A stretch of DNA of 64,000 nucleotides from Desulfatiglandales bacterium (GTDB lineage: Bacteria; Desulfobacterota; DSM-4660; Desulfatiglandales; Desulfatiglandaceae). The stretch covers positions 3,264,001 to 3,328,000 of the forward strand of contig OY762721.1 of NCBI GenBank assembly GCA_963666345.1. The letters are read 5' to 3'. Positions 1 through 64,000 of this stretch are shown here, one piece after another. Both the position numbers and the translations under genes were made by a program. How positions within the stretch are numbered: the stretch's first letter is position 1; each line of letters begins with the position of its first letter. Below the pieces are notes generated by a model that saw only the letters and a list, made by a program, of their open reading frames with translations, had not been told where the DNA came from and did no database searches.

Positions 1-32
1 AAGTAACCGGTTTTTTCTCGGATCCCGACGAA

Positions 33-992
33 ATGTTAAATTATTTCTTTCTGATAATTGGATTTTCCTTTCTGATCAAGGGTGCCGATTTTCTGGTTGA
101 AGGGGCATCATCCCTTGCCAGGCGGTTCAATGTTTCCGACCTGGTCATAGGCCTGACTATAGTGGCCTTCGGGACTTCAACGCCTGAACTTTTTGTGAAC
201 ATCCTCGCAAGCTCCAAGGGCAGTACGGATATTGCCATAGGTAATGTCATAGGAAGTAATATAGCAAATATTCTTCTTATCCTGGGCATATCTTCGTTTA
301 TATATCCTTTGACCGTGACAAAGGGAACGGTGTGGAAAGAGATCCCTTTAAGTCTTCTGGCCGCCATTGTCCTGGGTTTTGTGGCAAATGACCGGATAAT
401 AGACGGAAGAGACCCCTCGGCCGTTACGAGGATAGATGGCCTGATCCTTCTCTCTTTTTTCTTAATATTCCTCTATTATTCGGCAAGTATTGCAAAGAAG
501 ATAGAAGGTATGGAGGAACATGTCACTGTTAAAGTCCAGGGGTTAAAAAAGGCGTTTCTTTTTATCACAATCGGTCTAACCGGACTGACCCTGGGGGGGA
601 AGTGGATCGTTGACGGCGCGGTTCATTTGGCCACCAATCTGGGAATGAGCGAGTCCATGGTGGGGCTTACGATCGTGGCACTTGGTACCAGCCTGCCGGA
701 ATTGGCAACATCAGCCACGGCTGCATATAGGAAGAATATTGAAATCGCTGTTGGAAATGTCGTGGGTTCTAATATCTTCAATATCCTTTTCGTGCTCGGC
801 ATAAGTTCAACGATAAAACCTCTTCCATTCAAGACAAAAAACAATGTAGACATCGGTATGGTCATTCTGGCCAGCCTGCTCCTTTTTTTGACTATGTTTA
901 CAGGAAAAAGAAGGCAGTTGGAGAGATGGGAAGGGTCTTTTTTTATTATTATCTATGCTGCCTATATTATCTTCCTTATTGTTCAGGGCTAG
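33..992 (+). CDS. yrbG: Calcium/sodium antiporter (YrbG/CaCA family)
   Basis: Two alpha repeats (GTSTPE...GNVIGSNIAN; GTSLPE...GNVVGSNIFN); about 10 TM segments. Confidence 0.9.
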   Translation: MLNYFFLIIGFSFLIKGADFLVEGASSLARRFNVSDLVIGLTIVAFGTSTPELFVNILASSKGSTDIAIGNVIGSNIANILLILGISSFIYPLTVTKGTVWKEIPLSLLAAIVLGFVANDRIIDGRDPSAVTRIDGLILLSFFLIFLYYSASIAKKIEGMEEHVTVKVQGLKKAFLFITIGLTGLTLGGKWIVDGAVHLATNLGMSESMVGLTIVALGTSLPELATSATAAYRKNIEIAVGNVVGSNIFNILFVLGISSTIKPLPFKTKNNVDIGMVILASLLLFLTMFTGKRRQLERWEGSFFIIIYAAYIIFLIVQG

Positions 993-1074
993 GAGACTGA
1001 ATGGCCCGATTACCCGATTGAAACAGGGGGTATAGTTTTATGAGTTCTATTATAAGACTCGGGGGTATTTTGTA

Positions 1075-1707
1075 ATGAAGAGGTTAAACAGGACATTCCT
1101 GACAGGCCTGGCTGCTATTCTGCCGGTTACGGCAACAATCTATGTCCTTTACCGGCTTGTACTTACAGCAGAGACTTTTCTTGGAAAGGGTCTTCGATTA
1201 CTTCTTCCGGCGCATTTTTATTTGCCCGGCATGGGGGTTCTGGCAGGGCTTATAATAGTATTTTTTACAGGATTGCTGCTTCACGCCTGGATGGTGCGGA
1301 CACTTTTTGAATGGGGAGAAGGACTGCTCTACAAAATCCCATTCGTCAAATCGGTCTATGGTGCCTTCCGGGATTTTCTTAAATTTGTTTCCGAATCGGG
1401 AGAAAGCTCAGGCAGGGGAAGCCAAGTGGTTATGATTAAAATTGGAAATTCTGAAATGGAGATGATGGGGCTCGTCACACGCCGCGATTTTACAGGTCTC
1501 CCCGCCGGGATAGGGTCAGGAGAGCACGTTGCGGTCTATTTGCCGATGAGTTACCAATTGGGAGGTCATACGGTTATTCTGCCGAAGTCCTGCCTGCGTC
1601 CTGTTGAGGTTTCTCCGGAAGAGGCAATGCGATTTATACTTACGGCAGGGATGATGGCCAGGCCTCACAGTCCAAAAGAGAATGCCTCGAAAATAATGAG
1701 AATATAA
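1075..1707 (+). CDS. DUF502 family membrane protein
   Basis: FLTGLAAILP N-terminus, KIPFVKSVY, VAVYLPMSYQLGG, EEAMRFILTAG. Confidence 0.8.
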   Translation: MKRLNRTFLTGLAAILPVTATIYVLYRLVLTAETFLGKGLRLLLPAHFYLPGMGVLAGLIIVFFTGLLLHAWMVRTLFEWGEGLLYKIPFVKSVYGAFRDFLKFVSESGESSGRGSQVVMIKIGNSEMEMMGLVTRRDFTGLPAGIGSGEHVAVYLPMSYQLGGHTVILPKSCLRPVEVSPEEAMRFILTAGMMARPHSPKENASKIMRI

Positions 1708-1847
1708 ATTTAGAATGTGTTTTTGTCATGTTGCATGTAAAAATGGATTAAGTATCTGCAAGCGGCTGTGAAAATGTCGGTGGTGTTTTTCCGCCTGCCG
1801 TCAATGTCCTTAGAAGGTGCATATGGTTTCTGTAAGGTCACTCTCAA

Positions 1848-4800
1848 TCAGTAATCCCATTTCCAGTTTAGCCCGATACCGCCCTGTCCATTTTTCCCCA
1901 TGTCGGTCTCGACGGCAATATGGGGGGTTAGTTCTATCTCAACAGAGACTTTGCCCGTATCGGGACCCATGCCTTGTTCAACCTCCAAATATACATTATC
2001 CCTTATGTATTTCCCTGCGCTGACCGAAGGCTCACCGCTTTTATCATCCGATTGTTTTATGTTCAATTCATCCACACCTATAAGACTTCGAGTTCGATCC
2101 ATGAAACTAAACATACCACCTCCGCCCCTTAATGAATCTATTGCTTGCGCCAGCCTGAAGGCCTGAAGAGGGGTTATGTCGGTTGCACTCCGGCCGAAAA
2201 GAAGGTGGGCCATAATTTCATCCGGAGGCATCGGCGGGTCAGACTCCATATCCATTTTGAATGTTGAAAGGTCTCCAGATACGAGGATGCGGTAAGTTAT
2301 GTCAGAACTTTTGTGTTCAGCTATCGCGTCGAATTTAGTAGATGCGGGTGTGCCGCTATTCAAGTTGACTGATCCATTAGTAAGGGAAAAGGATTTTCCA
2401 AAAAAATTATAACGTCCGCGGATGACTGATAGCGAACCTGTAACAGCAGGTTGCTGTTCACTTCCTTTGATGCCGACTTTTCCCTTCCATTCCGAATCAA
2501 GACCTCGACCTCTGACAAAAACCTTTCCCGGAATTTCTAATAATATGTCGAGGTTTAACCTGCCTTTAGTCTTCAATGGCGGACTTCTTTTGGGCGGAGA
2601 TTTCTGAACTGGCATATTGATCTCTTTAATATTCAGGTCCCTTGCATCAGGAGGAAGGCTCTCGGGTATGCGAAGTGCGGCAGGTCCCAGAGTGAGAGAG
2701 CCCGAGACATCCATCCGCTCCATTGAACCGGATAGATCCAGTTTGCCACTTGTTGTAACCGTCAAATCATCCCTGCGAACAAGAGAGGCGTTATCCATTA
2801 GAAGTTCCAACTGGAAGGGCAAAAGCTTCTTTGGAAGCAAATTGATTGACCCTTTGGCAACAATCGTGCCCTTCTCCCCATCCGTTGCCCGGGCCTTTTC
2901 CAGAATGAGCTTGTCTTCGATCAAGCCGGCAACTATCTGTATGTCCTTTATTAGGGTTCCACTCCTGACATTTTCATATATCCCGTCGGAGAGTAAGACA
3001 TGGCCATTGAGTGAAGGTTTTTCCATGGTGCCATCAATGGCAAGATCAATCACCAGATTTCCTTTCAGTGTGTGATCTTCCAGATAAAAGAAGGAGGATA
3101 AATGCTCGAGTTCCATTTCAGCGAGAATTCGACCTTTTAATCCATCTTCTGATCTGAGAGAAAATACAAAGGGCAAAAAGGATAAGTCGACAGGTAGATT
3201 AAGGCCGGCCTTTAAAGGTTTATCCGCAAGATTTGCAAGGGTTAGATCTGCTTTAAGATCATGGTTTTTAAGGGTTATATGGGCTAAGAGATTTGCCGGA
3301 GGGAATTCTTCAGAGAGGGTGCCCTTGAATTTGAGTTTTTCAAGTTGAATATCCATGTCCGCTTTTGGACTTGTAATTAGGCCTTCTATGTGAAGCCGGG
3401 CCGTTGCCGTACCGGACACCTCTGGATACCCAAAGGCTTTCAGGAAAGAAAGAGACAGTGTATCGAGTCGGGCATCAAACGTCATTGTTTCAGATTCCAA
3501 TCTGCCGAATGCCTCAAGATGTCCATCATCCAATAGGAAATCAGCCCTTTCAAGGATGTAGTTCTCGGATATTTTCCGAATGACAACAGGCTCTCGCGCG
3601 GAAATCGTGAATTCCCCGAAATTGCCTTTCAACTGAGTCAGCCGGAGGTCATTGCTTCCGGGCATTAATCCGATAGAACCCGTGGTATCAAACTGAAATT
3701 CCTCCTTATAATACCCTTGGGCATGGGCTTTGAATGCCGCTTTTTCTTTTTGACCCTCGGCCTTCAAAATCATGTGACCGATTTGAAGCGCTTCCTTTTT
3801 GAAAGAATTTATCTCAACTTCAGCATTACCCTCAGGTGCCTGAAGAACATTTTTCAGGCTTAAACTTAATGTCAGTGCTTCAACGGCTCCGTATCCGGTA
3901 TCCAATCCCTTTCCTTGCAAATCAAGTGCTACATCCTGTCTTCCTCCGGCATCTGATAGAACGATATCAAATCGGGCATTTCCTTCAACCTTTTTGCCGA
4001 AAAGGGCAGAAAAGGATGCGAGATCAATGCAGCTGCCGCGTAATGCACCTTTTGAAGTATGTCGTTTAAGATCGATTTCGAGATCTCCTGTCATCTCAGT
4101 ACCAAGGGAGCTTGCTGAAAGGTCATTGAATGACAATCGGGGACTGATGAATGTGAAATTTGAAGCCGCCTTAAGAGAATGCCCTGGGCCCTGGATATGG
4201 ATCTCTAATTCACCTTCAGGTTCGTGGAACAAGTTTCTAGCCATTAAGGATAACTTGGCTTTGGAAACATTTATATGCTTTATGCGCAGATGGCTCAAAT
4301 CTGCCTGGGCGGTTATCTTGGGGTTTTTCAAGACTCCTCCCACATCTACTTCCATTTCAAATGCGCCATTGATGGGTCTTCCTAAGGTTTTTGAAAAGGC
4401 TGCCAACCTGGGAATGCGAATTAGTCCATGAGCCAAGATATCCCCGGCTGGAATATCAAGAGAAGCATCGGTTTCTATTTCTCCCACAACAGAGCTGATC
4501 GCCAGATCCGTTACTGTAAGGTGTCTGCCTTGCTCAAGTCTCATATGGCAGGCATACTTCAGATCCTCTTCCAACACAGGAGCAAGCGATTCCGGCAGCG
4601 GCTCAACTACGGCAATTTGACCCTTTATATCCGCTGAAAGACTCCGTGACTGGAGATTACCATTAAGATGGGCGTTCATTATCGCTTTGCCATGGACCTT
4701 TGTCCCGATGATATTTGATAGATTAGATAGGTCGTGTATCACCATTGAGGCATCTCCCTCAATGAAGGAACTTCTGGAATTCAATTGACCCGAGAAATGT

Positions 4801-6230
4801 GCAACAAAATCTTTGCCAAAAACTTTTAACTCATTGACATTAATTGGGCCTCCCTTTTGGGCCTCCGCGGACAGGAAAAAATGGCATTCATCCGCCGGTA
4901 TCAGCGCTCCTCGGGTCTTGTGTGCAAGACCTTTTACGTGGCCCTTTATTTGACCTGAAAGGCCTTGGTAGTTTGAAGCAGACATCAAGGTGGGAGTTAA
5001 TCGGGCATTAAGGAAGAGATTTGAGGCATGAATTTTACCCACTCCCGGTTCCTTCAGCGTGACTGAAAGGGTCGCTCTTGGTTGTTTAAAGGTCCCCTCA
5101 AGCCGGCCCTGAAGATCCAGCATTCCCTGAATCCTTTGATTAACGAGCCCTTTGAAGCGGGAGAGGTTATCAATTTGCAGGTTGAAATCGCTTTGTATAT
5201 GTCTTTTTTCTAATTCGATTCGACCTGCGAGGTTTAAAGTGATTCCGTTATTCTTAAGAAAGACACGTTGTATCTCTATGTTATGTCCAGCGTGAATCCG
5301 GCTGTTGAAATGGAAAAGGGTCTTCTGACTCATGTTAAATGCTTGAATATCTTTTTCAAAAAGCCTTTGAGATAACATGACATGGCCATTCCCCTTTAAA
5401 CGCAAGACGTCATTAATCATTACCTCCAGTGCGGTATCAATGGACCCCAGCCTATCCGCCTCAGCTTTCAGATGCCCTTTCCAGAAGCTGATGGGGCCTT
5501 TACCCTTTAATGAGATGGTAACAGGCCCGGTGTCTTTAACTCCCATAAGATTCGTTAAGAGACCATCTTTTTCCTCTTTAGCCCCTAGATCAAATTCAAT
5601 CTCCGGGATTGTTCCGCCTGCCAGGGACCAATCAATATAATAGAAGGCATTCGTGCCGTCTTTCCGGTCGATGTGCAGCGAACCTTTAAGCGTTTTTTCA
5701 TGATCCCCAGCGGTCGTTTGCCCTTTCATGGTGAAAATTGCCTTAGACCCCAGTATGGACTCTCCTAAATAAATACTTTCCAAGTTAAGCCGATGGATGT
5801 GTAAAGGTGGTATCGAATCTGATAATGTCATCTTTCCCGGTTTTCGTTTCTTTTTCCCGCCACGGGCAGTTGGGAGATGTTTTAAGTGAACAGCGGTTGC
5901 GCTTAGTTCATCGACATATATCCTTCCTTTTATCAGGTGATTGGGAGACCAGCTAATAAAGATGTTTTTCACCACCAGCCACTGGGAGCCGCGGTCGCTG
6001 ATGGTAAATTCATCCAATCGGATATTGAAGGGAATGATTCCGGTGATTTTGCCGATTTTGACCTGAAAGGAAGGATCTTTACCCAATTGTTGTGAGATCC
6101 ACTGAGCTAGAAAGTTTTTGCCCAACTCTGTCTGGGCCAGTCCCCAAATTGTCCCTGTTAGAATAAGCAGGATGGAAATGATCAAGACCAACCATTTGCA
6201 TATTTTTTTCAAATGTGTCCTGTAATCCAT
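1848..6230 (-). CDS. tamB: Translocation and assembly module TamB (DUF490)
   Basis: 1460 aa, N-terminal TM anchor, FVRGRGLDSEW motif, C-terminal LNWKWDY; directly downstream of tamA. Confidence 0.9.
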   Translation of the reverse strand: MDYRTHLKKICKWLVLIISILLILTGTIWGLAQTELGKNFLAQWISQQLGKDPSFQVKIGKITGIIPFNIRLDEFTISDRGSQWLVVKNIFISWSPNHLIKGRIYVDELSATAVHLKHLPTARGGKKKRKPGKMTLSDSIPPLHIHRLNLESIYLGESILGSKAIFTMKGQTTAGDHEKTLKGSLHIDRKDGTNAFYYIDWSLAGGTIPEIEFDLGAKEEKDGLLTNLMGVKDTGPVTISLKGKGPISFWKGHLKAEADRLGSIDTALEVMINDVLRLKGNGHVMLSQRLFEKDIQAFNMSQKTLFHFNSRIHAGHNIEIQRVFLKNNGITLNLAGRIELEKRHIQSDFNLQIDNLSRFKGLVNQRIQGMLDLQGRLEGTFKQPRATLSVTLKEPGVGKIHASNLFLNARLTPTLMSASNYQGLSGQIKGHVKGLAHKTRGALIPADECHFFLSAEAQKGGPINVNELKVFGKDFVAHFSGQLNSRSSFIEGDASMVIHDLSNLSNIIGTKVHGKAIMNAHLNGNLQSRSLSADIKGQIAVVEPLPESLAPVLEEDLKYACHMRLEQGRHLTVTDLAISSVVGEIETDASLDIPAGDILAHGLIRIPRLAAFSKTLGRPINGAFEMEVDVGGVLKNPKITAQADLSHLRIKHINVSKAKLSLMARNLFHEPEGELEIHIQGPGHSLKAASNFTFISPRLSFNDLSASSLGTEMTGDLEIDLKRHTSKGALRGSCIDLASFSALFGKKVEGNARFDIVLSDAGGRQDVALDLQGKGLDTGYGAVEALTLSLSLKNVLQAPEGNAEVEINSFKKEALQIGHMILKAEGQKEKAAFKAHAQGYYKEEFQFDTTGSIGLMPGSNDLRLTQLKGNFGEFTISAREPVVIRKISENYILERADFLLDDGHLEAFGRLESETMTFDARLDTLSLSFLKAFGYPEVSGTATARLHIEGLITSPKADMDIQLEKLKFKGTLSEEFPPANLLAHITLKNHDLKADLTLANLADKPLKAGLNLPVDLSFLPFVFSLRSEDGLKGRILAEMELEHLSSFFYLEDHTLKGNLVIDLAIDGTMEKPSLNGHVLLSDGIYENVRSGTLIKDIQIVAGLIEDKLILEKARATDGEKGTIVAKGSINLLPKKLLPFQLELLMDNASLVRRDDLTVTTSGKLDLSGSMERMDVSGSLTLGPAALRIPESLPPDARDLNIKEINMPVQKSPPKRSPPLKTKGRLNLDILLEIPGKVFVRGRGLDSEWKGKVGIKGSEQQPAVTGSLSVIRGRYNFFGKSFSLTNGSVNLNSGTPASTKFDAIAEHKSSDITYRILVSGDLSTFKMDMESDPPMPPDEIMAHLLFGRSATDITPLQAFRLAQAIDSLRGGGGMFSFMDRTRSLIGVDELNIKQSDDKSGEPSVSAGKYIRDNVYLEVEQGMGPDTGKVSVEIELTPHIAVETDMGKNGQGGIGLNWKWDY

Positions 6231-6234
6231 ATCT

Positions 6235-8087
6235 CTAAAAGGCCTGTCCTATGCTCACATAGATCTGGAAAGGATCATCGATGTCTGTTCTTCGGTTTAT
6301 CGGAATGCCAACATCAAGACGGAGAGGACCTATGGCGGTAAAGTAACGAAAGCCTATCCCTCCGCCCCACAGCAGGGTTTCATCAAAATCAGGAAAGGCC
6401 GCCTCAAAAGCACTCCCTCCGTCAATGAAAGTTACCATGCCGATTTTTTCGGTGATCTTTACCCTCAGTTCCGTACTCATTGTTATGAGTGATCTCCCAC
6501 CTATTGGTTCGTTATTGCGGATCGGACCAACGGATTGAAAGGCGTAACCACGTATAGAGCCTCCGCCACCCGCATAGAATCTTATATCGGCAGGTACCTC
6601 ATCCCTCTCGCATCCGCCTGTGGTCCCCAGTGCCCCCCTTAAAGCTAAAATGATAGACGGAGATCTCGAGATGTCGATGTACCGGCTGTACTGGGCATAA
6701 CCTTTATAGAAAAACAGGTCGTTTCCATAGAAATCGTAGAAAGGGGCTATCTGCAGGACCATACGACCACCCCTTGCTGGATCAAGAAGCTGATCACTCG
6801 TATCCCACTGAAAATGAACGGGAAAAGAAATCAGGTCAAAGCGCTCCTCCTGGCCGAACTGTTCAATTTTCGACAGCCTTAAGCCTGGTCCGGCACTAAG
6901 ATGCATACGGTTGGCAAAGTTGCGTTCGATTTGCGCTATTCCTGTGATATTACGACTCTTAAATGCATCCGGACTGTCTTCAGCAAGACGGATATTCAAA
7001 AGAAGCGCTTGGTCGGGTCGCAAGAAGTCAGGTCTACGAAACATCCCCTCAGTGGCAAGAGTAATCCCGGATGCCGATCCTGATAGTTTGAGGCGTTCGC
7101 CTCGATCCAAGATATTTCGATGCTCCCAAGACAGGTTGACCCCCGGTCCTTCATCAGTCTGGTAGCTGGCACCTCCTTTGATGGTTCGATGTTTACGCTC
7201 CTTTAATTTCACCTTAATGGGAACCTGCCCTGTTTCATCAATAACCGCTCCTTCTTTCGCATTTACGGATGCGAAAAGGCCTGTTTTCATCAACCTTTCT
7301 TCAAGCATCCTTAAAAGACCGCCATTGAATCGGTCGCCTTTCTTCCAGGGGAGCTTGCTGCGTATATATGATTCGATTACAGACTCAAGTCCTATGAAGT
7401 CCGTGTAGCCGAATTGAGCCTCTACCCCCGGCTGAACGGCAAAAGACACACTTAGTGAGCTTTTTTTATGATCTACTATTGCCTTCGGGTCATCTACTTT
7501 AGGAAATGGAAAACCTTTCCTTCGATACCAACCGGCAATCGCGATCTTGGCTTCCAGGATGGGTTTGCTTTTTGCAGGCTTGTTTAAGGTTAAGCCAATA
7601 TCAAAAATATCCGGGGCATTAATGATTTTTGCCTTGTCATCCCGAATAATCTGAATGTCTACGGATTCCAAAATGTAGGGAGGGCCTTGATTTATACTGA
7701 TTGTAACCTTTACCGGCCGAACATCTGGATCTATCTTGGAGGTTATTTGTGCGCCATAAAATCCCTGTGACCTGAGTACTTTCCGGAGGGTAGGGATATC
7801 CTGATTGACGCGCCTATGTAAAAGATTCATGGAAAGCGGTGGGGGGTCTCGAAGAGATACTGTCTTTGATACAGTCTCAAGGAGGCCCAGAAGCGTTCGA
7901 TCCGATACCCCTTCAATGGATACAGTATAGGAGGGCCTTTGATTTGCCAGAAGTTCGTTAGGTATTAAGGAGCCTGGAAGGATAAAAAAACCTATGGCAG
8001 ATGCTGTAGTAAAAAAAAAGAGGGGAACGATACGTTGAGTCTCTCTTTAATTAGAATGGATAACCTTAATGGTATCATTAATTTCAT
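6235..8087 (-). CDS. tamA: Autotransporter assembly factor TamA (Omp85). Open frame 6235-8046; probable ATG at 8087 is out of frame across a T9 tract
   Basis: POTRA domains, RFYAGGGGSIRGY motif, C-terminal SIGQAF; frame stays open upstream of the called ATG (7830) with TamA-like sequence. Confidence 0.85.
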
Positions 8088-8099
8088 AACGCCCTTATT

Positions 8100-8396
8100 T
8101 TATTCAACAGGATCTTCTTCTGGCAGCTTTTCCTGAACCAAGTCATTCCTTTTCAATCTGTCTATCTCTTTTTTTAAACCCCTTATCTTCAGGTATTTGC
8201 TCGCCAGTTTGGGCAGGGTGTGGATTCCAACAATGGCTGCACCGATCAAGGCTGAATAAAACATCAGGGCAGCGAGCGATAGCTGAAATTTCCAGGCAAA
8301 ATATTTTAGATCCAGCGATATATTGTTCTGTATACTGGCAACGATTATTCCTAAAATCAACAGAAACGTAACTATCAATGAGAAATACATTTCCAT
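8100..8396 (-). CDS. LapA/DUF1049-like small membrane protein
   Basis: Two TM helices with QN motif followed by a basic coiled-coil tail; GGAG RBS. Confidence 0.7.
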   Translation of the reverse strand: MEMYFSLIVTFLLILGIIVASIQNNISLDLKYFAWKFQLSLAALMFYSALIGAAIVGIHTLPKLASKYLKIRGLKKEIDRLKRNDLVQEKLPEEDPVE

Positions 8397-8444
8397 TCTC
8401 CTTTTGGTCTTCTTATGAGAGCCGGTATGAAAATGCGATAGCAG

Positions 8445-8477
8445 GGTGAGACGGGGGTATATGACCCCCTTCTCACC
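8445..8477 (-). terminator. Hairpin downstream of 8502-9185
   Basis: ggtgagacgggggt / acccccttctcacc imperfect inverted repeat. Confidence 0.5.
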
Positions 8478-8501
8478 ATAAAAATCAAAAGAGGCTGTAC
8501 T

Positions 8502-9185
8502 CTATTTTTGCTTAGAGGTTTTCTTTTCCTCCAGGCATTTCTTTAAGTAATTTCCAGCCACTTCTTTGCCACCCAGTCCGAAGGCAAGGCCAAAGGCCAA
8601 AGCCATGGCTCCAAAAGCAAGACCAAAAGCTAACGAGACAATCTCCGCACCAATACCCAACTGTATGAGGGCAATAGAACCTGAAAACACAACAATGGCA
8701 TAAAGGGCTATCTTACCCAAACCCTCAGCATTAGCCACACCTGCATTGGAGGCTGTTGTCCTGACGACAGCAGAAAGAAGATTTCCAAATAAAATCCCCA
8801 GGATCAATACAATAATTGCTGCAACTACGTTTGGTATATAAAGGAATATATCGTTGAGGATATCCGAGACAATGGGTAGTCCGAGGGCGTCCAACGAAGC
8901 GATGAGGACCAGGATCATTATAAACCAGTATGCAAGAGAGCCGATAATCTCAGATGGTGTTCTAATAATGTTCCCTTTATTTAGAAACCCTTTCACCCCG
9001 GTTTTATCTGCCGCACTGTCAAAGTGGGCAAGTCTCAGGAGTTTTACGATACCCATCTTGAACAGCTTGGCAATAATAAGTCCTGCAACGAAGATGATAA
9101 TCGCTCCGATGAGCTCCGGAAGGAAAATGGTAATTTTGGTGGCAAAGGCATCCCATGCTCCCTTTACAACAGCTGTAATCTCCAT
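8502..9185 (-). CDS. TM-helix repeat protein (CmpX / MscS-associated family)
   Basis: FLPELIGAIII and YIPNVVAAIIVL repeats, LAFGLAFGLGGKE; strong AGGAGG RBS. Confidence 0.8.
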   Translation of the reverse strand: MEITAVVKGAWDAFATKITIFLPELIGAIIIFVAGLIIAKLFKMGIVKLLRLAHFDSAADKTGVKGFLNKGNIIRTPSEIIGSLAYWFIMILVLIASLDALGLPIVSDILNDIFLYIPNVVAAIIVLILGILFGNLLSAVVRTTASNAGVANAEGLGKIALYAIVVFSGSIALIQLGIGAEIVSLAFGLAFGAMALAFGLAFGLGGKEVAGNYLKKCLEEKKTSKQK

Positions 9186-9218
9186 AGCTTCTCCTCCTTC
9201 TAAACCGTTAATTGATTT

Positions 9219-9395
9219 TTAATTCAGTTGTTTTGTAGTTGTTCTTATCAGGTTAAGGAATCGCAAGCTTGGCGTTCCATCTTTGGAGAATGCTTCGATT
9301 TTGCCTTCGTTAATGTCGCCTGAAAGCGTAAAGCTGTGAGTGAAATTATCATGAAAATGTTTAACTCTATGATATTGTTTGGGACTCTCTTCCTT
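9219..9395 (-). pseudogene. Hsp20/alpha-crystallin C-terminal remnant
   Basis: YHRVKHFHDNFTHSFTLSGDINEGKIEAFSKDG resembles Hsp20 'F.RSF.LP..V....I.A.f.DGVL'; no N-terminal part. Confidence 0.6.
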
Positions 9396-9733
9396 TAAAA
9401 ATAAATCTAATACATTATAATTAAGGCTTAAAGTGCAGTTGTCAAGCCCAATAGGAGACAAAACATGTAAAAGGACAGATTCCAGCCTAGTTTTTTAACA
9501 ATAAAATAGTTTTAAAATGGGATATGCGCTGGATATAACAATATCAGAAAGTTTTGGTTAGAGAGCAGGAAACAACGTTTGAAACATTTGAAGATCACTG
9601 CTCAATGTTTCTGTATATCCCGGTGTCTATGAAGAAAGAAGGATTATCGAATCTTGAAATTATTCACGAACCCTTTCAAAAACCCTGTCAAATCTACCGC
9701 GCTGACCGGCTCTGCCTCTTGCAGTAGGGAAGT

Positions 9734-9910
9734 ATGTCGAACGAAAACAGCGCGGCCAGAAAAGATATTGAAAAGGCCAAGGAGATACTGATGACGAAAA
9801 AGGATCTTCCGGCCGACAAGGGCTTCAGGTGGCTCCAGAAAAAGGGCATGGACACAAGACAGTCGATAAGAAAGATCGCCGAGGCGGTAATCATCTCACA
9901 GGACCTTTAG
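9734..9910 (+). CDS. Stand-alone ANTAR-domain protein (58 aa, absent from ORF track)
   Basis: MSNENSAARKDIEKAKEILMTKKDLPADKGFRWLQKKGMDTRQSIRKIAEAVIISQDL fits the ANTAR pattern. Confidence 0.75.
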   Translation: MSNENSAARKDIEKAKEILMTKKDLPADKGFRWLQKKGMDTRQSIRKIAEAVIISQDL

Positions 9911-9979
9911 CAGGTCCCCATCCCATATAATTTCTAATGCGCTGTGCGGTGCTTTTTTCGCCGGGTTTGCAGATAGTGT

Positions 9980-10019
9980 CAAGGATTCTAGGACTCAAGG
10001 GGCCGAGGGGTCAAGTGAA
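9980..10019. repeat. Degenerate octamer tandem repeat
   Basis: caaggatt-ctaggact-caaggggc-cgaggggt-caagtgaa; same family as 53382-53413. Confidence 0.6.
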
Positions 10020-10158
10020 TGACTGCATCCTCCTCCGGGATAATGGTCTGGAAAAAGACTTTCAGACAGTCCCATGCACATCGGCTCAGTTCGGACAGGA
10101 GTCGCCCGTCATAGAGGAAGGATCTCCTTACAAAGGGGGTTCTTAAAATTCCCTTCGA

Positions 10159-10875
10159 TCACTTGAAATACTTGTTGTGCTGCTCGGCTTTGAGTAGATC
10201 GTAGAATGGCTTGGTGTAGGTGATCTTGAGGTTGTCTTTTTTGGGGATGATTTCACCATTTTTCCCGACTTCATAATTGCCTGAGTGATTGAAGACATAA
10301 CGCAGTGTCAGGTCATTGCGCTCGGTTAGACGTAGGACTTTGAAGCTTGCATTGTCGTAGACCAAAGGTTCGGATCTGGGTGTGGGATAGTAGAGCAGTA
10401 CCATATGGCCCTGATTGTAAAGATGGTCGTCTGTCGCCCCCATGTAAAGCTTGTCCATGCTGACGCCCAGATCAAGCAGTGTGAAGTATTTGGTGATAGC
10501 ATACTCTTCACAATCCCCCAGACCTCGAAGAAGAAACTGCTCCCGCGTCAGCCACTTGTCATCCTCGCCCCACACCAGGCCGTCATGTTCGGAAACATAC
10601 CCGTTGACGTACAGGTTGACCTTGTCCAGCAATTCCTTTTCGGGCGGTTTTTTTGCCCGTAGATCCTTCACAAAGTTTACGTAGTGTAAAACGCGATTAT
10701 AAACGATCCTGCCATATTCCTTTTTGATCGGTTCCAGGCCGTTTTGCAACTGGTAAATGTGAACGGGTGGCGTGTAAATGTGTAAGTCGCTGGCTACGGC
10801 TGGAAGTGTTGTCAGCAAAAAGAAGGGAATGAATATGGTGAGTTTCAATTTATTTGGCCCTGGATGACGTATCAA
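10159..10875 (-). CDS. Transglutaminase-like cysteine peptidase (BTLCP/LapG family)
   Basis: Signal peptide; GDCEEYAITKYFTL, GHMVL, PLVYDN give the Cys-His-Asp triad. Confidence 0.85.
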   Translation of the reverse strand: MIRHPGPNKLKLTIFIPFFLLTTLPAVASDLHIYTPPVHIYQLQNGLEPIKKEYGRIVYNRVLHYVNFVKDLRAKKPPEKELLDKVNLYVNGYVSEHDGLVWGEDDKWLTREQFLLRGLGDCEEYAITKYFTLLDLGVSMDKLYMGATDDHLYNQGHMVLLYYPTPRSEPLVYDNASFKVLRLTERNDLTLRYVFNHSGNYEVGKNGEIIPKKDNLKITYTKPFYDLLKAEQHNKYFK

Positions 10876-11436
10876 TGTGTGGCATTATGGAGCAATTTCA
10901 GCGTATTTAAGGCTTAAAGGGCACCTGTTGTCAAGCCCTATCGAAATCATTCAAAATATCAGGGATGCTTCTATGGTCGGGTATCGTAAAATATCGATAT
11001 GTTCAAGAGACAAAAGATGTAACTGAAGTTGTGATATGAAAGTGACATGCAGGATAACTGCGTGGTTGTGATACGGATAGGTTGTTAAAGAGGTAAGGGC
11101 GCGCAAAATAATTTTGCCTGGTCAAACATATCAGGAATATTAAACCTGCTAAGAATATTGAAATATCTAAAACCTATGTCAATATGCATGAATAGCTGAA
11201 GATTAAAATATGTTCATATTATAATAAATATGTTATGCTTAAATTGTGTATAGAGCGATATTTAATGTCCAAGCTAAATGTCCTTGGCATTTTTGCAGTA
11301 TCTATTTTGGGATACTTACAGTTCCAGGATTCCAACCTATTGTGAAGATTTTGAAATGTTATGTTATGAGTCATGCAAGAATGTGCGCCATTGAGAAAGC
11401 CATAGAAACATGAAAGTGATGTTTGCCCTGATTTTT

Positions 11437-11759
11437 CCCGATAAACGAGAATTTTTGCGTGATATTACGTCATATTCACCCGATCACCTATGACCAATTA
11501 TCCTTAGATAATAAAAGGGATTTTGGACAGAATAGTATAATATTTCAGTATCTTAAATTGAAACGCAGCCCTATTTTGCACATTTTTAAAGATATTGGTG
11601 CATAATTTCCTGTGTAGAAAAAGATACAAAAATGAAAGAAATTAGCCCGATAAACGAGAATTATTTCCGGATTATTGAATAAACAAGAAGAAATTCACGC
11701 TTTACCAATAAACGGGAAATAATTCTCACTACTCACTCATTATTTTTGAATAAACACCG
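11437..11759 (+). repeat. Direct repeats upstream of the first cassette (candidate attI / IntI-binding region)
   Basis: cccgataaacgagaat at 11437 and 11646; ccaataaacgggaaat at 11705; tgaataaaca at ~11677 and ~11747. Confidence 0.5.
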
Positions 11760-11768
11760 AGGAGTACC

Positions 11769-12035
11769 ATGAGATCAAAAGATGAATTGATTAAAGCGTT
11801 GGGAGCTCTTCACGGGACACCAAATGCTGCAACTTGGGAAGAGGCAAAAGCTGAATTTACAGTATCTTGCCTCAATGACATCGTAAATTCAATGAGCGAA
11901 TTAAATAAAACCATACAAGACAATTCAAAATCGAATGATGCAATCGCTAATAAAGTATTCTGGCTAAACATCGTAATAGCGGCGGCGACTGTTGTTGGTT
12001 CAATTGCGACAGCGGTTATAGCATTTTCAGGGTAG
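11769..12035 (+). CDS. Cassette hypothetical protein (coiled coil plus C-terminal TM helix)
   Basis: GAGGAG RBS; followed by attC. Confidence 0.7.
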   Translation: MRSKDELIKALGALHGTPNAATWEEAKAEFTVSCLNDIVNSMSELNKTIQDNSKSNDAIANKVFWLNIVIAAATVVGSIATAVIAFSG

Positions 12036-12063
12036 TCTTTTATCTCGGTCTTAGAACATTAAA

Positions 12064-12193
12064 AAATAACCAGGCAATTAAGTGCGACTGGCTGTTTTCC
12101 TTGCCGATTGAAATTCAACAGTATCAAAGGTCTTCATACTTTATCGACCATCGGCGCCATTAATCAGCCAGCGCCTTATCGCCGCCGTTGGGC
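12064..12193 (+). other. attC site 1
   Basis: AAATAAC...ggcaattaagtgcgactggctg / cagccagcgccttatcgcc with extrahelical bases...GTTGGGC. Confidence 0.8.
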
Positions 12194-12211
12194 TAAATAC
12201 GAAGGAGAAAG

Positions 12212-13114
12212 ATGAAAAAAATATTTACCATAATGCCTTTCTCTCATGAATTTCGGCAAGTCTACTCAGTGATACAAGCGGCGGCAATGGAAGCAAGCAT
12301 GTCGTTAGGTGATCAAATTGAAATTATGCAAGCAGATGAATCTATTTCCTCAAAGCCAATTGTTCAAACGGTTCTTTCAAGTCTGGATGAAGCGGACTTG
12401 ATAATTGCAGACCTTTCCCATTCTAGGCCAAATGTACTGTATGAACTTGGTGTGGCACACGGAAGGGAAAAACCAGTAATCCTGATAGGCCAAGGGTCAG
12501 ATTCGAGTATTTTTGATATTGCATCATTTTATACCTTAATTTATGACTCAACACGCATCGAGACATCATTTAAACGAAAGTTGTTTAAACAAATTATCGA
12601 TGCCATTAGTAACCCTGAAAAATTTAGCCATCCGTTCTACCGTCAAGAGCAGGGCGATATTCAAAAACCGACAGTTTTTGTTAGTTACAGTCACGCTGAT
12701 GCAGGAAGCCTTACCCGACTTCAAGTCCATTTGAGACCACTTGAAAAAGAAAACCAAATAGAGCTATGGGACGATACCAGAATTGTAGCTGGTGCTAAAT
12801 GGAAAGAAGAAATAGAGGCAGCACTGGAAAAAGCTGCAATTGCTGTATTGCTAATTAGTGCCGATTTTCTAGCATCAGACTTTGTTGTAGATAACGAATT
12901 GCCACCATTACTTCAAGCTGCAGAAGAAAAAGGTACTACAATATTGTCAGTAATATTAAAGCCCTGTCGTTTTTCGCGCGATAAAAATCTCTCTATATTT
13001 CAGGCGATTAATGACCCAAGAAAACCATTGCTTAGCCAGCCAGAACCAGAGCAGGAAGAAATGTATGCTAAGCTGGCAGAAAGAATAGAAAATGAAATCA
13101 ATGCATCAGCTTAG
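12212..13114 (+). CDS. Nucleoside 2-deoxyribosyltransferase-like domain fused to a TIR domain
   Basis: N-terminal IMPF...ADLIIADLS...PNVLYELGVAHG; C-terminal VFVSYSHAD...LWDD...LLISADFLASDF...NELPPLL. Confidence 0.8.
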   Translation: MKKIFTIMPFSHEFRQVYSVIQAAAMEASMSLGDQIEIMQADESISSKPIVQTVLSSLDEADLIIADLSHSRPNVLYELGVAHGREKPVILIGQGSDSSIFDIASFYTLIYDSTRIETSFKRKLFKQIIDAISNPEKFSHPFYRQEQGDIQKPTVFVSYSHADAGSLTRLQVHLRPLEKENQIELWDDTRIVAGAKWKEEIEAALEKAAIAVLLISADFLASDFVVDNELPPLLQAAEEKGTTILSVILKPCRFSRDKNLSIFQAINDPRKPLLSQPEPEQEEMYAKLAERIENEINASA

Positions 13115-13203
13115 TCTGACAATCTCGTTCAGCGGGTAGCGGAAACGTCGGCCAAGATGATGCGGTAAGTTCGGGGCGCCACTTTTGACGAAAAGGGTTG
13201 GGC
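13114..13203 (+). other. attC site 2 (degenerate)
   Basis: GTCTGAC overlapping the stop codon...GTTGGGC; this R' is complementary to GCCCAAC closing the next cassette; inner arms pair poorly. Confidence 0.55.
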
Positions 13204-13219
13204 AAAAGAAGGATTCCAA

Positions 13220-14008
13220 ATGGATACTGCTTTAGGTAATAGACTCATTCAACTCCGTGCTCGAATCGTAGATGGTTTCGATGGAGGTAATTGGGAGGAA
13301 CTCGGGCTGCTTACCGGCACATCGGAATTAATTAATGGTCATCCCCGCCTTTTGAGAAGCCTCTCATGGGGTGATGAAGATTACGCTGGCAACGTTTTAA
13401 CTGTACTGAGGCGGATTGTTGAGCAGGACCCACGAACCTTGACAATCATCGAGAACTACATGGACGAGCACTTTCCAGGGGAATCAACTTACGTATCAGC
13501 CAAACCAGCTGAAAAGCGCATTACATTCGCGCCTTATGTTTTTGAAGTCCCAGATGGGTATGTTGAACTGGACCTGGTTTCCGTAATGATGCCTTTCTCA
13601 GCTGAGTTCACACCGGTATATGAGGCAATTAAACGGGCCACATCAAATTGTCGGCTTCGATGTTTACGCGCGGATGACATTTGGGAAGAGAGTACGATTG
13701 TACAAGATATCTTCAATATTATATTTCGCGCTCAGGTTGTAATTGTTGACTTTACAGGAAAGAACCCGAATGTGATGTATGAGACTGGAATCGCTCATAC
13801 ACTGGGAAAACATGTGATCCCGATTTCTCAATCACTGAACGATGTCCCTTTCGATATGCGCCATCACAGGGTATTGAAATATCTTCCTAACGCTGAAGGT
13901 CTATCAAAACTTTCGACAGATTTAGCTAAAAAACTACGACAAGTGAGTGTTGGCCCTCCATTGTCAACGCTTCCATTAAAGAGTCCAGATGCCGATACAC
14001 CATTTTAA
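13220..14008 (+). CDS. Helical N-terminal domain plus NDT-like domain protein
   Basis: VMMPF...LRADDIW...VVIVDFTGKNPNVMYETGIAHTLGK...VPFDMRHHR. Confidence 0.75.
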   Translation: MDTALGNRLIQLRARIVDGFDGGNWEELGLLTGTSELINGHPRLLRSLSWGDEDYAGNVLTVLRRIVEQDPRTLTIIENYMDEHFPGESTYVSAKPAEKRITFAPYVFEVPDGYVELDLVSVMMPFSAEFTPVYEAIKRATSNCRLRCLRADDIWEESTIVQDIFNIIFRAQVVIVDFTGKNPNVMYETGIAHTLGKHVIPISQSLNDVPFDMRHHRVLKYLPNAEGLSKLSTDLAKKLRQVSVGPPLSTLPLKSPDADTPF

Positions 14009-14012
14009 CAGC

Positions 14013-14077
14013 GCCCAACAATCGGATGAACTTGAGCGGGCAAAACGACGCGCCCGCCAAGTTACCCGTACAATGGC
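14013..14077 (+). other. attC site 3 (R' box disrupted)
   Basis: GCCCAAC; cggatgaacttgagcgggc / gcccgccaagttacccg with two extrahelical bases; no GTT at the expected position. Confidence 0.7.
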
Positions 14078-14147
14078 GCAGGACGCTCCGCGCCTACGCC
14101 ATTGGCCCCGCGCATTATCACCCGAATGCTGTCCGGCGCTTCGCGCC

Positions 14148-14230
14148 GACCATCAAGCGGCTGCAACGACGGTCGCCCACGCGAGAAAACTCGTGCGTTC
14201 GCCCGCCGCTGATCCGCGGGGCCGTTCGGT
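14148..14230 (+). other. attC site 4 (closes a gene-less segment)
   Basis: gcggctgcaacgacgg / ccgccgctgatccgc arms; GTTCGGT; R'' degenerate. Confidence 0.65.
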
Positions 14231-14259
14231 AACAACAGGCACAAAACCATCTGGAGTTT

Positions 14260-14940
14260 ATGATGTCATGGGATGACTATCACTATTATCAACAAGAAGC
14301 CGCCATGGAAGAATTTCTTGAGCACGAGTTGCGTCGGATTTCCGAAGAGCCAGTGTTTTATTATTTAGCGGCATATGGTGATGCGATCGAAGAGCGCGTT
14401 AAACGCTGCCTAGATCAGGCACAATCCTTGAGTGACAGGGGATACCCTGGTGCTGCTCTCACTCGTGCTGCATCAGGGATTGAAGTAACAATTCGGTTTT
14501 TTTTAGCGCGTCCTCTGGTTCAAGGTGCATTTTTATCGGACGAATGGGCAGAGCTTTTATCTCGGAAATTGTTACACGGCCGTACTGCAGATGACAGAGA
14601 ATTACTCCCTGCCATCCTCCGCAACTGGAAAATGGATATAACCAGTATCAAGTTGTCGGATGGGTCTCAAGCATGGGAACAGATAGTTAAAAAAGTGTGG
14701 CCGAGCCGCAATAGCTATGTGCACAAAGCTGACGACACTTCGAATGAAGACGCTCTTCTTGCTATTGAGTGCCTGAAGATCTTGCTCTCTCAGGTGGTAG
14801 ATCCGATCGCAAAGAAACTTGGTTTCACGCGAGAACAGACTGGGTGTTGGTCAATAGTCAATGTGGAGAATCCCCCGGATTTTCCACATCTAAATTCTCC
14901 ACGGACTTATACCCGACAAGACCCGTTCCTGCCATTGTAA
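14260..14940 (+). CDS. Putative HEPN-domain protein
   Basis: Helical; AALTRAASGIE N-terminal motif and RNSYVH (Rx4H) motif; GGAG RBS. Confidence 0.6.
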   Translation: MMSWDDYHYYQQEAAMEEFLEHELRRISEEPVFYYLAAYGDAIEERVKRCLDQAQSLSDRGYPGAALTRAASGIEVTIRFFLARPLVQGAFLSDEWAELLSRKLLHGRTADDRELLPAILRNWKMDITSIKLSDGSQAWEQIVKKVWPSRNSYVHKADDTSNEDALLAIECLKILLSQVVDPIAKKLGFTREQTGCWSIVNVENPPDFPHLNSPRTYTRQDPFLPL

Positions 14941-14945
14941 GGATG

Positions 14946-15068
14946 GCACAACCATCGGGTGAACTTGAGCGGGTATAAATTGCGGTTGGCGTATTGGGCC
15001 GATTGGCCATTAGATTGGCTTTATATCAAATATTTTCTGAGCAACCCGCGAAGTTACCCGTAACGTTA
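14946..15068 (+). other. attC site 5 (R' split by the group II intron)
   Basis: GCACAAC...cgggtgaacttgagcgggt / acccgcgaagttacccg...GTTA|intron|GGC. Confidence 0.85.
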
Positions 15069-15840
15069 GCGCGCTAAGCGAAGCTAGGTGCATCTTGCAG
15101 GGTTAAAGTCCCTGTCGGGTAAGGGTTAGCCACCCACCCGTATCGAGTGTTGCGCCTGTGGAGGAGACGTGCGAAGCATGTCGAACAAAACAGGTGAAGC
15201 GTACACAGAGAATCATGCAGGCTGTAGGGGAGACCGTGCTCCCTGAAGTGCTGGTATCGCTTCGAGAAAAGCTTGTTCCCGGTCGCCGAGGGTTGTAACG
15301 CACGCCGAACGCAATACAAGATCATCCGTTAAAGGCGAGGATGTGAAGGACCGGCGGAGTTCTCAAGCCGTAGCATGTATGAAGAGATGTACACAAGAAC
15401 TTGGGAGGCCCACTCGACTCCTGAGGTAAATATGGGATGACGATATTGAGGCACGAAGGGGAAACCCGGACACAGGACTATGCGTAGCCCTAAGTTTGAC
15501 CTAAAGCAGGAAGGGGGACCGAAGCGGAAGTGGAGAAACCCTGGTCGTGTGGGAGTCGGATCAGGCATAGTACTCTGAGCGTGGGAAAGCCACGTACACG
15601 CCTTTACTAGGCATGGGGAAGGACCTGACGGAAGTACGCAGCCCGCAAAGGAAACTTATGCCGGACACGCAGGATCGGATTAACATAAGCAAACCTCACT
15701 GTGGGGAATAGCAATGCAGGAATTTAAACGTTAATTAAATTCGCTGTCACGGAAGCGAGTACAACCGAGGAGCCCCGTGAGGGAAAACTTCATGCGGGGA
15801 TCTGTGTGTGTGGCCGGGTAACCAGCATTCCTACCACGAC
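15069..15840 (+). mobile_element. ORF-less group II intron
   Basis: 5' GCGCG (GUGYG-like); domain V gagccccgtgagggaaaacttcatgcggggatc (15770-15802); domain VI ending cctAccacgAC; probable RT start remnant QTSLWGIA at 15690. Confidence 0.9.
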
Positions 15841-15967
15841 GGCTGGCTGAGAAAGTGATATTTATTTTTTTGGTGTAGCAACACATACTTGCGACGAGGT
15901 TGCACTTCGATTTTGGCAAAAAATCAAAACAGGCTTTATAAACAACATAGCCTTTGAGGAGGTAAGA

Positions 15968-16231
15968 ATGGGCGATAGCGCAGGGAAAGCAAGAATTTTA
16001 GAAAAAAAAGGCTTTTCTTATCATTTCAGTAGAATGATTTACATAAACAGTGAAAAGAGAAAGGTTTTTAGTCACGAAGCTATTGACGACAATCCTGTTA
16101 GCTGGCTCGAAGAAAAGATTAACGAAGCAAGCGACCCAAACGATTGGCAATTTTATTTTAACGAAACCATAGATGAAGAAATCAAACGTGACGTCTTGAG
16201 AGAAATAGCTCCAACCTATGTGAGGGGTTGA
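15968..16231 (+). CDS. Hypothetical protein (candidate antitoxin or partner of the downstream SAS-like gene)
   Basis: GAGGAGGT RBS; stop codon abuts the next ORF. Confidence 0.7.
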   Translation: MGDSAGKARILEKKGFSYHFSRMIYINSEKRKVFSHEAIDDNPVSWLEEKINEASDPNDWQFYFNETIDEEIKRDVLREIAPTYVRG

Positions 16232-16881
16232 GAAACATGGATCGAGAGATACGAAATAACTTAAGGGATGAATATTTTAGGCTTCTGCCAAATATAAGAA
16301 AAATACTCGAAGAGATGGAAGCTACTATAAGCTATGCACTTGTTTCAATAAAGAAGAAACTAAAAAACCATGAACATATAGAATTGCAGTCAAGAGTAAA
16401 AGATTGTGAAAGCGCAATAAACGCGCTCAGGCCACCAGGAGGAAAATTTTCGCCAGCTAAGGCTGGGGAATATTCATTGGTCAAATTAGAAGACCTTGCC
16501 GGTGTGAGAGTCTTGGTATTTCCACGACGACTTATTGAAGAGGTCGATCAACAAATATCAATGTCTTTGCCTGGTTGGACCCATAAGCCAATTAAACGTG
16601 ATAATGCTTCAGAAGAAATATTGGTGAACAAATATTTCGGACACATAGACACTAAAAATGAAATTTATGGTGAATATCAAATTGCACCTATGTTGTTAGG
16701 ATTATTTTGGCAAGTTGAGCACGCAGTTCTTTATAAACCCAGTTCTATACTAAAAGGTATTGAGACAGATTTTTTAATTCAAGCAAAGAGAGAGGCTATT
16801 TACACGGCATTTGATGAATTTGAAAAACGATTTGAAGATATGGTCACTTTGAATATTGAAAAGGGTTATTACAAGACATAG
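16228..16881 (+). CDS. Divergent RelA/SpoT-domain (small alarmone synthetase-like) protein; start may be ATG 16237
   Basis: SRVKDCESA, LEDLAGVRV, EYQI, WQVEHAVLYKP motifs. Confidence 0.7.
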   Translation: MRNMDREIRNNLRDEYFRLLPNIRKILEEMEATISYALVSIKKKLKNHEHIELQSRVKDCESAINALRPPGGKFSPAKAGEYSLVKLEDLAGVRVLVFPRRLIEEVDQQISMSLPGWTHKPIKRDNASEEILVNKYFGHIDTKNEIYGEYQIAPMLLGLFWQVEHAVLYKPSSILKGIETDFLIQAKREAIYTAFDEFEKRFEDMVTLNIEKGYYKT

Positions 16882-16980
16882 AAATGCGATTTCTAATATA
16901 AATCTCGATTGTTTGTATATGAAATGACAAATTTGATATCTTATTTTATCGCATATTTGTAACGCTTAAATCTGTTTTTT

Positions 16981-17052
16981 GCCCAACAAAGGCGTGAACC
17001 AGATTCGAAAAAGCTATCGTTTTTTTCGTCCTGGTTATGCTTGGTGTTCCAT
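16981..17052 (+). other. attC site 6
   Basis: GCCCAAC...aggcgtgaaccag / ctggttatgctt...GTTCCAT. Confidence 0.75.
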
Positions 17053-17557
17053 GATAATTATCCAAGCATTGATTTGTGATTGCCTAAAAATGTCAATGAT
17101 ACCTCTTAGATACATAATTAGAAATCTGGAGCTAGAGACTTGCTGAAAATGCAAGAAACCATGAGTTCCGGATATCTAAAAGAACGTGATAAAGAGGATG
17201 ATTTATGCCTAGGTCCTGAACCTAGGAGGCAATGGAGCCAAGAGCTCGTTGGACGACTTGTGAAGGTGAAACGATGGTGTCTTATATAGAAACCATCTAT
17301 CACTCCTCCCTAAGGGTTGAAAACTGCTTAATTGCTTGTAATGCCAAAGTTTATGCCAGTTCAAAGAAGGGATGTTATGCCACGATTTTGCAATATATAG
17401 GTGTTATGAAGTAACTATATAAACATTGTTACATTTCACAACAAATGTCAAAAATTAAACAGATTTAAAGTTTGAAGTAAAATAAACCCACCCATTAAAT
17501 TCTCAATCGATAAGGTTCAACAAAATAAGTGTCATTACAAAATTTGCGGAGTGACCA

Positions 17558-18490
17558 ATGCTGATTAAAATATTAAAGATTTTACCTCCTTCCATTTCAT
17601 ATTTTTCGTTCTACGCTATCATAAGTATTGCGATGTTTTTTCGGTTTTTATTCTCGTCAGTTTATGGAGCCTTATCTCTTTCTATATGTTTGTATTATTA
17701 TTTTAAATTGGCGACATCTTCACCTCCTTTTTCTGCGTTAGAGTTGCTTGACTGGTCTATATCTCTTTCACCAGCATATAAAACAGCAATTCTGACTTCC
17801 TCCATAACGATATCTGGATTTGCTGTAGCGTTCCACACCGCTACAATAAATTGGCGGAATCAAATGAAAGCCCAGTTGAAATCTCAGGCTGCCAATGAGG
17901 TAGAAAATTTTTTTGCTTTTGTTGCTCAAAATATAAACACAACCACGATTTATATAAAATCATTAATCAAAATCGTTAACGACATCCAAAAAGAAGACTC
18001 CACTATAGAATCGATTGGGTTTTCAATTGGTTACGCCCAAGGTAAAGCACAAGAGTTTTTAGATGCGAGAAATGCTTTATCCCAAGCGTCTGTCGATGTT
18101 CATAGACTTATTGGGAAGAATTACGGTCTGTTAACATCAAGTTTTGGGCAGTTACCGCTACTTCAAAATGCTGCGAGTTCACTAACTCATATTGCGAATA
18201 AGATGTGGGTTCATATACCTATTGTCGATCTGAACAGTGATGCATATATACAGTCATTTCTTAATCAAGCAAATATGACAGAATATAAAAATTTTATTGA
18301 GACGTGTAAAAATAATGAGATTAAGATGTTCGGTCTGTCAGGTGGTGTGCAAGGCGCTTTAAATTCACCGATAATAGGTTTTTCATTCCCTCAGTTTGTT
18401 CACCTTGTTTCAAAAAAGAAAGAATTTAAAAAATATATTAGAGGACTGCATGGGCAGCTTAATGATAATGTCGAAAAAAACAAAACGTAA
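17558..18490 (+). CDS. Hypothetical membrane protein (N-terminal TM helices, helical C-terminal region)
   Basis: 310-aa AT-rich ORF with GGAG RBS, upstream of attC 7. Confidence 0.7.
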   Translation: MLIKILKILPPSISYFSFYAIISIAMFFRFLFSSVYGALSLSICLYYYFKLATSSPPFSALELLDWSISLSPAYKTAILTSSITISGFAVAFHTATINWRNQMKAQLKSQAANEVENFFAFVAQNINTTTIYIKSLIKIVNDIQKEDSTIESIGFSIGYAQGKAQEFLDARNALSQASVDVHRLIGKNYGLLTSSFGQLPLLQNAASSLTHIANKMWVHIPIVDLNSDAYIQSFLNQANMTEYKNFIETCKNNEIKMFGLSGGVQGALNSPIIGFSFPQFVHLVSKKKEFKKYIRGLHGQLNDNVEKNKT

Positions 18491-18530
18491 CATATCAAAA
18501 ATTTGATTTCTCACTTTCTACGACCTTGAA

Positions 18531-18624
18531 ATGTAACAAATCGTTGCAGCAGACCGCTTGGGGCGGCGTTCCTTGACCCAGTGCCCTCCTTGCAGTCGGT
18601 GGCCCCTGAACTCAACCGTTAACA
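18531..18624 (+). other. attC site 7
   Basis: ATGTAAC aaatcgttgcagcagacc...ggcccctgaactcaacc GTTAACA. Confidence 0.7.
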
Positions 18625-18971
18625 ATCATTATCCCTATCTAAAAGTTCAGATCAGCCATAAAAAGCAACAATGCCAAAGGTAAACACAAGAGACTCGCGA
18701 CTTTATTTTGTGGACCATTGATTGACCTGACGGGGATTACTGTTTCGTATCACAGCTGTATCCGGAACTCTGAAAATCTATTGAGGGGGTCGGAAAATGA
18801 ACAAAATGTGGCGGTGTGCTCCATCGATATGATATTTTCAGCCTTGATACGGCATGCACTGTTACTCTTGGGCACAGGGGTCTGCCTGACGGTGGAGGAT
18901 TATTTTTTGATTTTCCGATGCACATCTCGCGTTTACCTTTATCGTAAGAACCTCAATATTTCAGAATATAT

Positions 18972-19006
18972 TTGACAAAACCGCCAATCCTGACTAGACT
19001 GACTAG
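18972..19006 (+). promoter_or_regulatory. Sigma70 promoter with probable operator for the TA operon
   Basis: TTGACA-17 bp-TAGACT overlapping a tandem ctgactag repeat. Confidence 0.65.
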
Positions 19007-19029
19007 TGTTAACTAATGGGGGAGGTAAA

Positions 19030-19281
19030 ATGAGGACAACATGGAAATTGCAGGATGCCAAGGCTAAATTCAGCAAAGTCGTTGAGGATGCATTAAAGAT
19101 AGGCCCGCAATTTGTGACTCGCAGGGGCAAAAAGGCAGTGGTTGTGGTCTCTGTGGAGGAATACGAGGAACTCATTTCAACCAAACCGTCTTTCAAGGAA
19201 TTTCTGCTTGGTTGCCCGAAGATGGGGAATGATTTTGAGCTTGAACGGAAAAAGGATCTTCCAAGGAGTATCCAATTTTGA
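19030..19281 (+). CDS. Phd/YefM family antitoxin
   Basis: WKLQDAKAKFSKVV...GPQFVTRRGKKAVVVVS; GGAGG RBS before ATG 19030. Confidence 0.9.
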   Translation: MRTTWKLQDAKAKFSKVVEDALKIGPQFVTRRGKKAVVVVSVEEYEELISTKPSFKEFLLGCPKMGNDFELERKKDLPRSIQF

Positions 19282-19694
19282 ACTATCTACTGGACACCTG
19301 TGTGATATCGGAACTTGTTAAGCCGTCACCGGATGCAAATGTAGTTGACTGGTTGAGCGCCACTCCAACGGAAAGATTATACTTAAGTGTAATAACAATA
19401 GGCGAGATACGAAAAGGTCTGATAAGGCTTCCGGATTCAAGGCGGAAAGTTTTGTTGGCAAATTGGCTCAATATGCTGCTTGAAGACTACCGGAGTAGAA
19501 TCTACTCAATAGATCCGGCTGTCGCGGAAAATTGGGGTACAATTCAAGGAAATGCCGAGAAAAAAGGGAAACCGATGTCTTCACTGGACAGCTTGATCGC
19601 CGCTATAGCCTATACCCACAACTTGATTCTGGTGACCAGAAATGTGCGTGATTTTGAGGCAAGCGACCTCCCGATCCAAAATCCCTGGGCGTAA
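19278..19694 (+). CDS. vapC: VapC PIN-domain toxin
   Basis: YLLDTCVISE, LSVITIGEI, DSLIAAIA, LVTRNVRDF; overlaps the antitoxin stop. Confidence 0.92.
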   Translation: MNYLLDTCVISELVKPSPDANVVDWLSATPTERLYLSVITIGEIRKGLIRLPDSRRKVLLANWLNMLLEDYRSRIYSIDPAVAENWGTIQGNAEKKGKPMSSLDSLIAAIAYTHNLILVTRNVRDFEASDLPIQNPWA

Positions 19695-19711
19695 CCGGGC
19701 TGAAAAGTGGA

Positions 19712-21172
19712 TCAATCCCTTTTTTTAAGCCCTTCATAAAACCTGCGCTGGAGGTTGTCGAATCCTCCGTTTGACATGAAAAGTACCACATCCCCTTTTT
19801 CGCTCTTCTTTAAAAGCCCTTCAAGCAGCTTGTCGGTGGTCTCGAAATAAAAGGCGTCCTTTCCATTTTGAGTGAGATCCGCAACCAGCCCTTTTGACGA
19901 AAACCTCTCCTCTGGCGGGATCTTCTCCATTAAAGCTGGCTCAGGGATTAATATCATATCCGCCTTGTCAAAGGAGGCCGCGTATCTTTTCTGGAATATG
20001 CTGCGTCTGCTTGAATTTGATCTCGGTTCAAAGACCGCGACAAGGCGCCTGCCCTTGAAACGCTCTTTTACGCCCCTTACGGTCTCCCTTACCGCCGTGG
20101 GATGATGGGCAAAGTCATCGAGCACCAGGATTCCTCCTGCCTCACCAATCTTTTCCTGCCTTCTCTTTACTCCCTTGAAGGTCGAAAGCGCGCCTGCAAG
20201 GTTTTGCCGCGGTATGTCCAGATAACTGGACAGGGCGGCCGTTGAAAGCATGTTCGATATGTTGTGCCTTCCGTAGAGGGGCGTGACGATATTTAAATAA
20301 GGCTCATCTCCTTTAAGGATCAAGGCCTTTGTGCCTTTGTCGGAATATGAAATATCTTGTGCCCTGAAAAGGGCGTTTTCAGACAGTCCGTAGGTTATAA
20401 CGCGGCATCCCGCCTTTGCCGCCTGATCCATTACGGCAGGATCATCTGCGTTGGCTATGAGAAGACCGTCGGCCGGGATGATATCCATGAGCCTTCCGAA
20501 GCTTTCCTTGACATGGTCAAGGTCCCTGTATATGTCTGCATGGTCGAATTCTACGCTTGTCAGGATCACGATCATGGGGCTGTAATGAAGGAATTTGGGC
20601 CCCTTGTCAAAAAAGGCGGTATCATATTCATCCCCCTCGACAACGCAGTAGGGGCCTTTGCCCAGCCTGAAGCTGCTGTCAAAACCTGCCGGGATACCTC
20701 CTATCATAAACAGGGGGTCCATGCCCGCCTGATCAAGTATCCACGCGGCAACCGAAGATGTCGTGGTCTTTCCGTGCGTGCCGCAGATGACTATGGATTT
20801 TTTTCCCTTTAAGGCGAAACGGCTCAGTGCCTGGGGAAAGGACAGGTACGGTATCTTGAGCCTTGACAGTTCTATGGCCTCCGGGTTATGCCGGGTTATG
20901 ACGTTTCCCACTATGACAAGATCAGGCCCTGAGGCAAGATTTTCAGGGCCGTATCCCTCTGACACCTTTATGGAAAGTCTTTCCAGAAAGTGGCTCATGG
21001 GCGGATACACATTCCGGTCTGATCCGGTGATGAGGTACCCTTTGTCCTTCAGGATTCCGGCAAGAGAGGCCATGCCTGTGCCGCAGATGCCCATAAGGTG
21101 AATGTGCCTGATCGTCTTTGGTGCGCGGTTAAGCTCCGGCGGAAGTATCGTGTCCTTTTTGTCCGATTCCAA
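19712..21172 (-). CDS. mpl: Murein peptide ligase
   Basis: GICGTGM, GTHGKTTT, EGDEYDTAFFDK, DDFAHHPTA, FEPRSNS, MSNGGF. Confidence 0.92.
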   Translation of the reverse strand: MESDKKDTILPPELNRAPKTIRHIHLMGICGTGMASLAGILKDKGYLITGSDRNVYPPMSHFLERLSIKVSEGYGPENLASGPDLVIVGNVITRHNPEAIELSRLKIPYLSFPQALSRFALKGKKSIVICGTHGKTTTSSVAAWILDQAGMDPLFMIGGIPAGFDSSFRLGKGPYCVVEGDEYDTAFFDKGPKFLHYSPMIVILTSVEFDHADIYRDLDHVKESFGRLMDIIPADGLLIANADDPAVMDQAAKAGCRVITYGLSENALFRAQDISYSDKGTKALILKGDEPYLNIVTPLYGRHNISNMLSTAALSSYLDIPRQNLAGALSTFKGVKRRQEKIGEAGGILVLDDFAHHPTAVRETVRGVKERFKGRRLVAVFEPRSNSSRRSIFQKRYAASFDKADMILIPEPALMEKIPPEERFSSKGLVADLTQNGKDAFYFETTDKLLEGLLKKSEKGDVVLFMSNGGFDNLQRRFYEGLKKRD

Positions 21173-21358
21173 GGTGTGGATCGCGCCTCCTTGTTTAAGA
21201 GCTAGGTGAACCGTAATTCCGGCTCCAACCCGTTTTGACCTGTAAAAAGTGCTTGCTATTTACTGATAAAATCTGTATAAATCAATGTTTAATTTTTCGC
21301 AAAGGGTCTTTGCCGAGGCAGGAGCCTTTGACCTTGAGACTGTATAGGAGAATTTTTG

Positions 21359-21547
21359 ATGTCAAAAGTCTGTGATATATGCGGAAAGCGGCCGACAGTT
21401 GGATATAATGTAAGTCATGCTCATAACAAGTCAAAGACCCGCTGGTATCCGAACCTTCAAAAGGTCAGGTGTGTGCAGAACGGTCAGGTCAAGAGACTGA
21501 GGGTCTGCACCAGTTGCATAAAGTCGGGAAGGGTGGAAAAACCCTGA
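21359..21547 (+). CDS. rpmB: 50S ribosomal protein L28
   Basis: [10 protein letters not shown]...NVSHAHNK...PNLQ...CTSCIKSG. Confidence 0.97.
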
Positions 21548-21562
21548 GGCCTTAAGGTTCAG

Positions 21563-23692
21563 CTACAGCCTTTCAACGGAAAGCACGTTTTTGATCCTTT
21601 TTATCATCCTGATTATTTCCTGTAGCTGATTGAAGTTTTCCACCTCAATGGTAAACATTGCAACACCCTTCTGGTCGGTTGTGGTCTTTATGTCAGCCTG
21701 GATGATGTTGGCATCCTTCTGTGTCAGGACCGCGCTGATATCGGCCAGCACGCCTTTACGTTCTATGCTGTTAACCCTCAGTTTCGCAACGTGGACTTCC
21801 TCCGTTGTAGGTTCCCATGACACCTCTATAAGTCTTTCCGGGTCGGCGTTTTTTATGTGTCTGCACTTCTGGTTGTGAATGGTCACGCCCCTGCCGCGTG
21901 TCATGAAGCCTATTACCTGTTCCCCCGGCAGCGGGTGACAGCAGTTTGCAAAACGGATCAGCATGTCGCTTATCCCTTTCACCCTGATCCCGCGGTCATT
22001 TTTTTTCCTCTTTATCCTGTCGACCACCTTGGTTACAATGTCGTCCTTTATGCCCATCTTGGGCTTAAGGCGGCCGATAACCTGATTGGAAGACACCTTG
22101 CCGAAGCCGATATGGGCCAGCAGGTCCTCCACTGAATGAAAGGAAAGATCCTTTGTTACGGACGCTATCTGATCACTCTTTAAAAGGTTGGGCAGGGTTA
22201 TGTTGGCCTGCTCCAAAGATTTTTCAAGTATGCTTCTCCCGAGCGATATGCTCTCTTCCCTTTCCTGGTTTCTTATCCACTGCTTTATCTTGGTCCTTGC
22301 CTTCGGGGTCTTGACGAATTCAAGCCAGTCCTTGCTGGGGTGCTGTTTAGGCGAGGTCAGTATCTTTACGATGTCGCCGTTTCTCAGTTTGTACCTCAGG
22401 GGAACCATCTTTTCGTTGACCCGCGCGCCTATGCATTTTTCACCTATCTCGCTATGTATGCCGTAGGCGAAATCTATGGGAGTCGAATCCTTTGGAAAGG
22501 CCTTCACATCTCCATTGGGGGTGAATACATATACCTCGTCGGGAAAGAGGTTCATCCTTAGGGTATCGAGAAATTCTATGGGATCCTCGAGGTTCTGCTG
22601 CCATTCCACTATCTGCCTCAGCCAGGCGAACTGCTTTTCATCCGTCTTGTTGGCGATGGTGCCTTCTTTGTACTTCCAGTGGGCGGCAATACCCTGCTCG
22701 GCCACCTTATTCATTTCCCAGGTCCTGAGCTGAACCTCCATCCTCTCTCCGATCGGTCCGATTACCGTGGTATGGAGGGATTGATACATGTTTCCCTTGG
22801 GAACTGATACATAGTCCTTGAACCTTCCGGGCACCGGTTTCCACATGGAATGGATGTGTCCGAGCGCTTCGTAGCACTCCTTTATGGAATTGACTATGAC
22901 CCTGAAGGCGATTACATCATAGACCTGGTTGACGGTGAGATTCTGGGCCAGCATCTTTTTATATATGCTGAAATAATGCTTGTATCTTCCCGTTACGGAT
23001 ACCTTTATGCCGTATTCTTTTAATTTATTATAAAGGAGCCCCTTGACCTCGGTAATAAATTTTTCCCTTTCACCCTTTCTTTCTGCTATGCCTGCCTTTA
23101 TCTGCTGGTAGATCTGCGGCTCCAGATAGTAGAGACACAGGTCTTCAAGGCTTGATTTTATCCAGTGGATTCCCATCCGGCCCGCAAGGGGGGCGTAGAT
23201 CTCAAGGGTTTCGCTTGCTATCTTGTGCTGTTTTTCAGGAGGCTGGAATCCGAGTGTCCTCATGTTGTGGAGCCTGTCCGCGAGTTTTACAAGGATCACC
23301 CGGATATCGGACGACATCGCCAGGATCATTTTTCTTACATTTTCAGCCTGCCGCTGCCTGTGGCTGGTAAAGTGCATCTTGCTGATTTTCGTAACGCCCG
23401 AGACTATATTGGCTGTTTCCTCTCCGAAGAGCCTTTTTATCTCACCGATTTCCGCGTCGGTATCCTCGATCGTGTCATGCAGAAGACCCGCGGCAATGCA
23501 GACCGCGTCCATTTTCATCTGCGCGAGTATATGGGCCGCCTCAAGGGGGTGGGAAAGATAGGACTCACCGGAGAGTCTTATCTGGCCCTGATGAACCTTC
23601 GCGGAGTACACGTACGCCTTTTCTATCAGGTCGATATCGGCATTCGGATGGTATTCCAGGACCTGGTTGATGATATCATTTAATCGAATCAT
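21563..23692 (-). CDS. rel: Bifunctional (p)ppGpp synthetase/hydrolase
   Basis: [28 protein letters not shown] and ACT domains. Confidence 0.95.
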
Positions 23693-25403
23693 AAAGGTCT
23701 CTTACAATTCCTGCGATGGTTGATGAGGCCTCTTTTATAGGAATTGATTCGATCTCTTTTTCAAAGCGCATCTTCAATTCCACGATACCCTCTTTTACCC
23801 CTCTCATTCCAATGGTAATCCTGACAGGGATCCCGAGAAGATCGGCATCATTGAACTTCACCCCGGCCCTTTCATCCCGGTCGTCGATGAGCACATCCAA
23901 CCCCATATCGCAAAGCTCCGAGTATATCTTTTCAGATGCCTCCACCACATCCTTTTCATGCATCTGAAGGGGAAGGATAGTCACCTCAAAGGGAGCGATG
24001 GGAACGGGGAATATTATCCCCTTATCGTCATGATTCTGCTCTATTGCCGCAGCAACCGTTCTGCCTACGCCGATGCCGTAGCAACCCATTATTATAGGAT
24101 TTTCAGCACCCTGTTCATCGAGAAAGATGGCATTCATCGCCTTGCTGTATTTAGTGCCCAGCTTGAATATATGCCCCACCTCGATGCCCCTTCCGAATGC
24201 TATGGATCCTCCGCATCTGGGGCATGGATCGCCCTGCTTTATTACCCTTAGATCGCAGAAACTTTCCACTTTGAAGTCCCTGTCCAGGTTTACGTTTTTC
24301 AAATGAAGGTCCTTACCGTTGCCGCCTGTGACGAAATTCTTCATCCCCTCTACGGCGTTGTCCGCGACAATCCTGACTTCAAGGCCTGCCGGCCCTGCAA
24401 AACCTGTAGGGGCACCGGTTGTCTCCTCCACGAGATCGGGATCGGCAAGTTCGAGGCTTTGAGCGCCCAGGAAGTTTTTGAGCTTGATCTCGTTTATCTC
24501 ATGATCTCCCCTGACCAGGGCGGCCACGGTCCCGCCGTCCGCCGCAAAGATAAGTGTCTTTATAAGATCGGCGGGTGATACGGAGAGAAAGGAGGTCACC
24601 TGATCGACCGTCTTCATGTCAGGGGTCGGCACCTTTTCAAGCGGCAGCATCTGTTCGGCGGAGGACTTTCCCGGTCTTTCCTGAGCGGCCACTTCGGCCC
24701 TTTCCAGATTGGCCGCGTAATCGCATTCCTTACAGTTTACGATCATATCCTCGCCTGTTTCCGCAAGCACCATGAACTCATGAGAATAGCTTCCGCCTAT
24801 GGCCCCGGAATCGGCTTCAACCGCCCTGAATTCCAGTCCGCACCTCTTGAATATCCTTGAGTAGGCCTCATGCATGATTTCATAGCTTCTGTTGGCGCCC
24901 CCTTCATCCGTATCGAAACTGTAGGCGTCTTTCATGATGAATTCACGTCCCCGCATCAGACCGAACCTCGGCCTTATCTCATCCCTGAATTTGGTCTGAA
25001 TCTGATACAGGTTGACGGGCATCTGCTTGTAGGAGTGGATCTCTTTCCTTACCAGGTCGGTTATAACCTCCTCGTGGGTCGGTCCAAGACAGGCAAAACG
25101 GTTGTGCCTGTCCTTGAATCTGAGCAGCTCCCTGCCGTAGTAATCCCATCTTCCGCTTTCCTGCCATAGCTCCGCCGGTTGTACCGCCGGCATGAGAAGT
25201 TCTATGGCGCCCGCCCTGTTCATTTCCTCTCTTATGATGTTTTCCACCTTCTTCAGGGCCCTGAGGCCAAGCGGGAGGTAGGTATAGATCCCTGACGTCA
25301 ATTTCCTTATCATTCCCGCCCTTATCATAAGCTGATGGCTTATCACCTCGGCTTCAGAGGGGATCTCCTTGAAGGTGGGTATAAAATAGCTTGAATATCT
25401 CAT
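23676..25403 (-). CDS. proS: Proline--tRNA ligase
   Basis: [39 protein letters not shown]; editing insertion present. Confidence 0.97.
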
Positions 25404-25458
25404 CTTTTCCGTTCTACCTCGTCTGGTTTATTTCCGGTGCCTGGTTCAGTGCCTTTTT

Positions 25459-26541
25459 CTATTGGAAATCCTTATCCCTGATCATCCTGTTTACCTCATC
25501 GATAAGGGCCTGAGCCAGATTGTCTTCCGGGATTTTCCTTATGACCTTTCCTTTCCTGAAAAGGATACCCTGGCCCCTGCCGCCGGCTATACCTATGTCG
25601 GCCTCTTTTGCCTCACCCGGACCGTTTACCACGCAACCCATAATCGCTATCTTGGGGGAGGCCTCGATTCCGGCAAGCGATTTTTCAACCTGTTCAACAA
25701 GCCCGAAAAGGTCTATCTCCGTACGGCCGCAGGTGGGGCATGAAATTATTTCAGGGCCGCGATGCCTCAGATCCAATGCCCTCAAAATCTCATAGGAGAC
25801 GATCACCTCCTCCACAGGGTCCCTTGTAAGCGATACCCGGAAGGTGTCTCCTATCCCGCGGGCAAGTAGATATCCGATGCCGAGCGCGCTTTTAACGGTT
25901 CCTGAAATAAGGGTGCCCGCCTCTGTGACGCCCAGATGAAGGGGATAGTCGACCTCTTGACTCAAAAGTTCATAGGCCCTGATGGTGTTTTTGACGTTGG
26001 AGGATTTAAGAGATACCTTTATCTGATCAAAGTCCATGGACTCAAGGAGCCTTACATGCTTTACCGCACTTTCCATCATCGCCTCAGGGGTGGGACGGCC
26101 GTATTTCATGAGGATATCCCTGTGAAGGGAACCGGCATTCACTCCTATCCTGATGGAGATTCCGTGCTTTCCGGCTGAATCGACCACCTTTTTGACCGCG
26201 TCCCTGCTCCCGATATTTCCCGGGTTTATCCTGAGCCCGTCGGCGCCTGCGTCCATGGCTGCCAGGGCGAGCCGGTGGTCGAAATGGATATCCGCTATAA
26301 GGGGAGTTCCAGTCCTTGATTTGATCTCTTTAACGGCGGATGCCGCCTCCGAATCGGGTACTGCAAGCCGGACTATCTCACATCCCGCCCGCACAAGCCT
26401 CCGGATCTGGTCGACCGTCTTTGATACGTCTCTTGTATCGGTGTTTGTCATGGATTGAACAGCGACGGGAGCTCCGTCGCCGATCGGGACAGATCCTACG
26501 TATATCCTTTTTGTCTGTCTTCTCGTTTTAAATGGTTCCAT
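25459..26541 (-). CDS. ispG: HMBPP synthase (alternative TTG start at 26556)
   Basis: VQSMTNT, ADIHFD, RINPGNIG, SCPTCGR, MGCVVNGPGEA. Confidence 0.96.
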   Translation of the reverse strand: MEPFKTRRQTKRIYVGSVPIGDGAPVAVQSMTNTDTRDVSKTVDQIRRLVRAGCEIVRLAVPDSEAASAVKEIKSRTGTPLIADIHFDHRLALAAMDAGADGLRINPGNIGSRDAVKKVVDSAGKHGISIRIGVNAGSLHRDILMKYGRPTPEAMMESAVKHVRLLESMDFDQIKVSLKSSNVKNTIRAYELLSQEVDYPLHLGVTEAGTLISGTVKSALGIGYLLARGIGDTFRVSLTRDPVEEVIVSYEILRALDLRHRGPEIISCPTCGRTEIDLFGLVEQVEKSLAGIEASPKIAIMGCVVNGPGEAKEADIGIAGGRGQGILFRKGKVIRKIPEDNLAQALIDEVNRMIRDKDFQ

Positions 26542-26601
26542 TCTATTTCCGGGCAAGGCCTTTCCGTTTAATCCTTTAACGCATATTAAAGGACATGATG
26601 T

Positions 26602-26632
26602 TTCTTCAACTTAGTTGAAGAAGAGGATCCAA
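26602..26632. repeat. Palindromic intergenic element
   Basis: ttcttcaact-t-agttgaagaa; related copy at 53351-53384. Confidence 0.55.
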
Positions 26633-26683
26633 AGGAATAAAGACAGGGGGTAGATCTATCTTTTCCATGGCAAAAATGGACAG

Positions 26684-27859
26684 CTAATATAAGAACATCG
26701 GTTTTCCGCTCACATGCCTGACCTTGGGCCTGTATTCTTCGATGTCGTACAGTTCCCTGACGTCCACCCTCTTCTGGCCCGTGCTTATGGTGCTCAGCGC
26801 AATGTCGGAGTAGGTGCCCCTTGTCAGTGCTACGAGACGGCCGAAGTTTCCTCTCAGGAAAAGGTCTATAACCATATTGGCGAAGTTGACGGCTACCATC
26901 AGGTCAAGAGAATCGGGTGCTCCGCTTCTCATGAGGTATGAAAGCCTTTGATTAAGAACGTCTTCACCTGTCAGTTTCTTCAGAAGCTGGCCCGTTTCTT
27001 CACCTATGCCCCCAAGCCTGCTGTGCCCGTAGGCGTCGGCTTCTCCCGATATGAGCATGTCTCCACCCAGCATTTTTGCCCCTTCCGAGATGGTGATGAC
27101 GGCGTAGTTCTTGGGATTATTTTTCTTGTCGACCATTATGAGTTCCGCCAGTCTTCCCGGCTCAAAGGGGACCTCGGATATGATCGCCCTGTCAACCCCC
27201 GCAAGATACGCTGATATGAGAGAGGTCTCACCGCAGTAGCGGCCGAAAAGCTCTATGATGGCTATCCTCTCATGCGATCCGGTGCATGTCCTGAGGGCGT
27301 GAATGAAACCGACTCCCCTTGTTACCGCCGTTGAAAAACCGATGCAGTAATCCGTTCCAAACACGTCGTTGTCCATGGTCTTGGGAATGGCAATAACAGG
27401 AAAGCCTTCCCTGTTGATTCTGTCCGCGAAGCTGAGTGTGTCGTCTCCGCCGATGGGAATAATGGCGTCGATATCAAGCCTGTCAAGATTCTGCAGCACA
27501 TGATAGGTGAAATCCTTTACCTCTTCCCCCTCGGCAAAGGCGTCAAGGAGAAAACCGGGAGCGTTCATCTTTTTCGTGGCGCTCGGATTTGTCCTGGATG
27601 TGTGAAGATAGGTGCCACCGTACCGGTCTATGGTGCGTACATCAGCAGGATCGAGTTCCTGGACGCACCTTTGGCGACATTCAGGGTCATCCGGGTTGTA
27701 TTCAAGAAGCCCGGCCCAGCCGCGCCTTATTCCTATGACCCTCAATCCTTCGCTCACTCCCCTGTAGACAAGCGCCTTTATGCAGGGGTTGAGTCCCGGG
27801 ACGTCTCCTCCTCCGGTCAAGATGGCTATGGTCTTTTTTTTGCCTTTTTTTTGAGACAT
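26684..27859 (-). CDS. pfkA: Phosphofructokinase, probably PPi-dependent
   Basis: [15 protein letters not shown] and PKTMDND carry the Asp/Lys PPi-type signature. Confidence 0.88.
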
Positions 27860-28338
27860 TTAGAAAAATACCTCCATCCAAAAAAATCGGGCTTACCACC
27901 TCTAAAAGAGACACCTTCCACTTTGCGGATCAAGTGCCCATATTGATTTAAAATGAATCTCAAGTTATAAACGGAATTCAAAAAAACGGATGAACCGGAA
28001 TTTGGAGCCAACCATAAGTTTCAGGTGCCTCTAAAAAGACAAATCCGGTGGAATCTAAATGTTTTGGGCCAAAGAAAAAAGTAGTTCAACGCAGCCCCTC
28101 TGTCAAGGCGATTGTGGCTGGATACGACATAATGATTTTTCTTCCGGGCATAAATACTTCCCGGAGAAGAATACCTTTGCTGTCTTGATAAATTTCGTTG
28201 CGTCACCAAGACTGTCTCCTCCGGCCCGGATGTAATATGTTTTTGAGATTTTTTCGAGGGGCGGATTTTTCGGCTTTTTTGTTGACATGAATGGCTGAAG
28301 GGTTATGCTTAAAATCTTTATCAAAAGGAGGGATTTAT

Positions 28339-29517
28339 ATGGGAGCTGCGAAAAAGATAGAGGCCTTTATCAAGAAATCCTCATGGATAAGGAAGATGTT
28401 TGAGGAGGGAATCAGGCTGAAGGAAAAGTATGGCGCTGAAAATGTATTTGATTTCAGCCTCGGAAATCCGAACCTTGAGCCCCCTGAGAGTTTCAGCAAG
28501 GTGATTCTGGATCTTGCCAAAGACAGATCCCCCGGGCGGCACGCATATATGCCCAATACCGGATTTGTCGAGACCAGACAGGCCGTGGCCGATTATGTGG
28601 GAAAGGGCAACCGTTATTCCTTTTCCGCCGGAGATATAGTAATGACGGCCGGTGCCGGAGGCGGTCTGAACGTACTTTTCAAGACCCTCCTGGATCCGGG
28701 GGAAGAGGTGATAATTCCGACCCCCTATTTTGTGGAGTACAATTTCTATCTGGACAACCATGGCGGGGTGCCTGTCCTGGTCAATACCAAGCCTGATTTC
28801 TCACTTGACCTAAAGGCGATCTCAGAGGCCATAACGGAAAAGACAAAGGCGGTGTTGATCAATTCTCCCAACAACCCCACAGGCAGGGTTTACAGAGAAG
28901 AAGAACTCAGGATGCTTTCGGAACTACTTGCCCGGAAAAGCAGCGAGCGTGGGAGCCCGGTTTATCTGATCTCAGATGAGCCGTACAGAAAGATAGTCTA
29001 TGAAGGGGTGGTCGTTCCAAGTATTTTTGACGCCTACCCCGAGAGCTTCGTGGTAACGTCGTTTTCCAAGGATCTCTCGATTCCGGGTGAGAGGATCGGA
29101 TATATCGCCTCGAGTCCGGAACTGACCGACAGGCCCGCTATCCTGGCCGGTCTTGCCCTGTGCAACAGGATCCTGGGCTATGTGAATGCATCCGCCTTTA
29201 TGCAGAGGGCGATACCTCATCTTCTTGATGAGAGCGTTGACATGAACATCTACAGGAAAAAGAGAGACATCCTCTGCGATGCCCTCGGCTCTTTCGGTTA
29301 CGAGTTTGAGAAGCCTGAAGGGGCCTTTTACCTGTTTCCCAAGACTCCCATCAAAGACGATGTGCAGTTCGTATCAGTCCTTCAGGAAGAGAACATACTG
29401 GCCGTTCCGGGCAGCGGCTTCGGCGGCCCGGGTCATATCAGGCTGGCCTATTGCGTATCCGACAAGGTCATAGAAAGATCCTTGTCGGGTTTTGAAAGGG
29501 CGATGAAAAAATATTAG
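28339..29517 (+). CDS. Class I/II PLP-dependent (aspartate-type) aminotransferase
   Basis: NSPNNPTG, SDEPY, SFSKDLSIPGERIG; AGGAGG RBS before 28339. Confidence 0.9.
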   Translation: MGAAKKIEAFIKKSSWIRKMFEEGIRLKEKYGAENVFDFSLGNPNLEPPESFSKVILDLAKDRSPGRHAYMPNTGFVETRQAVADYVGKGNRYSFSAGDIVMTAGAGGGLNVLFKTLLDPGEEVIIPTPYFVEYNFYLDNHGGVPVLVNTKPDFSLDLKAISEAITEKTKAVLINSPNNPTGRVYREEELRMLSELLARKSSERGSPVYLISDEPYRKIVYEGVVVPSIFDAYPESFVVTSFSKDLSIPGERIGYIASSPELTDRPAILAGLALCNRILGYVNASAFMQRAIPHLLDESVDMNIYRKKRDILCDALGSFGYEFEKPEGAFYLFPKTPIKDDVQFVSVLQEENILAVPGSGFGGPGHIRLAYCVSDKVIERSLSGFERAMKKY

Positions 29518-29531
29518 GACCGGGGGGAACC

Positions 29532-29954
29532 ATGTATTCAAAAACGCTCTCTTTGAGGTTTACCAGGGATATCGTAAACGAGCCGGTTGTGGTGAACCTT
29601 GTCAAGAAGTTCGATCTCAGTTTCAATATCCTCAAGGCCACCATTTACCCCAGAAAAGAGGGGCTGATGGTTTTGGAACTTAGCGGTCACAGGAAAAATT
29701 ATGCCAAAGGTGTCCGGTACCTGAAAGACCTGGGTATCAAGGTGGAAAGTATCGGGCAGGACATAAAGCGGGATGAAAGCAGGTGCTTTCACTGTGGGGC
29801 ATGCACTGCGGTCTGCCCGACGGGAGCGCTTCATATCAAGAGACCTGAAATGGAAGTCCTTTTTGACGGAGAAAAGTGCAGCGCATGCGAGTGGTGTGTC
29901 GTGGTCTGCCCGGTTCGTGCCATGAAGGTGGGATTTAACAGGGCACTCCTCTGA
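29532..29954 (+). CDS. NIL domain plus 2x[4Fe-4S] ferredoxin
   Basis: FNILKA (NIL), CFHCGACTAVCP, CSACEWCVVVCP. Confidence 0.85.
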   Translation: MYSKTLSLRFTRDIVNEPVVVNLVKKFDLSFNILKATIYPRKEGLMVLELSGHRKNYAKGVRYLKDLGIKVESIGQDIKRDESRCFHCGACTAVCPTGALHIKRPEMEVLFDGEKCSACEWCVVVCPVRAMKVGFNRALL

Positions 29955-30068
29955 TCATTCATGCCTTTGGAAAGCCTATTCCTTTTATCAACTCTTTGTC
30001 TCCCCGGCATTTAATGACCAGCCTGCGGCGCCGGAAGGGTGCCCGTAAATAAAAAGGATGCAGGACCA

Positions 30069-31136
30069 ATGACTGAAAGTGAAAGTCCCTCGCATGTCTT
30101 GCTGGCTATGAGCGGAGGAATGGACAGCTCTATTGCCGCCGCGATCCTGATGGAAAAGGGGTGGAAGGTCAGGGGGCTCCATTTCCTCCTGCCTGCCGAC
30201 AGGTTGATCAGGAAACAACGCCTGGAATCTACGATCAGGGTTTCAAGGTATCTGGATCTGCCGCTGGAGGTAATGGATCTGGAAAAGGAGTTCAGCGAAC
30301 TGGTGATAGATCCGTTTGTCATGTCTTATCTTAAGGGACTGACGCCCAATCCGTGTGTCGCCTGTAATGAACTTGTGAAATTCTCTTTTCTTCTTTCAAG
30401 TGCCTCTGAAAGGGGATACGGAAACATCGCAACCGGGCATTATGCCAGGTTGAAAAAGACGGATGACGGGGTGGAACTCTTAAGGGGAAAGGACAGGAGC
30501 AAGGATCAGTCATATTTTCTCCATCGACTGGACCAGAACTGCCTTGAAAAGGCCGTTTTTCCACTGGGTAATATGTTGAAGGAAGAAGCAAAAGCACTTG
30601 CAGCGGCCATGAGCCTTCCTGTCGGCACCTCCCGGGAAAGCCAGGAGATATGTTTTCTTTCTCAAAGGGATTACCGGCCGTTTGTAGAGAAATGGAGCGC
30701 TTTTCTGATAGAGACCAGGGGTGATATAGTCGATGAAAAGGGCGAAGTCCTGGGCGGGCACGCGGGTGCTCACAGATATACCATCGGCCAGAGAAAAGGC
30801 CTTGGGATAGCATCTGAAAGACCCTACTACGTCAAAGAGATAAGGCCTTCTGAAAACAAGGTGGTAGTGGCGAGAAGAGAGGATTTATACTCGACGGAGG
30901 TGACGGCGGAGGGCTTCAGATGGATAATCAGGGAACCGCACGACAGGATGATGGCGGCCTCAGCCCAGATACGGTACAGACACCCGGCAGCCCCCGGGAG
31001 GCTTGAAATCCTGTCTTCAGACAGGGTCAGGTTTACCTTTGAAAGTCCTCAGTGGGCCGTTACCCCTGGGCAGGCACTCGTCTGTTACCGGGACGACAAA
31101 GCGCTTGGAGGAGGTTGGATAGTAAGAAACTCATGA
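30069..31136 (+). CDS. mnmA: tRNA 2-thiouridylase
   Basis: AMSGGMDS, TPNPCVACN, ATGHYA, KDQSYFL, ESQEICF, YTIGQRKGLG. Confidence 0.95.
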   Translation: MTESESPSHVLLAMSGGMDSSIAAAILMEKGWKVRGLHFLLPADRLIRKQRLESTIRVSRYLDLPLEVMDLEKEFSELVIDPFVMSYLKGLTPNPCVACNELVKFSFLLSSASERGYGNIATGHYARLKKTDDGVELLRGKDRSKDQSYFLHRLDQNCLEKAVFPLGNMLKEEAKALAAAMSLPVGTSRESQEICFLSQRDYRPFVEKWSAFLIETRGDIVDEKGEVLGGHAGAHRYTIGQRKGLGIASERPYYVKEIRPSENKVVVARREDLYSTEVTAEGFRWIIREPHDRMMAASAQIRYRHPAAPGRLEILSSDRVRFTFESPQWAVTPGQALVCYRDDKALGGGWIVRNS

Positions 31137-32500
31137 ATACCGGATCAGACGGAAAAAGGACATACAGGATCACGACCCTGGGTTGCAAGGTCAACCAGTA
31201 CGAATCAAACTACATTTCAAAGACCCTTGAAATGAACGGGTTGAGAAAGGCGGGGGGCGCGGAAAGGGCCGATATCTGCGTAATAAATACATGCATCGTT
31301 ACCCAGAGGGCCTCACGCCAGTCAAGACAGGCGATAAGAAAGCTTATAAGGGAAAACCCAGGTTCCACGGTTGCGGCCGCAGGCTGCTATGCTCAGGTCT
31401 TTCCCGACGAACTCAAAAAGATAGACGGGCTCAAGATTATCGCGGGAAACACCTCCAAGGGTGAGCTTCCCCGTTTATTGCTGGATGATCCTCCGCCCGA
31501 GGGCCGGGTCCTGCTGCTTGAAGATTTTGAGAAAGACATGCCGTTTGAGTTCCTGGAGCCGGTGGATTTTCCTGAAAGGACCAGGGCCTATCTCAAGATT
31601 CAGGACGGCTGCCGATCTTTCTGCTCCTACTGCATTGTTCCCTTTGCAAGGGGCCCCTTGAGAAGCCTTCCGCCTGCCGGGGTCCTGGACATGATGAAAA
31701 GGCTGGCGGAAGCAGGTTACAGGGAGGTCGTGCTTACGGGGATTCATCTGGGAAAATACGGCGTGGACCTGGGCGAAGATCTCGACCTTTCAGGCCTGCT
31801 CAAAATGATTGCCGGGGAAAATATGCCCGTGAGGGTCAGGATCAGTTCGATTGAACCAAATGAGGTGGGTGACGAACTGATCGAAATGATGGCAGGTGAA
31901 CAATGGCTCTGCCGGCATTTTCATATCTCTCTTCAAAATGGTGATGACCGGATATTGAAAAGAATGAAAAGGGGTTACGACAGCCGTGACTTTGCTAGAC
32001 TGGTTGAAAAAATAAAAAGAAAGATCCCCCTTGCCGCAATCGGTATTGACATAATGTCGGGTTTTCCGGGAGAAGACCACATCGCGCACACCAATACGGT
32101 ACGTCTTCTTGAGAAACTGCCGGTAAGCTATCTGCATGTATTTCCCTTTTCCCCGAGGCCGGGAACCAAGGCCTTTTCCTTTGAAGGCAGAGTACTACCG
32201 GAGATAATAAAGGAACGGGCCATGGAACTGAGAATGCTGGGGGAAAAGAAAAGGGGCACCTTTTACGGAAAGTGCCTTGAAAGGGAGTTCGTGGTCCTGG
32301 CCGAAAGAAGGCATCCCCGTATGAACCGGTTCATGAGCGGCAGAAGCGATAATTATCTTGCCGTAAACTTCGTTTCCAGCGATGATCTTAGCGGAGAACT
32401 GATCGGGGTTCGTCTCAAAGAGGTTCAAAAAGATGGGATCAGAGGTGAAATGTCTTCAAAAGGTGCGGGGGTAAGATGCCGGAGTGAGCTTTTAAGATAG
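31133..32500 (+). CDS. mtaB: tRNA t6A37 methylthiotransferase
   Basis: TLGCKVNQYES, INTC, KIQDGCRSFCSYC, VLTGIHLG. Confidence 0.93.
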   Translation: MNTGSDGKRTYRITTLGCKVNQYESNYISKTLEMNGLRKAGGAERADICVINTCIVTQRASRQSRQAIRKLIRENPGSTVAAAGCYAQVFPDELKKIDGLKIIAGNTSKGELPRLLLDDPPPEGRVLLLEDFEKDMPFEFLEPVDFPERTRAYLKIQDGCRSFCSYCIVPFARGPLRSLPPAGVLDMMKRLAEAGYREVVLTGIHLGKYGVDLGEDLDLSGLLKMIAGENMPVRVRISSIEPNEVGDELIEMMAGEQWLCRHFHISLQNGDDRILKRMKRGYDSRDFARLVEKIKRKIPLAAIGIDIMSGFPGEDHIAHTNTVRLLEKLPVSYLHVFPFSPRPGTKAFSFEGRVLPEIIKERAMELRMLGEKKRGTFYGKCLEREFVVLAERRHPRMNRFMSGRSDNYLAVNFVSSDDLSGELIGVRLKEVQKDGIRGEMSSKGAGVRCRSELLR

Positions 32501-32503
32501 ATC

Positions 32504-33241
32504 TCAGCCTTTCCTTTTCCTTATCTTCCTTGAATCCTCTTTCCAGCCTTTAGGCTTTTTCCCTTTGCCGCGCCTGCGCGGGTCAGGATCCATGGAAGGG
32601 TCCATTACAAATGTCCCCGGTCTGAAATCGACCGGCTTCGACTCTTCTTCCTCTCTGAGTTGCTGCAGGGCATCTTTTGAAACAGGAGGGCCCGCGATAA
32701 AATCAGCCGGGATGTAGGGACATAAAAAAAGTGAACCGAAGCAGTACAGGGATACGTCTTCCGATTCCGCCATCCTGCCCATAACTTCCAGCACGACCGG
32801 CCTGCTATCCTTCCTTTTCCCTAATCTTTCAGCCGTCTGCCTTTTGCCGCTCAGGACGACATATCTTTCCTGCGGACTCCTTACGCCCTTTTCCATGACC
32901 ACGGGATGGGCCTTCCTTCTTACTGCGGTGTAGAGCAGCCCGGGGACTTCTGCGGAAGCGATCAGTTCGGGGGGCGTGAAGGTTCTTTCAACGGCACGGA
33001 TCCTTTTCCCCTTTACCTGGAAAAGGTGCCTTTCTCTTCCGATAAGCACCTCGTTTATGTGAGACTGGCGGACATAGCCCCAGCCGGGCTCTTCATGCAT
33101 GGCCTGAATAATCTCCTTGAAAGGGAAAAAGCCTTCCCTGTCGGGAACAAGCCCTGATTCATCCGGATGTCTGCCGAGCAGATAGCCAAGAAAACTGCTC
33201 AGGTTGTCCACCCTGATCTGATTGCTTCTCCTGCCCACCAA
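32504..33241 (-). CDS. RNA 2'-phosphotransferase (KptA/Tpt1)-like protein, divergent
   Basis: LLGRHPD..GL..D.EGF, RIRA, A.RLGKRK..RPVVLEV; HGT motif absent. Confidence 0.6.
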   Translation of the reverse strand: MVGRRSNQIRVDNLSSFLGYLLGRHPDESGLVPDREGFFPFKEIIQAMHEEPGWGYVRQSHINEVLIGRERHLFQVKGKRIRAVERTFTPPELIASAEVPGLLYTAVRRKAHPVVMEKGVRSPQERYVVLSGKRQTAERLGKRKDSRPVVLEVMGRMAESEDVSLYCFGSLFLCPYIPADFIAGPPVSKDALQQLREEEESKPVDFRPGTFVMDPSMDPDPRRRGKGKKPKGWKEDSRKIRKRKG

Positions 33242-33297
33242 AGGTCTCCTTGTCCTCTGTCAAAAGGTCGTCTTTTCGATCATAAAAGGTCTGGAAA

Positions 33298-33327
33298 AGT
33301 GACTAAAGTGACTGAAGTGACTGAAGT
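33298..33327. repeat. Nonamer tandem repeat
   Basis: aagtgacta-aagtgactg-aagtgactg-aag immediately after the pncB stop. Confidence 0.7.
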
Positions 33328-34497
33328 TTAAAGTGCCTGGTCCAGATCGACTTTTCCCAGCTGGCATAGCACGTAGTTCCTGATCTCCCCGGCAGCAGGC
33401 GTCTTATTTTTACCGCCGCCGTGATAGGGTATCGGTTCAAGAATCTCCTTTTTCTCACCACCGCATCCGCAGCTACGAGGGCCCTTTCCAAGGGGAACGA
33501 CATCCGTATTCAGACAGTCGGGGCAGCGAAGGAGGCTTTTGGGGCCTGATCTCTTGCCCCTTTTTGCAATGGCCTTTCCATCTATCTCCACGATATCCAT
33601 GGAAAAGTCTATTACAGGGGCGTTGCTTATCGAAGTGCCCACCCCGTAGGCGTCTGCAAGACGGTTGTATTCAAGGATCTGATATTCATCAAGGCCTCCG
33701 CTCAAAAATATCTTTACATGGCTGAAGCCCCTGAGATCCAGTTCCCATCGGACTTCCTCCATGATTTTGACAAAGTCTCCTCTCCTTGAACCGGGTGTGT
33801 CAAGACGGATAGCGTAAAGGTCTCCTCCCAGTGCTTCCGCAACGTTTACGGCCTCGATCTTCTCATCATTGAACGTGTCGATCAGGCTCACCCTGCTGAT
33901 ATGGGGATCCATTATTTCATTAAACGCACGGGTGGCCTCAACCGTATCGCCCAACATCAGGACCAGTGCGTGTGGGATGGTTCCGGCCGGTTCAATGCCG
34001 AGGAGCTTCGCCGCCAATCCGACCGCCACCCCGTCGCAACCCCCTATATAGGCGTTTCTTTCAATCATGGGTGCTACTGCAGGATGCATGCGCCTGGCCC
34101 CGAAACTTATCACCGGTCTTTTTTCAGCAGCCTTGCGGCATCGTGCCGCCATGGTGGCAACAGCGGATGCCTGACAGATAAAGCCGAGCAGGGTGGTTTC
34201 ATATCTTCCGAAGTCCAGGTATTTTCCTTTTATCTCCATGACAGGCTCATAAGGTCTGAACAATGAGCCCTCATTGATGATCCTTACATCTACGGGCAGA
34301 TCCTTCAACAGGTCAATACATTCCTCTGCGCCCGCGAATACGGCCCAGGGCCATGATGAAGGAAAGCCCTTTGCCATAAATTCGGCCCGCACCTCTTTGT
34401 TGATTCCCTTTGCCCTGAGTATCTTTTCGGTCCTTTCAAAATAGACGTCCGTTACCAGGCCTTCTCTTATCTGCTGCGAACTGGCTGTGTGAAGCAC
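33328..34497 (-). CDS. pncB: Nicotinate phosphoribosyltransferase
   Basis: TDVYF, SFGARR, GTIPHA, IRLDTPGSRRG, SGGLDE, GVGTSI. Confidence 0.9.
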   Translation of the reverse strand: MLHTASSQQIREGLVTDVYFERTEKILRAKGINKEVRAEFMAKGFPSSWPWAVFAGAEECIDLLKDLPVDVRIINEGSLFRPYEPVMEIKGKYLDFGRYETTLLGFICQASAVATMAARCRKAAEKRPVISFGARRMHPAVAPMIERNAYIGGCDGVAVGLAAKLLGIEPAGTIPHALVLMLGDTVEATRAFNEIMDPHISRVSLIDTFNDEKIEAVNVAEALGGDLYAIRLDTPGSRRGDFVKIMEEVRWELDLRGFSHVKIFLSGGLDEYQILEYNRLADAYGVGTSISNAPVIDFSMDIVEIDGKAIAKRGKRSGPKSLLRCPDCLNTDVVPLGKGPRSCGCGGEKKEILEPIPYHGGGKNKTPAAGEIRNYVLCQLGKVDLDQAL

Positions 34498-34880
34498 AGA
34501 TCTTACCTCCCGCTTATGTGCGTAGTTTTAAGCGATTGTCAGAAAAAACGATTTTTATCCAAACCGGACGGGACAACGGTCGGGTTTTTAATCTAAATCC
34601 TTTAATCCTGAAACCCCGGAATCCATGATTTATAATTTTACATAATTGAATATGGAATCACAACCGATTAGTCCTGCAGGGGTCTTTCAGGTAATTGAGG
34701 TCCCGGGGCATATCTTTCAGCCGGCGCCTATCCGTACATCGGGGTTTATGGGCCTGCGTAACCGGCTTTCAGCTTTCAGCAAAATAGATCAGATATAAAT
34801 GCCTTGGTTGTTTGCTGAAGGCTGACGGCTGAATGCTGAAACCTCCATCAGGAAATGGACCCCGGATGCGCACCGGCATA

Positions 34881-35118
34881 TATTGACGGTCTCGTAAAAA
34901 GTCCAACTGCTGCGTTATACTTCATCTTTCGTCATTGCGATCCCGCTGGAAGCGGGATAAGTACGCCTCATTCCTCAAGATTCTTTGCAGTTGCCCCTAG
35001 GTCACTGCTCAGTCCCACCCCTCCTGATAGTCGGGGCGGGTTCCCGGAAGCGCAAGCCTTGCATTTGGACCTTTTTACTTTGCCGTCTCAATTATGACTT
35101 TTTATGAACTCATCTATA
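34881..35118. mobile_element. MITE-like non-coding element with terminal inverted repeats
   Basis: tattgacggtctcgtaaaaagtc ... gactttttatgaactcatctata; internal palindromes. Confidence 0.6.
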
Positions 35119-35539
35119 TTGAATGAAAAAGTGCCCGTATCGGGCTTGATAGTATCCCGTCTTTATCCTAAGATAAAAACCCACACATGAAGAACCGTGT
35201 CATGATTTCCCGCCGAAGCAGGCCGTACATCCCGGGTTAAATCCTTAACATGGGTTGGTATGAACCTTTGGGGAGACGGGACAAAAACCCTTTGCACGCT
35301 GTGGGATGGAGGGGGAAAGTCAAGGAGTGAAGCTCAATGGAAAGAGAAACCGGGATATTCCTATTTGATGTAATTATAGATTCCAACCCGGCCAATGCCG
35401 ATGCAATGGCAAAGGCGTTTTCCGATGATGTTGATACAGGCAGGCGTATAATGGAGGTATGTCTGGGTCTTTCAGGCGTTGACAGGGGAGGTAAGATACA
35501 ACGGGTCCAGCAAGAGGTTATGGGCCGTAACAAGTCCTA

Positions 35540-36007
35540 ATGAGGTTTGAAAATATGGCAGGAGAAATTTCAGGAGCCAGGGCCGAATTTCTGGCCAGGG
35601 ATTTCAAGCGGGGGTTCATCGAGTACTGTCAACTGGAAGCCGATATAGTAAAAAGAGGTTATTTTCAGTCACGGGTCTTCATCCGGGAGCACCACAGGCA
35701 GCAGGACGGCTTTATTCATGCAGGTGTCATGGCTACCATGGCCGACCATACTGCGGGGTATGCCGCCTTTACAACGGTACCTGAGGACTTCCAGATCCTT
35801 ACCATCGAATTCAAGATCAATTTTCTTAGGCCCGCCTTCGGACGAGCCCTCATATGTAAATCAGAGGTCATAAGAGAGGGATCCCGCATTGTAATATCCG
35901 AATCAGAGGTGTTTGATATCAGAGATGACGGAGAGGTCCCTGTTGCCCGCAGCCTGGTTACACTTATGCCGGTTCAGAGGAAAAGGCTTGTCTCAAAGGA
36001 CCGATGA
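35540..36007 (+). CDS. PaaI family thioesterase
   Basis: QQDGFIHAGVMATMADHTAG, TIEFKINFLRPA. Confidence 0.88.
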   Translation: MRFENMAGEISGARAEFLARDFKRGFIEYCQLEADIVKRGYFQSRVFIREHHRQQDGFIHAGVMATMADHTAGYAAFTTVPEDFQILTIEFKINFLRPAFGRALICKSEVIREGSRIVISESEVFDIRDDGEVPVARSLVTLMPVQRKRLVSKDR

Positions 36008-36712
36008 AATCTCCTCCGCCACCATTTTTGCGGCCTCTGCCGGGTCTTCCGCATCCCTTATGGGCCTTCCTATTACTATATAATCGGCTCCGTCCCTGAC
36101 CGCGTCGGCAGGAGTCACGATCCTTTTCTGATCATCTCCCACAACCAGGGACCATTTAGGCCTTATCCCGGGGGTAATGGCGATGAAATCTGGGCCCATC
36201 TCCTGCTTGACCCGTGCCACCTCTTTTCCGGAACATACGACACCCTGGCACCCGGCCTCTTTTGCCAGCTTTGCCCTGAGAAGCACAAGCCTGGATAGAT
36301 CCCCGGTATACTCCTTCCTGTAGCCGAGCAGGGACAGCGCTTCCCCGTCAAGGCTGGTGAGCACGGTGACGGCAAGAATCATGGTGTCGCCCGGATTATT
36401 TTCCGCGACTTCCCGCAGGGATTCTTTCCCTCCGTCGCAATGAACGGTTACAAATCTGGGCATGATACGGCTTGCGGCCATAAAGGCCCTTTTCACGGTG
36501 GCGGGGATATCGTGAAGCTTGAGATCCAGAAAGACTCCGGCCCCGCCCGCCTTGTTTATGGCATCAACTATCTTCGGCCCCTGGCTTATGAAAAGTTCGA
36601 GGCCGACCTTGAAAAGGCCGACATGTCGGCTCAATCTGTCCACATAGGACATTGCCAGGTCATAGCTCGGCACATCCAGCGGAAATACGATGTAATCCTT
36701 CGGCTGTTTCAT
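35993..36712 (-). CDS. pyrF: Orotidine 5'-phosphate decarboxylase
   Basis: FLDLKLHDIPATV, AVTVLTS, TPGIRP, DQKR, IVIGRPI. Confidence 0.96.
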   Translation of the reverse strand: MKQPKDYIVFPLDVPSYDLAMSYVDRLSRHVGLFKVGLELFISQGPKIVDAINKAGGAGVFLDLKLHDIPATVKRAFMAASRIMPRFVTVHCDGGKESLREVAENNPGDTMILAVTVLTSLDGEALSLLGYRKEYTGDLSRLVLLRAKLAKEAGCQGVVCSGKEVARVKQEMGPDFIAITPGIRPKWSLVVGDDQKRIVTPADAVRDGADYIVIGRPIRDAEDPAEAAKMVAEEISSVL

Positions 36713-36854
36713 GTTTTACCTCATCTTCCGGGTTAAAGGCCTTTAAAACAGAGGCATCTTTATCAGGTTTATGCAAAGGGTGCAACTCAGGAAGGTTGAA
36801 AAATGTTGGACATAGAAAAAAAAAGAAACTATATTCAAAAATTCAAGACTAAGG

Positions 36855-36930
36855 GCCACCGTAGCTCAGATGGCAGAGCACCTCACTCGTAATGAGGATG
36901 TCCGCGGTTCGATTCCGCGCGGTGGCTCCA
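36855..36930 (+). tRNA. tRNA-Thr (CGT)
   Basis: GCCACCG acceptor stem, CCTCA-CTCGTAA-TGAGG anticodon arm, GTTCGATTC, encoded CCA. Confidence 0.96.
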
Positions 36931-37075
36931 GTAAAAAGACTGTGAGAACTTCCCGGAATAATACCATCAAATATCTTCAGGGCATTCAGTTCGGCTTAAA
37001 TAATTTCAGGGAGACTTCGCCTCTCCTCTTTTTTGTCCCCGAAGTTCCCCATATCAATCCAAGGAGGAGACACCT

Positions 37076-37303
37076 ATGAGTGATTTCCGAGACTATTTTG
37101 TGTGTGACAGCTGCGATAACAAGGATTTTAAGTTGATCTATAATTTTTCACTCAGGCTTCATAAGGTCAACTTTTCAGACAAGCTCATATATGACGAGTT
37201 AACTGAAGAACTGTATCAGTGCACCAACTGCCAAAAGACCTTTACCAGGGCTGAAATGGAAAATGGTCTGATTGAGCTGAAAAAGAAATACAAAGACAGA
37301 TAA
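37076..37303 (+). CDS. Small putative zinc-binding protein
   Basis: CDSC and CTNC motifs; AGGAGG RBS. Confidence 0.7.
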   Translation: MSDFRDYFVCDSCDNKDFKLIYNFSLRLHKVNFSDKLIYDELTEELYQCTNCQKTFTRAEMENGLIELKKKYKDR

Positions 37304-37349
37304 GGGGTCTGTACAGCCTGACCCCTGCTGCCCGTTAACGTTTGCGGCC

Positions 37350-38882
37350 TCAGATGTTTATCTCGAATTGTTCAAGGTGATAGTCGTGTTTTACGATTAT
37401 ATTTATTCTCTTGTGCAGTTCTTTTTCCAGCTCGATGATAGATTCCTGTTCCTCTTCCTTTAACATGTCTTCTATCTCCGGATTAACGATCACCTGGACA
37501 TTGCCGCAATCCTGCGCAGATGCGCATTCTTTTTCGATATGCCTGAATATCTCATAGCAGATCGCTTTTCTCGACTTGAGCGTCCCCTTGCCGTCACAGT
37601 AAAAACAGGGCTCACCGTAAAGCCGGCTGAGACTGGATCTTGTCCTTTTTCGCGTCATTTCAATGAGGCCCAGGTCCGACATGGGCAGGATGTTGCTTTT
37701 GGCCCTGTCCTTGTCAAGCGAATCCTTAAGCGCCATGAAGACCCTCTCCCTGTTTCCTCTTTTTTCCATGTCAATGAAATCTATTACAATAAGACCCCCT
37801 ATATTTCTGAAACGGAGCTGATAAGCTATTTCTTTTACGGCCTCCAGGTTCGTCTTGAGGATCGTCTCCTCAAGGTTCCTCTTTCCCACATAACTTCCCG
37901 TGTTTACATCTATCGCGGTCAGGGCCTCTGTGTGTTCTATTACTATGTATCCCCCCGATTTGAGCCATACCTTGTTGTTTAACGCCCGTGAGATTTCAAC
38001 TTCAATGCCGAAGGAATCAAAAATCGGGTCGGAACCCTCGTAGAGTTCAACCGAATATTTAAGCCTCGGGGCGAATGTCTCTATGAACTCCATTACGTCA
38101 TCATACTGTTTTGTCGAATCGATGATCAGGCGGTCCACTTCTCTTGTAAAGAGATCCCTGACCGCCCTCAAGGAGATATTGAGGTCCTTGTAGAGCAGGC
38201 CCGGTCCTGAACTCTTTTCCATTTTGGCCTGGATATTGGCCCACAGCTTCAGCAGAAAATCCATTTCCGATTTCAGTTTTTTCCCGGATGCTCCCTCTGT
38301 GACCGTCCTGACTATGAACCCGTAACTGTTAGTCCGAATTTCATCCATTATGCCCTTTAATCTCTCTCTTTCCTCCTGATTCTCTATCCTTCTGGAGACC
38401 CCGATATGATCGACAGTCGGCATCAGGACAAGGTGCCTGCCCGGAAGTGATATATGGGAGGTGATTCTTGCCCCTTTGTGGCCGAGAGGCTCCTTGGCAA
38501 CCTGTACCATGATTTCCTGACCTTCACTAAGGAGGTCTTCAATCGGATGGGAGATCTGATTATGATGGAGAGATTTAGCAGGCTCCTCATCCTCAGTCAT
38601 GCCGTTTCCTTCGGCAAGGTTTTCGCCCAACATGAGTTTTTCCAGATCCAGAAAGTCCTTGAAAACATCGGAAACGTATAGAAAGGCGGTCCTGTCCAGT
38701 CCTATATCAACAAAGGCGGCCTGCATGCCGGGAAGCACCTTTACCACTCTGCCCCTGTATATGTTTCGCATCAACTCCTGCCCGGTTCTTCTCTCACTAT
38801 GCAGTTCGATTACAGCCCCGTTTTCAACAAGTGCGACCCTTGTCTCATAGGGCCTGCCATTGATAATTAATTCGGTGGTCAT
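37350..38882 (-). CDS. rng: Ribonuclease G (Rne/Rng family)
   Basis: VLPGMQAAFVDIG, AIDVNTG, NIGGLIVIDFIDM, EMTRKR. Confidence 0.94.
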   Translation of the reverse strand: MTTELIINGRPYETRVALVENGAVIELHSERRTGQELMRNIYRGRVVKVLPGMQAAFVDIGLDRTAFLYVSDVFKDFLDLEKLMLGENLAEGNGMTEDEEPAKSLHHNQISHPIEDLLSEGQEIMVQVAKEPLGHKGARITSHISLPGRHLVLMPTVDHIGVSRRIENQEERERLKGIMDEIRTNSYGFIVRTVTEGASGKKLKSEMDFLLKLWANIQAKMEKSSGPGLLYKDLNISLRAVRDLFTREVDRLIIDSTKQYDDVMEFIETFAPRLKYSVELYEGSDPIFDSFGIEVEISRALNNKVWLKSGGYIVIEHTEALTAIDVNTGSYVGKRNLEETILKTNLEAVKEIAYQLRFRNIGGLIVIDFIDMEKRGNRERVFMALKDSLDKDRAKSNILPMSDLGLIEMTRKRTRSSLSRLYGEPCFYCDGKGTLKSRKAICYEIFRHIEKECASAQDCGNVQVIVNPEIEDMLKEEEQESIIELEKELHKRINIIVKHDYHLEQFEINI

Positions 38883-39046
38883 TGGTCTTTCTCCCGACTG
38901 TGTTTCCCGGTTATTGCTCCTGCAGGCAGGGGGCCGGCTCCGGGTTTAAAAGAAGGGCGGGTCAGAACAACGGAAAAAGGGAAGCGCACTTCAAGGTATC
39001 TTTGGGTGTTTATCCTGCATCCCTGACAGCGACTTTTAAAATGAGT

Positions 39047-41596
39047 CTATTCAAGGAGTTGCTTTATTTTGACTATCTTCATCCTTTCAATATGTTCAGG
39101 CGCAAGGGAAAACAGCCCCTTTATCAGCTCGGATACCTTAATCCCCGGTCCCTCAAGGTTTAACATCTCAAGATGAAGTCTGCCGCCGGAATCAGGCCTA
39201 ATTGATTTGACAAGCGGCCTTACATCCACACTATGCTGCCCTTTTTTGTCTACTTTTACAACCGTGAAATGTTCTGATTTCAAAAATCGGTCCACGGCCT
39301 CCTGATCGATCTTTATCCCTTCGAATCGGATTTGGTAGTGACTTTCTTTGAGTCGCTCCTTTCTCCTTTGTTGCGGGATAGCCTCGATATCGGTTACGGA
39401 TATGCCTGAAGGAAGTTGATTGTTTATGCGGTCTTTGAGAGAGTTCAGATCGGAAAGGTCAAAAACCTCTATATCAACGGTTTCCTCTTCGCTTTTCAGA
39501 CCAACCGGCAGGGCGCAGGCGAAAGAAAGCCTCGGCATCGGATGAAAGCCTTTTGAGTATGCCAGGTCCAATCCAGCCCGTCTGAAGGCCCTTGTAAACG
39601 TTCTCATGAGCTCCAGGTGACTCAGATAACCTGCCTTTTCAAGCTTTGTGAAGTGAAGCCTGAGAAATCTCGAAGGGATATTCCTTTGGGCGGTTGAGAC
39701 AGGGGAATCGATTCCCTCGGGGTTCCCCTTAAAGAGAACAGGGTCGATTGTCTTATGGTCGCAGACCCCGCAGTTGAGGCATTTTTCCCTGCAATCGGGA
39801 GTGAATTTTTCTTTAACCGCTCTTTTCATCTCATTTATGAAAAATTCCTTTGTCACACCGCTTCTCGTATGATCCCATGGCAGTGTTTCATGAAAAGGCC
39901 GCTCCCTTTCCAGATAAAAGGAGGGGTCAATGCCGGTGTGGGCCAACGCATCCTTCCAGATGTCGATGTTGAACTGATCACCCCAGGCATCAAATCTCGC
40001 TCCCCTTTTCCATGCCTCAAGGATCAAGGTTCCGAGCCTCCTGTCTCCCCTGGAAAATATCCCTTCAAGCCAGTTTATCTCCGGCTGATTCCACTTGACC
40101 TTTATCTTACTGCCCCTCAGGGCATCTTGAATCAGTTTGAGTTTCCTCCTGCTTTCCGTAAGAGATATTTGCGGCATCCACATAAAGGGGGTGTGCGATT
40201 TCGGGACAAATGGGGATATGCTGACATTCAATTTGGGCTTTTTCCCTTTTCCCCCCGATAGAGAAACGATCCTTTTGGCGAGCCTTGCTATGTCAAGGAG
40301 ATCGGTATCTTCTTCAAACGGGAGCCCGATCATGAAATAGAGCTTGATAAGATTCCAACCGGCCCCGTAGACAAGCTGTGCCGTCTCGATGATTTCCCTG
40401 TCGGTAAGTCCCTTGTTTATTATCCTTCTCATCCGGTCGTTTCCCGCCTCAGGCGCCAGGGTGAAACCGGTTTTCCTTACCCTTTTTATCTGTTCTATCC
40501 AGCCCGGGCTCATGCTGTCGATCCTGAGAGACGGCAGGCTGACTGCAACCTTTTTATCGGCATTCATGTCCATCAATGCCTTGACAAGGGGTTCTATTGA
40601 GCTGTAGTCGCCTGAGCTTAGGGATAGCAGCGAGATCTCGTCATGCCCAGTGTTGTCGATCGCGCTTTGAGTCGTTCTGATTATGCCTGCCGGGTTTCTT
40701 TCCCTGACAGGGCGGTATATCATTCCAGCCTGGCAGAATCTGCAGCCGCGTGTACAACCCCTGGCTATTTCAATGGACATCCTGTCATGTATGAGTTCTG
40801 CAAAGGGAACAATCTGGCGCTCTGGAAAGGGGTAGGTGTCGATGTCCGACAAAATGGATTTTTCCACGTGTGTATAATCGGGGTAAACGGGGTCTATGGA
40901 CTCGACCACCCCGTCATTCTTGTATGAGACATTAAAAAATGATGGGACATATATACCCCTGATGCGGCTCAATTCTCTCAACAGGTCGTTTTTTTTCGCG
41001 TTTCGTCTTTTCTTGTGCTCCCGTACGGCTTCACAGATCTTGCGGCTGACCTCTTCGCCATCCCCTATTACTATCAGATCGAAGAAGCGGGAAAAGGGCT
41101 CCGGATTAAAACATGCCGGGCCTCCTGCGATAACCAGCGGTGTGTCGTTTTTTCTGTCGATTGCATCAAGAGCAATTCCCCCCAATTCAAGCATGGTCAG
41201 CACGTTTGTCAGACAGATCTCATGCTGTATGCTGAATCCCACGATATCGAAGTTTGACAGCCCAATCTCCGACTCAAGACTAGTCAGGGGCAGCCCCCGG
41301 TGCCTGAGTTCATTTTCGAGGTCAACCCAGGGAGAAAAAGCCCTTTCCGCTGCGACCCAATCCAGGTCGTTGAGTATCTGATAGAGTATCTTGAGCCCCA
41401 CGTGGGACATGCCTATCTCATAGACGTCCGGGAAAGCCAGAGCGATGGAGACCTCTATTTTCGAGAGGTCCTTTTTTACGGAATTTATTTCATTGCCGAG
41501 ATATCTGCTCGGCCTTTTTATATTTGAAAACCAGTTGTTATCTGAAATGGACATGTGATATTTCATTTTTCCTTTCTGAGCGATTTTTGGGTTCAA
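39047..41596 (-). CDS. B12-binding radical SAM protein (TIGR03960 type) fused to a DUF2344 domain; start uncertain
   Basis: FPDVYEIGMSH, RGCTRGCRFCQAG, C-terminal YLSHLE...YSKGFHP. Confidence 0.85.
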   Translation of the reverse strand: MNPKIAQKGKMKYHMSISDNNWFSNIKRPSRYLGNEINSVKKDLSKIEVSIALAFPDVYEIGMSHVGLKILYQILNDLDWVAAERAFSPWVDLENELRHRGLPLTSLESEIGLSNFDIVGFSIQHEICLTNVLTMLELGGIALDAIDRKNDTPLVIAGGPACFNPEPFSRFFDLIVIGDGEEVSRKICEAVREHKKRRNAKKNDLLRELSRIRGIYVPSFFNVSYKNDGVVESIDPVYPDYTHVEKSILSDIDTYPFPERQIVPFAELIHDRMSIEIARGCTRGCRFCQAGMIYRPVRERNPAGIIRTTQSAIDNTGHDEISLLSLSSGDYSSIEPLVKALMDMNADKKVAVSLPSLRIDSMSPGWIEQIKRVRKTGFTLAPEAGNDRMRRIINKGLTDREIIETAQLVYGAGWNLIKLYFMIGLPFEEDTDLLDIARLAKRIVSLSGGKGKKPKLNVSISPFVPKSHTPFMWMPQISLTESRRKLKLIQDALRGSKIKVKWNQPEINWLEGIFSRGDRRLGTLILEAWKRGARFDAWGDQFNIDIWKDALAHTGIDPSFYLERERPFHETLPWDHTRSGVTKEFFINEMKRAVKEKFTPDCREKCLNCGVCDHKTIDPVLFKGNPEGIDSPVSTAQRNIPSRFLRLHFTKLEKAGYLSHLELMRTFTRAFRRAGLDLAYSKGFHPMPRLSFACALPVGLKSEEETVDIEVFDLSDLNSLKDRINNQLPSGISVTDIEAIPQQRRKERLKESHYQIRFEGIKIDQEAVDRFLKSEHFTVVKVDKKGQHSVDVRPLVKSIRPDSGGRLHLEMLNLEGPGIKVSELIKGLFSLAPEHIERMKIVKIKQLLE

Positions 41597-41658
41597 ACAG
41601 CCGTGAAAAAAATTTCAACAGTATCTGAGGAGATCAAATTTTTGAAGGGAAAAGTTGA

Positions 41659-43359
41659 TCAGGAGACCGTTATGGAAAGAGGGATGGATATAGTTACCTC
41701 TGCTCCCCCGTGGGGGTGATTTTCACCCCACACCTTTCCTTGCAGGCCTTCAACTATTCTTTTTACGGTGGCAAGCCCCAAACCGGAGCCTCCCTCCTTT
41801 GTGGTAAAAAAAGGTATGAATAGTTGTGAAAGGGCCTTTTTGTCAAATCCTTTTCCTGTATCACGGACCACTATCTTTACCCTTTTTCCCGAGTGATCCG
41901 GATCGTCTTCTTTCAGGCCCGTTGCCACGTAAAGCATGCCGCCGTCCGGCATGGCCTCATTGGCATTTAAAAAGAGGTTCCATAGGACCTGCTTGATCTG
42001 TTCCGGGTCTGACTCGATCTCAAGCGGTTCATGAAAATCTGTTTTTATTTCAATTAATTCCATGCACTGCTGGCTGTTTTTAAACAGTTCGAGCGATTCT
42101 GTTATAATATCGTTGATCTCAAAGAATGTCAGAGTCGGCTTTCTGGGTCTTGCAAAACGGAGGAAGTCATTTATCAGATGGTTCAAGCGGTTGGTTTCTC
42201 GAATTATTATGTCCATAAGCCTGGCATTTACGTCATTTTTTTCAAGATCATCCCTGAGCATCTGGATTGAACCGCTTATGGAGGCCATCGGATTTCTTAT
42301 CTCATGAGCTATGCCCGCTGCAAGTTCACCCACGAGTGCCAGTCCCTCGACCCGCTTGATCTCTTCCTGTATCCTCTTCAGCTCGGTGACGTCCTGGAAG
42401 ATCATAATATGCCCGTGCCTGTCTCCGAACGGAAACCTCAGGGGTGAGACGGATGCCTGCAGATGGATCAGTTTTTCATCAGGTTTCTCATAAGAAAGAT
42501 CGGTAAAGGGAGAAAAGTTCTTTATCTTTTTCAGAAGGTCGTTTTTTGTTGGATTACCGGAGTCGTCCAGAAATCGGAGGACCTCATAAAACTTTTTGCC
42601 CATTGAAATAACGGAAGATGTCCCGAAAATGCCCTCTGCGGCAGGATTAAAGAGAATTATCCTGTCATTTTCATCTATCACCAGAAGTGCGGAGTTAATG
42701 CTGCTTATGATGTTCTCGTTGAGTATCTCAAGCTTATCCAGGTCTTTCTGTTTGGCCTTCAATTCCACCCGGCTCTTTCGGGTCTGTTCCGAGAGGTAGC
42801 TGGTCAGATAAGCGACAAGGTAAAAGGCCGCGATATTGACCAGTATCATGAAGAACAGCGGCAGATCCTGATATTGAGGGGAATATGTGGCCTTGGCTCC
42901 AAGAGGGTGGAGTATCCCGTAGTAATGCAGATCAAGCAGCAGCCCGTAAAGTATGCTGCTGCTTGATGCGACCAGGTACCCGCCTTTGCGGTAAAGTATA
43001 ATGCTCGCGTTTATGATCGTCAGTATATAGAGAAAGGAAAATATGCTCTCTATTCCACCTGTTGTATAAATGATGGCGGTGATTATGAAGGTGTCTATGA
43101 GCAGTTGCAGATAGGCCAGGCGGTAGCGGTTTTCAGGATTTTTAAACAGGATGACATAGATGAAGGTAAGAAAATAGATGCCGGCTATCAGGATATAGTG
43201 CGAGTTCTGTATATATGCGAAATAGGCCTGGGTTTCCCTGATCTGGATGAAAACCGATGCGCCCAGAAGCAGGGAGACAAATATCACCCTCAAAAGCATA
43301 AGGGACTGAAGGCGATCCGAGAGTTCGGTTCGAGGTATGGTTTGTCCAGGATTAGGCAT
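41659..43359 (-). CDS. pilS: PilS-type PAS sensor histidine kinase
   Basis: Six TM segments with TGGIESIFSFLY, AHEIRNP, FFTTKEGGSGLGL; follows pilC. Confidence 0.85.
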   Translation of the reverse strand: MPNPGQTIPRTELSDRLQSLMLLRVIFVSLLLGASVFIQIRETQAYFAYIQNSHYILIAGIYFLTFIYVILFKNPENRYRLAYLQLLIDTFIITAIIYTTGGIESIFSFLYILTIINASIILYRKGGYLVASSSSILYGLLLDLHYYGILHPLGAKATYSPQYQDLPLFFMILVNIAAFYLVAYLTSYLSEQTRKSRVELKAKQKDLDKLEILNENIISSINSALLVIDENDRIILFNPAAEGIFGTSSVISMGKKFYEVLRFLDDSGNPTKNDLLKKIKNFSPFTDLSYEKPDEKLIHLQASVSPLRFPFGDRHGHIMIFQDVTELKRIQEEIKRVEGLALVGELAAGIAHEIRNPMASISGSIQMLRDDLEKNDVNARLMDIIIRETNRLNHLINDFLRFARPRKPTLTFFEINDIITESLELFKNSQQCMELIEIKTDFHEPLEIESDPEQIKQVLWNLFLNANEAMPDGGMLYVATGLKEDDPDHSGKRVKIVVRDTGKGFDKKALSQLFIPFFTTKEGGSGLGLATVKRIVEGLQGKVWGENHPHGGAEVTISIPLSITVS

Positions 43360-43369
43360 GCCGGAAAGA

Positions 43370-44578
43370 TTATCCTATTGCAGACGCAAGCTTGAATATC
43401 GGCAGGTACATGGCAACGACCAGCCCGCCTATGGTGCCGCCGAGAAATACCATCAGAATCGGTTCCAACATCGAAGTCATGGCGTCCACCGCGGTATCCA
43501 CTTCAGCATCATAGAATTCGGCTATCTTCTCCAGCATCGTATCCAGTGCCCCGGTGGCCTCCCCGACCGCTATCATCTGGACTACCATGCTGGGGAAGAT
43601 ATCGTTTTCCGAAAGAGGATCCGCAATGGTCTGGCCTTCGGCTATACTGCTTCGGACCTCCAGGATTACCTCTTCCAATATGACATTGCCCGATGTCCTG
43701 GCCACTATGTCGAGCGCATCCAGGATAGGAACCCCGCTGCTTATCATCGTTCCAAGGGTCCTGGTAAATCTTGCCACCGCGACCTTTTTCAAAAGCGACC
43801 CGAATACGGGCAGTTTCAGGGCAATGGAATCAGTTCGTTTTCTTCCTGATTTGGACCCCCTGTATTTTTTGAACAGAAAGCCTGCTGCAATAAGACCACC
43901 CAGCATGTAGTGGATATTACCCTTGATAAAGCGGCTCATGTTGACCACGATCTGGGTAGGTGTGGGCAGGGCGGAGCCGAAATCCGCAAAGAGATCCTCG
44001 AACACCGGAATGACAAATATGAGTATTATCGCAACAACTATAACAGCGACGCATAAGACCACTATCGGATAGGTCATGGCACCCTTTATCTGGGATTTAA
44101 GCCTTTCCGCTTTTTCTATATATGCTGCCAGTCTCTGCAGAATCGTGTCGAGTATCCCGCCTACCTCCCCGGCTGCCACGAGATTAACGAACAGGTCGTC
44201 AAACTGCTTGGGATGCTTCCTGAGTGCCTCGGCAAGACTGGAACCGCCTTCAACGTCTTTTACCACCTTCTTCAGGATCACTTGAAACGTCTTGTTTTCT
44301 GTCTGATCGGCAAGGATAGTCAATCCCTGGATGAGGGGAAGTCCTGCATCTATCATGGTTGAAAATTGTCTGGTGAAGATAACGATATCCTTGTTCGTTA
44401 CCTTTGGTTGCAGAAAGGAGATGCTTTCAAAGAGGTCTTTGGGTTTCAGCTTTATCTTCTTTACCGTGAGATTCCTTCTTCTCAGCTGGGCCCTTACTAT
44501 CTTTTCATCGGCTACGTCGAACTCTCCCTTGAGGGTTTTGCCCTTCCTTGTTTCGGCAACCCATTTGTAGACAGGCAT
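43370..44578 (-). CDS. pilC: Type IV pilus platform protein (T2SSF family)
   Basis: FTRQFSTMIDAGLP, AGEVGGILD, MIAVGEATGALD, AMYLPIF. Confidence 0.93.
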   Translation of the reverse strand: MPVYKWVAETRKGKTLKGEFDVADEKIVRAQLRRRNLTVKKIKLKPKDLFESISFLQPKVTNKDIVIFTRQFSTMIDAGLPLIQGLTILADQTENKTFQVILKKVVKDVEGGSSLAEALRKHPKQFDDLFVNLVAAGEVGGILDTILQRLAAYIEKAERLKSQIKGAMTYPIVVLCVAVIVVAIILIFVIPVFEDLFADFGSALPTPTQIVVNMSRFIKGNIHYMLGGLIAAGFLFKKYRGSKSGRKRTDSIALKLPVFGSLLKKVAVARFTRTLGTMISSGVPILDALDIVARTSGNVILEEVILEVRSSIAEGQTIADPLSENDIFPSMVVQMIAVGEATGALDTMLEKIAEFYDAEVDTAVDAMTSMLEPILMVFLGGTIGGLVVAMYLPIFKLASAIG

Positions 44579-45170
44579 CGCGGTCCTCCCTGAACCCCTT
44601 TAGGGCCAAAAAAGGTGTGCACTCTAAATAGGTGCTTCATATAAAAGACCAAGATCGATAAATTAATTATGAAGATTAAAAAATGTGGTACTTTATGTCA
44701 AGAAAACCGTATGAATTCATGCCCGGCAGGGCTCATTCGAACATGCCCTATGCGGCTTCGTGCCGTAAGCAAGCGACCGGAGGCTTTCAGCAGAACCGAT
44801 TAAGAAACAGATTATTAAGCAGAAAGCCGAATGCCGACGGCCGGGTGACCCATCCGGAAAGCATCGATTTAGTGAAAGACACTCACTGGAAATCGTGAAC
44901 TTAAAAAAGGGAATCTTTTCAGCAATGTCTTGCAATACCACGATCTTGAGGATATGGATTCCTTGCCCGTCTCATATTTCATGAACAGTAACAGGGCATA
45001 TTATCCTTGACAATGGGTGCCTTTTGAATGCTATATATTCCGTCATAAATATCCTTAAAATCGGAATTGTTAGATCGCTCCTAATAAATTTAGTAAGTTT
45101 TGGATTAGTGGGCCGTTTTGATTATTTAGCGGGATTATGCTTCAAACTTTAAATAAAGGAGGTATCTGCA

Positions 45171-45383
45171 GTGGGTAATATTAATGCTCCTATGGCCGGC
45201 AAGGTTATTGACGTAAAGGTGAAACCTGGTGATCAGGTAAGTGACGGAGACGAGGTGGTGATCATAGAGGCGATGAAAATGGAAATTCCGGTGGTCGCAT
45301 ATGAATCCGGTACTGTCAAGGAGGTAAAATGCAACAACGGTGATGCCGTGGAGGCAGAGGGGGTACTGGTCACTCTTGAGTGA
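45171..45383 (+). CDS. Biotin carboxyl carrier protein
   Basis: APMAGKV, EAMKME biotinylation motif; AGGAGG RBS. Confidence 0.9.
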   Translation: MGNINAPMAGKVIDVKVKPGDQVSDGDEVVIIEAMKMEIPVVAYESGTVKEVKCNNGDAVEAEGVLVTLE

Positions 45384-45463
45384 GAAGATGAAATGCGGCA
45401 AAGCCTTTTCATGACCCCTATCGGTTAGTTTAGTTTCTTGGCCCCAAGCTTGGAGATCCCCAT

Positions 45464-47014
45464 ATGGACATAGACAAAAAAATTGCCGAACTTGAGAGAA
45501 GAAACCTGGAAGCAGAGCTTGGCGGAGGTCAGACACGGATCGACCAGCAACATGCCAAGGGCAAGTTGACTGCCAGGGAAAGGATCGCCTGTCTGCTTGA
45601 CAAAGACAGTTTCCAGGAAATCGACCGGTTCGTTGTCCACCAATGCCATGATTTCGGGATGGAAAAAAAGAAAATAGCCGGCGACGGAGTAGTCACCGGC
45701 TATGGAACCCTGGACGGAAGGCTGGTTTTTGTCTTTTCTCAGGATTTTACGGTCCTTGGGGGATCTCTGAGTGGGGCTTTCGGGCGGAAGGTGTGCAAGA
45801 TAATGGATCTCGCGCTTAAAAACAGCGCTCCCATAATAGGTCTTAACGATTCAGGTGGGGCAAGGATTCAGGAGGGCGTGGAGAGTCTGGGCAGTTATGG
45901 GGAGATATTTAAGAGAAACGTCTGGGCCTCAGGTGTCATACCCCAGATATCGGTGATCATGGGTCCATGCGCGGGCGGTGCGGTATATTCCCCGGCACTC
46001 ACCGATTTCACCATTATGGTGAAAAAGACGAGCAACATGTTTATTACCGGTCCCCAGGTAATAAAGGCGGTCACGGCCGAGGAGGTTACTTCCGAAGAGT
46101 TGGGCGGGGCCATGACCCATAACAGGAAAAGCGGTGTGGCCCATTTCGCGGCCGAATCTGATGAACTGGCATTGGAAAGGGTGAAGCAGATCCTCAGTTA
46201 TTTGCCGCAGAATTTCAGAGAAAAACCGCCATGGCAGGAGTGTTCCGATGATCCGGAACGAACGGATAAATCACTCAACAAGATAGTACCGACAAATCCC
46301 AGAATACCTTACGATATGAGGGGTATCATAACCAGGGTGCTGGATAACGGTGAGTTTCTGGAGATCCAGAGACGATACGCCACAAACATGGTGGTAGGAT
46401 TCGGTCGTTTAAACGGTTATGTCGTGGGGATAGTGGCTAATCAGCCAAAGTCGCTTGCAGGTTGCCTGGATATAAACGCCTCCATGAAATGTTCCAGATT
46501 TGTTCGCACATGCGATGCCTTTAATATCCCGCTCATTACATTCGTTGATGTCCCGGGGTTTTTGCCCGGAGTGAACCAGGAATTCGGCGGAATCATAAAG
46601 CATGGGGCAAAGATCATTTATGCCTATTGCGAGGCCACCGTACCCAAGATAACCGTTGTCACGCGCAAGGCATACGGTGGGGCCTATGATGTCATGTCGA
46701 GCAAACATCACGGCGGGGATATAAATTATGCCTATCCCACGGCTGAAATCGCCGTTATGGGTCCTGAGGGTGCCGTAAATATAGTATTCCGAAAGGAAAT
46801 AGAGGAATCTGACGACCCTGAGTCCACGAGAGAGAGACTGGTGGAGGAATACAGGAATAATTTCGCCAGCCCGTTTAAGGCGGCGGAACTGGGTTATATC
46901 GATAATATAATATTTCCCGAAAATACCCGGCCAAGACTTATCAAGGCACTCATGATGCTTAAAAACAAGAAAGATACAATACCTGAGAGAAGGCATGGCA
47001 ATATTCCGCTTTAG
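45464..47014 (+). CDS. Acyl-CoA carboxyltransferase (propionyl-CoA carboxylase beta / methylmalonyl-CoA decarboxylase alpha family)
   Basis: [46 protein letters not shown]. Confidence 0.92.
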
Positions 47015-47097
47015 GCCCGATTCTTTCTCATCCTCTTCTCTGTCCCCTGACATGGAAACTGACTCGGGCAACGGGGCACTCCGGATAATCGCATAAC

Positions 47098-47125
47098 AGG
47101 GCGGAAAGGCAGCTGCCCTTTTTGT
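47098..47125 (+). terminator. Rho-independent terminator
   Basis: agggcgg / ctgccct stem followed by a T run. Confidence 0.55.
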
Positions 47126-47289
47126 ATTCAAGATAATATCCCGCAGACTACTGGCGGGTACCTTTCCCTATTTATCAATCGAATTTACTCCTGTCTGTTT
47201 TTCAACCTCTGTTATTACCGAGCTGAACAGTAGAGTTTGAGAAAGAGACCGGATGACAAACTTTTAAGCACAATTCCTGGAGGGAAGAT

Positions 47290-48975
47290 ATGTCTGATCC
47301 AAGAAGGATCGAGGGCCTGTCCAATTCGATTGGGAGTTGGACAGAAGAGGTGGAAAAGAAAATCAAAAAACATCCGGAGCGAAAGGATTCCTTTGCAAAC
47401 ACATCTGGTATCCCGGTTAACAGGCTTTATTCACCTTTGGATTGCCGGGACATGGATTATCTGGAAGATATCGGCCTTCCGGGTGAATTCCCGTTTACCC
47501 GCGGTGTACAGCCCACCATGTACAGGGGAAGACTCTGGACCATGCGGCAGTATGCCGGCTTCGCATCCGCCGCCGAATCCAACAGGCGTTATAAATATCT
47601 CCTGGACCAGGGACAGACCGGGCTGTCGGTCGCCTTTGATCTGCCGACCCAGATAGGTTACGACTCCGACCATGACATAGCCGTTGGAGAGGTCGGCAAG
47701 GTCGGGGTCGCCATTGATTCCCTTGAGGATATGGAGACCCTTTTCGATGGTATTCCTCTTGACAAGGTAAGCACATCCATGACCATCAACGCACCTGCCG
47801 CCATACTTCTGGCCATGTACATGGCGGTGGCTGAAAAGCAGGGGGTGTCAACAGAAAAACTGAGAGGAACGATTCAAAACGACATCCTGAAGGAATATTC
47901 ATCAAGAGGCACCTACATATTCCCTCCCAAACCGTCCATGAGGATAATCACGGACTCATTTTCCTTTTGTGAAAAAAACGTCCCATTGTGGAACACGATA
48001 AGCATCAGCGGCTATCATATGAGAGAGGCGGGCTGCACAGCCGTTCAGGAAGTAGCCTTTACCATGGCCAACGGCATAGCCTATGTGCAGGCCGCGCTTG
48101 ACGCAGGTCTTGATGTGGACGCGTTCGGCCCCAGGCTGGCGTTTTTCTTCTGCTGTCATCTCGATTTTTTTGAAGAGGTCGCAAAATTCAGGGCCGCCAG
48201 GCGTCTGTGGGCCGGAATAATGAAGAAGAGATTCGGCGCGGAAAACCCGAGATCGATGATGATCAGGTTCCACACCCAGACTGCTGGATGCACCCTGACA
48301 GCGCAGCAGCCGAAAAACAACATAATGCGGGTGGCCTTTCAGGCACTGGCGGCGGTGCTGGGAGGAACCCAGAGCCTTCATACAAATTCGATGGACGAGG
48401 CATTGTGCCTTCCCACAGAGGAATCTGTGCAGATAGCCCTTCGCACCCAGCAGGTAATCGCCTATGAGCTTGGAGTAACCGATACCGTGGATCCCATGGC
48501 CGGCTCATATTACCTGGAAAGGCTGACCGACGAGATCTATGAAAGGTCTGTGGAGTATATCGAAAGGATAGACAAGATGGGCGGGGCCGTGGCCGCCATT
48601 GAAAAGGGGTATATCCAGAAGGAGATCCAGGACAGCGCCTTCAAGTACCAGAGGGAGATAGAGGAGGAAAAAAGGATAGTGGTGGGTCTCAACAAGTATA
48701 AGGGGGAGGCGGTCAGCAGCGCGGAGATCCTGCGGGTAGACCCGGCCGTGCGCGTGGCCCAGGTGGATAAATTGAAGAGACTCAGAGAGAAAAGAGACAA
48801 CAGAAAGGTCGAGCAGGCCCTTCTGGATCTGAAAAAGGGAGGGGAGGGCCGGGATGAAAACCTGGTGCCGCTCATGCTTGACGCGGTAAAGGCATATGCA
48901 ACCCTAGGGGAGATATGCGATGTCTTAAGAGGGGTTTTCGGTGAATATAGGCCCTCAGGGACATTCGGGGGCTGA
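47290..48975 (+). CDS. Methylmalonyl-CoA mutase, large subunit
   Basis: WTMRQYAGF (Tyr specificity residue), [31 protein letters not shown]. Confidence 0.92.
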
Positions 48976-49018
48976 TAGCCATTGAGGCAGGCAAACGGCA
49001 GCAAAGGGAGATATTCTT

Positions 49019-49420
49019 ATGAATAAGGAAAGAAGGATCAGGGTACTGGCGGCAAAACCGGGGCTTGACGGCCATGACAGGGGAATAAAAGTCGTAATCA
49101 GCGCCTTGATGGATGTGGGAATGGAGGTCATCTATGCCGGTTTGAGACAGACACCCGCCCAGATCGTGGAAGCCGCCATTCAGGAAGACGCCGACGTCAT
49201 CGCCCTGAGCAGCCTTTCAGGTGCGCATGATTATCTCTTCCCAAAGGTGATGGAGATGTTGAGAGAAAGACAATGTGATGATATCCTCGTTATCGGCGGA
49301 GGGATAATACCTGAAGCGGATATCCCCGAGATGAAAGAGGCGGGTGTGGCCGAGATATTCGGGCCGGGAACGGACACGAGAGATATTATCTCCTTTATCC
49401 GGGAAAGAGTCAAAAAATAG
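49019..49420 (+). CDS. Mutase cobalamin-binding subunit
   Basis: [10 protein letters not shown]...SSLSGAH...GGGIIP. Confidence 0.93.
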
Positions 49421-49459
49421 TAACAGTCTGGTTTTATCAGAAAAGGAGTATTGCCGATT

Positions 49460-49927
49460 ATGCCTGGAAAATATTTTGAAGATCTCAGATTGGGTATGAA
49501 AATCAGACATATAAACGGACGTACCGTGACCGAGATGGACAATGTGCTCTTTTCATCCCTCACCATGAATACCCAGCCGTTGCATGTGAACCGGGACTTC
49601 TGCCGGAAGAATTCCCGGTTCGGCAGACGCCTTGTAAACGGGGTGTTTATCCTTGGACTGATCGTGGGCATTTCCGTGCCGGAGATGACCGAGGGAACCA
49701 TCGTGGCAAACCTGGGTTATGACAAGGTTCGTCACCTGAAGCCGGTTTTCCACGGGGATACGATCTACGCCGAAACCGAGGTGGTCAGCTTACGTGATTC
49801 CTCCTCAAATCCCGAAGCGGGCATCGCGACCTTTCGCCATCTGGGTCTAAACCAGGAAGGTACGGAGGTGATCAGTTTTGAAAGGACCGTAATGGTGATG
49901 AAACGGAAAGAAGTTAAAGGGGCGTGA
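49460..49927 (+). CDS. MaoC family dehydratase
   Basis: YFEDL, RTVTEMDNVLF, NTQPLH, PVFHGDTI. Confidence 0.88.
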   Translation: MPGKYFEDLRLGMKIRHINGRTVTEMDNVLFSSLTMNTQPLHVNRDFCRKNSRFGRRLVNGVFILGLIVGISVPEMTEGTIVANLGYDKVRHLKPVFHGDTIYAETEVVSLRDSSSNPEAGIATFRHLGLNQEGTEVISFERTVMVMKRKEVKGA

Positions 49928-49964
49928 AAGGGGTAATACAGCGCTGCCCTTTGGATGGGATATC

Positions 49965-51263
49965 CTACTTCGTCCGACCAAGGGTTTCCCTGAGAAAAAG
50001 CGCGACAATAAGGGAGATGACAGCTCCGGTCAAACAGACGAGAAACATCTCCCGATATCCTGAAAGGGCATATCCGGAGCCATTCAGGCCGTTTCTGCTC
50101 AGGATGGCTCCGATAAATACCTGGAAAAAGGCGCCTCCGAAAAATGGAAACAGGTTCACAGCTCCAACCGAAGTGCCCGCTATATCAATCGGAAACAGTT
50201 CTTTTGAAACTGCCGCTATCACCGGGCCGGGAGCCGCCCCTGCAAGGCAGAAACAGAAGAACAGGATATAGAGATGCGCAGGTGAAAGCCGGTCGGTATA
50301 GGCATACAGGATCGCAAATACCGCCGTAAGCATAATGCTGCAACCTATAATGACCGGTTTTCTTCCCGCCCGATTGGCGATCCAGCTGAGTAACGGGCCT
50401 CCGATGATCAATGCCAGGGCGAACATTGAAAGCACGCCGCCTGCGGCGGCCTTGCTCATTCCGTATACCTGCATCAGAAAAGGTCCCCCCCAGAGACCTC
50501 CCAGGGAAAAGGCGATACCGGTGGCAAAAAAAGGCCAGAGTGATATGGGCCAGAAACGGGCCGCCAGAACCACCTGCCTCAGACCGTCGATAAGACCGAT
50601 TTTATCGTTTGATTTTTCGCACTGAGGTTGAACCGGAGGGGGAAACCCCATGTCCGAGGGCCGATTCCTTACAAAGGCATAGACGAGCAGGGCCATGATC
50701 AGACTGAACAGCCCCACGGTCACAAGTGTCATGCGCCATCCGATAAGGTCGCTTATCCAGGCAAGCGGGGCGCTTGCGCTCAGGGCACCCAGCCCGCCCA
50801 TGGCCATGAAGATGCCTCCCATGATCACGAAGCGTCTCGGCGTGAACCATTCGGCAAGAAGCTTGAAATTTGAGACAAACACGGTGGATACCCCTACACC
50901 TACTAGTGTCCTGCCGATCATGGCAATGGCCACATTGGAGGCCATGCCCATGATTATGGATCCGAGGGCGGCAAGCACGAAGAATGCCGACACGGTCTTG
51001 CGCGGGCCCCAGGAATCGACCATGAGGCCTGTGGGAAGCTGCATTATTGCGTAGGCGTAAAAGTAAGTGGAACCCAGGAGACCGAGAAGTGCCCCGCCGA
51101 CTCCGAAGTCCGCCTGCATTTCCAGGGCGATGACCGCCGGACAGAGCCTGTGAAAGAAGACAAGGACGTAACTGGCGAAGATCAAAAGGCAGATGAGATA
51201 ACGATACTTTTCGGCGCTTATAGGATTTCGGGCGGCGCTGCGGCCGGGGTTATGTTTGCTCAT
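49965..51263 (-). CDS. MFS transporter
   Basis: About 12 TM segments, GLMVDSWGPRK motif A. Confidence 0.88.
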   Translation of the reverse strand: MSKHNPGRSAARNPISAEKYRYLICLLIFASYVLVFFHRLCPAVIALEMQADFGVGGALLGLLGSTYFYAYAIMQLPTGLMVDSWGPRKTVSAFFVLAALGSIIMGMASNVAIAMIGRTLVGVGVSTVFVSNFKLLAEWFTPRRFVIMGGIFMAMGGLGALSASAPLAWISDLIGWRMTLVTVGLFSLIMALLVYAFVRNRPSDMGFPPPVQPQCEKSNDKIGLIDGLRQVVLAARFWPISLWPFFATGIAFSLGGLWGGPFLMQVYGMSKAAAGGVLSMFALALIIGGPLLSWIANRAGRKPVIIGCSIMLTAVFAILYAYTDRLSPAHLYILFFCFCLAGAAPGPVIAAVSKELFPIDIAGTSVGAVNLFPFFGGAFFQVFIGAILSRNGLNGSGYALSGYREMFLVCLTGAVISLIVALFLRETLGRTK

Positions 51264-51451
51264 GTGTCTCAGTAGTCGCTCCTTGGCGCCTTGAATCCAA
51301 CATCTTGCCGGTGTCCGGGGCTAAGCCGAAATCCCGGGTAATGGTTAACCCTGAATTATGTGGTGGATTCCCGGTGAAAGTGCGTTGACAATGGTTTTTT
51401 GCCGGAATATTATTGATTCAGGATTAAACCACGAACCGATGGAGGCGTCAA

Positions 51452-51661
51452 ATGGAAGAAAAACAGCTTCTCATGATGAATGTGGTATCAAACATCCTTG
51501 CGGCGTATTACTCCAACAAGGTCAGCTTCTGTATCCTCAATCAGCGTGAGCCAAGCGATGCTGAAAAGGATGCCCTGCTGAAAAAATGTATCTCCATGTT
51601 CGAGAACCTCAGCACTAGCTATATGGATGATATCAGGGAGATCGCAGGCACCATCAAGTAG
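51452..51661 (+). CDS. Hypothetical protein
   Basis: GGAGG RBS, upstream TTGACA, isolated intergenic ORF. Confidence 0.55.
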   Translation: MEEKQLLMMNVVSNILAAYYSNKVSFCILNQREPSDAEKDALLKKCISMFENLSTSYMDDIREIAGTIK

Positions 51662-51751
51662 ATACCCGGAGCGTGCCCGAACTTGATCAGAACTGCAGGC
51701 TCCTCAGGGAACCGAAAGATTCCTTAAGGAGGCAATGCTTACTGTTGTCCT

Positions 51752-52111
51752 TTATCCCCTGTCAAGCATTTGAAGCCTTGCCAATGTCTTGTCCGCGACA
51801 GCCTTTTCCTTATTGAAATATTTTATTATCCTTTTGAGACATTTCCCTCTTTCGCTTTCATCGTTGAAATGCTCGGCACAGGAGTCCATGCAGTCTTTGG
51901 CCCAGGCTATGTTCGCCTCCACCTGCTCCGGTATCTTTTCGCTGTCATGCCTTACCGCATTTTCCGGGCATATGTCATGGCAATTACCGCAGCGAATGCA
52001 GTTAGCCATGTCTATTTGAGCCTTTTCATTTTTAATCGATATGGTTTCTGCGGGACATTCTTCAGCGCAGATACCACAACCTGTGCATCCATTTTCATCT
52101 ACCCACGGCAT
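51752..52111 (-). CDS. 2x[4Fe-4S] ferredoxin-domain protein
   Basis: CTGCGICAEECP, CIRCGNCHDICP. Confidence 0.88.
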   Translation of the reverse strand: MPWVDENGCTGCGICAEECPAETISIKNEKAQIDMANCIRCGNCHDICPENAVRHDSEKIPEQVEANIAWAKDCMDSCAEHFNDESERGKCLKRIIKYFNKEKAVADKTLARLQMLDRG

Positions 52112-52177
52112 CTTATAGTTCTCCTTGAAAAAGAGATTTAGAAGATTATTGATTTTCTTAAAGAGCCTGGAAAAATA

Positions 52178-53344
52178 TCAGTCAAATTTTTTCATAAACA
52201 TGTCTATAAGATCTTTTTTTGCCTCAAATCCGATTCCTGGTACCTCAGGCATTCTGATCAGGCCGTTGATGACGGGGGTGTCGTCCGCAAATCCGCCGAA
52301 CGGCTCAAAGACCTTTGGATAAGACTCGTTTCCGCCCAGGCCGAGTCCGGCTGCAATGTTGAGCGCGAATTGATGCCCCCCATGTGGTATGATATGACTC
52401 ACGGGCCAGTCGTGATCCCTGCACACTTCCAATATGCGCAGATACTCCACCAGGCCGTAGGAGAGCACGGGGTCCATCTGCAGGATGTCGCGGTCCGCTC
52501 TCATGCCGCCGTAGAGGAGAAGGTTTCGTGCGTCCTGGTGGGAAAAGAGATTTTCGCCTGTGGCCATGGGAGGCGCGTAGTGATTTCCCAATTCGGCCTG
52601 CAGGGCGTAATCCAGCGGGTCACCCGGTTCCTCATACCAGCGAAGCTTATACGGCTCCAGGGCCTCGGCGTATCTGACTGCGGTATCGAGATCGAAGCGG
52701 CCGTTGGCGTCTACGGCCAGAGATGAGCCTGAGCCGACAAGATCGAGGACCGCCTCAATGCGGCGCAAGTCCTCCTCAAGGCTTGCCCCCCCTATCTTCA
52801 TTTTTACAGTGTTGTAGCCGGCATCGAGATAGTTCCGCATCTCGGAGACCAGGGCTTTTACTCCCTTTCCAGGGTAGTAGTAACCACCTGCCGCGTAAAC
52901 GAACAACTCATCCTCTGCCGGCCCCTGATTGAACCGTTCGGCAAGAAGTCTGTATAGCGGTTTTTCTTCTATCTTGGAGACCGCGTCCCATACCGCCATG
53001 TCCACTACTCCAACCGCCACGGAGCGCTCGCCGTGCCCTCCCGGTTTCTCGTTTTTCATCATGACCCGCCATATTGCAAATGGATCCAGGTTGTCTCTTT
53101 GCGAATCCAGCAGATCTTCGGGATCGGCACCCATGATCCGCGGAATGATCCTTTCGCGCAGGAGACATCCCTGGGAATATCGGCCGTTTGAATTGAATCC
53201 GTATCCTGCTACCGGACGCCCTTCTCTTATGACGTCAGTATAAAGGGCGAGTATGGATACGGTCATGGAACTGAAGTCTATAAAGGCATTTTTGATCTCT
53301 GATGCGATAGAGATCGTCTTTTCCCTTATATCAACTATTTTCAT
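52178..53344 (-). CDS. tarD: Enolase-superfamily enzyme, D-tartrate dehydratase-like
   Basis: GFNSNGRY, KPGGHGERSVAV, KMKIG, DANGRF, ATGENLFS, PHGGH. Confidence 0.8.
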   Translation of the reverse strand: MKIVDIREKTISIASEIKNAFIDFSSMTVSILALYTDVIREGRPVAGYGFNSNGRYSQGCLLRERIIPRIMGADPEDLLDSQRDNLDPFAIWRVMMKNEKPGGHGERSVAVGVVDMAVWDAVSKIEEKPLYRLLAERFNQGPAEDELFVYAAGGYYYPGKGVKALVSEMRNYLDAGYNTVKMKIGGASLEEDLRRIEAVLDLVGSGSSLAVDANGRFDLDTAVRYAEALEPYKLRWYEEPGDPLDYALQAELGNHYAPPMATGENLFSHQDARNLLLYGGMRADRDILQMDPVLSYGLVEYLRILEVCRDHDWPVSHIIPHGGHQFALNIAAGLGLGGNESYPKVFEPFGGFADDTPVINGLIRMPEVPGIGFEAKKDLIDMFMKKFD

Positions 53345-53381
53345 CTTTGGTTCTTCTCCAACTTAGTTGTCGAAGAGGGTC

Positions 53382-53413
53382 CAAGGATTCAAGGATTCAA
53401 GGATTCGAGGGCT
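53382..53413. repeat. Octamer tandem repeat
   Basis: (caaggatt)x3 + cgagggct. Confidence 0.75.
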
Positions 53414-53617
53414 TTCTTTCCAGGGATTTGATCATCGCTTTGAACATTGCCCCGACATCCCCTATTTCCCTTCTTAATTTTTGAAGCCGCTCTTCTTTCA
53501 AATAACCCAAGTCAGCTGATGTCATGTCCCGGGTTTCCAATTCACAGTCTGAACCATATGCAAACAAGGTGTATGCAATTTTTGCCGAACGTTTAACTGC
53601 CTATAATCTTTAAGCTT
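53397..53617 (-). pseudogene. Four-helix-bundle protein (TIGR02436-like) remnant with internal deletion
   Basis: N-terminal LKDYRQLNVRQK and C-terminal AYGSDCELETR...DLGYL...MFKAMIKSLE in different frames; ends in octamer repeats. Confidence 0.7.
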
Positions 53618-53747
53618 TTCACTCGAACCCGCGGTGAAGCAGTGGGGCTGAGCGAAGCGTATGCGGAGCAAAGAATCCTTCATTTAGACCAACTCTTTTG
53701 GAGATGACCCTCATCTTTTAACTCTTTTTCCTTTATATACCGCGTCC

Positions 53748-54812
53748 TCAGGAAAGGCCTTCAATTTGCTCTATTACCGCATCGGTGAATTCACTTGTGC
53801 CGGCATCTCCTCCCAGGTCGCGGGTGAGAGTTCCGCTTGATGTGACGGCTTCAATGGCATTCATAAGAAGTTCGGCCGCCTCTTTTTCATCAAAAAAATC
53901 GAGCATCATATTGACGGACCAGAGTGTGGCGATGGGATTGGCGATTCCCTTGCCTGCGATATCGGGTGCCGAACCGTGCACCGGTTCGAACATCGAGGGG
54001 AACCTTTTCTCCGGGTTCAGGTTGGCCGAGGGTGCTATGCCTATTCCGCCTGCCAGGGAAGGCCCCAGGTCGGAGAGGATGTCACCGAACAGGTTGCTTC
54101 CGACCACCACGTCAAACCAGTCCGGATGCTGTACAAAGTTGGCTGTCAGGATATCTATATGATATTTGTCCGTACGAATTCCCGGGTATTCCTTTGAGAT
54201 TTCTGCAAAGCGCTCGTCCCAGAAAGGCATGGTGAAAATTATTCCGTTTGATTTTGTAGCGGTGGTGAGGTGCCCGGCAGGACGTTTGAGGGCAAGTTCA
54301 AAGGCGTAGCGAAGAACACGGTCCACCCCGTGTCTGGTGAATATGGTTTCCTGGATCGCCATTTCCCGTTCGGTTCCCTTGAAAAGCCTTCCCCCTACTT
54401 CAGAGTACTCCCCTTCGGTGTTTTCCCGGACAACGTAGAAGTCAAGGTCCTCGGGGCCACGGTTGGCCAGCGCGGAGCCTATCCCGGGCAGGAGTCGTAC
54501 CGGCCGCAGGTTTATATATTGATCAAAGTCTCTACGAATTGGAACCAGCAGGCCCCATAAAGAGATGTGGTCCGGTACGCTTGGCTCTCCCACGGCACCC
54601 AGAAGGATGGCGTCAAACCGTGACAGCCGTTCCATTCCGTCGGCAGGCATCATCTCGCCATGTTCCAGATAGTAGGCGCATGAGTAGGGAAATTCCTCGA
54701 ATTGTAAATCAAAATCATATTTTTCGGACAGGGCCTCAAGGACCCTTACCCCTTCGGGCACCACCTCTTTGCCTATGCCGTCACCCGGAATCAGGGCAAT
54801 TTTATGTTTCAT
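53748..54812 (-). CDS. ttuC: Tartrate dehydrogenase/decarboxylase (D-malate dehydrogenase family)
   Basis: GDGIGKEV, VPDHISLWG, TKSNGI, SNLFGDILSD, FEPVHGSAPDIAG. Confidence 0.88.
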   Translation of the reverse strand: MKHKIALIPGDGIGKEVVPEGVRVLEALSEKYDFDLQFEEFPYSCAYYLEHGEMMPADGMERLSRFDAILLGAVGEPSVPDHISLWGLLVPIRRDFDQYINLRPVRLLPGIGSALANRGPEDLDFYVVRENTEGEYSEVGGRLFKGTEREMAIQETIFTRHGVDRVLRYAFELALKRPAGHLTTATKSNGIIFTMPFWDERFAEISKEYPGIRTDKYHIDILTANFVQHPDWFDVVVGSNLFGDILSDLGPSLAGGIGIAPSANLNPEKRFPSMFEPVHGSAPDIAGKGIANPIATLWSVNMMLDFFDEKEAAELLMNAIEAVTSSGTLTRDLGGDAGTSEFTDAVIEQIEGLS

Positions 54813-55208
54813 TTCATACTCCTTTTAAAATTCCTTAAATTAAATAAACCACCCCCCTCAGGAAGGGGAACATACAATAAATGCGTGAAGATAAGATAAA
54901 AGGCCGGTTTCTTAACCGCTATTATTTTAACCATGGCCTTGGCAAAACAAAAAATAAAAATAATATCTCTGTTTTGGCCTCTTGTCATGATTATTTTTTT
55001 AAGCCTTCGGATTTTCTTATTTTTCGGAGTTAGCCCTTATATATAACGTTTTTGTATGCGAATTCAAGGACATTAGATCCTGCCCTTGGAGCTTTACGGG
55101 TTGATCCTTAAAATGATTCTCTTGATGTGTAAATTGGTGGGACAAGTTCTAAAAAAGAGGTGTATTTCGCTTGTATCATTTTTCATTCGAGCGATCAGGG
55201 CGATGCAC

Positions 55209-56783
55209 TCATGCGTTGTCGCTGATCTTCGGGTTTAGGCCCGCAAGGGCATTCTTCCGGGCCTTACCGAGGGAGGTCCTTGGGAAGTCTTTACAAAGGA
55301 CCAATCTCTTTGGACATTTGTAGCGGGCCAGACGCTCCTCACAGAAGTCCTCCAGGTCCTTTAAGGAGAACCGCTCACCTTTTTTGGCAATCACGTAGGC
55401 CACTCCGATCTCACCCCATACCTCGTCGGGTAACCCGACCACCGCGACATCCCGGATCTTCGGATGCCCGCGCAGCACCCGTTCCACTTCCGCCGGATAG
55501 ACGTTTTCTCCACCGGAGATGTACATGTCATTGGCCCTGTCAACCAGATAGAAGAATCCGTCTTCATCCCTTTTCGCCAGGTCTCCCGTGTGGAGCCACC
55601 CGCTGACGATTGTCTCTTCTGACTTTACGGGATCCTGCCAGTACTCCTTCATCATGATGGAGCCCCTTACGACGATTTCTCCAACCTCGCCCGGCTTGAC
55701 CTTCCTGTCCGATCGGTCCATGATTTCCACCTCTGCATGAAAAACCGGACGGCCCACTGTTCCCGGCTTTTGAAGCGAATCTTCTTCAGAGGCCCAGAGA
55801 AGTATCGATGTCTCTGTCTGGCCCATTATCTGGCGAAGGGAAAACCCTGCCTCGCTGCATGCCGTCAAAAGTTCAGCCGTTGTTTTTTCCCCGCCTATTG
55901 CGCAGACCTTGAGAGAAGAAAGAGAGCCCCGATCTTCCGGGGCAACTTTAAGAAGTGCACGATATGCGGTCGGGACCCCGAGGAATTTGGTGACCCGGTA
56001 TCTGTCTATGTCATGAAACGTTCGAAGAGGATCGAACCTGGGGTGAATTATGAGAGTGGCACCCTTGTAGATTATGGGAGAGGCTTGAATGAAGAGCCCC
56101 CCCGAGTGAAACAGGGGCAGGACAACGAGCATTACATCGTCGAAGTGGAGTTTGAAGAAGATGTCCGCATTAAGGCAATTGAAAAAGGTTTTTCTGTGGG
56201 AAAGCACCGCACCCTTGGGCTGTCCGGTGGTACCTGAGGTATACATGATCACGTGGGGCTCTTCAGGGTCGGCAGGGCCGAGGGATTTTGTCAGAAAGGG
56301 GCTTTGTCCGTCATAGGCTTTTGAGTCCCTAATGTAATCGAGAAAGCGGTCCTCCACATCGGTTTTGCCTTCAGGTTTTTCCTTTAAAACGGCTGTAAGC
56401 ATGAGGGGGAGACCCTTGTCCAGACTGAGAGATTCGACGGAGCTTCCGTATCGCTCGGAGAAAACGAATAACCTTGGCCGGGCGTTTCTCAAGGTATATT
56501 CAAGCTCAGGTCCGGCAAGCCTGAAGTTAACAGGAATAAAGATCGCCCCCAGCCGGGAGCAGGCGAGATAGATTTCTATGAACTCAGGTCCGTTTGCCAG
56601 CATAACGGCCACCCTGTCACCTTTTTCAATGCCAAGGGACTGAAACCAGCAACTTGTTCTGTCGGCTCTTCTATGCAGGTCCCGGTAGGTGATCCGTTGT
56701 TCTTCGTAAACAATGGCAGTTTTGTCAGGGTGCAGTTCACTCCAGCGCTGGACCCACCATGCGATGTTCATGGACTTGATCAT
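55209..56783 (-). CDS. Acyl-CoA synthetase (AMP-forming; MenE/FadD-like)
   Basis: YTSGTTGQPKG, GQTET, HTGDL, ISGGENVYPAEVE; GAGGAGGT RBS before ATG 56783. Confidence 0.88.
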   Translation of the reverse strand: MIKSMNIAWWVQRWSELHPDKTAIVYEEQRITYRDLHRRADRTSCWFQSLGIEKGDRVAVMLANGPEFIEIYLACSRLGAIFIPVNFRLAGPELEYTLRNARPRLFVFSERYGSSVESLSLDKGLPLMLTAVLKEKPEGKTDVEDRFLDYIRDSKAYDGQSPFLTKSLGPADPEEPHVIMYTSGTTGQPKGAVLSHRKTFFNCLNADIFFKLHFDDVMLVVLPLFHSGGLFIQASPIIYKGATLIIHPRFDPLRTFHDIDRYRVTKFLGVPTAYRALLKVAPEDRGSLSSLKVCAIGGEKTTAELLTACSEAGFSLRQIMGQTETSILLWASEEDSLQKPGTVGRPVFHAEVEIMDRSDRKVKPGEVGEIVVRGSIMMKEYWQDPVKSEETIVSGWLHTGDLAKRDEDGFFYLVDRANDMYISGGENVYPAEVERVLRGHPKIRDVAVVGLPDEVWGEIGVAYVIAKKGERFSLKDLEDFCEERLARYKCPKRLVLCKDFPRTSLGKARKNALAGLNPKISDNA

Positions 56784-57112
56784 GGTTAAGACCTCCTCAT
56801 ATGCCTTCAGAGCACAAGATGCATACAGGCCCCTTTCAGGATCGATGATCGTCCCTGTTTTATGATCTTTTATGAATCGATCTAGATTCACAGAAAGACC
56901 CATCCGGCGCTTTGTTATTGTTGAGAAATAAGGCTTTGAGATAGTGAGTGGTTCAGACAGTCCTGATACCAAACATGCGGACTGCTTTTTTTGGTTGTAT
57001 ACAATATCTATTTGAAAAAGACAATCTCTACGTTTGCCGCCTTTATGTGCATGAATTATAAAGAAGTCCTCTCCTGTTTTGAACAAATCCCCTGATTTTT
57101 TGTGCCATCTGT

Positions 57113-57514
57113 TTACGGAACCGGCACCCAGACAATTATTACTTCCCGGTTTCCCAGAGTCCTGGTGCAGTGACCGCGACATTCGGTGTCGGTTACCAAA
57201 AGCACGCTGCCAGGCGTGAATGTGCGCCTTTCCCCATCACCCGCCTCCACCTCCATTACCCCTTTTAGCACCATAACAAACTGTTTCCTGGGGGCGGGAT
57301 GCCAGTCGGCTTTGAGATTTTCATGAAGCCTGAGAAAGCCGATCTGTTGTGCGTCCCGGAAGGGAGTAACTGCATTACCGCTGCTTCGTTTATTCCAGGG
57401 CATATACTCGTCTCTGAAATGAGTCACGTCTTCCGTGTCCGAATAGAGGACTGAGTATAAGAGGCTGTGTTCAGCCCCTTTTTTCTGGATGATCGAATCT
57501 GTGTTTACCTGCAT
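57113..57514 (-). CDS. Cupin-domain protein
   Basis: WHPAPRKQF...G.MEVE..DGE.R.F.PG...D...GH; GGAGG RBS. Confidence 0.8.
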   Translation of the reverse strand: MQVNTDSIIQKKGAEHSLLYSVLYSDTEDVTHFRDEYMPWNKRSSGNAVTPFRDAQQIGFLRLHENLKADWHPAPRKQFVMVLKGVMEVEAGDGERRTFTPGSVLLVTDTECRGHCTRTLGNREVIIVWVPVP

Positions 57515-57659
57515 CCTATAACCTCCAACCGGCTGTTACTATTGATCTATCGGGTTTACTTATAGACTTAATAGTGATTTTGAGTCAAGGGATGACAACA
57601 AGGGACAAGCTAACAGACCTTGTTGGTGCAGTGGCTTGCGCAGGGTTGCCCTTTTTGAA

Positions 57660-57693
57660 ATTCAAGGCCCGCCTCTGCGGGCAGGGCCTTGAA
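57660..57693 (-). terminator. Hairpin after the TonB-dependent receptor
   Basis: attcaaggccc...gggccttgaat inverted repeat. Confidence 0.55.
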
Positions 57694-57705
57694 TCCGAAG
57701 TGAGT

Positions 57706-59709
57706 TTAGTATGTAAATTTCAGGCCGGCAATCCAGTTCCTTTCAGGAGCCGGGTAGTAGTTCAGGCCGGCCCAGTTTTCAACCACATAGGTGGAATATT
57801 CCTTGTCGGTTATATTGTTGACGCCTACAAAGGCCTCAAGCATCTTACGCTTATAGGAAACCTTGAGATCCAGTGTATAGTAGGAATCAAGTTCTCCGTC
57901 GTCGTTGCCCCAGTCGCTTATGGCATAGCGGGATCCCACATAATTGCAGTCGGCGTTGGCGGTTATGCCCGGTAAGAGATTGCGGATTTCAAATCCCAGA
58001 TTGGCCCTGTGCTTCGGGATCGATGGTATGCGGTTGTTTTCAAAAGGGGCCTTGTCCAGCTTGGCCGATTCGTATGAGTAATTTCCGTGAAAAGCAAGGT
58101 GCTTGCATATATCCACGTTCGCCTCAAACTCTATTCCCTCGTGGACCGTGGCCGGATGGTTGACGTTTTCAAATGTCAGTGGGTTATAGAAAAGCTCGTT
58201 TTTTATATCCGCGTGATACAGGGTTACGGCTGTCCTGACACCCGGGAGAAATGAGTGGCGAATACCCACTTCGTAATGCTTTCCCACCTGCGGTTCAAGA
58301 TCTTTGATCGTGATGCCGGGCCAATTCCAGAAGACAAGTTCGTCGAGCAATGCGAAGCGGTAGCTCTGGTTTGCACGGATAAAGGCGGATGTCTGATCGT
58401 TGCAAAGCCAGGTCAAACCGATTTCCCAAGCCTCTTCTCTTTCTGTAGTGCTGTTGTCCAGTGGAGCAAAACCAAAGGCCAGATCGATTGTCTTGAGATC
58501 GTATTTGACTTTTCCTGTTCTTGCCCCGAATGTCAGCAATAGGCTGTCCGTAAAGGAAAGTTCGTCGTGAAGATAGATGCCTATGTTTTCTCTCTGGTTG
58601 TCTGATAGCCCTGAGAGGGTTGTTAAGAGTGGACCGTTAAACGTATGCTGCCGGTAGTCTGTCCATGCGAGATCAACTCCGGCTATAAGCTTGTTTGAAC
58701 GGCTGAAAATATCCGCGTCCAGTGTGTAACGAGGGGTCAGGGACCACGTCTCCGAATCGATTTCGGATTTGTATGGCGTGAGAGGGTATCTTTCGTTGGA
58801 CGAGCGGTCACGATATGAGACATCCATAAGCAGACTTCCGTACTGCTCGAGATCCAGATCCGCGCCGAAGGTTGCGTAGGAGTCTTCGCTTTCGCCGTTG
58901 TTCAGGGGATTGAAATTGGCTTTCCTGTTCAGATCCATTTGCGCCTTGGTAAGAGCTCCGGGCAGGTCATAATCGTCCTTGTGGCTTGATCCTGAAAAAC
59001 GGAGACTGAGCATGTCGCTTGCATCGTAGAGCAGTTTTCCTCCGAAATCGTGTTTGTTAAAGGAGTTGTTATCCCTGTACCCGTCCGTGCTGCTGTTGAT
59101 TCCGTATATGGAACCGTAGAAGTTTTTTGCGCCCCCGCTCAGGCTGACCTCCTCTTTGTGCATGCTGTAACTTCCCGTACTAACTCCTGCCTTGGCCTCA
59201 AATTTTTCCGAAGGAGTGCGGGTGATGATATTGATTACACCACCGGATGCGCCTGTGCCATACAGTACCCCGCCTGAACCTCTAAGTATTTCGATCCTTT
59301 CAACCTGTTCCAGCGGAATTTGAGACCAGTCCGTGCCGCTTAAATCGATTTCGTTTACGCGGCGTCCATCCACCAGGACCAGGGTGTTGTAAGGGCCTGT
59401 CTCTCCGAATCCCCGTATGTCCACCTGGGCTGTCTTGCCGTTACCCAGCAGGTCACTGACCGTGACGCTGGTTTCGTGCTTGAGGATATCGGTGATGTTC
59501 TGGGCGTTTGAGTCTTCAATGTCTTCCCTTGTTATGGCCGAGACGTTTGCAGGCACCTTGCGGGTCTCCTGCTCGAAACGGGAGGCGGTTACCACCACCT
59601 CGCCCAGATTATAGGTCTCCTCTGATTCGGTTTTGTCGGCGGCCTGAAGATTGACCGGAATCAGCAAGGAAAACAGGGCCAAGAGCCATAAGTTTTTAAT
59701 TCTTCCCAT
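57706..59709 (-). CDS. btuB: TonB-dependent receptor, probable cobalamin transporter
   Basis: EVVVTASR TonB box, IRGFG, LVLVDGRR, ERIEILRG, GGVINII; downstream of a cobalamin riboswitch. Confidence 0.8.
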   Translation of the reverse strand: MGRIKNLWLLALFSLLIPVNLQAADKTESEETYNLGEVVVTASRFEQETRKVPANVSAITREDIEDSNAQNITDILKHETSVTVSDLLGNGKTAQVDIRGFGETGPYNTLVLVDGRRVNEIDLSGTDWSQIPLEQVERIEILRGSGGVLYGTGASGGVINIITRTPSEKFEAKAGVSTGSYSMHKEEVSLSGGAKNFYGSIYGINSSTDGYRDNNSFNKHDFGGKLLYDASDMLSLRFSGSSHKDDYDLPGALTKAQMDLNRKANFNPLNNGESEDSYATFGADLDLEQYGSLLMDVSYRDRSSNERYPLTPYKSEIDSETWSLTPRYTLDADIFSRSNKLIAGVDLAWTDYRQHTFNGPLLTTLSGLSDNQRENIGIYLHDELSFTDSLLLTFGARTGKVKYDLKTIDLAFGFAPLDNSTTEREEAWEIGLTWLCNDQTSAFIRANQSYRFALLDELVFWNWPGITIKDLEPQVGKHYEVGIRHSFLPGVRTAVTLYHADIKNELFYNPLTFENVNHPATVHEGIEFEANVDICKHLAFHGNYSYESAKLDKAPFENNRIPSIPKHRANLGFEIRNLLPGITANADCNYVGSRYAISDWGNDDGELDSYYTLDLKVSYKRKMLEAFVGVNNITDKEYSTYVVENWAGLNYYPAPERNWIAGLKFTY

Positions 59710-59825
59710 CCTTATTATCCCTCCTTCTGTTTTTGTGCATGATTTTTTATTAATCGTTAACCAGGAAAAGGAGGAATCGGATTTGCATTACAGCTTTTCC
59801 TGAAAGGGGGATTTTCCTGCCGCCG

Positions 59826-59868
59826 AAAATAAAAAAAACCCTTCAAGCAGGAAAATGCCTGAAGGGTT
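59826..59868 (-). terminator. Terminator in the riboswitch expression platform
   Basis: Minus strand aacccttcaggca-ttttcc-tgcttgaagggtt followed by a T run. Confidence 0.75.
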
Positions 59869-59934
59869 GCACCCAGTTTTCTTGACCCTTGTATGCCGGA
59901 AACACCCCTGTAACGCCGCAGGGTCCGACAATTT

Positions 59935-60115
59935 TCGAGGCAGGTCTTCTGACTCCCCCGCCCTTTTAGCTGCCTTCCCATCCCGATTTATCGAGACAGT
60001 GGCACACAATGGCTAAAAGAGTTCCCTTTTCAAAAGAAAAGAGCGGGGTTACAGCGGCGGGACCGTTCCCGAATTTAACGGGATTCCCTATTATGCCTTG
60101 AAAGGCACCTCAATT
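59935..60115 (-). ncRNA. Cobalamin riboswitch
   Basis: Minus strand aggtgcc...taatagggaatcccgtt.aattcggga.cggtcccgccgctgtaa...gccactg...gggaaggc...gagtcagaagacctgcc. Confidence 0.93.
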
Positions 60116-60457
60116 ATTATTTGATATTATTCCGGAACTGATGTGTCAAGGGTTTTTTGTAATGGAAGATAATATGCCGGAGGCGGACAATGAAAGTAAT
60201 CAGGGACTCCGGCACGTTATGGTCGATGGTATTCCATCTGTTAGGGCGGTGCTCTAAGGTATGGATAAAATTGCTTGTTGACTTTAAAGGCCTGACGACG
60301 TTATTGATCATATGATGCAGGATGGGTTGTAATCCTCTTTTATTTAGTCCTTGAAATCGGAGATATTTATCTAACTGAGTTCATCTTTTGTCGTAAGATG
60401 AGGTCATTTTTTCTCAGGCCGGCAAGGTCTAATTCTTTTAAGTAAAGAAAGTCTGTA

Positions 60458-61525
60458 ATGAAAAAACTTTTAAATACATTAAGTAAGATACGGCCTCAGG
60501 ACTCAGCTGCAAGGGCAAGGGCGAGGCAGAGGCTTGAATCCCTTGCCATGCCCAAGTGGGCCCTCGGGCGTCTCATGGACCTTGCGGTTGACCTTGCGGG
60601 AATGACGGGCCGTGAAGACATGAAGTTTTCAAGAAGAACTGTCGTCGTAATGGCTGGAGACCATGGGGTGGCGGATGAAGGTGTAAGCGGCTATCCCTCA
60701 GAGGTGACCCTTCAGATGATCAATACCTTTCTTAGGGGCAAGGCAGGGGTAAACGCCCTGGCGGAACAAGCTGGCGCGAGGGTGTTCGTGGTCGATATGG
60801 GGGTTAAAAAGGTGCCGAAGGGATTTGATCCGGATGGAAAGATATTGGATAAAAGAATCGGTCCGGGGACTTCCAATATACGCAAAGGACCCGCCATGAC
60901 CCGCAGGGAGGCCCAGGCTTCGGTGGAGGCGGGTATCGAAGTAGCTCACAGGCTTTCAGGTAAAACCGATATGTTTGCTACGGGTGACATGGGTATTGGA
61001 AACACCACGGCCAGCAGCGCCATTGTCTCGGTTCTTTGTGATGCGCCCGTTAGTGTGGTAACGGGAAAGGGCACGGGAATCGATGAAGAGTCCTTTGACA
61101 ATAAGATCAGGGTGATTGAGGACGCAATAAGGATAAACGCTCCTGACGGACGGGACGCACTTGATGTGCTTTCAAAGGTGGGAGGTTTTGAAATAGGCGG
61201 CATTGCAGGTCTTATACTGGGGACCGCCAGTCTGGGCAGGCCTGTCATGGTGGACGGGTTTATTTCAACCGCAGGTGCCCTTATTGCCCAGGCATTATGC
61301 CCCGTTTCAACCGACTACATGATAGCCGCTCACAGAAGTGTCGAGCAGGGCCACTCTGTCGCACTTGAACGGCTAGGCCTTGAACCCCTTCTGGATCTAG
61401 GCATGAGGCTCGGCGAGGGATCAGGAGCGGCGCTTGCCTTCAATATATTGGACGGTGCGGTTAATGTATATAAAAGGGTGGCAACCTTTGAGGAAGCTGG
61501 TGTGTCAGGGGTTACGGAAAAATGA
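60458..61525 (+). CDS. cobT: Nicotinate-nucleotide--dimethylbenzimidazole phosphoribosyltransferase
   Basis: MAGDHGV, GDMGIGNTT, GKGTG, GGFEIG, DGFIST, MRLGEGSGA. Confidence 0.94.
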   Translation: MKKLLNTLSKIRPQDSAARARARQRLESLAMPKWALGRLMDLAVDLAGMTGREDMKFSRRTVVVMAGDHGVADEGVSGYPSEVTLQMINTFLRGKAGVNALAEQAGARVFVVDMGVKKVPKGFDPDGKILDKRIGPGTSNIRKGPAMTRREAQASVEAGIEVAHRLSGKTDMFATGDMGIGNTTASSAIVSVLCDAPVSVVTGKGTGIDEESFDNKIRVIEDAIRINAPDGRDALDVLSKVGGFEIGGIAGLILGTASLGRPVMVDGFISTAGALIAQALCPVSTDYMIAAHRSVEQGHSVALERLGLEPLLDLGMRLGEGSGAALAFNILDGAVNVYKRVATFEEAGVSGVTEK

Positions 61526-62268
61526 GGTCATTTCTTGCCGCGATCCAGTTTCTGACCGTGATCCCTGTGCATGTCTCTTTTTCGGAACGGGACCTGGGCA
61601 GGTCCGTCATGTTTTTCCCCCTTACAGGTCTTCTAATGGGCGCGGTGGTATCGGCAGCGGATTTTTGTATTAAAGGGCATATATTTCCACTGTGGCTCGC
61701 AAGCACGATAGATATCGTGATACTTGCCGTCCTGTCAGGAGGGCTTCACCTGGACGGACTGGCCGATTCCGCGGACGGGTTGTTCAGTGCAAGGCCCCGA
61801 GACAGGATGCTCGAGATAATGAGAGACAGTCGCATAGGCACCATGGGAGTGCTTGCCCTGGTGATGGTTTTGCTAATCAAGATCGGGGCGCTTGCCTCTT
61901 TACCTGATAAGAGCAGGTGGGCGATAATCATGCTGGCCCCCCTTTCAGGACGATGTATGATTGTGGCATGCATGAGTTTTTTTACCTACGCAAGAAAATC
62001 CCCGGGCCTGCCTCAGCTCTTTCTTGAGTACCGCTCAAGGGGAAAAGGAGTCCTGGTTCTTTTTATCCCGGCCCTTGCCGGTCTTTTGCTGGCCGGTTTG
62101 CAAGGGCTTGTCGCATCCCTTATCTCTACCCTGTGCGGGCTTCTTGCGGTTTTTTATGTCCACAGAAAGATAGGCGGATATACCGGTGATACCCTGGGCG
62201 CCGTAAGCGAGTTTTCCGAGATGATTGTCCTGGCAGCGGCGGTGGCAATCGCTCCGATCGGTTTATAA
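61522..62268 (+). CDS. cobS: Cobalamin synthase
   Basis: QFLTVIP, GGLHLDGLADSADG, IMRDSRIGTMG, GGYTGDTLGA. Confidence 0.95.
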   Translation: MRSFLAAIQFLTVIPVHVSFSERDLGRSVMFFPLTGLLMGAVVSAADFCIKGHIFPLWLASTIDIVILAVLSGGLHLDGLADSADGLFSARPRDRMLEIMRDSRIGTMGVLALVMVLLIKIGALASLPDKSRWAIIMLAPLSGRCMIVACMSFFTYARKSPGLPQLFLEYRSRGKGVLVLFIPALAGLLLAGLQGLVASLISTLCGLLAVFYVHRKIGGYTGDTLGAVSEFSEMIVLAAAVAIAPIGL

Positions 62269-62335
62269 CCGTGCTCTTATTCCTTTTTAACCGGGGCGGA
62301 AGCTATTTACTCTATTTAATTTCATGCGGTGAAAC

Positions 62336-63175
62336 ATGTGCGTAGAAAATGTAAAGCCAGACCTGGACAAAGAGGTGCCTGACGGTCTCAAAAAGTCATT
62401 TTCCTTTCGTCTGGGAACAACCTCATACATAGTGCCTGACGATATTATTCCAAACGTGCGCTTCCTGGCCGATAAGATAGATGATATCGAACTAGTGCTG
62501 TTCGAATCGGATGAGATGTCCAACATACCCACTACGGATGCCGTAAAACAGTTGGGAAAGCTTGCGTGCGCCAACGATCTTACCTACACGGTTCATCTCC
62601 CCCTTGATATAGAAACCGGTCATGAAAGTGAAATCGTCAGGCGCAGGTCCGTTGAAAAATGCCGCAGGATAATCGAGCTTATGAGTCCGATTTCGCCCCT
62701 TGCATACATCCTCCACCTGCATGGCGATGAAAGGGGAAGGGTGCCTTCAAGGGATATGAAGCGGTGGAGGAAAAAGAGCCTGAAATCGGTAAAAGAACTG
62801 GCAGGCTTTGCCCCCTCCCGCAAAATCTGTGTGGAGACACTTGATTATCCCTTTTCCTTTATAGAAGACCTTGTTTTTGACACGGACCTTTCGGTCTGTA
62901 TGGATATAGGCCATCTCATCTATTACGGCTACAGCCTGGAGGATCATTTTGACCGGTATCTTGAAAGGACCAGGGTAGTTCACCTGCACGGCATCGATAA
63001 CGGGCATGATCACCGCGCAATCAGTCATCTTTCAGATGAACTGCTCGGCATGATTATGGGTCGTCTTTCAGAGGGCCTGTCAAGTGAAAATGCAGTAACC
63101 CTTGAGATCTTCGGGGAGAGTGATTTTTCAAAATCAATCCAAAAACTTAAAAGGATCAAGAAGATATGCCGATGA
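62336..63175 (+). CDS. cbiR: Cobamide-remodelling phosphodiesterase CbiR-like (AP endonuclease 2 TIM barrel)
   Basis: FRLGTTSYI, IELVLFES, YTVHLPLD, CMDIGH, VHLHG, HDH, TLEIF; sits between cobS and cobU. Confidence 0.75.
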   Translation: MCVENVKPDLDKEVPDGLKKSFSFRLGTTSYIVPDDIIPNVRFLADKIDDIELVLFESDEMSNIPTTDAVKQLGKLACANDLTYTVHLPLDIETGHESEIVRRRSVEKCRRIIELMSPISPLAYILHLHGDERGRVPSRDMKRWRKKSLKSVKELAGFAPSRKICVETLDYPFSFIEDLVFDTDLSVCMDIGHLIYYGYSLEDHFDRYLERTRVVHLHGIDNGHDHRAISHLSDELLGMIMGRLSEGLSSENAVTLEIFGESDFSKSIQKLKRIKKICR

Positions 63176-63681
63176 TAACACTTTTGACGGGAGGTGCGAG
63201 AAGCGGAAAGAGTTCTTACGCCCTCAAAATGGCGGAGGCCTATAAAAGGAAGGCCTTTATAGCGACCGCTGAACCGTTTGATGATGAGATGAAGGAAAGA
63301 ATAAGACGCCACAAGGAGGAAAGAAATGGCGCCTGTCTGACTATAGAAGAACCTCTGGAGCTGGCGAAGGCGATAAGGGGCCTGCCCCATGATATCGAGG
63401 TCGCGGTAGTGGATTGCCTTACCGTGTGGCTGGGCAACCTGATGCACTACAGGGGCGAGGAGTTTGAAGGGTGCAGTCAGCTCAGGGACCTTTACGCCGT
63501 ATTGGCGGATCCGCCCTGTGATATGATTATTGTCTCAAATGAGTTGGGAATGGGTCTGATTCCCGAAGCCAAGATGAGCCGCAGATACCGGGATGAAATA
63601 GGGTATCTCAATCAGGCCGTGGCCAGGCTGGCCCGGAAGGTTATATTCATGGTAAGCGGGCTTCCCCTTTTACTGAAATAA
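63166..63681 (+). CDS. cobU: Adenosylcobinamide kinase / phosphate guanylyltransferase
   Basis: TGGARSGKS, EMKERIRRH, DCLTVWLGN, SNELGMG. Confidence 0.95.
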   Translation: MPMITLLTGGARSGKSSYALKMAEAYKRKAFIATAEPFDDEMKERIRRHKEERNGACLTIEEPLELAKAIRGLPHDIEVAVVDCLTVWLGNLMHYRGEEFEGCSQLRDLYAVLADPPCDMIIVSNELGMGLIPEAKMSRRYRDEIGYLNQAVARLARKVIFMVSGLPLLLK

Positions 63682-64000
63682 AACGCATTTTCTTCGCTTA
63701 TTTTGTCCTGCCATGCGTGCCTGCCTCGATTTCATTATAACCATCTAGGCCTCGGTTCAGCCTGTTCCAGCCCGGGGGTTTTAAGTTGCTTCCGGGTGCT
63801 TTTTACCTTTGACCCTCCTGAAATTTTCTTGACAAAAAAATCTTATATAAATATACATATAGATGTATATTCTTATGTTGCATATTGCATGTAATATCTA
63901 TTACTTATTTGGTTCTAATAATGCCACAGCCTCTCTTGCATCATCCCCAGTCGGTTGTCCCAAAATCCAGACATTGTATTTTTCAAGTACAAAAAGTATC

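Follow-up and report, generated by a model that had tools for sequence, protein, structure and literature searches.

Among group II introns that insert into the attC sites of integron cassettes, the IIC-attC introns enter the bottom strand, opposite to cassette transcription (PMC3001079), and a 2015 review gives attC insertion, in the part of its text that is available, for class C only (PMC4424553). In cassette arrays, Sonbol and Siam (2021; PMC7923331) described one complete CL1 IIB intron and two class E fragments truncated at the 5' end; these lie in cassette orientation just after attC or attC-like hairpins, and a role of the hairpin is speculated upon in the available text. Classes E and F were characterized by Nagy et al. 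(2013; PMC3753933), whose accessible sections name three traits: α' at the tip of the DId3 stem-loop, an extra DId3 bulge loop and a 5-nt domain V (DV) loop.

Here we analyse an intron in a 64,000-nt stretch of a Desulfatiglandales genome (the window, to which plain coordinates refer). The original prediction for this locus took described attC introns to be class IIC, antisense to the cassettes and dependent on the bottom-strand hairpin. This premise holds for the IIC-attC introns (PMC3001079) and fails as a general statement, with sense-oriented IIB and class E introns already present in PMC7923331; an attC association of non-IIC introns is therefore not new. Across the full-text literature, a scope with most subscription journals outside it, PMC7923331 was the only description of a non-IIC attC lineage found, and an R'-internal insertion site, an EBS1 rule, clade-wide conservation that spans several phyla, and an ORF-less family were not found. 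Our reading, to which we give a probability of roughly three in four, is that the locus holds an ORF-deleted E/F-type attC-homing intron that would have been copied by a reverse transcriptase (RT) acting in trans, and that is represented here by a stranded copy.

The intron and the attC site around it

The Rfam group II intron models, named beforehand as a check, match the element twice: RF02005 (group-II-D1D4-6) at 15105–15369 on the + strand (105.2 bits, gathering score 49, E = 1e-28), and Intron_gpII (RF00029, DV/DVI) at 15768–15840 with 32.6 bits, under its gathering score of 40. No ORF of 50 aa or more runs on the + strand inside 15069–15840, in keeping with the predicted lack of a coding region; the only four ORFs within it (62–83 aa) are all on the − strand. 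These results identify a group II intron that lacks an intron-encoded protein (Table 1).

Its predicted extent, 772 nt with a GCGCG start at 15069 and an AC end at 15840 (...CCUACCACGAC), is upheld by homology. From the letters, a boundary one base further on (15070–15841) is equally possible, with a G at both places; the start at 15069 is favoured because of homology to the GUGCG start of L018, an RT-encoding relative. The 5' end of L018, GUGCGCCAAGCG, aligns with GCGCGCUAAGCG of the window intron and both introns end in CCUACCACGAC, which fixes the two ends. Matches to relatives' metagenome contigs start at 15064 or 15069 and end at 15840. Against the consensus GUGYG, U2 is replaced by C, and the 3' AC compares with a consensus AY. 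A GCGCG start is common to the RT-bearing relatives L037, L038 and L040 and to two further copies, so we regard it as a lineage variant and not a private lesion.

Table 1 Features of the intron and of its surroundings in the window
Feature	Position	Strand	Basis or remark
ORF of upstream cassette, 226 aa, no Pfam match	14260–14940	+	
Neighbouring attC-like repeat; R'' arm (GCCCAAC...) 85% like 14946–14978; R' degenerate	14013–14075	+	
5' part of interrupted attC; R'' GCACAAC 14946–14952; L'' arm up to 14973	14946–15068	+	
attC 3' arm	15042–15064	+	
IBS1 CGTTA	15064–15068	+	
First four R' bases GTTA	15065–15068	+	
ORF-less group II intron, IIB-like, E/F type, 772 nt	15069–15840	+	Rfam matches; homology to L018, L115 and L117; metagenome contig breaks
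Domain I core	15105–15369	+	RF02005, 105.2 bits
α, AGCC, loop of first DI hairpin	15128–15131	+	Covaries with α'
Internal loop at EBS2 position (GAGAAAAGCUUGUUCC)	15264–15279	+	No convincing IBS2 partner in window copy
EBS1 UAACG, pairs with IBS1 CGUUA	15296–15300	+	Covaries with 5' exon across clade
α', GGC, terminal loop of DId3 stem-loop	15334–15336	+	Covaries with α
Domain IV remnant: decayed 5' sequence into RT ORF, start codon gone	15560–15741	+	Comparison with relatives
Deletion junction	near 15715/15716	+	Within domain IV remnant
Filler, ~26 nt	15716–15741	+	Within domain IV remnant
Domain V; AGC 15771–15773; 5-nt loop GAAAA	15769–15803	+	Same in all three ORF-less copies
Domain VI and 3' end AC; candidate branch A 15833	15804–15840	+	Helix weakened by 2-nt deletion and substitutions
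Final three R' bases GGC	15841–15843	+	
Downstream cassette: two overlapping ORFs, 87 and 217 aa, no Pfam match	15968–16881	+	
Next attC-like site, R'' GCCCAAC, non-canonical R'	16981–17050	+	

Deleting the intron joins GTTA to GGC, and the letters confirm the R' box GTTAGGC that had been predicted to result. The reconstituted site is a 126-nt imperfect inverted repeat, with 123 bases 5' and three bases 3' of the intron, that starts 6 nt past the stop codon at 14940. Its R'' box, GCACAAC, agrees with the consensus RYYYAAC at 6/7 positions, and of its two arms, CGGGTGAACTTGAGCGGGT and CGGGT-AACTT-CGCGGGT, the 5' one holds two extra bases. An uninterrupted homologous attC in a related genome (L023, ...AACGTTGGAG) reads ...ACCCTTAACGTTGGAG, which fits the reconstituted ...ACCCGTAACGTTAGGC with nothing missing. 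The next cassette's GCCCAAC at 16981, said to be nearly complementary to the restored box, has the complement GTTGGGC, matching GTTAGGC at 6/7 positions; GTTGGGC also occurs as an R' box at 12187 and 13197.

A second copy of the R''-side arm, 85% identical, lies at 14013 and a looser one at 16981; a fuzzy search of the same genome for the attC arm returned only two neighbouring copies. Several neighbouring attCs have degenerate partners, so the array looks partly decayed. From ~11.7 to 19.7 kb all family-matched ORFs of at least 80 aa are on the + strand and G+C is lower; among the encoded proteins are a TIR-domain protein, an AbiJ-NTD5 protein and a Phd/PIN pair. An intact gene for an integron integrase, IntI (322 aa; TIGR02249, 472 bits), is present in the genome at C1:1359012–1359980. 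It lies ~1.9 Mb away, which makes the window array CALIN-like.

Intron and flanking ORFs are all on the + strand, and the expected sense orientation to the cassettes thus stands. Taken together, the letters confirm that the split site has the form of a canonical attC, with R' cut as GTTA|GGC and the intron in sense. In the standard cassette model IntI recombines at G|TT. The insertion point, one base after GTT, is 3 nt past this crossover, so the intron would be carried along with the downstream cassette.

Ribozyme structure and class

Domain V, predicted to carry an AGC triad, forms in the fold as a hairpin with a 2-nt bulge and has its triad where expected. For domain VI (DVI) the prediction of a bulged A stands as a sequence motif and not as a sound structure. 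The motif CCUACCAC is present, with the candidate A 7 nt ahead of the intron 3' end, but its helix is weakened: the window copy reaches a DV+DVI minimum free energy of −24.5 kcal/mol (z −0.67), versus −41.3 and −41.1 kcal/mol in two other ORF-less copies (L115 and L117) and −40.1 kcal/mol in L018 (z −4.0 to −4.8). Such a domain VI would probably be unable to form a lariat. Domain I scores 105 bits with RF02005, compared with 110–114 for RT-bearing relatives. In their 3' part, the ORF-less copies (domain V of the AGC type) depart from the closest full-length copy (AAC type), a difference that hints at recombination.

Throughout the clade of relatives the domain V loop has 5 nt (GAAAA, UAAUU or UAGUU). 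A loop–loop pair, UA(G/A)CC : GG(C/U), joins the first domain I hairpin to the loop at the tip of the hairpin that follows EBS1. This α–α' contact is G-C in 17 rows, A-U in 13, G.U in three and incompatible in none (33 of 36 rows counted, three misaligned rows having been set aside). In the 433-aa RT of L018, TIGR04416 spans residues 30–396, leaving no room for an endonuclease domain. The intron thus has two of the three E/F traits named in the available text of PMC3753933, the 5-nt domain V loop and α' in the DId3 terminal loop.

The 772-nt ribozyme, the RF02005 match, the EBS2-position loop, the 5-nt domain V loop and α' in DId3 argue against class IIC; together with the endonuclease-less RT of the relatives, these features bear out the non-IIC, E/F-like nature first proposed. 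They support a IIB-like intron of class E/F type, E and F being taken together. Its seat in an attC could suggest a member of the described IIC-attC group, a reading with next to no probability. That reading is refuted by the sense, top-strand orientation, where IIC-attC introns use the bottom strand (PMC3001079, as available), and by the RF02005 match, the size, the EBS2-position loop and the E/F hallmarks.

Relatives, target rule and the attC character of their sites

The RT-encoding intron that the prediction called for exists in a related genome (G024:C361) and is absent from the intron's own. This full-length copy, L018, is 92% identical to the window intron over 648 nt, encodes its RT (TIGR04416, 344 bits) in domain IV and sits at GTTG| in an attC unrelated to that of the window. 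Searching with its RT gave 78 loci, one genome per species, with intron ends placed by profile searches. They yielded 36 distinct 5' junctions, counting those of the window and L018, and the flank is readable in all but one of them. GTT occupies −4..−2 in 22 of these 35, mostly as ...CGTTA|, much as had been expected of the homologues' flanks.

A hairpin loop at 15293–15301 (UGUAACGCA) can pair with the final five or six bases of the exon. It reads UAAC(G) in all members with GTT at the junction (GTT-N) and changes where the target has changed: CGUACU for AGUACG|, CGCAUU for AAUGCG|, ACUCUU for AAGAGU|, GCAAGA for UCUUGC|, UAAAUG for CAUUUA| and UAACAC for GUGUUA|. Because the loop covaries with the exon we identify it as EBS1, and the boundaries and the pairing are confirmed with it. 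Re-targeted members, and some of those at attC, have a clear EBS2–IBS2 pairing (GUGGCU/AGCCAC in L059, up to 9 bp; AUGCAA/UUGCAU in L051; UAAAAAUUA/UAAUUUUUA in L056). Over the GTT-N members as a set it does not rise above mismatched controls (mean 5.05 versus 4.73), and the search for it in the window copy gave nothing convincing.

In a quick maximum-likelihood tree of 70 RTs (unrooted), the GTT-N members fall in one clade with an SH-aLRT support of 98. Its 26 rows comprise 16 GTT-N members, eight with other targets and two cut by contig ends, and the rows with other targets are scattered within it. An attC-targeting ancestor followed by several later re-targetings would be the simplest reading of this unrooted tree. 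Clade members come from Delta- and Gammaproteobacteria, Acidobacteriota, Ignavibacteria, Nitrospinia and other groups; among PLSDB plasmids the best RT identity was 43%, and no clade member was found.

To score attC-like arms, the last 32 exon bases were compared with the 130 bases further upstream, with 400 random CGTTA sites of the window's genome as control. The control 95th percentile was reached by 16 of the 19 GTT-N sites with enough flank (the 99th by 10 of 19) and by only two of 12 non-GTT sites (Mann-Whitney against control, p = 1e-8 for GTT-N and p = 0.64 for the others). The window attC scored 22, the control having a 99th percentile of 20 and a maximum of 24. Three GTT-N sites (L062, L091 and L060) showed no attC-like arms. 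This arm-complementarity test replaced one on hairpin energy with forced AAC:GTT closure, which separated the sets (Mann-Whitney p = 6e-8) and was noisy and weak per site: the window hairpin was matched by five of 60 shuffles, and nine of 19 sites fell below the control 5th percentile.

Extra unpaired bases lie on the 5' arm at 18 sites, on the 3' arm at two and equally on both at two (22 sites scoring at least 18, later-found sites included and five lower-scoring sites skipped). The longest upstream ORF is on the intron's strand at 17 of 23 sites (other strand three, tied three), and the longest downstream ORF at five of 10 (other strand none, tied five). These data support an attC-like nature of the GTT-N sites, as inverted repeats whose 5' arm carries the extra bases. 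An attC location by coincidence, with the intron simply targeting a short CGTTA word that is found in R' boxes, would fit the 5 bp to which demonstrable pairing is confined and the three sites without arms; the arm scores of the other 16 and the attC-typical asymmetry of the extra bases make it very unlikely. Junctions, upstream arms and the single RT clade together favour a lineage homing to attC, as first suggested.

ORF-less copies, mobility and described introns

Compared with L018, the window copy has lost ~1.27 kb of the RT ORF; the first few codons are kept, the start codon is lost and ~26 nt of filler mark the gap. Two further copies are likewise ORF-less: L115, a 779-nt intron on a metagenome contig, and L117, a 753-nt intron (G086:C39) in a genome from another family of the same order. 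All three share the deletion junction, the filler, the GCGCG start and an identical domain V, while their pairwise identities are 85–88% with differences spread along the whole length. They sit at GTTA|GGC, GTTG|TGC and GTTG|GAC, in three attC-like sites with both flanks different. In a separate observation, a contig of run X5 spans the junction of the ORF-less form with 18 differences, hinting at further variants.

Under the G|TT crossover model the intron and its downstream cassette stay together through any cassette shuffling, and the differing downstream flanks therefore point to separate insertions of an element already without its ORF, for which an RT would have acted in trans. We infer from these comparisons that the element moved after losing its ORF, with help in trans as the simplest explanation, and the non-autonomous state proposed at the outset agrees with one deletion junction recurring in three attCs. 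The shared deletion could instead have spread by homologous recombination or gene conversion, or moved only with cassettes, never having been retro-mobilized. The physical link between intron and downstream cassette and the two domain V types noted above speak for such a history. Against it, downstream flanks that IntI cannot exchange differ in all three copies, and these copies, sharing their GCGCG start, differ along their whole length. We consider it quite unlikely, and recombination between intron copies a less simple alternative to mobilization in trans.

Mobilization in trans would have ended for the window copy itself. The genome holds a single copy of the intron (blastn), and its only group II RT is 31–35% identical to the cognate one and part of an RF02001-type intron. 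Its other RF02005 matches, namely a fragment and an ORF-less intron of another kind within a Kbl/BioF-like gene, were set aside. In the two genomes that host ORF-less copies (G000 and G086) a cognate RT is absent, the best RT matches being 35% and 32% identical; G024 has one. Because the domain VI helix is damaged, the copy is single and its genome lacks a cognate RT, we read it as stranded, decaying and probably no longer mobile. Most likely, it either came with its cassette or lost its helper.

A copy that still works, spliced from the cassette transcript and mobilized by the resident RT, appears unlikely on the same grounds of a disrupted domain VI helix, one genomic copy and a sole group II RT so distant. 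It would be in line with the domain I score, with a domain V identical to that of the other ORF-less copies and with complementary EBS1 and IBS1. IIE introns can also splice by hydrolysis without a branch (PMC3753933, in its available part), and the window copy may do so. In contigs of four public runs the joint of 15068 to 15841, expected of a spliced or empty site, was not seen, and contigs cannot show absence; two metagenome contigs cross the 5' junction without a difference.

Judged from the GC-skew minimum and two dnaA genes, all at 2.14–2.16 Mb, the + strand serves as lagging-strand template at 3.28 Mb. Introns whose RT lacks an endonuclease are biased towards this template.

The proposed course of events, with a stranded copy as its outcome here, is as follows. 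Clade members insert mostly at GTT-R| in the attC top strand, where EBS1 UAACG pairs with the last five exon bases CGTTR, the step that covariation shows. The endonuclease-less RT would reverse-splice into single-stranded DNA at the fork, to which an attC top strand on the lagging-strand template, as here, would be suited. Specificity for attC would need more than the five base pairs, for example a contribution from the attC hairpin or the protein. The window intron would be an ORF-deleted derivative of such a IIB-like (E/F-type) intron, set in sense inside an attC R' box (GTTA|GGC), in an array that is partly decayed and ~1.9 Mb from IntI. Its 772-nt form is one of at least three diverged copies of one deletion derivative in different attCs, for which full-length relatives would have supplied the RT in trans, and each IntI-driven move of the downstream cassette would take the intron along.

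For the lineage as a whole, we lean slightly towards a wider picture: an old, phylum-spanning E/F-type clade specialized on the attC top strand (GTTR|RRY, immediately beyond the IntI crossover), riding with cassettes, transcribed and spliced in sense rather than blocking the array, exploiting the lagging-strand-template orientation of chromosomal integrons and parasitized by ORF-less 'mini-introns'. It would be a second attC-homing solution, mechanistically different from and independent of that of the IIC-attC introns. The data point to a second, little-described intron lineage targeting integron cassettes. It offers a testable second model for retroelements that read a structured DNA recombination site, bears on cassette expression and shuffling in chromosomal integrons and, through its ORF-less family, provides a possible natural compact attC-targeting scaffold.

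The locus is best described as a variant of the attC-homing group II introns, with the window copy as a decaying, non-autonomous member. The IIC-attC introns (S.ma.I2 and others; PMC3001079, as far as available) share with it endonuclease-less RTs, attC-specific insertion and descent as a monophyletic subset of their class. They differ in using the bottom-strand hairpin upstream of the site, whereas the present lineage enters the top strand, in sense and inside R' (GTTR|RRY), with a IIB-like, E/F-type ribozyme almost twice the size of theirs. IIE and IIF introns, as described in the available part of PMC3753933, resemble it in α' at DId3, in the 5-nt domain V loop, in an otherwise IIB-like, small ribozyme, in a protein without endonuclease and in an EBS1 that is crucial for splicing where EBS2 is dispensable. 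They are described there as homing to ordinary sequence sites, and attC specificity is not reported in that part of the text. Other ORF-less introns are mobilized or spliced by a relative's RT, as in a thermophilic cyanobacterium (PMC2882425, in the portion available). They likewise keep the ribozyme, have lost the ORF and need a relative's protein; the present family, unlike them, targets attC and has two hosts without a cognate RT.

A further comparison is with UHB.I2 (CL1) and H.ha.F1/F2 (class E) from integron or CALIN cassette arrays of halophiles. According to the available text of PMC7923331, they too are IIB-type, sense-oriented and attC-adjacent, with RTs lacking an endonuclease domain and with TA cassettes nearby. 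H.ha.F1/F2 are 5'-truncated, so their insertion point is not visible; they are compared with the present clade by description. A clade-wide target, an EBS1 rule and ORF-less derivatives do not figure in that text. Beyond the class C insertions of PMC4424553 and the anecdotal IIB cases of PMC7923331, as far as the accessible parts of both go, the present lineage adds three things: a defined point of insertion within R' on the sense strand, covariation of EBS1 with the target as a rule, and members across several phyla.

Group II introns of the host genome

The genome of the Desulfatiglandales bacterium encodes a sole RT-bearing group II intron, at a locus (L009) that also holds a c-di-GMP-I-GGC riboswitch. 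Domain I of this intron, matching RF02001 and RF01998, lies ~100 nt downstream of the riboswitch, and a ligand-gated intron is a candidate reading that is worth a look.

A second ORF-less RF02005 intron splits a Kbl/BioF-like aminotransferase gene and retains the RT N-terminus (~70 codons). Its EBS1 loop is compatible with the exon CUUUGA|. A related domain I fragment adjoins a membrane-protein gene.

Features of the host genome (G000) and of the window
Feature	Location	Strand	Evidence
c-di-GMP-I-GGC riboswitch and group II intron domain I	L009:832-1300 (G000:C1, about 2891325-2893030)		riboswitch 70 bits
Second ORF-less RF02005 intron	L002:1470-2140 (G000:C1, about 3645125-3645800)		182.6 bits
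Domain I fragment of L002-like intron, about 150-240 nt	L004 (G000:C1:854762-855003)	-	RF02005, about 40 bits
Cobalamin riboswitch	window 59922-60127	-	Rfam scan, 100 bits
tRNA gene	window 36855-36927	+	Rfam scan, 67 bits

Cassette cargo in the window

Among the cassette-like genes at window 12212-14008 and 19006-19694 are those for a TIR and nucleoside deoxyribosyltransferase-like protein, for an AbiJ-NTD5 protein and for a Phd/PIN pair. These are defence-type cargo of a CALIN-like array.

Relatives in Desulfosarcina and in metagenomes

On a Desulfosarcina MAG contig (L042:1-6000), a relative that starts with UCGCG is present in three or more tandem copies, arranged head to tail with either no spacer or a single base between them. 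The array may be genuine or may have arisen in assembly.

Comparison of the window intron (15069-15840) with contigs of four public sequencing runs (X3, X4, X5 and X21) showed marine-sediment metagenome contigs to be rich in relatives. Summed contig depth reaches hundreds for relatives of the intron and thousands in X3 for window 15113-15283, contig depth being distinct from copy number in both cases. Relatives are also present in a metatranscriptome library.

Sequence variation across the clade

The 5' ends of the clade differ among seemingly intact RT-bearing copies, the first five bases being GUGCG, GCGCG, UCGCG, GAGCG or UUACG. The domain V 'triad' reads AGC or AAC (for example, in the RT-bearing relatives L018 (3384-3417), L040 and L038), its second base lying opposite a purine (G.A or A.G). 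In other group II introns, G.U is the usual pair at this second triad base.

Follow-up and report, generated by a model that had tools for sequence, protein, structure and literature searches.

The present analysis concerns a group II intron and the site it occupies in 64,000 nucleotides of the genome of a Desulfatiglandales bacterium (contig OY762721.1, positions 3,264,001 to 3,328,000; hereafter the window). The surroundings of the intron, from 11.7 to 19.7 kb of the window, hold short same-strand open reading frames (ORFs), including TIR, AbiJ-N and Phd/PIN genes. No integrase gene was found near the intron, and the integron integrase gene of this genome (TIGR02249, 472 bits) lies at 1359039-1359980, about 1.9 Mb away. 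Because short same-strand ORFs and attC-like sites occur here with no integrase nearby, we read the region as an integrase-less attC cluster, i.e. a cassette array. Features of the intron and its insertion site are collected in Table 1. Elsewhere in the window there are a cobalamin riboswitch (59922-60127, minus strand, 100.2 bits) and a tRNA (36855-36927, plus strand, 67.1 bits).

Table 1. Positions, within the window, of the intron, its parts and the site that it splits.
Feature	Position	Strand	Remarks
ORF-less group II intron, 772 nt	15069..15840	+	Starts GCGCG, ends AC; ends placed by alignment to L044, L045 and L260
Domain I core (Rfam RF02005, group-II-D1D4-6)	15105..15369	+	105.2 bits, gathering score 49, E 9.6e-29, full model 1-225
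Id3 hairpin bearing EBS1	15285..15312	+	Rfam model and consensus fold; compensatory changes in both stems
EBS1 (UAACG)	15296..15300	+	Single occurrence, Id3 loop, covariation
IEP gene remnant (codons 2-33 of L045 protein)	15533..15628	+	72% identity, one TGA and one TAG
Domains V and VI	15768..15840	+	RF00029, 32.6 bits, under the gathering score of 40, E 0.00031
attC-like site, 5' part	14946..15068	+	R'' GCACAAC 14946-14952; L'' 14956-14974; L' 15044-15060; GTTA 15065-15068
IBS1 (CGTTA), final five 5'-exon bases	15064..15068	+	Reverse complement of TAACG
GGC, 3' part of split R' core	15841..15843	+	G15841 is the presumed IBS3

The site that the intron interrupts has the core elements of an attC site. 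Its R'' deviates at one base from RYYYAAC, and R' reads GTTAGGC, fitting GTTRRRY, once the intron is removed. In a DNA fold of the joined exons L'' pairs with L' to give a predicted imperfect hairpin with unpaired bases (constrained fold of -16.6 kcal/mol over 119 nt). A strict search for RYYYAAC...GTTRRRY with a fold cut-off returned no plus-strand match in the window, because the intron splits R', and a 13-nt L'' motif with two mismatches allowed was uninformative, with about 140 scattered matches. The R''-L'' part of the site has a sibling at 14013-14045 (85% identity over 33 nt), which belongs to an attC-like R''-L''-L' hairpin (14013-14075) that has no GTT core and runs into a GC-rich repeat of 155 nt (14073-14228; 64% GC versus 38-42% in the cassettes). 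This repeat has five further copies in the genome at about 86% identity, four of them on the opposite strand at 1351363-1358688, beside the integrase gene, and probably makes up the attC family of the chromosomal integron. With GTTCGGT as its R', the repeat mismatches the EBS1 of the intron at position -1.

Excision of the intron joins ...CCCGTAACGTTA to GGCTGG and restores GTTAGGC as GTTA/GGC, where the slash marks the insertion point, with CGTTA directly preceding GCGCGC at 15069. Placement of the ends is ambiguous by one base, because 15069 and 15841 are both G and shifting both ends by one gives the same joined product; the ends chosen preserve the rule of a 5' G and a 3' AY. Compared with the 5' GUGYG and 3' AY boundaries the window copy reads GCGCG...AC, and relatives begin GUGCG, UCGCG, GAGCG or UUGCG. 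The domain I core structure of a group II ribozyme is present, as RF02005 is matched over the whole model; papers naming the Rfam D1D4 families do not state the intron class behind D1D4-6. Domain V of the window copy has the AGC triad, and domain VI a CUAC-type bulged A. Beside the triad there is G.A instead of the usual G.U, likewise in the relatives, and the helices of domain V are retained through compensatory changes. There is no plus-strand ORF of 50 codons or more between 15069 and 15967, so that of an intron-encoded reverse transcriptase/maturase in domain IV only a remnant is left. The intron is present once in its own genome.

An earlier note on this DNA had drawn attention to TAACG as a candidate EBS1 on the grounds that it is the exact reverse complement of the last five exon bases, which the sequence bears out, and had proposed that the position of the Id3 loop be modeled. 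The RF02005 covariance model aligned 15294-15302 to the Id3 terminal loop, and an RNAalifold consensus of 43 relatives gave the same hairpin, with 17 predicted pairs of which 11 had compensatory changes, so that two approaches place TAACG in that loop. The consensus fold has a base stem of 15285-15287 with 15310-15312, a distal stem of 15290-15291 with 15305-15306, and a loop extending over about 15292-15304. Thus TAACG does sit in a hairpin loop of domain I as the note had it, but the stem drawn there, gggttg with cacgcc, gives way to a shorter conserved one, in whose base stem the window copy has lost one pair (C15287 opposite C15310). In the window copy EBS1 and IBS1 form five pairs only, exon position -6 being an A that faces C15301. 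TAACG occurs once in the 772 nt of the intron, where composition predicts 0.77 occurrences, and the expectation within one given loop of 9 nt is about 0.005. For EBS3, comparison of copies whose 3' exon starts with T and with G turned up no column that changed between A and C/U in the expected way.

Covariation between the loop and the exon was assessed in intron copies in which the Id3 segment could be located by pattern (53 of 93), of which 50 non-redundant ones were scored; the 40 unscored copies comprised 19 that were too short and 21 of at least 480 nt that the pattern missed. Five or more contiguous pairs anchored at exon position -1, with G.U allowed, were found in 41 of the 50 copies and six or more in 29, and background windows from the same introns reached five pairs in 11.8% of 1251 instances. 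When the splice site was shifted the count fell from 41 at the proposed site to 30 at -1, 23 at +1 and 4-14 at larger shifts. Compensated states with changes on both sides were CAACG with CGUUG (L142, L123), GAACG with CGUUC (L048), UAACAA with UUGUUA (L209), ACGUUG with CAACGU (L050, L109) and ACUCUU with AAGAGU (L154), and exon position -6 also covaries with the loop. In the 50-row alignment of exon and domain I all six EBS1/IBS1 pairs had changed on both sides, with 87.3% of cells paired. The whole-structure covariation score was 0.516 against 0.140 in shuffles (0 of 500 as high), a control that is to be read with the caveat that kin sequences may beat shuffles without any structure; the slid-partner control is free of that weakness, and partners slid by 1-3 columns scored at most 0.081. 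The covariation in homologues that the earlier note had named as a check was therefore found, as 41 of 50 copies are paired and two-sided changes occur at all six pairs. Nine of the 50 copies had fewer than five anchored pairs (L145, L181, L214, L150, L157, L189, L198, L200 and L211). At the 5' junctions of L145, L181 and L214 introns stand head to tail in tandem, so that the 3' end of a further copy takes the place of the 5' exon; such an arrangement would follow from renewed targeting of the 5' junction of a resident intron.

Relatives of the intron are widespread. RF02005 introns were found in 67 of the 151 related genomes searched and matches to the intron by BLAST in 29 of 209 genomes of the order, with near-full-length relatives (L044, L045 and L046) at 87-92% identity. 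A 34-nt IUPAC pattern, run on a species-representative genome collection, recovered at least 125 matching stretches, 80 of which were taken for analysis, and the matches listed came from many phyla, among them Desulfobacterales, Gammaproteobacteria, Bacteroidota, Chloroflexota, Acidobacteriota, Nitrospirota and Ignavibacteriota. Since this pattern lies wholly inside the intron (positions 3-36), conservation of the target is not built into the search. Even so, 70 of the 82 distinct 5' flanks ended in YRYTN, mostly CGTTA; among these 70, position -1 was A in 58, G in 10 and C in 2, and position -5 was C in 63 and T in 7. Positions -6 to -24 carried at most 0.53 bits each. That the flanks share just their last five or six bases indicates that the insertion sites are different ones.

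The joined R' cores were GTTA/GGC in the window, GTTG/GAC in L044, GTTG/GCG in L045 and GTTA/TGC in L260. In a sister branch 18 further distinct 3' exons began with G (9), T (8) or C (1), and a sub-branch with a 3' exon starting in T gives GTTAT rather than GTTRR. In L045 the 3' exon begins GCGCGCCAA (bases 3454-3462), which repeats the opening nine bases of sister introns and may be left over from a copy that sat there earlier. Other RF02005 subfamilies share a different 5' flank, GGGGACGTCC(A/T)G (L022, L027, L029, L032, L037, L075, L078, L093 and L095), and the branch of L050 and L109 is located in AACGT/CCCCCATTA, the reverse complement of that motif, so that two intron branches may use one repeat on opposite strands.

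Whether flanks of relatives resemble attC sites was judged with a crude home-made fold test, in which AAC/GTT pairing was forced and a helix of at least 8 pairs had to start no more than 8 nt from each core. Flanks ending in GTTN were attC-like on this criterion in 36 of 65 cases (55%), compared with 28 of 392 (7%) for random CGTTR sites from the intron's own genome, and constrained fold energies differed between flanks and controls (Mann-Whitney p = 1.2e-10). Together with the predominance of YRYTN, these counts agree with the suggestion in the earlier note that CGTTR, as found at R' boxes, offers a base-pairing route to many cassette junctions.

The window copy itself has lost most of the gene for its protein. 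The deletion corresponds to about 652-1915 in the coordinates of the L045 intron, and the same deletion is shared by the window copy, L044 and L260, at three different sites in three genomes, from which it follows that the ORF-less form has moved or spread. In L045, domain IV encodes a protein of 486 residues (TIGR04416, 343.8 bits) with RVT_1 as its sole Pfam match and group_II_RT_mat over residues 83-449; Pfam gave no endonuclease/HNH match, as is characteristic of the endonuclease-less proteins of class E. Against solved structures it scored 142.8 bits with LtrA and 118.8-126.3 bits with class C enzymes. No cognate protein was found in the intron's own genome, the one intact group II protein there sharing 35% identity with that of L045. 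Lacking its own enzyme gene, the window copy has no unaided mobility; it is a deletion derivative and probably immobile now. When reads and contigs of four public runs were compared with 14700-16300, contigs from two sediment metagenomes were identical across the 5' junction; none of the contigs joined 15068 to 15841, and they speak neither for nor against splicing or an empty site.

The same genome carries a second ORF-less RF02005 intron (L002, bases 1466-2139, about 3645121-3645794 of the genome; 182.6 bits). It splits an aminotransferase class I/II gene (PF00155) whose joined exons form an in-frame ORF of 365 residues, and the exon ends in UCUUUGA, with which the Id3 loop of this intron (CUUCAAAGA) pairs. 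ORF-less introns within bacterial housekeeping-type genes are rare according to a review (PMC4424553). A truncated fragment related to this intron lies at 854762-855003 on the minus strand (RF02005, 40.6 bits, below the cut-off).

We observed a loop in the Id3 position, its pairing and covariation with the exon, a conserved target, and enrichment in attC-like hairpins, and we consider it very probable that TAACG is the EBS1 of a group II intron lineage that targets the CGTTA of the attC R' core in sense orientation. During reverse splicing, UAACG would pair with CGTTA, the end of the 5' half of the R' core, and such pairing would set the intron at GTTA/GGC, with the same strand and orientation as the cassette genes. 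The substrate may be single-stranded or replicating DNA. A contribution of the hairpin or the protein to the choice of site is suggested by the fact that no second pairing (IBS2) is conserved, and ORF-less copies may be mobilised by the protein of a relative. The lineage as a whole is widespread and barely described, with an endonuclease-less protein that looks class-E-like, and its members have kept the loop and hit the same base of attC-like hairpins.

The simplest alternative is that the five-base match arose by chance and that the true EBS1 lies elsewhere in domain I. Five bases are indeed few; with wobble allowed, TGACG at 15438 and at 15626 of the intron could pair with CGUUA too; and the local hairpin is weak in single-sequence folding, the isolated Id3 hairpin having -5.1 kcal/mol with 187 of 200 shuffles folding equally well (z of +1.23), with a single-sequence fold of domain I that is itself uninformative (z of -1.15). 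The match nevertheless falls in the very loop that the Rfam model assigns as Id3, loop and exon covary in relatives, and the slid and shifted controls collapse, which makes coincidence highly improbable. A different matter is how far the pairing of EBS1 with CGTTA accounts for the preference for attC. There are 4091 CGTTA sites and 345 CGTTAG sites in the intron's own genome, so that the pairing alone cannot explain it, and to this extent the targeting route of the earlier note, although it fits the relatives, is incomplete, five pairs being insufficient for attC specificity. We lean somewhat towards specificity that comes mainly from the folded hairpin, or single-stranded attC DNA, recognised by the protein or the ribozyme, with EBS1 fixing the exact base. 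Consistent with this are the 55% of insertions in attC-like hairpins against 7% of controls despite so many available sites, the low information at positions -6 to -24, and the copies from one genome (L144, L191, L212) that have a common Id3 segment and yet differ in the bases upstream of -6. Such variation would suggest that the hairpin plays a part, as it does in class C introns, and that an IBS2 pairing does not. Hairpin recognition is reached indirectly, and it has to accommodate the 29 of 65 flanks that failed the crude attC test and at least one close relative (L049) that, read by eye, seems to be inside coding sequence.

Acceptance of TAACG as EBS1 leaves room for the view that the window copy is a dead relic, in which the match between EBS1 and IBS1 records a past insertion and which today neither splices nor moves. 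The copy is single and has no ORF, just a remnant with stops; its genome has no cognate protein; two of its private substitutions, at 15086 and 15310, break helices; and no spliced or empty-site joint was seen in the four public runs. Yet its private changes (11 in the first 600 nt) are within the range of 0-65 among relatives, its RF02005 score is close to the 108-110 bits of the nearest relatives, domain V has kept both its AGC triad and, by compensation, its helices, and copies with the same deletion stand at three sites, so that the deleted form has moved. On balance we regard the relic as a possibility of the lesser sort. It could also be asked whether the intron is simply a member of the known group IIC-attC (S.ma.I2 and relatives), with which it has in common homing to attC-like sites, a short IBS1 with a hairpin upstream, the lack of a conserved IBS2 and a protein of its lineage without an endonuclease domain. 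According to PMC7923331 and PMC3001079, however, IIC-attC introns are of class C and enter the bottom strand at R'' (TTGT/T), so as to run against the transcription of the cassettes, whereas the window intron is in the top strand inside R', sense with the flanking ORFs, as is its lineage at GTTR/RRY. The present lineage moreover matches Rfam D1D4-6, and the relatives' protein is no closer to class C enzymes than to LtrA and by eye resembles class E fragments in the printed supplement of PMC7923331. Membership in IIC-attC can hardly be entertained.

In our literature search Sonbol and Siam 2021 (PMC7923331) was the sole report found of non-class-C introns in cassette arrays, and no description was found of an EBS1 paired to the attC R' core; in Toro and Martinez-Abarca 2013 the terms attC and integron are mentioned 0 times. 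PMC7923331 describes H.ha.F1 and H.ha.F2, 5'-truncated class E fragments in a CALIN of Halorhodospira halochloris, which share with the present lineage an endonuclease-less protein (class E in their case), an integrase-less cassette array and attC-like structures upstream. They are without domain I, so that no EBS1, IBS1 or exact insertion point is described for them there, whereas the window copy is complete at both ends and has no ORF. The L045 protein is about half identical to some 200 C-terminal residues of H.ha.F2, compared by eye with the printed supplement, and this likeness makes the protein of the lineage look class-E-like, which we take as a lead rather than a result. The same source also has UHB.I2 from a cassette array of a soda lake, a IIB1 intron that encodes a CL1 protein and follows directly on an attC site. 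It resembles the window intron in its cassette-sense orientation and its position directly at an attC site, but by eye its printed 5' end and protein differ from those of the present lineage, and its flanking exons are poorly conserved where the 5' exon end of the present lineage is strongly conserved. For the window intron, the class E fragments look closer than UHB.I2.

In print, attC-targeting group II introns are almost solely class C, bottom-strand and antisense, and a review assigns site-specific homing to every lineage except class C (PMC4424553). Our broadest proposal, which we hold to be about as probable as its opposite, is that a second lineage with no relation to IIC-attC has specialised independently in parasitising integron cassette arrays. 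It would combine a fixed EBS1, UAACG, with recognition of folded attC and insert in the top strand inside R'; it would hence be in sense, could be spliced from cassette transcripts and would travel with the downstream cassette, while gutted copies would be mobilised in trans and have spread over many phyla. If true, a sense-strand, R'-splitting lineage changes how cassette boundaries in environmental integrons are read, could freeze or tag cassettes, and offers a natural case in which a short guide sequence works together with the recognition of DNA structure. The original observation is confirmed and its reading supported: the element belongs with the attC-homing group II introns.
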